The notes below the pieces were generated by a model. It ran no database searches. It saw only the letters and a program-made list of their open reading frames with translations, and had not been told where the DNA came from. Of a stretch of 32,000 nt of DNA, positions 1 through 32,000 are shown piece by piece (position 1 is the first letter of the stretch; every line of letters begins with the position of its first letter). The stretch comes from an archaeon. Lineage in GTDB: Archaea > Asgardarchaeota > Thorarchaeia > Thorarchaeales > Thorarchaeaceae. The position numbers and the translations under genes are program-made. Location of the stretch: contig JAJRZD010000034.1 of NCBI GenBank assembly GCA_024275415.1, positions 48,849-80,848 of the forward strand, read 5' to 3'.

Positions 1-1
1 A

Positions 2-250
2 CGGATGTTCCCAATAATCCCGATTCTTATCACGCTTAACAAGACCGATATCACTCCTCCTGACAAACTGGCTGAGGCACGGAGGGCAGTGCCAAATGCC
101 TACGAGATCAATGCTATTGATGGTACTGGAGTGGATGTCCTATTACAGGATGCTGTTGAGGAGGTCGACCTCGTTTCTCTTCAGGAAGAGATTGACGAAC
201 ACATCGGGTCATTGACCGGAAGAGAATCCAATACCTTTGACCGTGATTAA
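2..250 (+). CDS. C-terminal fragment of a P-loop GTPase (Nog1/Obg-like); starts upstream of the window
   Basis: G4 motif NKTD in ILITLNKTDI and G5-like EINAIDGTGVDVLL. The frame is open to the window edge. The subfamily cannot be fixed from this fragment. Confidence 0.65.
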   Translation, partial: RMFPIIPILITLNKTDITPPDKLAEARRAVPNAYEINAIDGTGVDVLLQDAVEEVDLVSLQEEIDEHIGSLTGRESNTFDRD

Positions 251-1294
251 ACCTGTACTACCAGGTGCCCCTTCAAGAGCAATGTCAACATCAAGGATTC
301 TCTTTGCAGCCCAGATGTTTGTTTCAAGGTGAGATGTTATCCTAGTCACTCCTATCTTGCTTACTCCCTTTGCAAGCACAACATATGGGACTAGCATGTC
401 CGCAATATGAGAATCCACTGCCCTCCTTGTTTCCAACTCATCAATCAGTTTCGATGCAGCTTCGACACCAACCTCCTCAGCACGTTTTCCCCTTGATCCC
501 AGCAAATCCGCTCCAACCCGCAGCCCCTTTTCCGACTCTGCCCAAAGAACAATCCCGCTTCCAGGACCCAAGTGTGGATCACTATTTCGAGGATAGGACT
601 CTCTAACAATAGTGTCTATGGGCAGACCTTTTTTCACAAGGACTCGCTCAGCCGCTTTTGCTTGGCGATCTGCAATATGCGAAGGAAGCCTGACGCAATG
701 TGATATCCCTGAGATTCCCTTCAGACGACCGAATTCCACAAGATCAACATTTGAGATACTATCACAAGGTGTGATGCCCACAGAAACTAGCCCTCCTCCC
801 TTTGGATAATGTCCTCTTCTTCTCATGACGATTTCCACATCAGGCCCCATCCTCCTAATGATTGGCAAGAATACCTCTTGCACATAATCGATAGGGGGGC
901 TCCACGACACATCAGTGCCTCCTTTCAATTCGAGTCTGATTGTCCCTCCTGACAGAATGGCTGGAGGAAGGACAGCCTGTAGGAGTAATGATATCGACCC
1001 CGCTGTACCAATATCATACCTGAATCTCCCACTGGCTCTCTCAGAAGGGATAAACTCAATCTCGGTGCTACCCTCTTTAAGCCCTCTCACCTTTGCGTTC
1101 ACTAGTTGAGCGGTCAGGTCTATAGATGCCATGTGCTGACGTTTCAGCCCTGGCTTTGGTCTTCCTGCACGAATCTTCGTTATCCGTACGGGTTTGAGTG
1201 TCAGAGCAGATAGGGAAACAGATGTTCGAAGAATCTGTCCGCCACCTTCTCCGTATGAACCGTCAATCTCGATCATTTCATTGAAACCTGCCAT
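209..1294 (-). CDS. rtcA: RNA 3'-terminal phosphate cyclase
   Basis: N-terminal IEIDGSYGEGGGQILRTS, IRAGRPKPGLKRQH, GGTDVSWSP, RRGHYPKGGG and AVDSHIADML are the RtcA signatures. Confidence 0.96.
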   Translation of the reverse strand: MAGFNEMIEIDGSYGEGGGQILRTSVSLSALTLKPVRITKIRAGRPKPGLKRQHMASIDLTAQLVNAKVRGLKEGSTEIEFIPSERASGRFRYDIGTAGSISLLLQAVLPPAILSGGTIRLELKGGTDVSWSPPIDYVQEVFLPIIRRMGPDVEIVMRRRGHYPKGGGLVSVGITPCDSISNVDLVEFGRLKGISGISHCVRLPSHIADRQAKAAERVLVKKGLPIDTIVRESYPRNSDPHLGPGSGIVLWAESEKGLRVGADLLGSRGKRAEEVGVEAASKLIDELETRRAVDSHIADMLVPYVVLAKGVSKIGVTRITSHLETNIWAAKRILDVDIALEGAPGSTGLITVKGIGFSSGQ

Positions 1295-1361
1295 TGTAGG
1301 AGTAACCTTGCTGGTTAAGAATCCTTATTTACTACCTATTCTTCTGACTTGGGCGATAGCG

Positions 1362-1886
1362 ATGCGTTCTATATTCATTGGAAGATTCCAACCATTTCAT
1401 CTAGGACATCTTCACACCATAAAGCAGATTATTGACAAAGGAGAGTCACTCATCATTGCAATTGGCAGCTCCCAGCACTCTCACACACCCAACAACCCGT
1501 TCACGGGGGGAGAACGAGTGATGATGATCAAGCGTGTACTTATGGACGAAAACATACCACTGGAACGAGTTGATATAGTTCCCATCAGTGACATCAACAT
1601 CAATCCCTTATGGATTGCCCATCTCAAGACATACGTTCCCTATTTTGACAAGGCATACTCGCACAACACCCTTGTCCAACGGCTCTTCAGAGATGCTGGC
1701 ATCAAACTTGATGAAACCGCACTCCTGGAACGCACCTCCTACAGCGCAAACCACATTCGCGACCTTATCCGATGGGGCAATGATGAATGGAAAACACTGG
1801 TTCCGCCTGCTGTGGTAGAGATTATGGAGGAATACGAACTTGACCAACGAATTCGGGATGTGGGGAACAATACCACCAAACGATAG
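1362..1886 (+). CDS. nadM: Nicotinamide-nucleotide adenylyltransferase (archaeal NMNAT)
   Basis: FIGRFQPFHLGH (HxGH) and SHTPNNPFTGGER motifs. The start is placed at ATG 1362 because the ORF-track extension to 1194 overlaps rtcA. Confidence 0.93.
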   Translation: MRSIFIGRFQPFHLGHLHTIKQIIDKGESLIIAIGSSQHSHTPNNPFTGGERVMMIKRVLMDENIPLERVDIVPISDININPLWIAHLKTYVPYFDKAYSHNTLVQRLFRDAGIKLDETALLERTSYSANHIRDLIRWGNDEWKTLVPPAVVEIMEEYELDQRIRDVGNNTTKR

Positions 1887-2036
1887 GTTGCCTACAGCAG
1901 ACTTTAAATAAGAACCACATGGACACATAACTTGGTGAACGTTATGCTAGGTGATTGCGTTCCGAATACCCACTAGTCTGATTTTCTGTCCTAGCCGATT
2001 CCAGATTACTCAGAACAAAGCAAGTGAGAAGATACT

Positions 2037-3521
2037 ATGAGCGGTCGTGACGAGAAACCCGACACAAAACAGGTCATTTTCAACATCAGCAAAGAACATA
2101 ATTTTCCCGAGTGGTACAGTGAGATCTGCAAGGTTGCTGAACTGGCTGACATCCGTTATAATGTCAAGGGGTTCACACCGTTCTTGCCTTGGAGCATGAT
2201 GTCCATGAACCTTATGTTCGACTATCTCGAAGCAAACCTTCAAGAGAAGGGGCATCTGCCCATGTTATTTCCAACTGTGATTCCTGAAAGCAATCTGACC
2301 AAGGAAGCAGAACATGTAGAAGGCTTCACTCCTCAAGTCTTCTGGATTAGAGAGATTGGCGATGGACAGAAATTGGAAGAAGCACTCGCATTGAGACCTA
2401 CTAGTGAAACTGCGATATATCCCATGTACTCACTATGGGTTCGAAGCTGGCGAGATTTGCCAATGAAAAGATATCAGCGTTGCACGGTGTTCCGATCAGA
2501 AGTCAAGAGTACACGACCATTCCTCCGAGGAAGGGAGTTCCTATGGATTGAAAGCCACAATGTCTTTGCTACTCATCAAGATGCATTGAATCAGGTAATG
2601 GAAGACCTCGAAATCACAAAGGAAGTGGTCACAGGCGATTTTGGTATCCCTGTCATGGTGTTCAAACGAACTCAATGGGACAAATTCCCAGGAGGTCTCA
2701 ATACCTATGCAGCTGACACCCTTATGCCTGATGGAAAAGTGATTCAATTGCCATCCACTCATGACTTAGGTGACAATTTTGCAAGAGCTTTTGATGTTAA
2801 GTATCTCAACGAAGAGAACGAGATGGTGTATGCTTGGCAGACATGCTATGGGCCTGCCATATCACGAATCTACGGTGCGATGATTTCAATCCACGGGGAT
2901 GACAAGGGTCTCAGGATTCCCTATAAGATTGCACCCTATCAGGTCGTCATCGTGCCAATCTTCAAGGACAAGACCAAGGATGAAGTTATGAAGTATTGCA
3001 GGAACATCGAGAAGACCCTCCGGAAAGCTGGCATCCGTGTACACCTTGATGACACTGATCAGACACCAGGATGGAAATTCAACTTCTGGGAAATGAAGGG
3101 GGTTCCCATCAGGATTGAAGCTGGTCCTCGAGACCTCAAGGAGAAAAAAGTTGTAGCACTACGCAGGGACACGATGGAACGAGAGAGTTTCGACCTTACA
3201 TCTCTCAAGAAGAGGATTCCCAAGCTTGGCGGGGCGATTGATGCCAACCTTCGTTCGATTGCCGAATCCAAGTTTGAGGGCCTTATTGTTGATGCCGATT
3301 CAATAGGCGCCATCGAGGATGCTCTCAGCAACGGGAAAATCGCGCGGGTGCCATTCTGTACCACCGAGATGGAAGGTCAGGGATGCGGCGACGAAATCAA
3401 AGATCGGACGGGTGGAGAGGTTCGCGGTACTAGGATTGACATTGACGACCCTCTCGTTGGAGTTTGTGTTGTATGTGGCAAGGCAGCAAGTGAAATGGTC
3501 TATGTTGCACGCTCCTACTAG
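2037..3521 (+). CDS. proS: Proline--tRNA ligase, archaeal/eukaryotic type
   Basis: FPEWYSEI, LALRPTSETAIYPMYSLWVRSWRDLP, RPFLRGREFLWIESH, TPGWKFNFWEMKGVPIRIEAGPRD and a C-terminal CVVCGK...ARSY. Confidence 0.98.
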   Translation: MSGRDEKPDTKQVIFNISKEHNFPEWYSEICKVAELADIRYNVKGFTPFLPWSMMSMNLMFDYLEANLQEKGHLPMLFPTVIPESNLTKEAEHVEGFTPQVFWIREIGDGQKLEEALALRPTSETAIYPMYSLWVRSWRDLPMKRYQRCTVFRSEVKSTRPFLRGREFLWIESHNVFATHQDALNQVMEDLEITKEVVTGDFGIPVMVFKRTQWDKFPGGLNTYAADTLMPDGKVIQLPSTHDLGDNFARAFDVKYLNEENEMVYAWQTCYGPAISRIYGAMISIHGDDKGLRIPYKIAPYQVVIVPIFKDKTKDEVMKYCRNIEKTLRKAGIRVHLDDTDQTPGWKFNFWEMKGVPIRIEAGPRDLKEKKVVALRRDTMERESFDLTSLKKRIPKLGGAIDANLRSIAESKFEGLIVDADSIGAIEDALSNGKIARVPFCTTEMEGQGCGDEIKDRTGGEVRGTRIDIDDPLVGVCVVCGKAASEMVYVARSY

Positions 3522-3610
3522 GTTGTGGATAAGGTCAGATGGCTGTTTCATGCCTCTGACCAAACCTTTTCTTGATGAAGCCATCTCATTCATAATGGAA
3601 ATCACTCCCT

Positions 3611-4609
3611 ATGGCGATTATCATGAAAATCCTCGTTCCCTATCCTGATGAAACCGCCCAAAAGATCAAAGATATTGTTGGGCATGAAGCTGAGGTTGTC
3701 GTGTCTGAGCGGACTGTAGCGGACATGCTTAAAGTAGGTGGTGATGCCGAAGTCATCGCCTCTGGCAGAGTTCCCGCCGAGTTCATCCGCAAAGCGAGAT
3801 CCCTTCGGATGATACAATCTTTTGGTGCAGGAATTGACAAGATTGACCATGATGCTGTTCTTGAACGGGGGGATGTGATTGTCTGTAACAATCATGCGAA
3901 CGCGGCCGAGGTCGCAGAATACGCGATTATGCTCCTGTTGGCGACTGCGAAGCATATCGTCTTTTCTGACCGTCAATTACGACAAGGGGACTGGGCGATG
4001 GCATGGGGTGGCCCCCTGCCCAACCACGAGCTACGTAACAAGACCTGTCTGATTGTAGGTTTCGGGCATATCGGACGAGAGATTGCAAAGAGGCTTCGAG
4101 CGTTCGATATGTATATGGTTGCAGCAACAAGATCCGGGCGCACTGACCATCAAGAATTAGTAGATGAAGTCATGAGCAGTAAGGACATTATCCCAATTCT
4201 CAAAGATGTCGATTATGTCATCCTCTCTCTCCCCTTGACCACAGAATCGAGGCATTTGGTCGATAGCAAGTTTCTTTCCGAGATGAAGAGTAGTTCGGTT
4301 CTTGTCAATATTTCCCGTGGCCATATCATTGAGGAATCTGCCCTTTATCGAGCTCTCAGTGAACGAACGATTGCTGGGGCTGGTCTTGATGTCTGGTGGG
4401 ACTATCCATCTAAATGGGGTTCTTCAGGGAAATTACCCTCCGAGAACTACCCGTTCCATGATCTTGATAATGTGGTGCTATCTCCTCACCGTGCTGCATA
4501 TTCTGAGAACATTGTACAGGAACAGTTCCAGTTCGCTGGAGAGAATATTCTTCGATTCGTCCGCGGCGAAACGCCACTCAATATTGTAGACTTGACGCTG
4601 GGCTACTGA
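3611..4609 (+). CDS. D-isomer-specific 2-hydroxyacid dehydrogenase
   Basis: Rossmann GFGHIGREIA, LVNISRGHII, AGLDVWW and SPHRAA catalytic His motif. The start could be 3611 or 3623. Confidence 0.92.
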   Translation: MAIIMKILVPYPDETAQKIKDIVGHEAEVVVSERTVADMLKVGGDAEVIASGRVPAEFIRKARSLRMIQSFGAGIDKIDHDAVLERGDVIVCNNHANAAEVAEYAIMLLLATAKHIVFSDRQLRQGDWAMAWGGPLPNHELRNKTCLIVGFGHIGREIAKRLRAFDMYMVAATRSGRTDHQELVDEVMSSKDIIPILKDVDYVILSLPLTTESRHLVDSKFLSEMKSSSVLVNISRGHIIEESALYRALSERTIAGAGLDVWWDYPSKWGSSGKLPSENYPFHDLDNVVLSPHRAAYSENIVQEQFQFAGENILRFVRGETPLNIVDLTLGY

Positions 4610-4792
4610 ATCAGCGAAAACAATGAGGAGTTTTTCAATAGTTTTACCTAATCTAATGGCAAGCAGGTACTCTTAGAGGTCATTCCGAGTACCTAAAGGA
4701 GGCAGACCACAATATCTCATTTCGTCCGAGAGTCAAACCTTTTAGGGCAGTCCCTTGACAAAACATTCGAACGCTACTCAGGGGAAGTCACG

Positions 4793-6982
4793 TTGAACAT
4801 AGAACAAATCTCTGATATTCCTGGTGTTGGTGAGAAAGTCCGAGGAGCTTTGGTGGATCACTTTGGGTCAGAGTCTGTGGCATTGAAGGTCATCTTAGAC
4901 TCACGAGTGGATCTTGTTGCAGCCGTCCCGGGGATTGGTGCACGGCAAGCTGTTAACATCGTGAAAGCCGCATATGAATCACGTTTCGGCGTGAGTTCCA
5001 ATACCATTCTCAGGAGCCCTGACATCAGAAAAATATTCGAGCAAGTGCTTGACATCATCAGGAGCTACGCCAATACAGTCTATGCCAAAGACAAGCTTTT
5101 CCTGTACTTTCCGCTACCCCCTGATAGATTAGAGGAGATTGAGAATCGACAGGCTTACTTTGCTGATGCATCAGCAATGGCCAGATCATTGTCGCCCGAG
5201 CAGCGAGAAATCATCTGCAGAAACCTTTCCCAGATCAGAGGGTTGTTCAGGAGAATAAAACCAAAGCGCATCGAAGGGAGAGTCGTACTCACCAATGATG
5301 ACAAGACTTTCGACAAGCTGATTGCTGAAGGAGTTGAGAAGTGGTGTCCAGCATATCTCCTTTCTGAAGGTGAGAGCGCAGCTGATTATGCCCAAGGGTA
5401 CGATCTTGTCTTCTACATCTCGCCCTTCGGGTTCTACGACAGCTCTGTGGACATGCTTGACAATGTAGAGGCACTTGGGAAGGATTGGAGCATTGCAGAT
5501 GTTCTCCCAGAATACACTGTCGGTTTCTATTCCCGCAACTATAGGGTCATTGATGCTGCTTGCAAACTGGCAGAGGAATTCAAAGAGATTCCTACGAACG
5601 AGTCTGTGCGGAAGTTCATCCAAGACATAGACTTCGAGGATTTGATGAAAGTAGGAGAAATCCTGAGCAACCTGAATGAAGATGGGGACATCGCGACCGG
5701 CGTTGATCCCGAACTCGATAGATACAGGAAAGCGGTCAAGGCATATCCTACCGCCATTGCGGAAATGGAATCATGGCTAAATGAGCAAATTACCACTCGT
5801 ATTTCAAAGAGCCAAATAACTCTCGGCGGTCAACAAATCATCAGCATCCTGCAGTCCGCAGATATGGAAGGCGCAGATGCAGGTGCCATGAGAAATATGC
5901 TTCCTGCTGAGATCATTGAAACATTTGCCAATACGATTCAAGAGGCTGAAGAGAGGCTGGTCAACGAGCTGGGACTCACACCACGAGAAGCAGATTGGGT
6001 GACAGGAATAATCAGTGAGGAAATCGCGTTGCCTGTCAAGCTAGTAATGACACAAGTCAATGACCTTGAGGACAAGCTGAGACGGAAATATGCCGATAAG
6101 CAATTCCGACTTATTAAGAAGTACGCCAGCGATTTGGAAAAACTCCGCGAATCTGTCACCAAGGCTGTCCAAACACTCTTGGAATTTGATTTATTCCTTG
6201 CTGTAGGGCTTTTCTCTGCGGACTATGATTTGAAACGCCCGACCCTAACCCTAGAATATTCTGGAATCGGGGTCAGGGGTGCTAGGAACATATTCTTGGT
6301 TGAGAGTATGCTCAAGGGACGCCATGGCACAGTGCAACCGATTGAGTATGTAATAGGAAACACTCCACTACGCCTTCCCGGGACGAATGGTGAGAACTGT
6401 GCAATACTTTCGGGCGCAAATAGTGGAGGGAAGACAACGACAATCCAGACCCTAGCTCAAATAGCGACGCTCGCCCAGACTGGATTTCCCGTCCCCGCCG
6501 CCGAAACGATACTAAGCCCCTTTGAGGAGATCTTTTTCTTCTACAAAAGCAGAGGAATGGTGAGTGCGGGTGCTTTTGAAACGACACTCAAGCAGTTTGC
6601 TGACATTGTGGTATCAGAAAAGGCCAAATTGGCGCTCTTCGATGAGGTCGAAGCCATTACAGAGCCTGGCAGTGCGGCCAATGTCATTGCCGGACTGATA
6701 GAGATCCTTCAACAGGATCCGAAAAGCTGCACTGTCATATGCAGTCATCTTGCGAAGGAGATCGAAGCAGCTACTAGCGTGCCCATCAGGATAGACGGGA
6801 TTGAGGCGCAAGGGTTGGACGAGAATCTTGAACTGATAGTGGACAGGACTCCCCGTTTCGGTGTTCTGGCAAGGAGTACTCCAGAACTGATTGTCGAAAG
6901 GCTATCGAAGCTCGCAAAGGGGAAGAAAAAGGCAGTCTATGACAAGATTCTTGAGAATCTTAGCAAGGAGCGTATTGAATAG
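4793..6982 (+). CDS. mutS: Archaeal MutS-family ATPase (MutS2/MutS5-like) with N-terminal helix-hairpin-helix
   Basis: TTG start. HhH motifs IPGVGEK and VPGIGARQA. MutS domain V: Walker A SGANSGGKTT, SAGAFETTL, LFDEVEAITEPG. No recognisable mismatch-binding domain I. Confidence 0.85.
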   Translation: MNIEQISDIPGVGEKVRGALVDHFGSESVALKVILDSRVDLVAAVPGIGARQAVNIVKAAYESRFGVSSNTILRSPDIRKIFEQVLDIIRSYANTVYAKDKLFLYFPLPPDRLEEIENRQAYFADASAMARSLSPEQREIICRNLSQIRGLFRRIKPKRIEGRVVLTNDDKTFDKLIAEGVEKWCPAYLLSEGESAADYAQGYDLVFYISPFGFYDSSVDMLDNVEALGKDWSIADVLPEYTVGFYSRNYRVIDAACKLAEEFKEIPTNESVRKFIQDIDFEDLMKVGEILSNLNEDGDIATGVDPELDRYRKAVKAYPTAIAEMESWLNEQITTRISKSQITLGGQQIISILQSADMEGADAGAMRNMLPAEIIETFANTIQEAEERLVNELGLTPREADWVTGIISEEIALPVKLVMTQVNDLEDKLRRKYADKQFRLIKKYASDLEKLRESVTKAVQTLLEFDLFLAVGLFSADYDLKRPTLTLEYSGIGVRGARNIFLVESMLKGRHGTVQPIEYVIGNTPLRLPGTNGENCAILSGANSGGKTTTIQTLAQIATLAQTGFPVPAAETILSPFEEIFFFYKSRGMVSAGAFETTLKQFADIVVSEKAKLALFDEVEAITEPGSAANVIAGLIEILQQDPKSCTVICSHLAKEIEAATSVPIRIDGIEAQGLDENLELIVDRTPRFGVLARSTPELIVERLSKLAKGKKKAVYDKILENLSKERIE

Positions 6983-7005
6983 ACTTGATCATGGACGTGT
7001 GATCA

Positions 7006-7584
7006 TTGAGAGTGCTAGTCTTTGGAGACGCTCACATTCCAAGCAGGCGCGATTCAATCCCTGAAGCCTTCTACTCTCGTATATCTGACACCCCATATGA
7101 CCTTGCTCTTGTCACAGGCGATCTCACTCGCGAACATGATATGCGCAAGGCACTGCCGCCATTACCGCGAACCATAATTGTTCGGGGGAATATGGACTAC
7201 TATTCAAGTGAATCTCGACACCACGAACAATTGCGGTTGGGTGCATTTGACGTATTGCTCATACATGGCACCCAGCTCCGTCCACGGGGTAATATCAAAC
7301 AGCTCTGGGAGATTGCAACCACCATTGGTGCGGACATCGGGATACATGGGCATACACATACTGCATCAATTGATTTGTTCAAAGAGAAGCTTTTCTTGAA
7401 TCCTGGAACCATATCCGGTGCTACTGGGGGGTGGGTTGGTCGGCAAGAGGCAAGTTTCATCGAGCTGGACATAGATGATGCCAAGATCAGTGTCACACTC
7501 TTCAAGAGTGACTGGAATGTCCAGAAGACCTCTACACTTGCTTTCACCATAGAGGATGGTTGTGTGAAGCGGTCATCTTCCTAG
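7006..7584 (+). CDS. Calcineurin-like metallophosphoesterase, Vps29/MJ0936 family
   Basis: GDAHIP, TGDL, VRGNMD, LIHG, HGHTH and FLNPGT motifs, with all metal-ligand positions present. Confidence 0.88.
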   Translation: MRVLVFGDAHIPSRRDSIPEAFYSRISDTPYDLALVTGDLTREHDMRKALPPLPRTIIVRGNMDYYSSESRHHEQLRLGAFDVLLIHGTQLRPRGNIKQLWEIATTIGADIGIHGHTHTASIDLFKEKLFLNPGTISGATGGWVGRQEASFIELDIDDAKISVTLFKSDWNVQKTSTLAFTIEDGCVKRSSS

Positions 7585-8132
7585 CACTCGTTCTCGATGT
7601 CCTGCCACGGGTCAGGACTCAGCAATCGCAGGTATACTGCCTTGACAATCGTACTAGATAGGTTTAATGTCGCATTGAGCACCTTGTCTGGATTTCCAGT
7701 CAGCCCTTCCTCGGCATATGCCTTCTTGATCTCCTCCTCTGGCCAGATATCTCTAGTCCATCTGATAGAACGCAAGAATGCTTCTGTGGTCTTTACTACA
7801 TCCGGATGCTTTCCTTCCTTGACGCGTCCCAAGGACAACAGGCAGCTTGTTCTCAGGCATTCAGATATGATAGACTGTAAGGAATCTGAGAGCTTGTGAT
7901 TTGAGGCACATGCAATTCCGATACCCATCAATAACATCCGTATCCTGTCAAGGAGAACCCCGACATGTACGTTGACAATCCTCTTAGTCCTCATAGATGC
8001 CTTCCAATCATCATATCGCTCATTCACCCTCTCAAGCTCCACAATATGGTGTGAAAGCCTGCCAAGCTTGCGTGAGGGTACCAAAGGACACCAGACTTGC
8101 AACATCTCATCACTGGCATCCTTGGTCTGCAT
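7581..8132 (-). CDS. Hypothetical protein (helical)
   Basis: 183-aa ORF with protein-like composition, converging on the phosphoesterase with a 4-nt overlap. No motif recognised, and the start is uncertain. Confidence 0.55.
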   Translation of the reverse strand: MQTKDASDEMLQVWCPLVPSRKLGRLSHHIVELERVNERYDDWKASMRTKRIVNVHVGVLLDRIRMLLMGIGIACASNHKLSDSLQSIISECLRTSCLLSLGRVKEGKHPDVVKTTEAFLRSIRWTRDIWPEEEIKKAYAEEGLTGNPDKVLNATLNLSSTIVKAVYLRLLSPDPWQDIENEC

Positions 8133-8351
8133 TTTCCATATCTGACTCCTTATCGTTTGCCTTCGGTGTTAACGCCGGCTGTTTCCTTTTGAAACTAGCT
8201 CGCCTGTAATTGTGGTGTTTGTTTGTCACACTTGCAGTTGTTTGGTAGTTACTATATTGCAATCTATGTGTGCCATCTTCAATAAGAGGCATGAGGATTT
8301 CTATGACCAACTTGAAATCGAGGGGCTGACCTTTTTGATAAGGTAATTATC

Positions 8352-8721
8352 ATGGAACTCGATGACAAGTATTCAATAAGCACAGAGGTCATGTTCGAGG
8401 CACTGACTCTGATCGATATTCCCAAAGGGATAGAATCATGCTCTAAGAAGGCAGAATCATACGTTGTGCGAAGTGAATGATTCTGTCATCCGTCTAGGAG
8501 TGATCCACGGCGAATTCCATTGGCATAGACACATCAATGAGGACGAGCTCTTCTATGTCGTAGACGGACAACTCCTTGTCGATTTGGAGGGGCGTACCAT
8601 TGAGGTCAATTGTGGCAAAGCGCTTCTTGTTCCCCGCGGAGCCCTTCACCGAACATGAGCACCTGTAAGGACTGTCTTCCTCATGGTTGAAGGATGTGGT
8701 GTGAAGCCAACAGGTGACTGA
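8352..8721 (+). pseudogene. Cupin-domain protein pseudogene (one frameshift and one nonsense codon)
   Basis: ATG 8352 gives MELDDKYSISTEVMFEALTLIDIP. A frameshift near 8445-8455 leads into LCEVNDSVIRLGVIHGEFHWHRHINEDELFYVVDG. An in-frame TGA at 8656-8658 interrupts HRT*AP, and the frame continues to VKPTGD* at 8721. Confidence 0.85.
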
Positions 8722-8761
8722 AAAAAGAGCATAGGAGGCGGGGTATGCCTCCCATCAAAAT

Positions 8762-9706
8762 CTATTTCCTGAGCTTTAACCAGATAGCGACGATTGCCAC
8801 TACTGCCACTCCACCAACAACCATCAGTGTGGTTGTCGAATCCAATGGCAGGGTATCTGCTGATGCGATTCCCAACACAGGGTCGTAGATCAACGTGTCA
8901 TTCCCGAAGTACTCAAATGCTAAATATACTGACTCTCCTCTTTCACCGCCCATGCCTTCACCGTAGCTGGCTCTGACTTGAAGGGAGTTCTGAGACTCCA
9001 GTGCGAGGGCTTCCTCCTCATAATGCATGTATGCATTGTCGAAGTTGAACTTAGTTCCTACCTTGTGGAACCCTCTAGGATTCCTCTCGGGCATCCCTTC
9101 GCCATGACCGCTCTCAGTGATGGTGAATTGTAGGACTAGGATTGAACTATCATATGTCCAGTTCCAGCCATCGATAATGACATCGAACTTCACTTCTCCC
9201 GGGTTGTCCATGTATAGATGGACTCGGATTTGAACCATGACATCAAATGCCACCATGTCAGGTATCTGCCAATTTTCGCCCATGGGCCGTGGGTCGAACT
9301 CTGTGGTCGTGGTGAAGTTGAAGTGGACAGCTGTAATGTTATCGCCTTCACTCTCGGTTTCAAAACCGCTGAACTCCCAGCCCGATGTTGGGAGCATGAA
9401 ACGAGCTCCTATGACCTCGTCCACCCCGCGAGTGAAAACGTTGTCCCCGTCCGTGTCATTGGCCTCGAAAAGACTCACAAAGAGCATGTGATAGTCTATG
9501 GATTCGTTATTCGGATCCCACCAGAAAAAGTGTGGCACCTGATTTGCACCGACCACCTTGACGCTCAATTCGTCAGTGCTTAGAGTGACGACGCCTGCAG
9601 AATGGTTGTACTGCAATCCGTTGCCCTGTGCGGAAGCTGCCGGAATGCTTATGGCCAACATGCCGACCGCCAGCAGCGAGAGTATAATTTTCATGTGATT
9701 ATTCAT
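8762..9706 (-). CDS. Secreted, C-terminally membrane-anchored putative surface glycoprotein
   Basis: Signal peptide (MKIILSLLAVGMLAISIPAASA), C-terminal TM helix followed by KLRK, and seven N-x-S/T sequons (NHS, NES, NDT, NIT, NFT, NWT, NDT). Confidence 0.8.
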   Translation of the reverse strand: MNNHMKIILSLLAVGMLAISIPAASAQGNGLQYNHSAGVVTLSTDELSVKVVGANQVPHFFWWDPNNESIDYHMLFVSLFEANDTDGDNVFTRGVDEVIGARFMLPTSGWEFSGFETESEGDNITAVHFNFTTTTEFDPRPMGENWQIPDMVAFDVMVQIRVHLYMDNPGEVKFDVIIDGWNWTYDSSILVLQFTITESGHGEGMPERNPRGFHKVGTKFNFDNAYMHYEEEALALESQNSLQVRASYGEGMGGERGESVYLAFEYFGNDTLIYDPVLGIASADTLPLDSTTTLMVVGGVAVVAIVAIWLKLRK

Positions 9707-9897
9707 TTTATCACCAAGAGCAACTGTCCTTACAGGTAATATAATGACTCTTAGAAACGATGGTTACATGAGGTAGAAAAACAGCACTCATAACATCCTG
9801 CTTCACAAAGCAAGTTTTATCAACGGTTCTAAAGGTCGTACTCATTGTTATATCTTTGAGCCACATATTAATATCCCTCTGAGAATATAGCCGGGGC

Positions 9898-10479
9898 ATG
9901 GTCGCCATTCAGTGGGGCTTTGAGGATGGTCACAGATTGCAAATCGCAGAGATACTGTATGAATCTCTTGGAAAGAAATTCATCCCCGTGTTCGGTAAGC
10001 GGGACTCATGCGTTCCCTGTATCTCTGCTATCCTCCGACCTGAAAGAACCCTCACTGCAACAACCGGTAATCAGGTCGCTGGCATCGCGGGATTGCAATT
10101 CAAAGGCTCTGGTTATCTTGACACAAGACTCAGGACGCTTACACACTATCTTCGTTTTGGCGTGCTGAAAGCCATCTTCAATGGCTGGCTTCTTGAATCA
10201 AAAGTACGGGATGACGAACTCCATTTTGACACGATTGCAGTCACACCACGCTTTCGCGGACTAGGGATTGGCAGTCAATTGATACGACACGTGATCGATT
10301 TTGCCGGTGACGAAGGATTCTCATGCATCAAGCTCTTTGTCATAAATACAAACTCACGTGCCAAGCGGCTCTACGAACGACTCGGGTTCGATTCCCGTGC
10401 GCATACTGCCATCCCCTTCCCTTGGAGTCGCACCTTCGGGTTCTCTGAGGCTGTAGAAATGGTCTTGGCTCTGAATTAG
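9898..10479 (+). CDS. GNAT-family N-acetyltransferase
   Basis: Acetyl-CoA motif A (IAVTPRFRGLGIGSQLI) and motif B (NSRAKRLYERLGF). Confidence 0.9.
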   Translation: MVAIQWGFEDGHRLQIAEILYESLGKKFIPVFGKRDSCVPCISAILRPERTLTATTGNQVAGIAGLQFKGSGYLDTRLRTLTHYLRFGVLKAIFNGWLLESKVRDDELHFDTIAVTPRFRGLGIGSQLIRHVIDFAGDEGFSCIKLFVINTNSRAKRLYERLGFDSRAHTAIPFPWSRTFGFSEAVEMVLALN

Positions 10480-11242
10480 TCTGCCAATTCCTTTTCCATG
10501 CTCGTGTCCCCTTCGGGATACCTGCAGATGGTTATGTCTGAAGCACAATCTATCTCATTGATTCCGCAGAAAAAAGACCACGTCAAAGGGCGGTATCGTG
10601 AGTTGTTGATTGAACTAATCCCTCACAATACAAAATATCTGAACTTCTTGGATTCCACGGGAGGTGGGGCAATCTCTGGAATCCGTCTATTCTTCTTCGA
10701 CCCCCTCCTTTCCGTTGACTGGGGTTTAATTGAAAGGATTGCGAAGCAGCGGATCACATACCCTATCATTCCGGGACTCCAGTGGTTTGAAATCAATTAA
10801 CTCCTGGTTTTTTACTTTCGATGTAACGCAATCGAATGCGCGGTCGAGGCCATCCATATTCACCAATCCCCTCTTTTGTTCTTGATATTCGTTTCTTCTT
10901 GCTGCGCCTTGCAGGAATTAGTCCAGTGTCTTTTCTCTTTTGCATGTATGTATTGGTGTTCATCGGATCTCGCACCGTTCATCGTCATCTGGTCTCCAGA
11001 GTCTTGCCCTCCCAGAAAACGGCACTGGGAATGACTCTGTGTGGACCGCATCGCCTGTCATTCGACCTTATGTCTTTGTACTGTCCGGTTCCATTTAACC
11101 ACCTGCCACGAGATGTCCAACTCTCACGCAGCTCGTACCAACCCTCCAGATATCATTTGGGCGAGTAGTAACTCCCTCGCACCTCCCAAATCCGACACCC
11201 CACAGCAATGTTAATATTGCATTCATTATTGACTCCTCCTTA

Positions 11243-11404
11243 GCCGCCGTGGCTCAGTAGGTAGATGATACCTATTTTGGTATCAACCGAAAGCGACAGC
11301 CTGTTACCTTTCGGTCAACCAGACTGGGAGCCAGACAGTTGTTGGTCGGAGGTTCGAGAGACCGTCAAATAAAACATAGCGGTCAGAAAACCCTCCCGGC
11401 GGCG
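11243..11404 (+). tRNA. tRNA-Asn(GUU) with three introns (22/23, 37/38, 59/60)
   Basis: Exons 11243-11264, 11292-11306, 11337-11358 and 11391-11404 join to GCCGCCGTGGCTCAGTAGGTAGAGCGACAGCCTGTTAAGTTGTTGGTCGGAGGTTCGAGCCCTCCCGGCGGCG (73 nt). Stems: acceptor GCCGCCG/CGGCGGC, D GCTC/GAGC, anticodon ACAGC/GTTGT around GTT (11303-11305), T GGAGG/CCTCC. Each intron folds as a hairpin with BHB-like geometry. Confidence 0.9.
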
Positions 11405-11521
11405 CTATTCCACTTTGTTTCCATAGTGTGTATCTAGTTTGGGGCCAAACTGGTGGCACTTCTATCTACTGCGCAACCACTCTTGGACAGCCCGTCGCTT
11501 CCTGATATCATTGGGAGGGCA

Positions 11522-14500
11522 TTATATGGCCCAACGAATCGTGTCCTCAAGCGAGTCAGTAGTGGCAATCCAGCAGACTGAAACCCTGTCAGTTCTTGGA
11601 TAGTAAGATACACGTCTAGGAAAGAAGGAAACAGCAAAGCCCAATCCTTCGGCAAGGCGGCACTCGTCTCTGATGAGGTTATTGATTGACATATTCACGA
11701 CGTTAAGGAGGTTTGTGACAGTTTCGGCAATGGCAGGGTCGTTATCTTCCTGCAGTTCCTTAAGCTTATTGATAGACAGGGTGGACTTTGGGATCAAGCC
11801 TCTGATGGTCTTCCCCTCTTTCTTTATGAGTTCAATCTCCTCTTGTCCTATCATCGACTCCATATCATAGTGCTCCTTCTCCATATTGACATGGATGGCA
11901 TGGCTACGAGACCACATGAATCTCCCACGCCCGAAGCTTCCATCTTCGGGAATAAGCTCTTCAAGATAGGCGCGTTTGGACTCGTCTGACCAATCAACAT
12001 ACGTGGGAGGAAGTCCTGGGTTGTTGATGGTTTTGTTACCGGGAGTCATCCCGTCATCCAAAAGAACCAATCCAATCTGGCAATGGATATGAATGTCATA
12101 TTTGCCTTTGCGGTATTTAGGTTCGAGCAAAATAGTCCCAAACTCACTAATGGTATCCTGTACTCTCAGAATCCTTCCCATGTGTGCCTCGTTATACGCA
12201 ATTCGGCCAGTCGGCCATAGATGACAATCACTGATGACCACCGCCGTAAGCCTTGCCTTTAATATTTCAAGTTTTTTTCCTTCAGGAAACCGTGGATTCT
12301 TAATTCCTGCTCGTCCGCTTATTCCTGCTATCTTGACTACTAGTCCTTCGAGATTCGACAATCTTCTTCGGGAGCCATCAAGATACATCCTGATGATTTT
12401 CCCTTCGAGGCGAGTGCTGTAAACGTCGAGAGGTCGTTTCCTTGCGGGTTGTCCCTCGTCGTTATCCATGAACTGTCTGACAATCTCGTTGATGCGTGGC
12501 AAGTCCCTGCGTAGAGTCCCATTGAGTCCTAGTGTCTTCCGCAGTTGGTCGATTATCCTGACGACGTCGCCTCGATGTCTGAAATAGAAGAACTGATCCT
12601 CATAAGGTCGCACGAGTTCATCAGGTCTGTGCATGGGCACCCATGCGTACATCGTGTTCTCGACCAGCGCCAAACGAGCTCGCACATGGACAAGTCCGAG
12701 AGCAGATGAAAGGGAATCCTCTATCCGTTGTTTGTTTGCGCGAAGGTATTGCTCGATCTGCCTGATCCTACCGGTTTCAAGTTCAGGATACAAGATTGCA
12801 CGATAAAACCTCTCATTGACAGTAGGACTGTTTCTTATCATCTCTGCAATCGCAGAAACTAGATTCATCTGAGTGAGTTCTTTCGCGTTTTTGATGGTTT
12901 CAAGGGCATCGTGGACGAGATGTTTCTCTATCGTGTGGGCGGTTAGCGACTCAAAGAGGTCTAGACTTGTGGTGTCATACATTCTTTCGAGGGTGGCTCT
13001 GTCTATCTCTGGGTTGCTCTTCTGCCACCCACTGATGATACATTCTTCCTCATGCTTTCTGAGGTCTTTGATCTGAGCTGGTTCGATGGCATTCCACGAA
13101 TTGGTCACAAATCCCTTGCTGACGCCGTATTTTACCGCAATCTCATCGCGTTTCATGGAATGATCATCTTTGATTTGAAAGTACAGGTTGCTGAACATCT
13201 TCCTTTCCTCAAAGTCCCACCGTTCGCGCTCAGCAGGATGTTTCTTAATCAACCTCTCTACATCTTCCATAGACTCGATTCTGATATCAGGTGGTCCTCC
13301 ATGAACTGTTTCGAACATCCGCCTGAGTTCTCTATCCTGCAACCTCTCTATCAAGTCCGGGGGTTCGACGTTCTTCTTGTCTTTCAGTCTGCAATACTCT
13401 AAAGCATCCTTGTATTGCTCATCAAATCCTTTCTCCGCTTTCAAATCATAGTTCTGCTCAATCGCGCGCTCAAGATTCTTTACACAATGGATTTTCCAAG
13501 GCATAGCTTCGAGTCCTGTTCCCCCCACTGACTTGGAGATAATTCCTTTATCCTTTGACCGGGATACGTACTGACCTATCCCGTTCTGGTCCTGTTTCAT
13601 ATTCCTTATTCGAGAGGGGATGTCCCACCCCCGAAGCCAAAGTACAATCCTGTGGGAGCTGATTTTGTATTTCAGTGCTAGATTATGTATCTGATTCCGG
13701 TCGTAGAGTTCGACACCTTCTCGCACCCGGATTCTAATCTCATCTCTTCTACGCATCCCAATGATATCCAACCATGCCTGTAGATACCCAAGTTCGTCAG
13801 AGAATATCATGTCATCGAAAGCTACTCGGATTTCTTCCAATGACCTAGGATACCGTTGACTCTCGTACTCTCTCGCTGCCTGCATTAACCGATAGCGAAG
13901 CTCCCGCCGTACGATGTCATACACCCCTTCAGGAATCGACTCAAGATTAGCATACTCTTGGACCAGTTCGGGATTCAGCCCAATCTCCTCAGCCAGCTCC
14001 TTGACCTTCGCTTCGCTTTCAACACCTGATGTTTCCTCCGACAGGTGAACCCTGATGGTGATGAACTTGGAAACCAAGTTATCCTCTATCAGATGAGCTA
14101 CCTCATGCTTCTGTAGGATGTCCTCCCAGTCCTCTTGTGACTGTAACTCCGCGATGATCTGACGGATGTGCCGCTCCCTGTCATCTTCTGATAGAGAGTC
14201 CTCTATCTTATCAATCAACTCCCTGACCTTGCGCTCAGCCGCTTCCTCGGACGACTCGGGGATGCAGGAAGCAAGGATATATTCATGGTGCCTTCTTCGT
14301 TCCTGTTTCTTTTTTTCTTCTTGATTATCGAGTTCACTCTCTTCCTGTCGCATCGAATCACTCTGTTCGTACTCGCCCCTTTTCTCAATATTATGCCCCT
14401 TGGTGGTAGTCTGTTTTTTCTGCTCCCTTAGATGAGGGTGTTCGATGTCCACTTCTCCTGTATGATCATGTGGTTCTTCATTTGGATGATGTGTTGTGCC

Positions 14501-15253
14501 TATCCCTTCCACCGCTTCTTTGGAGTGATTATGTCCCTGCTGTTCGGTATCCCCCGTCAGTTTATCCTTTTTTGTAGGCATTTCGTTCTCAAGTACGGAC
14601 TCCGACTTTGTTTTACACGTTCTCGGCTCTCCCTCTTGTACTAAATACAACTGCCCAGTTCCCCCATCATAGGATGAGGTCTTCTCCTCAGTATGGGACT
14701 GTCCCGTGTCCGAGTCCGTGTTGTGTTCGTCCTTTTCCTCTTCAGACTCCTGCTCCTTTTTCTCTGCGTCCTCTGAGAGGGACTCCTCCATCTCGGATAC
14801 ATAGACCCCGCGCCACCGTTCCCTGACCTGCTCAGGGTCGATCCCGAACTCCTCCATCACATCGATGACACGCTGCTCGAACTCATCAAGAAGATCCTTG
14901 TCAGCCGTCCGTTCTCGTTCCTCTCGGGCTTTCTCCCGTCCAATCCCGATCCTTTGTCCCTCTTCCTTCGCCTCTAGCCCCTTCACCGCCTCACGGCCCC
15001 TCTTGCTGTCAGACACAGGTTCCTCGTTCACACGTTGGCCGACCCTCGCTCTTCCCCCATCACCACCATGCTCTTCTGCCTCGTGCCCATCATTGTCCTT
15101 TTGCTCTACTACTTCCTTCTCAGCCACCCTTCGTTCATACTTCTCCCGGAACTCCCTGACACGCCTGCTGATCTCATACTGGTATTCCTCGTATTCGCGG
15201 TCCTCTCGCCACTCGTCGTATTCCCTGCGGCGACTCCGCTCCCCTCCCTCCAT
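11522..15253 (-). CDS. 1243-aa protein: charged low-complexity N-terminus, three HTH-like motifs and a C-terminal LAGLIDADG-like endonuclease domain
   Basis: E/R/K-rich N-terminal region. HTH-like VKELAEEIGLNPELVQEYAN, IHNLALKYKISSHRIVLWLRG and RDEIAVKYGVSKGFVTNSWN. LAGLIDADG-like motifs ARLTAVVISDCH (D1009) and KRAYLEELIPEDGSF (D1104). The ORF itself is secure; the domain calls are by eye. Confidence 0.7.
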   Translation of the reverse strand: MEGGERSRRREYDEWREDREYEEYQYEISRRVREFREKYERRVAEKEVVEQKDNDGHEAEEHGGDGGRARVGQRVNEEPVSDSKRGREAVKGLEAKEEGQRIGIGREKAREERERTADKDLLDEFEQRVIDVMEEFGIDPEQVRERWRGVYVSEMEESLSEDAEKKEQESEEEKDEHNTDSDTGQSHTEEKTSSYDGGTGQLYLVQEGEPRTCKTKSESVLENEMPTKKDKLTGDTEQQGHNHSKEAVEGIGTTHHPNEEPHDHTGEVDIEHPHLREQKKQTTTKGHNIEKRGEYEQSDSMRQEESELDNQEEKKKQERRRHHEYILASCIPESSEEAAERKVRELIDKIEDSLSEDDRERHIRQIIAELQSQEDWEDILQKHEVAHLIEDNLVSKFITIRVHLSEETSGVESEAKVKELAEEIGLNPELVQEYANLESIPEGVYDIVRRELRYRLMQAAREYESQRYPRSLEEIRVAFDDMIFSDELGYLQAWLDIIGMRRRDEIRIRVREGVELYDRNQIHNLALKYKISSHRIVLWLRGWDIPSRIRNMKQDQNGIGQYVSRSKDKGIISKSVGGTGLEAMPWKIHCVKNLERAIEQNYDLKAEKGFDEQYKDALEYCRLKDKKNVEPPDLIERLQDRELRRMFETVHGGPPDIRIESMEDVERLIKKHPAERERWDFEERKMFSNLYFQIKDDHSMKRDEIAVKYGVSKGFVTNSWNAIEPAQIKDLRKHEEECIISGWQKSNPEIDRATLERMYDTTSLDLFESLTAHTIEKHLVHDALETIKNAKELTQMNLVSAIAEMIRNSPTVNERFYRAILYPELETGRIRQIEQYLRANKQRIEDSLSSALGLVHVRARLALVENTMYAWVPMHRPDELVRPYEDQFFYFRHRGDVVRIIDQLRKTLGLNGTLRRDLPRINEIVRQFMDNDEGQPARKRPLDVYSTRLEGKIIRMYLDGSRRRLSNLEGLVVKIAGISGRAGIKNPRFPEGKKLEILKARLTAVVISDCHLWPTGRIAYNEAHMGRILRVQDTISEFGTILLEPKYRKGKYDIHIHCQIGLVLLDDGMTPGNKTINNPGLPPTYVDWSDESKRAYLEELIPEDGSFGRGRFMWSRSHAIHVNMEKEHYDMESMIGQEEIELIKKEGKTIRGLIPKSTLSINKLKELQEDNDPAIAETVTNLLNVVNMSINNLIRDECRLAEGLGFAVSFFPRRVSYYPRTDRVSVCWIATTDSLEDTIRWAI
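11671..11866. repeat. Direct repeat, copy 1 (196 bp, inside the 1243-aa ORF, about residues 1130-1195)
   Basis: Matches 18666-18861 at 194/196 positions (gtttcggcaa vs gtttcagcaa; taagcttatt vs taagcctatt). Confidence 0.97.
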
Positions 15254-15262
15254 CAGCCATCA

Positions 15263-18200
15263 CTACCTGTGGAACTCCAGGAGCCTTGAGATGACCTCTT
15301 TCGAGATGATCCCGTGCTCATTGGGGATGACCGTCCCGATCACCTGGGTCGCCACTTCGATGGTACGGGGGAGCCCTGATGCGCCCACGGCATCGTAGAC
15401 GAGCCCCGCGAAGGCGGCCAAGGCATCTCCTGAGCCTTCATCCAGGAACCTCTGTGCCGCTTCCATGAACTCAGGGTTTGTCAGGTACGCTCCTGTTGGT
15501 GCAATACTTGCCTTTCCCTGTCCTGGGACGTCCGTCCTATCCCTCGTGGCCAACCGTTTCATGAGCCCCTCGGGAAGGGGTTCATGTCGGGCAAGCTGCG
15601 GGTTCGCATCGTAGAAGGCGGACATGTGCGCTCGTATCGCATCACTCCCCAGATGTTCGGTATCTATCTGGTCATGGAACAAGAACGAGAGGGGGATCAT
15701 CTGCACGTTCTTGGGCTCCCGTGCCTCCTCGAGGTACACTACCGCTTCGCCCCGCTCCATCCCCCGGATGTGCTGGATCTGGGCATCGCTGCACCCGATA
15801 TGGCTCCCCAGCATGGCCATCGTTTCCCTGTCTTCCTTCAGTCGATGGAGGACCGCGTTGACAGGGAGCTTCACCACCTCGCTGGCAAGGGCACTGGGCA
15901 ACTGGTCGATGATGACCAGCCCGAGCCCTGTCCCGCCAAGGACCCTGAGCATCTCGACGAATGCATGGACTGCCTGTTGTCGTGCAGCGGAGTTCGCCTC
16001 ACCGTCAAGACTGTTTCTCCCCAGGACATAGTGCGCCTCCTCGAGGACCAGCAGGTTCTCCACCCGCTTGGACGGGTTGGCAAGCTTGTACTCGCTTATT
16101 GCTGCCGTCAGCATCCCCATGAGCAGGGCCGTGTCACTCTGGGACAATGCGTCCATCTCGATGATGGTGGGATGGGAGAGGAGTCCAGGTATCGAGATGC
16201 CCTCTGAGGTGTTGAACATCCCGACCAAAGAGGGCTTCCGCAGGAGCGACCTTACTCTGGCTACCAGTGCCCCGTAGAAGTTCTTGTTCACCTCCTCGTC
16301 GTAGTTCAGCTCCTTGCCGAAGGTGAGGACTCCCTCAACGATGTCCTCAAAGAGGATGGGGTGTCCCCGTTCGCCGGACTCGATGTCCCAGCCGCAGTTG
16401 GCATAGGTTGAGTACACCCAGTCCTCGACGTGCATGGAGATGACCCTGTCATTGGGCAACCAGAGGGTGAGGACCTGTACTACCCTGTCCACCCACTTCC
16501 GCAGTGGGACCTTTGGCGGGGGCTCCCAGAAGTTCAGCTTGAACCCGGCTACAGTATCATCTCCCGCCGTGAAGACCCGGATGCCGGGGAAGACCCTCAT
16601 GAGGGTTCTCCACTCGTACGCCTTCGAGGGGACCAGCACCACAGGGTTCAGCCCCATGCTGATGGCCTGCCCGATGAGGCTCATTGCGCTCCAGGTCTTC
16701 CCTGAGCGGGTGGTCCCAAGGACGAGGAGGTGCCCGTCGTAGTACTGGGTGCCAGAGGTCAGGAACTTCCCTGATAGCACCGTCCCGTTCTCGTCTATCG
16801 GGTTGCCATAGTAGAGGGACCTTGCCCGCCCCTTCCACCGCACGCCCGTCGGGACGTCACATCTGAAGACCTTCCGTTCCTCCTGTGGGCGAGCCTCTTT
16901 AGCAGTGGTCTGGGTCGAGGTGGAGAACCGTTCGCGAGCGGTCACCCTGATCCCCATGTCTGTCTGCGGGAGGACGAGATAGTTCGCCACCTCCCGCAGG
17001 GTCAGTCGTGTGGGGGAACCTATGGGGAACCCGGACAGCAGCCTGTCAAGGTCCTTCTTACGATGGAACGTCCTGACCTTGAAGGGGTCCTGTTCCTGCC
17101 CGGGAGCGACGGAACCCATGATGGCGCTTGCCAGCCTACGGGCAGCCGTATCCGCGCACTCCAGAGTACTGTCGCAAGATGCCACCATGACCGTGGTGTT
17201 GCACAGGTCCCGTTCGTTGAGGCGTTCCAGCTCCCGCGCCAGTCGTGATGCCTTGGCAAGTTCCTTCGGGTCCACTACCCGCTTTGATTCCTGCCTGTCA
17301 CCGTGAAGAAGGCTCGACCGTTCCCGGGTCACGGTGGTCTCTGAGGACTGGACTGCCTTCTTGTACCTGTCCTGCAGGGACGCGACCTCCCTAGTACTGA
17401 CGGTGGTCGGTTCCACGAACACCTGTACCATGGCATTGTCCAGTCCCTGCAGCACGCCAATGGGGGCGGACATGGGTGCCGTGACCTGCTCCTCGCCAGT
17501 GATAGGAGTAGGGATCCCTGAGACCTCCACAGCCACGCAGGCCATGTCCTCTTGAAGGCACAACCCTTCATACCCTTTGACCTTTGTGAGCCTGAACCCC
17601 TTGAGATTGCTCAGGAGGGTGTCTTGCATCAACACCATCTGCACCCCAAGACGCACAGAGTCCTTCGCCCACGTCAGGAACATGACCCTGGTGACAGAGT
17701 CCTTCCGTAAGAACAACAGGCTGAAGGGGACATCACTGGAGCCCAGGTGACGGACGATGTTGAGGAAGCTTGCTGACACGTCCTGTCGGGTCTCCTTCGC
17801 GTCAGCAGGGAACGCATAGTCCCTTGGGATCTCCGTGACCTCGAAGCCCATGATGGGAGGTGGTGCCCGTGAGGGGCGTTTTGGGACACGGAGCGGTGAG
17901 ATGGTCTTCCTGGACGTCGTGACAAGCCCGGGCAAGAGAACCCTCTTTGAACGGGATGTCCGTGAGTCCCAGAGGCAGGTGACGAGGGCCGCCCCGATGC
18001 CGACCACCGCAATAAGCAGGTTCGCAGCATTACCGACCAGCGGTATCGGGATGAAAGAGAGGACTACTACAAGCCCCACCAAGATGGCCCCTGCGGCGAT
18101 CATGGCCCCTGCGAGCAACGAGTAGAGCCATACCCGGGGCTTTCGCCCGAAGAGCAATGCTGTTGCGCCGATGAAGAAGGTGACCGTTGCAAGGAGGGAG

Positions 18201-18346
18201 CTGGGGCTCCCTATCGAGGAAGGGACGAACCTCACAAGGTATAGTAACCACAGGACACAATAGGACGGTATGAAGGTGAGGAGCACCAGGAGGACGAGCT
18301 TGAAGAGCAAGACCACCAGTGAGTTAGGACGATCCGAATCTGTCAA
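15263..18346 (-). CDS. Membrane-anchored HerA/FtsK/VirD4(TrwB)-superfamily ATPase (DUF87-like)
   Basis: About four N-terminal hydrophobic segments. Walker A LVLGTTRSGKT (16694-16717), Walker B LLVLEEAH and a downstream IDQLPS motif. It ends 9 bp before the start of the 1243-aa gene. Sampled 60-nt lines are 57-72% GC against about 40-48% in flanking DNA. Confidence 0.85.
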   Translation of the reverse strand: MTDSDRPNSLVVLLFKLVLLVLLTFIPSYCVLWLLYLVRFVPSSIGSPSSLLATVTFFIGATALLFGRKPRVWLYSLLAGAMIAAGAILVGLVVVLSFIPIPLVGNAANLLIAVVGIGAALVTCLWDSRTSRSKRVLLPGLVTTSRKTISPLRVPKRPSRAPPPIMGFEVTEIPRDYAFPADAKETRQDVSASFLNIVRHLGSSDVPFSLLFLRKDSVTRVMFLTWAKDSVRLGVQMVLMQDTLLSNLKGFRLTKVKGYEGLCLQEDMACVAVEVSGIPTPITGEEQVTAPMSAPIGVLQGLDNAMVQVFVEPTTVSTREVASLQDRYKKAVQSSETTVTRERSSLLHGDRQESKRVVDPKELAKASRLARELERLNERDLCNTTVMVASCDSTLECADTAARRLASAIMGSVAPGQEQDPFKVRTFHRKKDLDRLLSGFPIGSPTRLTLREVANYLVLPQTDMGIRVTARERFSTSTQTTAKEARPQEERKVFRCDVPTGVRWKGRARSLYYGNPIDENGTVLSGKFLTSGTQYYDGHLLVLGTTRSGKTWSAMSLIGQAISMGLNPVVLVPSKAYEWRTLMRVFPGIRVFTAGDDTVAGFKLNFWEPPPKVPLRKWVDRVVQVLTLWLPNDRVISMHVEDWVYSTYANCGWDIESGERGHPILFEDIVEGVLTFGKELNYDEEVNKNFYGALVARVRSLLRKPSLVGMFNTSEGISIPGLLSHPTIIEMDALSQSDTALLMGMLTAAISEYKLANPSKRVENLLVLEEAHYVLGRNSLDGEANSAARQQAVHAFVEMLRVLGGTGLGLVIIDQLPSALASEVVKLPVNAVLHRLKEDRETMAMLGSHIGCSDAQIQHIRGMERGEAVVYLEEAREPKNVQMIPLSFLFHDQIDTEHLGSDAIRAHMSAFYDANPQLARHEPLPEGLMKRLATRDRTDVPGQGKASIAPTGAYLTNPEFMEAAQRFLDEGSGDALAAFAGLVYDAVGASGLPRTIEVATQVIGTVIPNEHGIISKEVISRLLEFHR

Positions 18347-18633
18347 TGGTCCACCCCCCGGAGTGGCAGTGTCGGATTGGCCTTTTCCTCATAGTCGGGA
18401 CATGACATCAGTATCAGATATGTAGTACATCTAGAGAATATCTATCTTTGTACAGGACGAGATTGGACATGATAATGGCGATATGGTGTATATGAGCACT
18501 CTATGCATATATTATCAAAAATTACGTGTTAATAACTTATTATTACATAATAGAAGACCTATACGATAGTATTCGTCATAAAAACACCTCAAAGTTTAAC
18601 AAACATGGGTCTTTTTGAGAGTGCTATTTGGAA

Positions 18634-19044
18634 CTAAGCGACTACTCTCCAGCCGTACTCATCAGTGATGAGGTTATTGATTGACATATTCACGACGTTA
18701 AGGAGGTTTGTGACAGTTTCAGCAATGGCAGGGTCGTTATCTTCCTGCAGTTCCTTAAGCCTATTGATAGACAGGGTGGACTTTGGGATCAAGCCTCTGA
18801 TGGTCTTCCCCTCTTTCTTTATGAGTTCAATCTCCTCTTGTCCTATCATCGACTCCATATCGGGAAGGTTTTCAGCTGTATCATAGAGATTCCGAGAAGC
18901 TGGTGAGGCGCTACAAGTGCGGGACAAGAGGTCTGGTGACACCAGATGAAAGATAGAATTGATGCTCAAGGCGGTACACAAAACGGAACATGCGACCTTC
19001 CTCTTATGGTTCGATTCACGAGTTTTGCAACAGATTTCGCTCAC
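18634..19044 (-). pseudogene. Orphan fragment of the C-terminal part of the 1243-aa gene
   Basis: About 65 codons nearly identical to the large ORF. The upstream part of the ORF does not look like real protein. Confidence 0.55.
18666..18861. repeat. Direct repeat, copy 2 (196 bp)
   Basis: Same orientation as 11671-11866 and offset by 6,995 bp. On the minus strand it reads DMESMIGQEE...SINNLI and then diverges to TDEYGWRVVA* (stop at 18634). Confidence 0.97.
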
Positions 19045-19091
19045 AAAACTGATTTATATTTCATTGCTGCTCTTTTTGTTTCGTGGTTTGA

Positions 19092-19895
19092 ATGGAATAT
19101 CCCGGTACTGAGCGAGTGATAGCAAGAGCTTCCTGCCGTTCCAACAACCTGCCTGGAGATATTATTGTCACCAACCTTGGCGTGTCTTTTGAGAGATCAA
19201 CCGGTTTTTTAAGGACGGGGCGGATGAGAGCTCATCATTTCACGTTTGACGAGATTCACAATATCCGGCTTGAATCCAAGGGCATTGCTGGATCTCTCAC
19301 AGGCAGTGTGATTCTTGCGATTGACCACAGATCTCGCACGTTCGGCACTCGTACAACACGTTATCATATGCAAAAGAATGATGCGAATCGGATACTTCGT
19401 GCACTCAAGTACGTACATGAGAGAAAAGATGCTCCACGACAACTTGAGATGCTACTATTGCGTCTGATTAAACCCCATGGAAAAGTAGACCTCAGACACA
19501 TCTCTACTATGAGCAATGTCCGAGAGGTTGTTGCCAGAGTTCGAGGGATTAATCAAACTCAATTATGGGATGCAGATTCGTTTGCGACTGTGAGGAACGT
19601 TGTTGCTGGACTTATCGCAGATGGTCGTCTTGATGGCATAATCAATGAGAACCACGAATATGTTCCCAGCACAATGATCACTCGCAAATCTGTCGAATAT
19701 CAAATCGTACTTGATTTTGCCACAATACTTGCCCAACTCAAGACTAAAGGAATAGTTCTTCAATCTTTAGAATGCCCCTCCTGCAAAGGACAGTTGGAAT
19801 ATCCAAAGGACGGAAGCAGCACAACATGCACGTTTTGTGGAGCCACCATTGCAGCCTTTGATATTTTCGAGAAATTCAAAGGACTGCTCTCCTAG
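19092..19895 (+). CDS. Hypothetical protein: PH-like N-terminus, winged-helix/PCI-like middle and C-terminal Zn ribbon
   Basis: GDIIVTNLGVSFE...HFTFDEIHNIRLE (PH/GRAM-like strands), VAGLIADGRLDGII (WH/PCI-like) and CPSCKGQL...CTFCGA (four Cys). Confidence 0.7.
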   Translation: MEYPGTERVIARASCRSNNLPGDIIVTNLGVSFERSTGFLRTGRMRAHHFTFDEIHNIRLESKGIAGSLTGSVILAIDHRSRTFGTRTTRYHMQKNDANRILRALKYVHERKDAPRQLEMLLLRLIKPHGKVDLRHISTMSNVREVVARVRGINQTQLWDADSFATVRNVVAGLIADGRLDGIINENHEYVPSTMITRKSVEYQIVLDFATILAQLKTKGIVLQSLECPSCKGQLEYPKDGSSTTCTFCGATIAAFDIFEKFKGLLS

Positions 19896-20112
19896 TACAA
19901 TCGTCCAGGCTCCACACCATCTTGGAATATTGACTCCAATAATGTCACACCAAATCAACCTCTTGACCATGAAAGGTTGTCAAAATGGCAGGCGATTGCG
20001 GCTTGTGAGGCTGTTCGTGTCCACGCTGAGTCAAACCTGCCATCAGAACCCCAATTTTGTAATTACAAAAGCTCTTATCGTTTCAGTCCAAAGTCATCAT
20101 GAGTGTGGGGTT

Positions 20113-20734
20113 GTGAGAGTCGAGGTAGATGTTTCAGAGATTCCTGACTGGTGTTACTATATTGACGAGAAGTGCAAGGAACTTGAGGAACAACTGAAGG
20201 AATATCTAGTATACTGCGAGTATGGCGTAAGGCGTATGCATATGGCAGATGACTGGACAGATGATCCCTATGTCCTTTTACAACCGATTGGCGAAGAAGC
20301 ACTCATGCTTGAGTCATGGGAATTCGAGGCTTTGAGTCCCTCAGAGATCCTCCTCCTCATTGAATATGAATCTGAAACATATGTGTTTGATGTCATCGAG
20401 TATGCATTATTGTGCTTGTTCATAGCGGGTATGCTCATGCTTGGCATTCCTGCTGTCTTTCTTGTTCCACAACTGGTCATGGGTTTGGCGGATCCCTTCC
20501 TTTTATCTATCATTCAATTATCTACTCTCATCCTAATCATTTCAGCAACTCTTTATTCTCGGAAACATGGATCTCGAAAAGCAAAGACAGCTCATCAGAG
20601 AGTTCATCACGAGAGATTCACACTACGTAGATGTCTTGCAAAGGCTTGCAGCCTTACCTGAGGTTGCCGAGTGGAAGCGACGCGAATATGAACGAATCTT
20701 GCGATCCATAACGAATGCGATGGCAGAAACCTAG
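20113..20734 (+). pseudogene. Membrane protein gene with an apparent frameshift near 20565
   Basis: The GTG 20113 frame gives an acidic domain and two TM helices. A second frame from 20567 (MDLEKQRQLIREFITRDSHYVDVLQRLAALPEVAEWKRREYERILRSITNAMAET*) looks like the true C-terminus. A sequencing error or a separate small gene is also possible. Confidence 0.45.
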
Positions 20735-20858
20735 TTATCTGATTCAGCCTTTGTACGAAGATGGAATTTCTCTCCAGTTCTCATGCAAAGCCCCTCTGAA
20801 ACAGCTTGCCTATCATGTCTTTGTTTCTAACTAAGGAACACTAATCTGATTGCCTATC

Positions 20859-21263
20859 TCATTTCTTCTGAGCCAATGCTATGACATGCCTGTCAAGATC
20901 CGTACCATAAGCAACTCTATCTCCCCAATCCCGCTCTACCACATTACTGACGAGCCGTCCTCCTGCCTGTACCAGTCTTTCTATGGCGCGTTCAAGATTC
21001 TTCACGAACAGGTATAACTCACATCTGGGAATGCCGTTTCCCCGCGAAGGATGCGGCACAGATTCGCCCAGTATCTTTGCTATACCAGTTTCGGGCATCA
21101 GTCCCAAGACGAATGAATTGTCTATCTCAAACATAGTCATTCCCTCGACATCAACTGAAGGCTCTTTCTGCAGAAAAGTGCGATAGAATTCCCTACTTCT
21201 CTCTTGACTTTCCACAAAGAAGATTATCATCGCTTTGACATACCATATCACTATCCCTGTCAT
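20859..21263 (-). CDS. VOC/glyoxalase-family protein
   Basis: IFFVESQERSREFY, CELYLFVKNLERAIERLVQAGG and RDWGDRVAYGTDLDRHVI. ATGA overlap with the upstream ZIP gene. Confidence 0.88.
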   Translation of the reverse strand: MTGIVIWYVKAMIIFFVESQERSREFYRTFLQKEPSVDVEGMTMFEIDNSFVLGLMPETGIAKILGESVPHPSRGNGIPRCELYLFVKNLERAIERLVQAGGRLVSNVVERDWGDRVAYGTDLDRHVIALAQKK

Positions 21264-22042
21264 CCGAATATGAACTCAAAGATATTGTCAAGCATCATCA
21301 TGACCACAAAGCCAATCATGGTTCCCCAAGTCGCTGCTCGTGCATTTCCTGCAGCATGGCTTTCAGGCAACATTTCCTCACCCACTACGAATATCATGGC
21401 ACCGGCTGCAAAGGCAAGTCCATATGGCAACAGGAACGATGCGAAGGAAACTATCGATACCCCGATTAGCCCTCCGATAGGCTCAACTAGCCCTGTGAGA
21501 AGTGCCAATCCCGCAGCATATCTTCTAGAATATCCCTCTCGTATCATTGGCGCTGCGACAGCCATCCCCTCAGGGATGTTCTGGAGACCTATTGCTACCG
21601 CAACTGCAAGCCCTTCTGCGATGTCACCAGACCCAAAGGACACACCTACCGCCAGTCCTTCTGGGATATTGTGAATAGTGATTGCTAGAACCAGCAACCA
21701 GACTTTTGCCATCGCGGATGACGGTCCTTCGCGCCCTTTCCCAAAGTGCTCATGGGGGATGTATTTGTCCGCAAGGTGGATGAACACTCCGCCCAACACA
21801 AAGCCGAACGACACTACTGTTATCACCCCGACCCAATCCACGATTAACTCAAGGGCCGGTACAAGTAGACTGAATGCGGAGGCTGCTAGCATGACTCCCG
21901 CTGCCGTCCCAAGCATGATGTCCAGTGTTCTCCGTGAGAAGTTCCCTCCCAGAAGGACGGGTATTGCTCCGATGCCTGTAGCTGTCCCAGCAAGGAGGCT
22001 GGCGAGGATTCCTAACGATATGGGATCTGTGAGCAGCTGCAT
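21260..22042 (-). CDS. zupT: ZIP-family (GufA/ZupT) metal transporter
   Basis: AAGVMLAASAFSLL, IPHEHF, AITIHNIPEGLAVGV, GLQNIPEG, LTGLVEP and AFAAGAMIFVV. Confidence 0.94.
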   Translation of the reverse strand: MQLLTDPISLGILASLLAGTATGIGAIPVLLGGNFSRRTLDIMLGTAAGVMLAASAFSLLVPALELIVDWVGVITVVSFGFVLGGVFIHLADKYIPHEHFGKGREGPSSAMAKVWLLVLAITIHNIPEGLAVGVSFGSGDIAEGLAVAVAIGLQNIPEGMAVAAPMIREGYSRRYAAGLALLTGLVEPIGGLIGVSIVSFASFLLPYGLAFAAGAMIFVVGEEMLPESHAAGNARAATWGTMIGFVVMMMLDNIFEFIFG

Positions 22043-22162
22043 GTCATTCTCGCCTCGACCTTTTGGAAACGATGCTAGTGATACCTTATCACCGTTTCTG
22101 TAAAACGTGGAAATCCACTATTTCGTTGCTATCCCGAACGAGTTTCTGACTCCTCAAATATT

Positions 22163-22182
22163 GTTAGAACACGTGTTCTAAC
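22163..22182. promoter_or_regulatory. Perfect 20-bp palindrome GTTAGAACACGTGTTCTAAC
   Basis: Equals its own reverse complement. Lies about 120 bp upstream of the ZIP start, in a divergent intergenic region. Function is inferred. Confidence 0.5.
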
Positions 22183-22404
22183 GAACTCTGACACGATTAA
22201 TATTAGCGAAGCGACAAAGTATCAGATTAGGAGTGTGATAGCCATGAACAGCATGATCACATCTACAATCAACACTATGTTAGCAACACCATTCCGCCAT
22301 GTGATACAATGTTGAGATATTGTGTATGGCGTTCTTTGTCACAGAACCTTGATAGAATGCAAAGATACAAAACCATCACTGCTCACTTTCACTGATGGAT
22401 TCGA

Positions 22405-22902
22405 ATGAGCTCAGATATAGACCGGTTTTCATTGCGCGGTTTTTTGGTTCTCATAATCATTCTACTGATCATCAGTGTGATCGCGTTTGCCCTCTCCAGT
22501 ATAGAGGGCTTTCTCACGGGCATCATCGTCACTTTCATTGGACTTGTCCTCAGTTTCTTCAGAGATGATATCAAGAGAGCAGTGGGGTATGGCAAGAGCA
22601 CTAACGACCCTCAAATAAGGGTCGAGTCAGTCAACATGGCGGAGAAACTGGACAAGAAGATAGCCAAAGAACGGCTCAATCTCGCCAAGCTGGAGTCCAA
22701 GTTCGAAGCAAAGCCCAAGAAGCAAGCAAAACTACGATTTGGCATCGTAGAGGAGGCAACAGCTCTGCTGGTACTCATAGACCAAGCAAAAACTGATGCC
22801 ATTCGAAACGGCAATCCTGCTCTTGCTCAGCATTATGAAGACATGGCATTGGAGATCGAAACAGTTCGCGAACGCTATCAGAACTTATCTCAGGACAGAT
22901 GA
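22405..22902 (+). CDS. Hypothetical membrane protein with two TM helices and a coiled-coil-like C-terminus
   Basis: Two N-terminal hydrophobic segments followed by a K/E-rich helical region. Confidence 0.7.
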   Translation: MSSDIDRFSLRGFLVLIIILLIISVIAFALSSIEGFLTGIIVTFIGLVLSFFRDDIKRAVGYGKSTNDPQIRVESVNMAEKLDKKIAKERLNLAKLESKFEAKPKKQAKLRFGIVEEATALLVLIDQAKTDAIRNGNPALAQHYEDMALEIETVRERYQNLSQDR

Positions 22903-23021
22903 TGACAGCTTTCTATGTTGTGCCTTATGAATACAAGCCGCCTTACAGTCAATGGTGTCTACTCAGACATGTCAACCTGATTTCCAACTTTGGGATAACT
23001 ATTCACTATCAGGCGTCTAAA

Positions 23022-23128
23022 TGGTGGGCCCGGGGCGATTTGAACGCCCGACCGTTCCCCTGCCCGATGGGATTCACCGAGCATACAGGTTATGAGCCTG
23101 CTGCTCTACCAAGCTGAGCTACGGGCCC
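23022..23128 (-). tRNA. tRNA-Ile2(CAU) with a 30-nt intron at 43/44; CCA encoded
   Basis: Reverse strand reads GGGCCCGTAGCTCAGCTTGGTAGAGCAGCAGGCTCATAACCTGT[intron 23084-23055]CGGTCGGGCGTTCAAATCGCCCCGGGCCCACCA. The GGGCCC acceptor stem is typical of archaeal Ile tRNAs and differs from initiator (AGCGGG) and elongator Met (GCC...) tRNAs. Confidence 0.88.
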
Positions 23129-23409
23129 TATCATTTATGGACAGACGATTTGCTTTGTATTTGGGTTATTAAAGTTACGTCAATGAAATCTGACCATAGA
23201 AGTCTGTATCTTGATTAGTATCTTTGTTCTTGATTCGCTCTTCTTTGTCTTTTGAATTGATAACATATTTATGTTGAAATTAATACTGGTCGTATCATAG
23301 GTATCCGAGTAGGTTATGAAAAGGGCGATGAACTATCGGGAACATTCGGTTCTCCTTCCTATGTAGGTCTTTACAGGAAACGAAGAAATCAGTTTGGGAG
23401 ATATATCAA

Positions 23410-25485
23410 ATGAAACGGATTCTGACACTAGCTGTGACTTTAGGAATTCTCATCCTGTTGGGGGCTATGTATTCGTCCTTGGTTCTTTCCGAGAACATAG
23501 TAATGAAGGAGTACTCGCGTCAAGAGATAGCATCTGACGATAACACATTGGTCTGGGAAACTATAGGCAACCCTCGCTATATGGATCCGCATAACAACTA
23601 TGAGCCATTCGGATCATGGATACACTATAACGTGTATGAAACGCTCTTCACGTACGAGTGGGATTCCCTCGACACAGAGCCAACAGTTCCATTGTTGGCA
23701 GAAGGCCTTGAGATATCAAGTGATGGTTTGATTTACACTTTCACCCTACGCCAAGGCATCACCTTCCATGATGGGACACCATTCAATGCGTCATGTGTGC
23801 AGTACAACTTTGAGAGAATGCTTGGGACATTTGATTCAAATGGTTCCGTTCGGATGGTCGCAGAATCTATCCTTGGTGGGGCTGCAATCAAAGATGCAGT
23901 TGACGCTGGGAACATCCTACTCCATGAAGAGTTATGGAATCAGTGGGTTGTTGACAACAAGGCCGGTACTGGTGCAGTCACCGTCCTCGATGATTACACT
24001 GTCCGTATCAGACTTGCCTATGCTTATGCATCATTCCTATCTGTTATCACATACGAAGTTGGTGCCATAATCAGCCCAACCTTTGTTGAGTCACACGGCG
24101 GTATCATTGTTGGTCAGCATAATGAGTATATTGACGAACACACCTGTGGTACTGGTCCGTACATGCTCGATGAATGGACTCGTAATGAGCGCATTGTTCT
24201 CAAGCGTAACACCAACTACTGGAGAGAATCGCAAGCCCGTCAGCGGTTCCCTTATGCTGGGGCCGTAGACACTGTCATCATCAAGACCAACGAAGATACC
24301 AACAGCAGGATTTTGAACATTCAGACAGGAGTAGCTGATTCAATCTATTGGCCCGTGTCTAATGCATACCAGATATATAACAACGTTTCACCACCGCCAC
24401 TTGAGCAGAATGATGGCACTGTACAGTCATTGAATCCAAACCTTACGGTGTGGGCTAAGTATCCAACCTTCAACATTGCGTCAGTTCACTTCACCATGAG
24501 TGATACGTTGAACGAGCTGACCATTGGAAAAATTGTCGAGAATCCATTCAAGCTGAAGAACGTCAGAAAAGCATTGAGTTGTGCATTCGACTACCAGACA
24601 GCCATTGACGACATCCTCAATGGGTTTGGTGTCCAGGGCCAGGGTCCAATCCCACATGGGATGTTCGGACACAACGACAGTGCACTCGTCTATCCCTATA
24701 ACTTGGACAAGGCTATATATTACTGGAACAAGGCGATGTATGATGATGATTTAGACTCAACTCTTGAGAACAACTCATACCGTCTGGTGTTATACTATAA
24801 CAGCGGTAATGATGCACGTAGGAAGATCATGAACTTGCTCAGGGATGGCATTGAGAATATGCTTGCATTGCCCGAAACAGTTCAGCCAAGTCAACCACTT
24901 AGCATAGATGTCCAAGGCATTGAGTGGTCTACATATATCCATGAGATCATCAACGGCCGGGTTGGTGTTTGGGTGTTCGGTTTGGCTCCAGAATATGCAG
25001 ACCCACACAACTACGTTTGGAACTACGTCAAGAGTACCGGTACCTATGCCTACTGGGCTCGCTTAGGTGTTTCTCCCGGCTGGGATGCAGTGACTGTCGA
25101 CGGTTGGATTGATGCGGCTACAAAGAGTCAGGGTGTGCAAGAACGTGTCGATCTCTATGGGAAGATACAAGATGCCATCATTGAACACGCTGCGTACATT
25201 TGGGTCTGGCAACGTTCCACTCTACACGTATCCCGATCTGGTATTCAGAATATCCAATACGGTGTCAATCCACTGCATGGCACCTATTTCTATCATTGCT
25301 GGGATGTGAGTGCTATAACTCCTACTGAAACTACCGACACATCTTTCACGCCACAGATTCCTGACCTTCTTACAATCTCAAACATCATAACTATTGGCTC
25401 ATCTGTGTTCATTCTAGTTGTCATAGTTCTTATTATTCGTGGAAGGCAAGAACACGGGATGTATAATGCAGCAACCACATACTGA
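23410..25485 (+). CDS. ABC transporter substrate-binding protein, family 5 (DppA/OppA-like), with C-terminal TM anchor
   Basis: NVYETLFTY, PLLAEGLEISSDGLIYTFTLRQGITFHDGTPFNA, CGTGPYML and VRKALSCAFD. N-terminal signal/TM segment, Thr-rich linker and C-terminal TM helix. Confidence 0.93.
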   Translation: MKRILTLAVTLGILILLGAMYSSLVLSENIVMKEYSRQEIASDDNTLVWETIGNPRYMDPHNNYEPFGSWIHYNVYETLFTYEWDSLDTEPTVPLLAEGLEISSDGLIYTFTLRQGITFHDGTPFNASCVQYNFERMLGTFDSNGSVRMVAESILGGAAIKDAVDAGNILLHEELWNQWVVDNKAGTGAVTVLDDYTVRIRLAYAYASFLSVITYEVGAIISPTFVESHGGIIVGQHNEYIDEHTCGTGPYMLDEWTRNERIVLKRNTNYWRESQARQRFPYAGAVDTVIIKTNEDTNSRILNIQTGVADSIYWPVSNAYQIYNNVSPPPLEQNDGTVQSLNPNLTVWAKYPTFNIASVHFTMSDTLNELTIGKIVENPFKLKNVRKALSCAFDYQTAIDDILNGFGVQGQGPIPHGMFGHNDSALVYPYNLDKAIYYWNKAMYDDDLDSTLENNSYRLVLYYNSGNDARRKIMNLLRDGIENMLALPETVQPSQPLSIDVQGIEWSTYIHEIINGRVGVWVFGLAPEYADPHNYVWNYVKSTGTYAYWARLGVSPGWDAVTVDGWIDAATKSQGVQERVDLYGKIQDAIIEHAAYIWVWQRSTLHVSRSGIQNIQYGVNPLHGTYFYHCWDVSAITPTETTDTSFTPQIPDLLTISNIITIGSSVFILVVIVLIIRGRQEHGMYNAATTY

Positions 25486-25568
25486 GAGGATTCTTTCCTG
25501 CATCAACTACATACTAGGGACACTTGATTAGTTTAGGACTGAGAAGATGTGAAATGAATCGGGACGCT

Positions 25569-25675
25569 GATAGACTCCGGAACGACTTGAAAACCAGACT
25601 GTTCTCCTGCTCAAAGGAATGCATCAAGCATACAGGTCATAAGCCTGCTGCTCCACCAAGCTAGGTAACAAATCG
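25569..25675 (-). pseudogene. Decayed copy of the intron-containing tRNA-Ile2 gene
   Basis: 25578-25662 aligns without gaps to 23031-23115 at 67/85 positions, intron included. The acceptor, D and T stems are disrupted, and the anticodon reads TAT. Confidence 0.88.
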
Positions 25676-25833
25676 TGCCAGAAACTCAGTGAACTGCTGA
25701 GAACATATTTTTTCAAAATCCGATATGGAATATGTCCATGGACTGCGAATATGCCCCCGTCTTACTCGTTCTTTTGTTCTGACTTTAAATTATCATGATA
25801 TGATGACCCCTAGACGATGGAGCTCTGTGTAAA

Positions 25834-26193
25834 GTGATATTCCTCTTCACCTCTAGGAAATGTACGTGGTGCGAAGCAGTCAAGAGGATGTTAGAAGAGG
25901 AGTCCGAGCATTTCATCACATCTCCAATTTATGAGGTCGATATCGAACACCATAAGCACATTGCAGATGCATACGGAATCGCTGTGGTTCCTACTCTGAT
26001 ATCTGGAAATCACTCGATCTCGGGCTTGCCCTCTTCTTCCGACCTCAGAGCTTTTCTCATGCAATCATTTTCCACGCTCTCTCCAGCCACTCATGAGAAT
26101 AATCGAGGAGGTGTCCTTGGAAATCTGCAACAACTCTTGAAAGAGCAACGGACAATCCCGAATGAAGAACTTGTTTCCCCTCTAAAGAATTGA
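25834..26193 (+). CDS. Thioredoxin-fold protein
   Basis: GTG start, FTSRKCTWC (CxxC) and YEVDIE...AYGIAVVPTL (cis-Pro motif). Confidence 0.82.
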   Translation: MIFLFTSRKCTWCEAVKRMLEEESEHFITSPIYEVDIEHHKHIADAYGIAVVPTLISGNHSISGLPSSSDLRAFLMQSFSTLSPATHENNRGGVLGNLQQLLKEQRTIPNEELVSPLKN

Positions 26194-26342
26194 ATTTTGA
26201 ATCGGTACTCCTACACAATCTATAAAAACAGAACAGGAATTGCACCACCCGTAAGGGATTGAACGAGAAGAATCCGGCTATGAACGATATTTCTGCAAGC
26301 ACTAATTCTTCTCGTACCTGTTTGACAGCACGGATAAACGAA

Positions 26343-26420
26343 GCCCCGATAGTGTAGTCCGGCCCAGCATAAGGGACTTTCGATTCCTTGACCCGGGTTC
26401 GAATCCCGGTCGGGGCACCA
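26343..26420 (+). tRNA. tRNA-Glu(UUC), no intron; CCA encoded
   Basis: GCCCCGA/TCGGGGC acceptor stem, AGGGA-CT-TTC-GA-TTCCT anticodon arm and CCGGG-TTCGAAT-CCCGG T arm. Confidence 0.95.
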
Positions 26421-26546
26421 TTCTTTCTCCATTTGTCCATTCTAGGATGCAAACGTTATCACTAGTGATGATTAAGCATGAGGGACTTTTGCATCATTGC
26501 TAGAAATCAAGCTTCGTACGAAGAACATAGCACTTGGATCTTTCAC

Positions 26547-27413
26547 CTAGTCCAGTATCACGCGCATATTGAAGTCTGCGGCTTTATAGGAGTGAGTCAA
26601 CGCGCCGGACGAGATGATGTCCACACCACTTGAGGCATATTCTACGATGTTATCTTCATCCATCCCTCCAGACGCTTCCAATAGCACCTTCTCCCGAAGG
26701 TTTTTCTTCTTGAGGTCTTGAACGAATCGCTTGATATCGTCTGGGGTAAAATTATCGAGCAGGATAATGTCTGCTCCTGCAATGATTGCTTCGAGTCCTT
26801 CTTCCATGCTCCTTGCCTCACAAGATATCTTCTTCGAAAACGATACCGCTCTCTTTGCCATCTGCACGGCTTTTGTGACTCCTCCCACTGCGTCCACATG
26901 ATTGTTCTTTATCAGGATCATATCGTCTAGGGCATATCTATGTGGATCGCCTCCCCCAATTTTGACAGCGCGTTTCTCAAAGTATCGAAAACCAGGAGTG
27001 GTCTTGCGAGTTGCAGCAATAATGATGTCTGGGTTTACGGCTCGGCATTTCGTGACCATGTTGTATGTCTTAGTAGCAATCCCGCTCATCCTTTGGATAA
27101 TGTTAAGGCTCAACCTTTCAATTACAAGGAGTGTTTTCACGGGGCCATGGATGCGGATGACCGCTTGTCTTGGCTCTACCCAGTTCCCTTCGAATGCGAG
27201 CACTTCACAACTGAGGTCATGCATCTCTGCAATTGCCACTACTTCCTCGATTCCTGCCAGTATCGATTTTCCCTTCGAGAAGATGGTCGCTGTCGCCTCC
27301 CCTCTAAGCGGTTCCATAGCGTCCGTTGTGATGTCCCCTGAGCGGACATCCTCTTTCAGGAAGTCTTCAAGTCGTTCAATGATTTCTGGGGGGACTCTGT
27401 TCAGTTTTCGCAT
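26547..27413 (-). CDS. nadC: Nicotinate-nucleotide diphosphorylase (quinolinate phosphoribosyltransferase)
   Basis: EDVRSGDITT, ATRKTTPGFR, EKRAVKIGGGDPHR, LIKNNH, ILLDNF and LEASGG. The start is placed at ATG 27413. Confidence 0.96.
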   Translation of the reverse strand: MRKLNRVPPEIIERLEDFLKEDVRSGDITTDAMEPLRGEATATIFSKGKSILAGIEEVVAIAEMHDLSCEVLAFEGNWVEPRQAVIRIHGPVKTLLVIERLSLNIIQRMSGIATKTYNMVTKCRAVNPDIIIAATRKTTPGFRYFEKRAVKIGGGDPHRYALDDMILIKNNHVDAVGGVTKAVQMAKRAVSFSKKISCEARSMEEGLEAIIAGADIILLDNFTPDDIKRFVQDLKKKNLREKVLLEASGGMDEDNIVEYASSGVDIISSGALTHSYKAADFNMRVILD

Positions 27414-27417
27414 TATT

Positions 27418-28059
27418 CTAACACCTAGGATGGCTTGGATTTCGCACAATGTTGCCTCGTGGTTCTACCTCGCCGAATATCTCTGCTTGGAATGCCATAA
27501 ACTCTGTGCTCTTGTCTTTCCATGCATTGATTGGAAGTCCTGCCTTATTGCAGGTGTGTTCTAAGAACTCTCTGACATCCCATTGCCATTCTACAGGAAC
27601 CTGTGGTAGCAACAGCCCTCTGAACATACCTCTCGATACGATCAGCCCGTCCCTACCTATTTTGACCAGTTGAAGAAGTTCTTTTGGGTCAGAGTATTCT
27701 AGTTTTCGTGGTGGTGTGAGAACACTGCATTCGACAACAATGCTGTCAAGTTCCTTCTCAATTACATGTGGGAACCGAGGGTCGTTGACTGCTGCATCAA
27801 TGGCAGAGTCGATTGTTGCCTCGACAAGAGGTTGGGTGGGATAGGGACGCCCGATACACCCCCTCAGCCTAACATGCTCTCCTATGACCGAATTAAGTGT
27901 CACAAAAATCCCTGATTTCTCTTTCAGGTGTGCTGGTGTATCCGAGGGGACATCTATCTTAGTCCCCTTTCCAACATATGTGTCCATGGCGTTCCTTGCA
28001 AGCCGAACAAGGAAGACACCATCTTCATCTGAATATGTGCTTATCACCGGAATCAACAT
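27418..28059 (-). CDS. AMMECR1-domain protein (TIGR00296-like)
   Basis: GIFVTL, LRGCIG, AAVNDPRF, IGRDGL and GLLLPQVPVEWQW. Confidence 0.94.
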   Translation of the reverse strand: MLIPVISTYSDEDGVFLVRLARNAMDTYVGKGTKIDVPSDTPAHLKEKSGIFVTLNSVIGEHVRLRGCIGRPYPTQPLVEATIDSAIDAAVNDPRFPHVIEKELDSIVVECSVLTPPRKLEYSDPKELLQLVKIGRDGLIVSRGMFRGLLLPQVPVEWQWDVREFLEHTCNKAGLPINAWKDKSTEFMAFQAEIFGEVEPRGNIVRNPSHPRC

Positions 28060-28082
28060 CCATTACATCCATGCAGCAGCGA

Positions 28083-29417
28083 TTATGTGTTTCGGGGGCG
28101 AATTAAGGGGCGGACAGGCACAGTCCCGACACTTCCAGGTCCTACAAGGAATTTTCCATCCTCATACACAGGATTCCCTCCGATAATAGTTACGACGGGC
28201 CGTGCATTGACAGTCTTCCCCTCGAAGGGTGTGACTTTTGCCTTAGACTGAAACTTCTTGCCTTCAATTGGATAGGATTCTCTTGCGACTACAATGACAT
28301 CTGCATCATACCCTTTGCTAAGAACCCCTTTGCCTAGTAAGCCGAGCAGGTTCGCGGGCCCTGAACTACACATTCGCAAGTACTCGACCCATGAAAATCG
28401 TCCCTCGAATACTTCTGTGAGCATCAATGGGACAATTGTTTCCAATCCGGGAATGCCTGATTTGGCATTGATGAATGAGGTCATCTTCTCTCCGAGGGTA
28501 TGCGGTGCATGATCTGACGCGACAACATCAATCCCGCACTTGCAAAGGGCATCCCTCAAAGCCTGATTGTCTTGGGGGGTACGGAGAGGAGGGAGCATCT
28601 TCGCGGTTCCGTCTTCATGGCTGAAATCCGCATCTGAGAGGAAGAGATGATGTGGTGTGGTCTCTGCGGTGAGCCTATCCTCCGCCCTGTTGTCAATAAT
28701 CATCTTTGCAGAAGCAGCGCAGCTGACATGACATACATGCAGTCTACCACCTACCTCCTTGTGTATCCTGATGAACTGGGATATCGACTCGACCTCACTA
28801 TCACATGAATGGGTTTCGAGATAATGCTCGACACTCCGTACCTTCACCATAGGTTGTGCGGAATCTGGATGGAATAGCAGTGGCAACCTCATCTCATTTG
28901 CCAGCTTCAAGCTTTCTTCGATCCGCTTCAGATTGAAGGTACTCCCATCCAATGGCGCATGCGGATACACCTTCAACCCTAATACATCAATTTTGGTGCT
29001 TGCATGGAATCTCTCGGACTCTGCAGGTATTCCAGCGTAAAAACCGACATTGACATGTCTTCCTTGCCGTGCCCGTTCTATCTTCATGTCAAGCACTTCT
29101 CTGGTCAGGACTGGCGGCTGTGAATTTGGCATGTCAACCACTGTGGTGACTCCTCCAGCGGCAGCAGAGCGTGTACCACTGATATAATCCTCCTTATCAG
29201 GTTGTTCGAGGTCTCTAAGGTGGACATGGATATCAATGACGCCTGGCAGTATGTATCTGCCATCACAGTCAATGGTCTTTTCAGCCCTCGGTTCCATACC
29301 TCTCTCATATATTCCTTCTATCTTACCAGTCCGTATTGCCACTGACCTTCGCTTCTCTCTTCCCTCGACTATGACGATGCCATTTCTAAGTAAGAGATCG
29401 ACTGACACTTTTACCAT
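28083..29417 (-). CDS. pyrC: Dihydroorotase (amidohydrolase superfamily)
   Basis: LPGVIDIHVHLRD, AAAGGVTTVVDMPNSQP, HVCHVS, AETTPHHL, KMLPPLR, SDHAPH and SGIPGLET. Confidence 0.88.
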   Translation of the reverse strand: MVKVSVDLLLRNGIVIVEGREKRRSVAIRTGKIEGIYERGMEPRAEKTIDCDGRYILPGVIDIHVHLRDLEQPDKEDYISGTRSAAAGGVTTVVDMPNSQPPVLTREVLDMKIERARQGRHVNVGFYAGIPAESERFHASTKIDVLGLKVYPHAPLDGSTFNLKRIEESLKLANEMRLPLLFHPDSAQPMVKVRSVEHYLETHSCDSEVESISQFIRIHKEVGGRLHVCHVSCAASAKMIIDNRAEDRLTAETTPHHLFLSDADFSHEDGTAKMLPPLRTPQDNQALRDALCKCGIDVVASDHAPHTLGEKMTSFINAKSGIPGLETIVPLMLTEVFEGRFSWVEYLRMCSSGPANLLGLLGKGVLSKGYDADVIVVARESYPIEGKKFQSKAKVTPFEGKTVNARPVVTIIGGNPVYEDGKFLVGPGSVGTVPVRPLIRPRNT

Positions 29418-29446
29418 CGCCTATGAGGCGAACTCTTTCTGAAGAG

Positions 29447-30265
29447 TCACTCTTCTTTCTTAGGAACCTTAAATTTGTTAGCTGCAAACCCAGTGAAGTC
29501 TGTTGTGCTTATGATTCCTATGAGACTATTGCCCTCGCCGACTACAGGCAAAGCATTGAGATCCGCATCCAGCATCATCTTTGCTGCTTCTGCAATGGAC
29601 GCTCCTTGTTGGACAAGTGGTGGCTGCTGAATCATCGCATCTACTACACGCAATTGCCTGATTTGGTTCGCCCTATATTTGTCCGGCACCTCTGAGCTGA
29701 AGCGAGCCATTGCTTTTGCAACGGTCTTTTCGGTAAGCAGTCCAAGGACACGTCGTCCATCAAGCACAGGCATGCCTGAGAAACCGGCATTTAACATCTC
29801 CAATCTTGCTTTGATGAGCCGTTCGGCAGGATTGGCAGTCAGGAGGCCTTTCGTAGTCATTATCTCATCCACTTTGACATCGGTGAATCTATCCATGAGG
29901 GCTGTGATGTTTCGTTTTGTGATTATCCCAACCAACTTACCTTCCTTGTCAATGACGGGACATCCACTCATCCCCCGTTCCAACATCAGGCTAGCGACAT
30001 CAGTTAGCTCATCTGTGTCATTTACTGTAATCACAATGTCACTCATAGCGCTTGATACGTGAAGTCGTCCAATCGAAACTGCAACCACCTTACTTACACT
30101 AAGCCTATCTGCAATATCCGCGTAGGTAAGAATTCCAGTTACTTCTCCGTCCTGAACAACGACCAACCGTTCGCAGTTTTTTTTCTCCATCAATTCCATC
30201 GCATAAGACAGCCTTTGATCCTTATCGATGGTTATTGGTTCAACCATGATCTGACTTACTTCCAT
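29447..30265 (-). CDS. Protein with four CBS domains
   Basis: Repeated CBS motifs (LVVVQDGEVTGILT, PVIDKEGKLVGIIT, PVLDGRRVLGLLT, LPVVGEGNSLIGIIS). Confidence 0.9.
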   Translation of the reverse strand: MEVSQIMVEPITIDKDQRLSYAMELMEKKNCERLVVVQDGEVTGILTYADIADRLSVSKVVAVSIGRLHVSSAMSDIVITVNDTDELTDVASLMLERGMSGCPVIDKEGKLVGIITKRNITALMDRFTDVKVDEIMTTKGLLTANPAERLIKARLEMLNAGFSGMPVLDGRRVLGLLTEKTVAKAMARFSSEVPDKYRANQIRQLRVVDAMIQQPPLVQQGASIAEAAKMMLDADLNALPVVGEGNSLIGIISTTDFTGFAANKFKVPKKEE

Positions 30266-30331
30266 TATAACAACCTCCTTGTGGTATTACTGTTGCACCT
30301 TCTGCTATAATACGGTTTGGAAAGAGTCCTT

Positions 30332-30895
30332 TTATTCACGGCACGGCTCGCAGACGTATCGACCATCCTCGAATATCAGATCCGTTGAATATTCTCCACA
30401 AACATCGCAGATTCCGCCATGTTCGATTAGCTCGTCGTCCTCTAGTCCCTCTGCGTCTATCTCCCCATTCCGTAGTTTTAAGGACTCCACTAGGACATCG
30501 ATGAGTTCGGGGGACCATTTGAGTATGTCCCGCGATGTAATGATTCCTGCCAAATTTCCGTTCTTAAGGACGATCACTCTTCTAATATTGCTTCGTGCCA
30601 TCATCCGCATTGCATCAGTGAGAGCCGTGTTTGGATTCACATAAACCAATGGTGCGGTCATTATGTCCTTGGCTGAGGTTGTCTGCACATTCTTGCCTAC
30701 TGCCACAACCCGTCTTACTATGTCTGTTTCAGTGATTATGCCTATCGGGCTGTGCCTCTCGACAATGACGATAGAACCGATATCCACTTCGGCCATGGAT
30801 TTTGCGACTTCTAGGATTGATGCATCTGGTGGCATCGTAATCACGTTTGTTGACATAATCTCCTTCACGGCCATTGAATGGGTTGGTTCGGACAT
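30332..30895 (-). CDS. CBS-pair protein with C-terminal Zn ribbon
   Basis: Two CBS domains followed by CDVCGEY...VCEPC. Confidence 0.9.
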   Translation of the reverse strand: MSEPTHSMAVKEIMSTNVITMPPDASILEVAKSMAEVDIGSIVIVERHSPIGIITETDIVRRVVAVGKNVQTTSAKDIMTAPLVYVNPNTALTDAMRMMARSNIRRVIVLKNGNLAGIITSRDILKWSPELIDVLVESLKLRNGEIDAEGLEDDELIEHGGICDVCGEYSTDLIFEDGRYVCEPCRE

Positions 30896-30983
30896 GTTAG
30901 TGCCTCCGTGCTATGCGAGGATTTCTCACGCCGTGAGAGATTCTATGTTCATTCTTAAGTGTGTCTGTACTATCAGATGCACA

Positions 30984-32000
30984 CTACTTGGCAATCTGGC
31001 CTCCTCCAGGTGGGAGCAGTCGCATGATGTCTTCTTGAGGTATCTGGTCAATCAGGTATTTCTGTTCATCCGGAAGTGCTTTTCTTAGTGTATGCATTAT
31101 CTCCCTGACAAGATGTCCCTTCTTATCCTCTGACGGAACGACCTTGACCCACACGTTACAATGGGCTTCCACAGCTGGAACTGGACCCGACATCGGGATA
31201 ACATTGTCCTCCTCAATGATGATTCCAACTGCAAGAGTGATTGGGACATTATTGATGTAGTTCTTCTTTCCATAGAGCATGACCGCTCCCGATGGCAGGT
31301 ATTCCCCTGATGGGGGTGAGAAGCTCACCTGTTCTGGTGGGAGCCAATATGCGTCGCCACTTGACAAGCCGTCCTGCCACGCCCTCGAGAACGTTATTGC
31401 AAATTGAGCCGCTTCCTGTAAGGTGCTATCACTAGGAGGCTCGTCAGGCACCTTGATGATGACATAAGGTGCTCCGTGGACAGAAGCGTGCAAGAACACA
31501 TCATTGGCTGCCATATGACGCTTTGCGAGTCGTTCATTGCTTTTTGCATCTCTCCCACCAAGTATCAGATATCCATCAGATGATATGAACCACCTGAATT
31601 TCTCGTACCATCTCTTTTTTCTCACTTTGACAGGTTTCTTTTTTGGCGCAATCCCGATGTCCTCATCGCCTAACTTGTCCAGCTTGAGCCTTGTCTTCTC
31701 AATCTGCCTCTGGGCCCCTTCAATCTTCGAGCGTGCCTTCTTCGCCAGATCATAGGCGCGTGATGCATTATCTTGGGCGTTCAGCCTGATGTCTAAAGGT
31801 ATCTCCACCTGATTTAGCACCACAAGTATCGTTCCTTGATTGGGAATTATCTTCTTAATGAGCTGGGCGGTGGCATTCCCTTGAGCCTTTCCTTTCTCCA
31901 CTGTACGTATGATGTCCGACCATGACCGACCCGAAGCCCGTGCATCGCTTATAGTGTCAAGGACATCCTGGACGATTTGAAAATGAGCATAGATGAGTTC
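30984..32000 (-). CDS. rqc2: NFACT/Rqc2 (ribosome quality-control, NEMF homologue), C-terminal part; starts beyond the window
   Basis: WYEKFRWFISSDGYLILGGRDAKSNE, FLHASVHGAP, FSRAW and SGEYLPSGAVM. The frame is open to position 32000. Confidence 0.93.
   Translation of the reverse strand, partial: ELIYAHFQIVQDVLDTISDARASGRSWSDIIRTVEKGKAQGNATAQLIKKIIPNQGTILVVLNQVEIPLDIRLNAQDNASRAYDLAKKARSKIEGAQRQIEKTRLKLDKLGDEDIGIAPKKKPVKVRKKRWYEKFRWFISSDGYLILGGRDAKSNERLAKRHMAANDVFLHASVHGAPYVIIKVPDEPPSDSTLQEAAQFAITFSRAWQDGLSSGDAYWLPPEQVSFSPPSGEYLPSGAVMLYGKKNYINNVPITLAVGIIIEEDNVIPMSGPVPAVEAHCNVWVKVVPSEDKKGHLVREIMHTLRKALPDEQKYLIDQIPQEDIMRLLPPGGGQIAK

Follow-up and report, generated by a model that had tools for sequence, protein, structure and literature searches.

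A three-intron tRNA-Asn(GUU) gene in a Thorarchaeota genome and the variable intron load of its orthologs

The window, i.e. the whole 32,000-nt stretch of DNA analysed here, lies on contig C10 of an assembly of 3.53 Mb (127 contigs, 47% GC, 92.9% complete). One window protein and the neighbour protein have their closest relatives in Thorarchaeota MAGs, in line with the Asgard origin proposed in the first-pass annotation, which had read the locus from sequence without database searches. The locus comprises a tRNA-Asn gene, split into four exons by three introns and preceded by a conserved upstream motif, and a long convergent ORF that faces the 3' end of the tRNA gene (Table 1).

Table 1. Features of the tRNA-Asn locus and of its surroundings in the window
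Feature	Position	Strand	Length	Description
Promoter motif (putative) CAGCAATGTTAATATTG	11203-11219	+		TATA-like TTAATATT at 11211-11218; motif end 24 nt before the mature 5' end
Exon 1	11243-11264	+	22 nt	tRNA positions 1-22: acceptor 5' strand, U8, D-stem 5' strand, D-loop, G22; conserved in orthologs
Intron 1	11265-11291	+	27 nt	site 22/23 (D-arm); layout 1+7+6+7+4+2
Exon 2	11292-11306	+	15 nt	positions 23-37: D-stem 3' strand, G26, anticodon stem 5' strand, anticodon GTT, A37
Intron 2	11307-11336	+	30 nt	canonical site 37/38; layout 1+9+5+9+4+2
Exon 3	11337-11358	+	22 nt	positions 38-59: anticodon stem 3' strand, variable loop, T-stem 5' strand, T-loop to G59
Intron 3	11359-11390	+	32 nt	site 59/60 (T-loop); layout 1+6+13+6+4+2
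Exon 4	11391-11404	+	14 nt	positions 60-73: C60, T-stem 3' strand, acceptor 3' strand, discriminator G73
T-rich run TTTGTTT	11414-11420	+		possible transcription stop, read from sequence only
Convergent ORF	11525-15253	-	1243 aa	117 nt from its stop codon to the tRNA-Asn 3' end
Direct repeat, copy 1	11657-11866		210 nt
ORF	15263-18346
Direct repeat, copy 2	18652-18861		210 nt
tRNA-Met(CAT)	23025-23128	-		CCA encoded; single 30-nt intron, layout 1+9+5+9+4+2

Removal of the three introns leaves a product of 73 nt that ARAGORN calls as tRNA-Asn(GTT), with a regular cloverleaf (stems of 7/4/5/5 bp, loops of 7 nt, variable loop of 5 nt). With a D-loop of 8 nt and a variable loop of 5 nt, linear and Sprinzl numbering coincide, which places the introns at 22/23, 37/38 and 59/60. 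All the universal tRNA bases are present (U8, A14, G18G19, A21, U33, A37, G53, T54T55C56, A58 and C61), together with a G15-C48 pair and a G at the discriminator position (G73, position 11404), an identity element of tRNA-Asn. The CCA end, which is encoded in most orthologs, is not encoded here (CTA follows exon 4). The isotype, the normal 73-nt cloverleaf, the intron positions, and the coordinates and lengths of the introns had all been read correctly, to the base, in the first-pass annotation. Upstream of the gene, the motif CAGCAAYSTTAATATTG recurs 24-27 nt 5' of tRNA-Asn in most of the orthologous loci compared, so that the conserved stretch in the window probably acts as the promoter; its short distance to the gene suggests a very short 5' leader. 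Note that the genome's remaining tRNA genes do not share the CAGCAAYSTTAATATTG type of motif; being specific to the tRNA-Asn locus, it was discarded as a means of finding hidden tRNA genes.

The three introns were scored in the canonical register of the motif known as bulge-helix-bulge (BHB). Here the last two bases of both exon and intron are skipped, the four that precede them in the exon pair with the four that precede them in the intron, and intron base 2 is the first of the intron hairpin. In this register, each central helix has three pairs out of four: (i) in intron 1, the D-loop GGU pairs with ACC of the intron, next to an A.G mismatch, with an intron stem of 7 bp and an outer helix of 2 bp; (ii) in intron 2, the intron stem has 9 bp and the outer helix, formed by the anticodon stem and beyond, 7 bp, and the central mismatch (U35xC) is retained in most orthologs; (iii) in intron 3, the T-loop UUC pairs with GAA of the intron, the intron stem has 6 bp and the outer helix is the T-stem, of 5 bp. 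None of the introns has the strict hBHBh' motif (a central helix of 4 bp flanked by two bulges of 3 nt, plus both outer helices), owing to the single mismatch in each central helix and, for intron 1, to an outer helix of just 2 bp; all three have the relaxed BHB motif. When each intron was dinucleotide-shuffled 5000 times, the observed combination of central helix and intron stem recurred in a fraction of at most 0.0002. More generally, 55 of 57 ortholog introns (96%) have at least three central pairs in the canonical register, compared to 5-19% when the register is shifted by one to three bases. The cut rule put forward initially, cleavage after the second bulge nucleotide, holds in this scoring and in its shuffle and register controls, and the hairpins that it came with are present, with 7 bp, 8-9 bp including G-U pairs, and 5-6 bp, respectively.

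Thermodynamic folding of the precursor, together with the central mismatches and the 2-bp outer helix of intron 1, counts against splicing at these motifs: the splice-competent structure has an energy of -47.6 kcal/mol, about 18 kcal/mol above the minimum free energy (MFE) structure at -65.2 kcal/mol, the local MFE pairing around 37/38 differs from the splice motif, and the motif of intron 1 competes with the D-stem. Intron 1 is also where a different parsing of a genuine gene would most readily fit, in that one boundary or the intron count could differ from our model, the D-arm insertion being for instance cut at 23/24, cut in another register or, having the weakest motif, removed less efficiently. 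An A follows both junctions of intron 1, making the boundary ambiguous between the 22/23 and 23/24 notations; in the local MFE structure, three D-stem pairs close another possible bulge of 3 nt (GAA); and D-arm insertions have the poorest motifs in a 2026 census of Asgard tRNA introns (bioRxiv 10.64898/2026.10.13.758758). However, the mature product is identical under either notation, all eight 22/23 introns found among the orthologs have at least three central pairs in the canonical register, and a 3' cut placed one base earlier would, by our reasoning, leave an extra A and break the D-stem. The BHB register thus favours 22/23 over 23/24, and we regard a boundary or an intron count other than the one given in Table 1 as very improbable.

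The genome encodes the enzymes that such a precursor would require. The two EndA genes lie on C69 and C117. One EndA paralog, of 190 aa, matches the catalytic chain of the Aeropyrum pernix EndA (3P1Z_B, 1e-43), keeps the Tyr/His/Lys residues and aligns without gaps through the region of the A. pernix L1/CSL loop, with a loop lysine aligned to A. pernix K44. A second paralog, of 213 aa, is without the catalytic His and, since this residue is missing in beta subunits, is beta-like. By these alignments, the genome encodes a heterotetramer-type (alpha/beta) EndA with a broad-specificity L1/CSL loop, an enzyme with which the relaxed motifs of the three introns are consistent. Alpha/beta EndA with an L1 loop has already been reported in Asgard archaea (Kaneta et al. 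2018, PMC5829648). An RtcB ligase is also encoded in the genome.

We then surveyed the orthologs of the gene by a DNA search of 40 relatives followed by spliced alignment. This recovered the tRNA-Asn gene from 19 genomes, all of one family with the window; as in the window, it shares a contig with ProRS in at least 14 of these. These family genes carry zero to four introns distributed over six sites, namely 22/23, 28/29, 37/38, 43/44, 50/51 and 59/60 (Table 2; genomes are denoted by G numbers). Across the orthologs, exons are conserved and introns are present or absent at exact boundaries. More specifically, the 22/23 intron is missing at the exact predicted point in G001, G014, G016, G017 and others, the 37/38 intron in G010 and G017, which both read CTGTTAAGTTGT, and the 59/60 intron in G005, G007, G009, G012, G017 and G022. 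Alleles without one of these introns have their exons joined at the predicted bases, so that each boundary of the window gene is confirmed.

Table 2. Intron sites of tRNA-Asn alleles (each site is denoted by the position preceding the intron)
Intron sites	Genomes
none	G017
43, 59	G010
37, 59	G014, G016
37, 50	G005, G007, G009, G022
37, 43, 59	G011, G018, G024
28, 37, 59	G001
22, 37, 59	window
22, 37, 43, 59	G019
22, 28, 37, 43	G012
22, 28, 37, 59	G003, G006, G013, G020, G023

The sequences of the introns behave differently from one site to another. The 37/38 intron of the window is 73-87% identical to those of the six most similar orthologs, which belong to several genera. The 22/23 and 59/60 introns are no more similar between genomes than shuffled sequences, and those of the window resemble no other intron examined. 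A search of its own genome for copies of the three introns returned no significant match elsewhere (other matches had E values of about 1 or worse). A ProRS tree places the window with the other members of its genus (G001, G003-G006), within which intron patterns vary, and the very close pair G009/G024 has different tRNA-Asn alleles with different promoter-leader sequences. Besides, the 30-nt introns at 43/44 (loci L010-L013, L015 and L017) and at 50/51 (L014 and L018-L020) form a single sequence family: the mean identity between the two groups is 0.68, no lower than within the 43/44 group, versus 0.51 for shuffles. They never occur together in one gene, and the close pair G024/G009 has one each, a pattern that looks like allele replacement or like an intron moved by 7 nt. 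In a different family within the phylum, a hand-parsed tRNA-Asn gene (G033, L021) also has three introns, at 22/23 (15 nt, without an intron hairpin), 37/38 (24 nt) and 49/50 (31 nt), from which it follows that the D-arm site has been reused in a distant lineage by an unrelated intron.

Dead remnants of the gene were observed in three genomes. In G003 (L006, contig C65) and G006 (L007, contig C406), a stump made of the old promoter and the first 19-20 nt of tRNA-Asn lies 145 nt upstream of the working gene, which is complete, with four introns and its own promoter. In G004 (L027, C38:1299-1360), only the stump is left, and the unrelated DNA that follows encodes a secreted repeat-like protein; no integrase-like ORF was found after this stump. 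The breakpoint of the stumps recurs near position 19-20.

Neither ARAGORN nor the Rfam tRNA model sees the unspliced gene, as had been anticipated for default tRNA finders: ARAGORN makes no call, and RF00005 gives no match at the gathering score, nor at E<=10 on a 351-nt slice. For comparison, RF00005 gives 70.1 bits to the intron-less ortholog of G017, identical at 65 of 73 positions, and 37.2 bits to an ortholog with two introns. Over the whole genome, 39 tRNAs are called by ARAGORN, the majority intron-containing and none for Asn, and 31 by Infernal, which implies that a sizeable part of the tRNA set is hidden. For a genome-wide hunt for such genes, BHB geometry by itself has too little specificity. 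The check for another Asn tRNA, suggested at the outset, revealed no second tRNA-Asn in the 92.9%-complete assembly with ARAGORN, Infernal and blastn-short; with the spliced sequence as a blastn-short query, the four exons together matched only at the window locus of their own genome, and no other copy or fragment of the gene was detected in the assembly. As the only tRNA-Asn found, an essential gene, escapes both ARAGORN and the Rfam model, Thorarchaeota MAGs will appear to be devoid of tRNA-Asn. Elsewhere in the window, the intron of the tRNA-Met(CAT) gene interrupts another non-canonical site, 43/44; its ortholog in G016 (L009, 2546-2619) has no intron.

Sequence anatomy, motif register, the intron-less alleles of relatives and the presence of the enzymes, all of them observed directly, are best explained by a tRNA-Asn(GUU) gene that is functional and present once in this Thorarchaeota (Asgard) archaeon, and whose three introns would be spliced out by EndA and whose exons would be joined by RtcB. 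We hold this explanation, single copy included, with high confidence for an assembly of 92.9% completeness. Transcription, cleavage and ligation in the cell, as deduced from sequence, would proceed as follows. Transcription from the conserved promoter would yield a precursor of about 162 nt containing the three introns, each of which would fold with the flanking exon sequence into a bulge-helix-bulge that is slightly relaxed. In it, the four bases of the exon that precede the cut would pair with the four intron bases that precede the 3' cut, with the intron hairpin on the far side. At each of the six sites, the alpha/beta EndA with its L1/CSL loop would then cleave behind the second base of the bulge; ligation of the four exons by RtcB would follow, and the addition of CCA would come last. 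The gene might instead be a decaying or silent tRNA-Asn pseudogene, the working tRNA-Asn being hidden in the unassembled 7% of the genome. The incompleteness of the assembly (92.9%), the dead 5' stumps, which indicate that the locus can break (G003, G004 and G006), and the missing CCA, encoded in most orthologs, would agree with such decay. Against it, the whole exon sequence (73 of 73 positions) fits a perfect cloverleaf in which no conserved base is missing, an intact promoter motif precedes the gene, the splice geometry is kept in all three introns, and there is no further copy or fragment in the assembly; we therefore consider a pseudogene highly improbable. Finally, a chance resemblance, in which non-tRNA DNA would give a cloverleaf after three arbitrary deletions left to the choice of the reader, is effectively refuted by the orthologs, with a conserved ProRS-linked locus in 19 genomes and intron-less alleles, as well as by the shuffle and register controls, and its probability is negligible.

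The convergent ORF downstream of the gene is more unusual than the three-intron gene itself. It has no Pfam match, and a PDB sequence search returned no meaningful match. A structure model of the C-terminal 364 aa (residues 880-1243), built from 21 homologs (pLDDT 89), matches LAGLIDADG homing endonucleases and WhiA (TliVMA intein, 4e-6; I-Tsp061I, 1e-5; and I-DmoI, with TM-scores near 0.6 by target), so that this region can be confidently predicted, from the model, to adopt a two-motif LAGLIDADG homing-endonuclease fold. Of the two acidic residues at the helix ends, one is invariant and the other is present in at least 90% of the rows; an active nuclease and a WhiA-like binder are both candidate roles. 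The family is patchy and multi-copy in Thorarchaeota (loci L083-L112 in family genomes; C118:8850-10958 in the genome of the window): a genome has between 0 and 7 matches, 13 of 31 genomes have none, and fragments are numerous. A tRNA gene lies within about 800 nt of the family gene in at least 13 of 30 loci, the chance expectation being roughly 2% by our own estimate; the neighbours are tRNAs for Asn, Val, Ala, Phe, Pro or Thr, or partial tRNAs, and usually converge on the family gene's 3' end. Note that the two copies of the 210-nt direct repeat (97% identical, 6995 nt apart) are a duplicated piece of the C-terminal coding region of the LAGLIDADG gene and bracket this gene together with the next ORF (Table 1), which suggests insertion or duplication by recombination.

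A broader reading would make the tRNA-Asn locus a hotspot of allele and intron turnover driven by this convergent, free-standing LAGLIDADG-fold gene: breaks or recombination at the tRNA gene would replace whole alleles, including promoter and introns. No association was found between the neighbour gene and particular introns. By a hand tally, a 22/23 or 28/29 intron is present in four alleles with the LAGLIDADG neighbour and absent from four, versus five and seven, respectively, without it. Genomes without any copy of the family still have two to four tRNA-Asn introns, and the tRNAs beside other copies are often intron-less. The proposal that the introns protect the gene against this neighbour finds no support in these three observations. 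We regard turnover driven by the LAGLIDADG-fold gene as unlikely, and treat the link as a lead rather than a result. If true, LAGLIDADG-driven allele replacement would be a route of arrival for Asgard tRNA introns, whose gain, loss and movement are named as an open problem by the 2026 census (bioRxiv 10.64898/2026.10.13.758758). The family thus offers one testable lead on these processes. The orthologs, with zero to four introns at six sites, different alleles in close relatives and dead 5' stumps, constitute a compact natural series in which to study them; the window gene taken alone is an annotation point.

Three introns in one Asgard tRNA had been thought notable when the gene was first read, but multi-intron tRNA genes are already documented in these archaea, so that the novelty of the window gene is low, and sister genomes have four introns in the same gene. 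In Atabeyarchaeia and Freyarchaeia, 92-95% of tRNA genes have introns and over half of those have multiple introns (Valentin-Alvarado et al. 2024, PMC11291895); an October 2026 preprint on 90 Asgard genomes describes up to five introns per gene, repeated gains, no general route of arrival, and D-arm introns missed by tRNAscan-SE (bioRxiv 10.64898/2026.10.13.758758); and Kaneta et al. (2018, PMC5829648) surveyed a Thorarchaeota genome and drew a 'multiple introns' class. Like the window gene, the multi-intron tRNAs of Atabeyarchaeia and Freyarchaeia/Jordiarchaeia (PMC11291895; bioRxiv 10.64898/2026.10.13.758758) have several short (about 20-35 nt) BHB-type introns per gene, at canonical and non-canonical sites; they also share D-arm introns missed by annotators, recurrent gain and loss among relatives, and an alpha/beta EndA. 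The differences are that Thorarchaeota, the lineage of the window, are not named in the main text of the preprint and are not among its three focal families, and that the three introns of the window gene fall below the published Asgard maximum of five. The multi-intron tRNAs of Thermoproteales (Sugahara 2008; Fujishima 2010) are similar in their non-canonical positions, relaxed BHB motifs and alpha/beta EndA with a CSL/L1 loop, with up to three introns per gene. They belong to a different phylum, however, and many of their introns form sequence families common to several tRNA types, whereas the 22/23 and 59/60 introns of the window resemble neither another intron examined nor anything else in their own genome. 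Finally, the pre-tRNA-Glu(UUC) of Methanopyrus kandleri, which contains multiple introns including one in the D-loop, shares with the window gene a D-arm intron with a relaxed HBh'-type motif and a heterotetrameric EndA (PMC5829648). The M. kandleri enzyme is devoid of the L1 loop and cuts such introns poorly (PMC5829648), whereas the EndA alpha subunit encoded in the window genome runs ungapped through the A. pernix loop region and keeps the lysine.

What the first reader, a model, noticed from the sequence alone, without database searches (positions are those of the whole stretch)
11522..18875. Candidate integrase-free mobile or DNA-transfer module: membrane ATPase plus giant HTH/LAGLIDADG-like protein, beside a tRNA
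Seen: two co-oriented genes 9 bp apart (ATPase 18346-15263, then 15253-11522), directly downstream of tRNA-Asn, with anomalous GC, an AT-rich stretch upstream (about 18420-18640) and 196-bp direct repeats. Established: TM-anchored HerA/FtsK/VirD4-type ATPases translocate DNA or protein in conjugation, in Ced-like exchange and in secretion, and LAGLIDADG domains cut or nick DNA. Inference: this may be a minimal pump-plus-nuclease system in which the HTH/LAGLIDADG protein binds and cuts DNA in place of a relaxase. Alternatively, the ATPase exports the large protein as an effector with an exchangeable C-terminus. I do not recognise this pairing from named systems, and no integrase, transposase or replicase is visible.
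Basis: partly seen in the sequence, partly recalled or inferred. Interest (0 to 1): 0.8.

Follow-up and report, generated by a model that had tools for sequence, protein, structure and literature searches.

The report
Membrane ATPase with giant LAGLIDADG nuclease
Two adjacent genes in this Thorarchaeota (Asgard archaeon) genome, a membrane-anchored DNA-pump-type ATPase and a very large DNA-reading LAGLIDADG nuclease, belong to a gene pair that recurs across the order, comes and goes between genomes and has not been described, but nothing shows that it is a tRNA-integrated mobile island.

Summary
Both ORFs, the 9-bp gap, the GC jump, the AT-rich leader, a 210-nt 97% direct repeat and a three-intron tRNA-Asn are all present.

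- **ATPase.** It has four TM helices, a VirB4/CedD-like N-domain and a HerA/FtsK-class motor (DndH C-domain Z 29, VirB4 Z 28.5, HerA Z 26).
- **Partner.** It has a conserved N-terminal peptide, about 300 highly charged residues, HTH units and a double-motif LAGLIDADG domain (Z 16.6/12.9). Both catalytic acidic residues are conserved.
- **Pairing.** In 19 of 19 extended Thorarchaeial loci the ATPase is directly followed by such a partner. One partner carries NUMOD3 repeats plus HNH instead of LAGLIDADG.
- **Distribution.** Both families are patchy and multi-copy, with many fragments. Partners also occur without the ATPase.

The island reading fails. Zip, partner and tRNA-Asn are syntenic in relatives. 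High GC3 is a trait of the ATPase family (17 of 21 loci). The repeat is an internal gene fragment, and no integrase was found. Trees show that this copy is a recombinant. It has also lost a conserved C-terminal tail to a stop codon.

Best reading (about 0.35): an ATPase-coupled, long-site nuclease conflict module. Rivals are a homing cassette, DNA transfer and toxin export. The scan had noted an ATPase-NUMOD3-HNH block in another genome before.

The parts
15263..18346 (-). ATPase P0001. It has 4 TM helices (res 10-129), an N-domain (165-480), a HerA/VirB4/DndH-type motor (495-889) and a helical C-domain (900-1027). Walker A K550 is at 16697-16699.
   Evidence: Model pLDDT 83. VIA Z 29.3 to DndH-C, 28.5 to VirB4, 26.1 to HerA, 22.1 to TrwB. 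Invariant G544, G549, K550, E769, E770 and Q815; R801 at 90% or more.
11522..15253 (-). Partner P0002, 1243 aa. Res 1-20 hold the N-terminal motif MEG..RRRREY. Res 1-330 are about 45% charged. HTH-like units lie at about res 420-990. Res 990-1243 form the LAGLIDADG domain.
11525..12286 (-). Double-motif LAGLIDADG nuclease domain. The motif Asp residues are D1009 (12227-12229) and D1104 (11942-11944).
   Evidence: VIA Z 16.6 to the TliVMA intein endonuclease domain and Z 12.9 to I-DmoI (156 of 183 aligned, rmsd 2.3). Foldseek. D1009 is conserved in 39 of 39 sequences; position 1104 is D in 35 and E in 4.
11465..11521 (-). In-frame remnant of the conserved C-terminal tail (CPPND.RK..VE.WLR), cut off by the TAA at 11522-11524.
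   Evidence: one search reads through 1 TAG and 1 TAA.
11657..11866 (.). Direct repeat, right copy, inside the partner gene (res 1130-1199).
18652..18861 (.). Direct repeat, left copy. It is an orphan fragment of the partner's LAGLIDADG domain inside ORF 18634-19044(-).
18347..18651 (-). AT-rich leader upstream of the ATPase (GC 0.38; 0.32 at 18420-18640). It is the presumed promoter region.
   Evidence: the promoter role is inferred.
11243..11404 (+). tRNA-Asn(GTT) with three introns, convergent with the partner gene.
   Evidence: It is also conserved after solo partners in L010, G019 and G015.
20113..20661 (+). Small membrane protein (soluble N-domain plus 2-3 TM helices) of a family that recurs next to these modules.
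   Evidence: BLAST cluster of 7 loci; TM scan; limits from tblastn.
21260..22042 (-). ZIP transporter, the synteny anchor of the locus.
   Evidence: Pfam 2.3e-28. It is adjacent to the module or a solo partner in L011, L047, L048, L055 and G019.

Best explanation
This is a Thorarchaeia-specific, fast-turnover accessory module that acts on DNA. The ATPase is a ring-forming HerA/VirB4/DndH-class translocase, held at the membrane here by four TM helices. The partner is a long-site-specific endonuclease, with HTH units reading DNA and a catalytically intact double-LAGLIDADG domain cutting it. I propose that the partner is coupled to the ATPase through its conserved N-terminal peptide and long acidic linker. 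The most likely role is an ATPase-nuclease conflict (anti-invader) system of the 'HerA/FtsK plus HTH plus endoDNase' type. In that model the motor engages or reels in foreign DNA and presents it to the nuclease.

Shown: the folds, the motifs, the operon conservation, the exchange of nuclease type, the patchy multi-copy distribution, and recombination within the module.

Inferred: physical coupling of the two proteins, DNA as the substrate, and a defensive role.

The copy in this window is a recombinant and may be decaying, since it has lost the conserved C-terminal tail.
For: - **ATPase.** Fold and catalytic motifs are intact.
- **Nuclease.** LAGLIDADG fold, with both acidic residues at the ends of the two motif helices and conserved.
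- **Pairing.** A partner follows the ATPase directly in 19 of 19 extended loci, spanning 28-53% ATPase identity.
- **Effector exchange.** The L041 partner has 15 NUMOD3 repeats plus HNH, with the same N-terminal motif.
- **N-terminal region.** The motif and charged region are absent from partners in genomes without the ATPase (G077, G078, own contig C118).
- **Census.** Of 86 genomes in the order, 32 have both families, 9 the ATPase only, 16 the partner only and 29 neither. One genome carries up to 9 ATPase copies. Both families are absent from two same-genus genomes that are 91% and 95% complete.
- **Shuffling.** The ATPase and partner trees disagree.
- **Published concept.** HerA/FtsK-HTH-endoDNase anti-invader systems are described in PMC10853773.
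- **Neighbours.** A PLD/DrmC-like nuclease sits inside or beside the module in two loci, and an OLD nuclease in one.
Against: - Neighbours of 21 loci are mostly housekeeping genes; about 3 of 91 look defence-related.
- PADLOC gives only partial HerA hits and recognises no system.
- LAGLIDADG and NUMOD3-HNH are typical of homing endonucleases, not of known defence effectors.
- Partners often stand alone: 16 genomes have the partner but no ATPase, and solo orthologues sit at the syntenic locus. The nuclease therefore does not strictly need this ATPase.
- The TM plus VirB4-like N-domain architecture equals that of the DNA-import ATPase CedD.
- No experimental data exist.
Confidence: 0.35

Rival explanations
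1. Selfish homing cassette. The partner is an outsized free-standing homing endonuclease that spreads by cutting alleles lacking it, and the ATPase is cargo or a helper.
For: - Both nuclease types, LAGLIDADG and HNH with NUMOD3, are hallmarks of homing endonucleases.
- The family includes LAGLIDADG-only ORFs of 190-350 aa, many orphan fragments and copies with internal stops, as in a gain-decay-loss cycle.
- The Zip to tRNA-Asn site shows presence/absence polymorphism within one genus.
- Modules sit between housekeeping genes without integrases.
- A recombination breakpoint lies inside the partner gene, and a 210-nt duplicate lies upstream.
Against: - The proteins are 4-6 times larger than known homing endonucleases.
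- A conserved N-terminal peptide, an acidic linker and a tightly coupled 1000-aa ATPase are not expected of a streamlined selfish gene.
- Solo orthologues are kept intact at 40-60% identity at a syntenic locus across genera.
- No target site has been identified.
Confidence: 0.22
2. DNA-transfer or uptake module. A CedD/VirB4/FtsK-like membrane ATPase pumps DNA across the membrane, and the site-specific nuclease prepares the substrate in place of a relaxase.
For: - The ATPase architecture of TM helices, VirB4-like N-domain and HerA-type motor matches CedD/CedB/VirB4. NCBIfam gives a partial CedD hit at 3.8e-6.
- A small 2-TM protein family recurs beside the modules, notably those with TM-less ATPases.
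Against: - Pfam finds no VirB6/CedA-like channel, pilin, coupling protein or relaxase near any locus.
- A genome can carry up to 9 divergent ATPase copies.
- One ATPase clade lacks TM helices.
- The nuclease type is exchanged between loci.
- The NCBIfam score is far below the CedD cut-off (25.9 against 600 bits).
Confidence: 0.15
3. Export of a polymorphic nuclease toxin. An FtsK/EccC-like membrane ATPase secretes the partner, which is recognised through its N-terminal signal. The C-terminal nuclease domains are exchangeable, and a downstream small gene confers immunity.
For: - All ATPase-linked partners share the N-terminal motif and a disordered charged region, whichever nuclease they carry.
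- Orphan C-terminal fragments occur.
- A conserved gene of about 200 aa overlaps the partner's stop in 8 loci.
- The ATPase N-domain shows weak similarity to an ESX-3 chain (Z 9.8).
Against: - Some ATPases lack TM helices.
- The third gene is conserved across different nuclease clades, which does not fit an immunity gene, and it is absent from this window.
- HTH arrays plus LAGLIDADG imply long specific target sites, a poor design for a general toxin.
- No archaeal system of this kind is known.
Confidence: 0.08
4. Integrated mobile element bounded by the 210-nt repeats (attL/attR) beside tRNA-Asn, excising as a 6,995-bp circle.
For: Direct repeats at 97% identity flank exactly the ATPase plus most of the partner. 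A tRNA lies nearby. The GC content jumps.
Against: - No integrase was found.
- The repeat is an internal fragment of the LAGLIDADG domain, not a tRNA end.
- Recombination would leave a meaningless hybrid ORF and a partner lacking its last strands.
- The tRNA and the partner are syntenic in relatives without the ATPase.
- The GC3 excess is a family trait.
- No comparable repeat flanks 19 other loci.
Confidence: 0.04

Closest known systems
HerA/FtsK-nuclease conflict systems (DndH and the 'HerA/FtsK capture' systems of PMC10853773; DUF4297-HerA; Sir2-HerA)
   Same: A HerA/FtsK-class motor is combined with HTH domains and an endoDNase. The best structural match of the motor is the DndH C-domain (Z 29.3, 338 of 373 residues aligned). 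The genes are accessory, patchy and modular.
   Different: The effector is a giant HTH-LAGLIDADG (or NUMOD3-HNH) protein on a separate polypeptide. The ATPase carries TM helices and a VirB4-like N-domain. PADLOC recognises no system. The loci are not in defence islands.
CedB/CedD and VirB4 (archaeal Ced DNA import, type IV secretion)
   Same: The architecture is the same: TM helices, a VirB4-like N-domain and a HerA-type ATPase. Foldseek's top hits are full-length TrwK/VirB4 (E 1e-14).
   Different: No CedA/VirB6, pilins or other T4SS genes were found. The family is multi-copy. The sequence score is far below the CedD cut-off. Some members lack TM helices.
HerA-NurA DNA end-resection pair
   Same: An operon of a HerA-fold hexameric translocase and a nuclease (HerA Z 26.1).
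   Different: The nuclease has a LAGLIDADG fold, not a NurA fold. The ATPase is membrane-anchored. The pair is not universal or single-copy.
LAGLIDADG homing endonucleases (I-DmoI, intein PI-SceI/TliVMA) and domesticated relatives (WhiA, yeast HO)
   Same: The fold is a single-chain double motif with acidic residues ending both motif helices. As in WhiA and HO, the domain is fused to extra DNA-binding modules.
   Different: The gene is not inside an intron or intein. The protein is 4-6 times larger. It is coupled to an ATPase. Unlike WhiA, the catalytic residues are kept.

Membership tests
HerA/FtsK superfamily P-loop ATPase | Walker A GxxxxGK[ST], Walker B hhhh[DE]E, sensor-1 Gln and an upstream Arg finger | tested here: met
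   G544, G549, K550, E769, E770 and Q815 are invariant and R801 is conserved at 90% or more in 45 sequences. The motif definition is from PMC10853773.
HerA/FtsK superfamily P-loop ATPase | Fold of the motor domain | tested here: met
   VIA Z 29.3 (DndH-C), 28.5 (VirB4), 26.1 (HerA), 16.2 (FtsK).
VirB4/Ced-type DNA transfer apparatus | Co-encoded channel (VirB6/CedA), pilins, and a coupling protein or relaxase | tested here: not met
   Pfam found none among the window ORFs scanned or among the 25 most recurrent families in 91 neighbours of 21 loci. Divergent versions could be missed, since no structure-based search of the neighbours was done.
VirB4/Ced-type DNA transfer apparatus | NCBIfam CedD or TraD score above the curated cut-off | tested here: not met
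   CedD scores 25.9 bits against a cut-off of 600; TraD scores 22.7 against 366.
LAGLIDADG endonuclease | Alpha-beta-beta-alpha-beta-beta-alpha double-domain fold | tested here: met
   Z 16.6, 13.2, 12.9 and 12.7 to TliVMA, PI-PfuI, I-DmoI and I-Tsp061I; model pLDDT 89.
LAGLIDADG endonuclease | An acidic residue at the C-terminal end of each LAGLIDADG helix | tested here: met
   D1009 ends helix 393-410 of the model and D1104 ends helix 491-505 (model numbering = residue minus 599). They are conserved in 39 of 39 sequences, and as 35 D plus 4 E.
LAGLIDADG endonuclease | Homing: residence in an intron or intein, or cleavage of a cognate empty site | not testable with these tools
   The gene is free-standing, and no target site can be inferred from sequence alone.
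Known HerA-effector defence systems (Sir2-HerA, DUF4297-HerA) | A Sir2 or DUF4297 effector next to a soluble HerA | tested here: not met
   The partner has no PADLOC or Pfam hit to these effectors, and the ATPase has TM helices.
DndFGH | The eight-domain DndH architecture with DndF and DndG | tested here: not met
   Only the C-terminal ATPase domain matches (model residues 495-889). No DndF or DndG appears among the window ORFs scanned with Pfam.
tRNA-integrated mobile element | An integrase, plus att repeats derived from the tRNA end that bound the island | tested here: not met
   No integrase was found. The repeat is a fragment of the partner gene. The tRNA is syntenic with solo partners.

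The most novel reading that the evidence does not exclude
An Asgard-specific self-spreading unit in which a giant homing-type endonuclease travels with its own CedD/VirB4-like membrane DNA pump. DNA exchange between cells and site-specific cutting would then together drive integrase-free gene transfer, with the nuclease standing in for a relaxase.
Probability: 0.12. Interest if true: 0.85.

Novelty: new variant of a known kind. Interest (0 to 1): 0.58.

Why it matters
Asgard archaea have very few characterised mobile, defence or DNA-exchange systems. This is a large, lineage-specific family: the partner alone forms about 490 clusters at 50% identity. It joins a VirB4/HerA-class motor to homing-endonuclease-type nucleases with long HTH arrays, and I found no paper that describes this combination. 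Whether it restricts invaders, spreads selfishly or moves DNA, it would reveal a new way of using LAGLIDADG enzymes. It could also supply ATP-coupled nucleases with long recognition sites. It marks a hotspot of genome flux in the closest prokaryotic relatives of eukaryotes.

Tried and rejected
- **tRNA at the wrong end.** I first looked for the tRNA at 18.3-19.2 kb. ARAGORN and Rfam, even at E up to 10, found nothing there. The tRNA lies at the other end, at 11243-11404.
- **Complex prediction.** ATPase residues 160-1027 with partner residues 1-120 gave no verdict (score 0.00). This counts neither for nor against binding.
- **Left repeat junction.** An exact-match scan of metagenome contigs for it gave 0 hits.
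- **Family libraries.** PADLOC, PHROGs and NCBIfam recognised no system. A PDB sequence search was uninformative.
- **Defence-island enrichment.** It was tested and not found.
- **attL/attR and 'excisable circle that swaps the C-terminus'.** Rejected, because the products would be a junk hybrid ORF and a truncated nuclease.
- **Recent-HGT reading of the GC jump.** Rejected, because GC3 excess is seen in the ATPase in 17 of 21 loci but not in the adjacent partner genes.
- **Misassembly as the source of the repeat.** Judged unlikely, because both copies have unique flanks and differ at 6 positions.
- **Internal repeat in the partner.** hhalign of residues 300-610 against the C-terminal profile found only one weak HTH-like match.


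Full report
**Observation**

The window holds two co-oriented ORFs on the minus strand. P0001 (15263-18346) is 1027 aa with a TTG start; the database gene call is 1017 aa. P0002 (11522-15253) is 1243 aa, and the two are 9 bp apart.

GC rises to about 0.60 across the ATPase gene, against 0.45-0.49 around it. The leader at 18420-18640 has GC 0.32.

A 210-nt direct repeat at 97% identity lies at 11657-11866 and 18652-18861, with sharp borders. The upstream copy is a fragment of the partner's own C-terminal domain (residues 1130-1199), embedded in an otherwise unrelated 136-aa ORF.

ARAGORN and Rfam see no tRNA next to the pair. An earlier scan note pointed to 11243-11404(+). After I removed three introns of 27, 30 and 32 nt, ARAGORN called the 73-mer tRNA-Asn(GTT). 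The tRNA is convergent with the partner gene, 117 bp from its stop.

**The ATPase**

Pfam gives only sub-threshold DUF87 and FtsK hits. An AlphaFold model built from 45 homologues (pLDDT 83) shows four parts:
- four TM helices (residues 10-129);
- an alpha/beta N-domain (165-480);
- a motor domain (495-889);
- a helical tail.

VIA-align gives Z 29.3 to the DndH C-domain (338 of 373 residues aligned), 28.5 to VirB4, 26.1 to HerA and 22.1 to TrwB. Foldseek's best E-values are to full-length TrwK/VirB4.

Walker A, Walker B (hhhhEE), an invariant sensor-1 Gln and a conserved Arg are all present. This is the HerA/FtsK signature as defined in PMC10853773. The TM plus VirB4-like N-domain plus HerA-motor layout is that reported for the DNA-import ATPase CedD (PMC11868833). 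The NCBIfam CedD score, however, is far below its cut-off.

**The partner**

No Pfam, NCBIfam, PHROG or PADLOC family matches. A model of residues 600-1243 (39 sequences, pLDDT 89) has a helical, HTH-like first half, with weak sigma region-4 similarity. Its second half, residues 990-1243, is a single-chain double-motif LAGLIDADG domain. VIA-align gives Z 16.6 to the TliVMA intein endonuclease domain and Z 12.9 to I-DmoI (156 of 183 residues aligned, rmsd 2.3). WhiA also matches.

The acidic residues that end the two LAGLIDADG helices are conserved. D1009 is Asp in 39 of 39 sequences, and position 1104 is Asp in 35 and Glu in 4. Unlike WhiA, the domain therefore looks catalytically competent.

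The first 300 residues are about 45% charged. They follow a short conserved N-terminal motif, MEG..GE..RRRREY.

**Conservation of the pair**

The ATPase has about 50 homologues at 40-64% identity, and every one that a source names comes from Thorarchaeota.

In 20 extended loci from the order, 19 have downstream sequence. In all 19 the ATPase is followed by a large co-oriented ORF, overlapping it or within about 210 bp. Seventeen of these ORFs share P0002 homology. Some reach Pfam LAGLIDADG_3 and many HTH families.

In L041 the partner instead carries 15 NUMOD3 repeats and an HNH nuclease, yet it begins with the same N-terminal motif and charged region.

Two further gene families recur beside the modules:
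- a cytoplasmic protein of about 200 aa that overlaps the partner's stop in 8 loci, and also follows solo partners in two genomes;
- a small protein with two TM helices in 7 loci, including window 20113-20661.

**Distribution**

The table gives the census of the 86 other genomes of the order.

| Families present | Genomes |
|---|---|
| ATPase and partner | 32 |
| ATPase only | 9 |
| Partner only | 16 |
| Neither | 29 |

- Copy number reaches 9 for the ATPase and 8 for the partner.
- Two same-genus genomes that are 91% and 95% complete have neither family.
- Many partner fragments exist, along with LAGLIDADG-only ORFs of 190-350 aa and copies with internal stops.
- The partner profile finds 490 clusters at 50% identity in 1.84 billion representatives.
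- Partners in genomes without the ATPase (G077, G078, own contig C118) lack the N-terminal motif and the charged region. This fits a role for that region in coupling to the ATPase.

**Why it is not a tRNA island**

The window is collinear with L011 from CBS, amidohydrolase, AMMECR1 and QRPTase through Zip to the partner and beyond.

The closest relatives of the partner's C-terminal half sit at this same Zip to tRNA-Asn locus without any ATPase. They are P0057 (60% identity), G019 (62%) and P0064 (45%). Other genera have the ATPase plus partner next to Zip (L047, L048, L055). G017 has Zip but neither gene at that locus.

The elevated GC3 is a property of the ATPase family. It exceeds the flank median in 17 of 21 loci, by 0.09 on average. 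The adjacent partner genes match their hosts, at +0.01.

No integrase, transposase or relaxase was detected.

Recombination between the repeats would give a junk hybrid ORF and a nuclease lacking its last strands. Among the 20 other loci scanned, self-repeats turned up in four. Only L041/L094 has a long repeat flanking the module, a 358-bp, 84% repeat around a 9.7-kb block.

I read the upstream copy as a remnant of duplication or recombination, one of many orphan partner fragments in these genomes. Its exact origin is unexplained.

**This copy is a recombinant, possibly decaying**

In the ATPase tree the window groups with L005 (100/100) and then L046. In the partner C-terminal tree it groups with solo L010 (100/99), and then with L055 and L011. 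L055's ATPase belongs to the TM-less clade.

The partner's N-terminal and middle regions resemble L005-type partners, at 44% and 32% identity. A breakpoint near residue 600 therefore seems likely.

The gene also ends at a TAA just before a highly conserved tail (CPPND.RK..VE.WLR) that is still readable in frame after the stop.

**Function**

The best-supported reading is an ATPase-coupled, long-site nuclease module of the HerA/FtsK-HTH-endoDNase conflict type, with confidence about 0.35. The evidence for a defensive role is indirect. The neighbours are mostly housekeeping genes, and homing-type nucleases are unusual as defence effectors.

The rivals, with my confidence in each:
- a giant homing cassette (0.22);
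- CedD/VirB4-like DNA transfer, with the nuclease acting as processing enzyme (0.15);
- export of a polymorphic nuclease toxin (0.08);
- an att-bounded integrated element (0.04).

Literature searches found no description of this pairing. An earlier scan note on another genome had recorded a membrane ATPase with NUMOD3-HNH block.

Noticed in passing
window 11243-11404 (+): tRNA-Asn(GTT) with three introns (27, 30 and 32 nt) is invisible to both ARAGORN and Rfam. It is recognised only after manual splicing.
   Followed up: yes
window 23025-23128 (-): Rfam finds a 104-nt tRNA (59.8 bits) that ARAGORN does not, so it probably contains an intron.
   Followed up: no
window 11462-11524 (-): The partner gene ends at a TAA just before a tail that is nearly invariant in homologues. 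The tail is still in frame after the stop. This may be a fresh nonsense mutation, a sequencing error or read-through.
   Followed up: partly
L094 (G052:C10) 4556-4913 and 14223-14580, with partial copies at 629-808 and 2770-2975: A repeat of about 360 bp (84% identity) occurs four times and brackets a 9.7-kb block that holds the ATPase and the NUMOD3-HNH partner.
   Followed up: partly
L046, L048, L049, L051-L054, L060; also L095 and L098: A conserved cytoplasmic gene of about 200 aa with no Pfam family overlaps the partner's stop codon, including after solo partners. It is absent from this window.
   Followed up: partly
L049 2071-3090 (-) and L052 718-1707 (-): A PLD-family nuclease with a Nudix_N domain (DrmC-like in PADLOC) lies beside or inside the module in two genomes.
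   Followed up: no
order-wide, e.g. G025:C2:228751-229308 and G079:C28:226652-227209: Free-standing LAGLIDADG-only ORFs of 190-350 aa and short orphan fragments, all homologous to the partner's nuclease domain, are scattered through Thorarchaeial genomes.
   Followed up: no
21 loci: The ATPase genes have higher GC3 than their flanks in 17 of 21 loci, while the co-transcribed partner genes do not. This gene-specific codon bias is unexplained.
   Followed up: partly
window 19092-19895 (+): A divergently oriented 267-aa protein has weak PCI-like and TFIIB-type zinc-ribbon hits. It may be a regulator, but it is not conserved at other loci.
   Followed up: no
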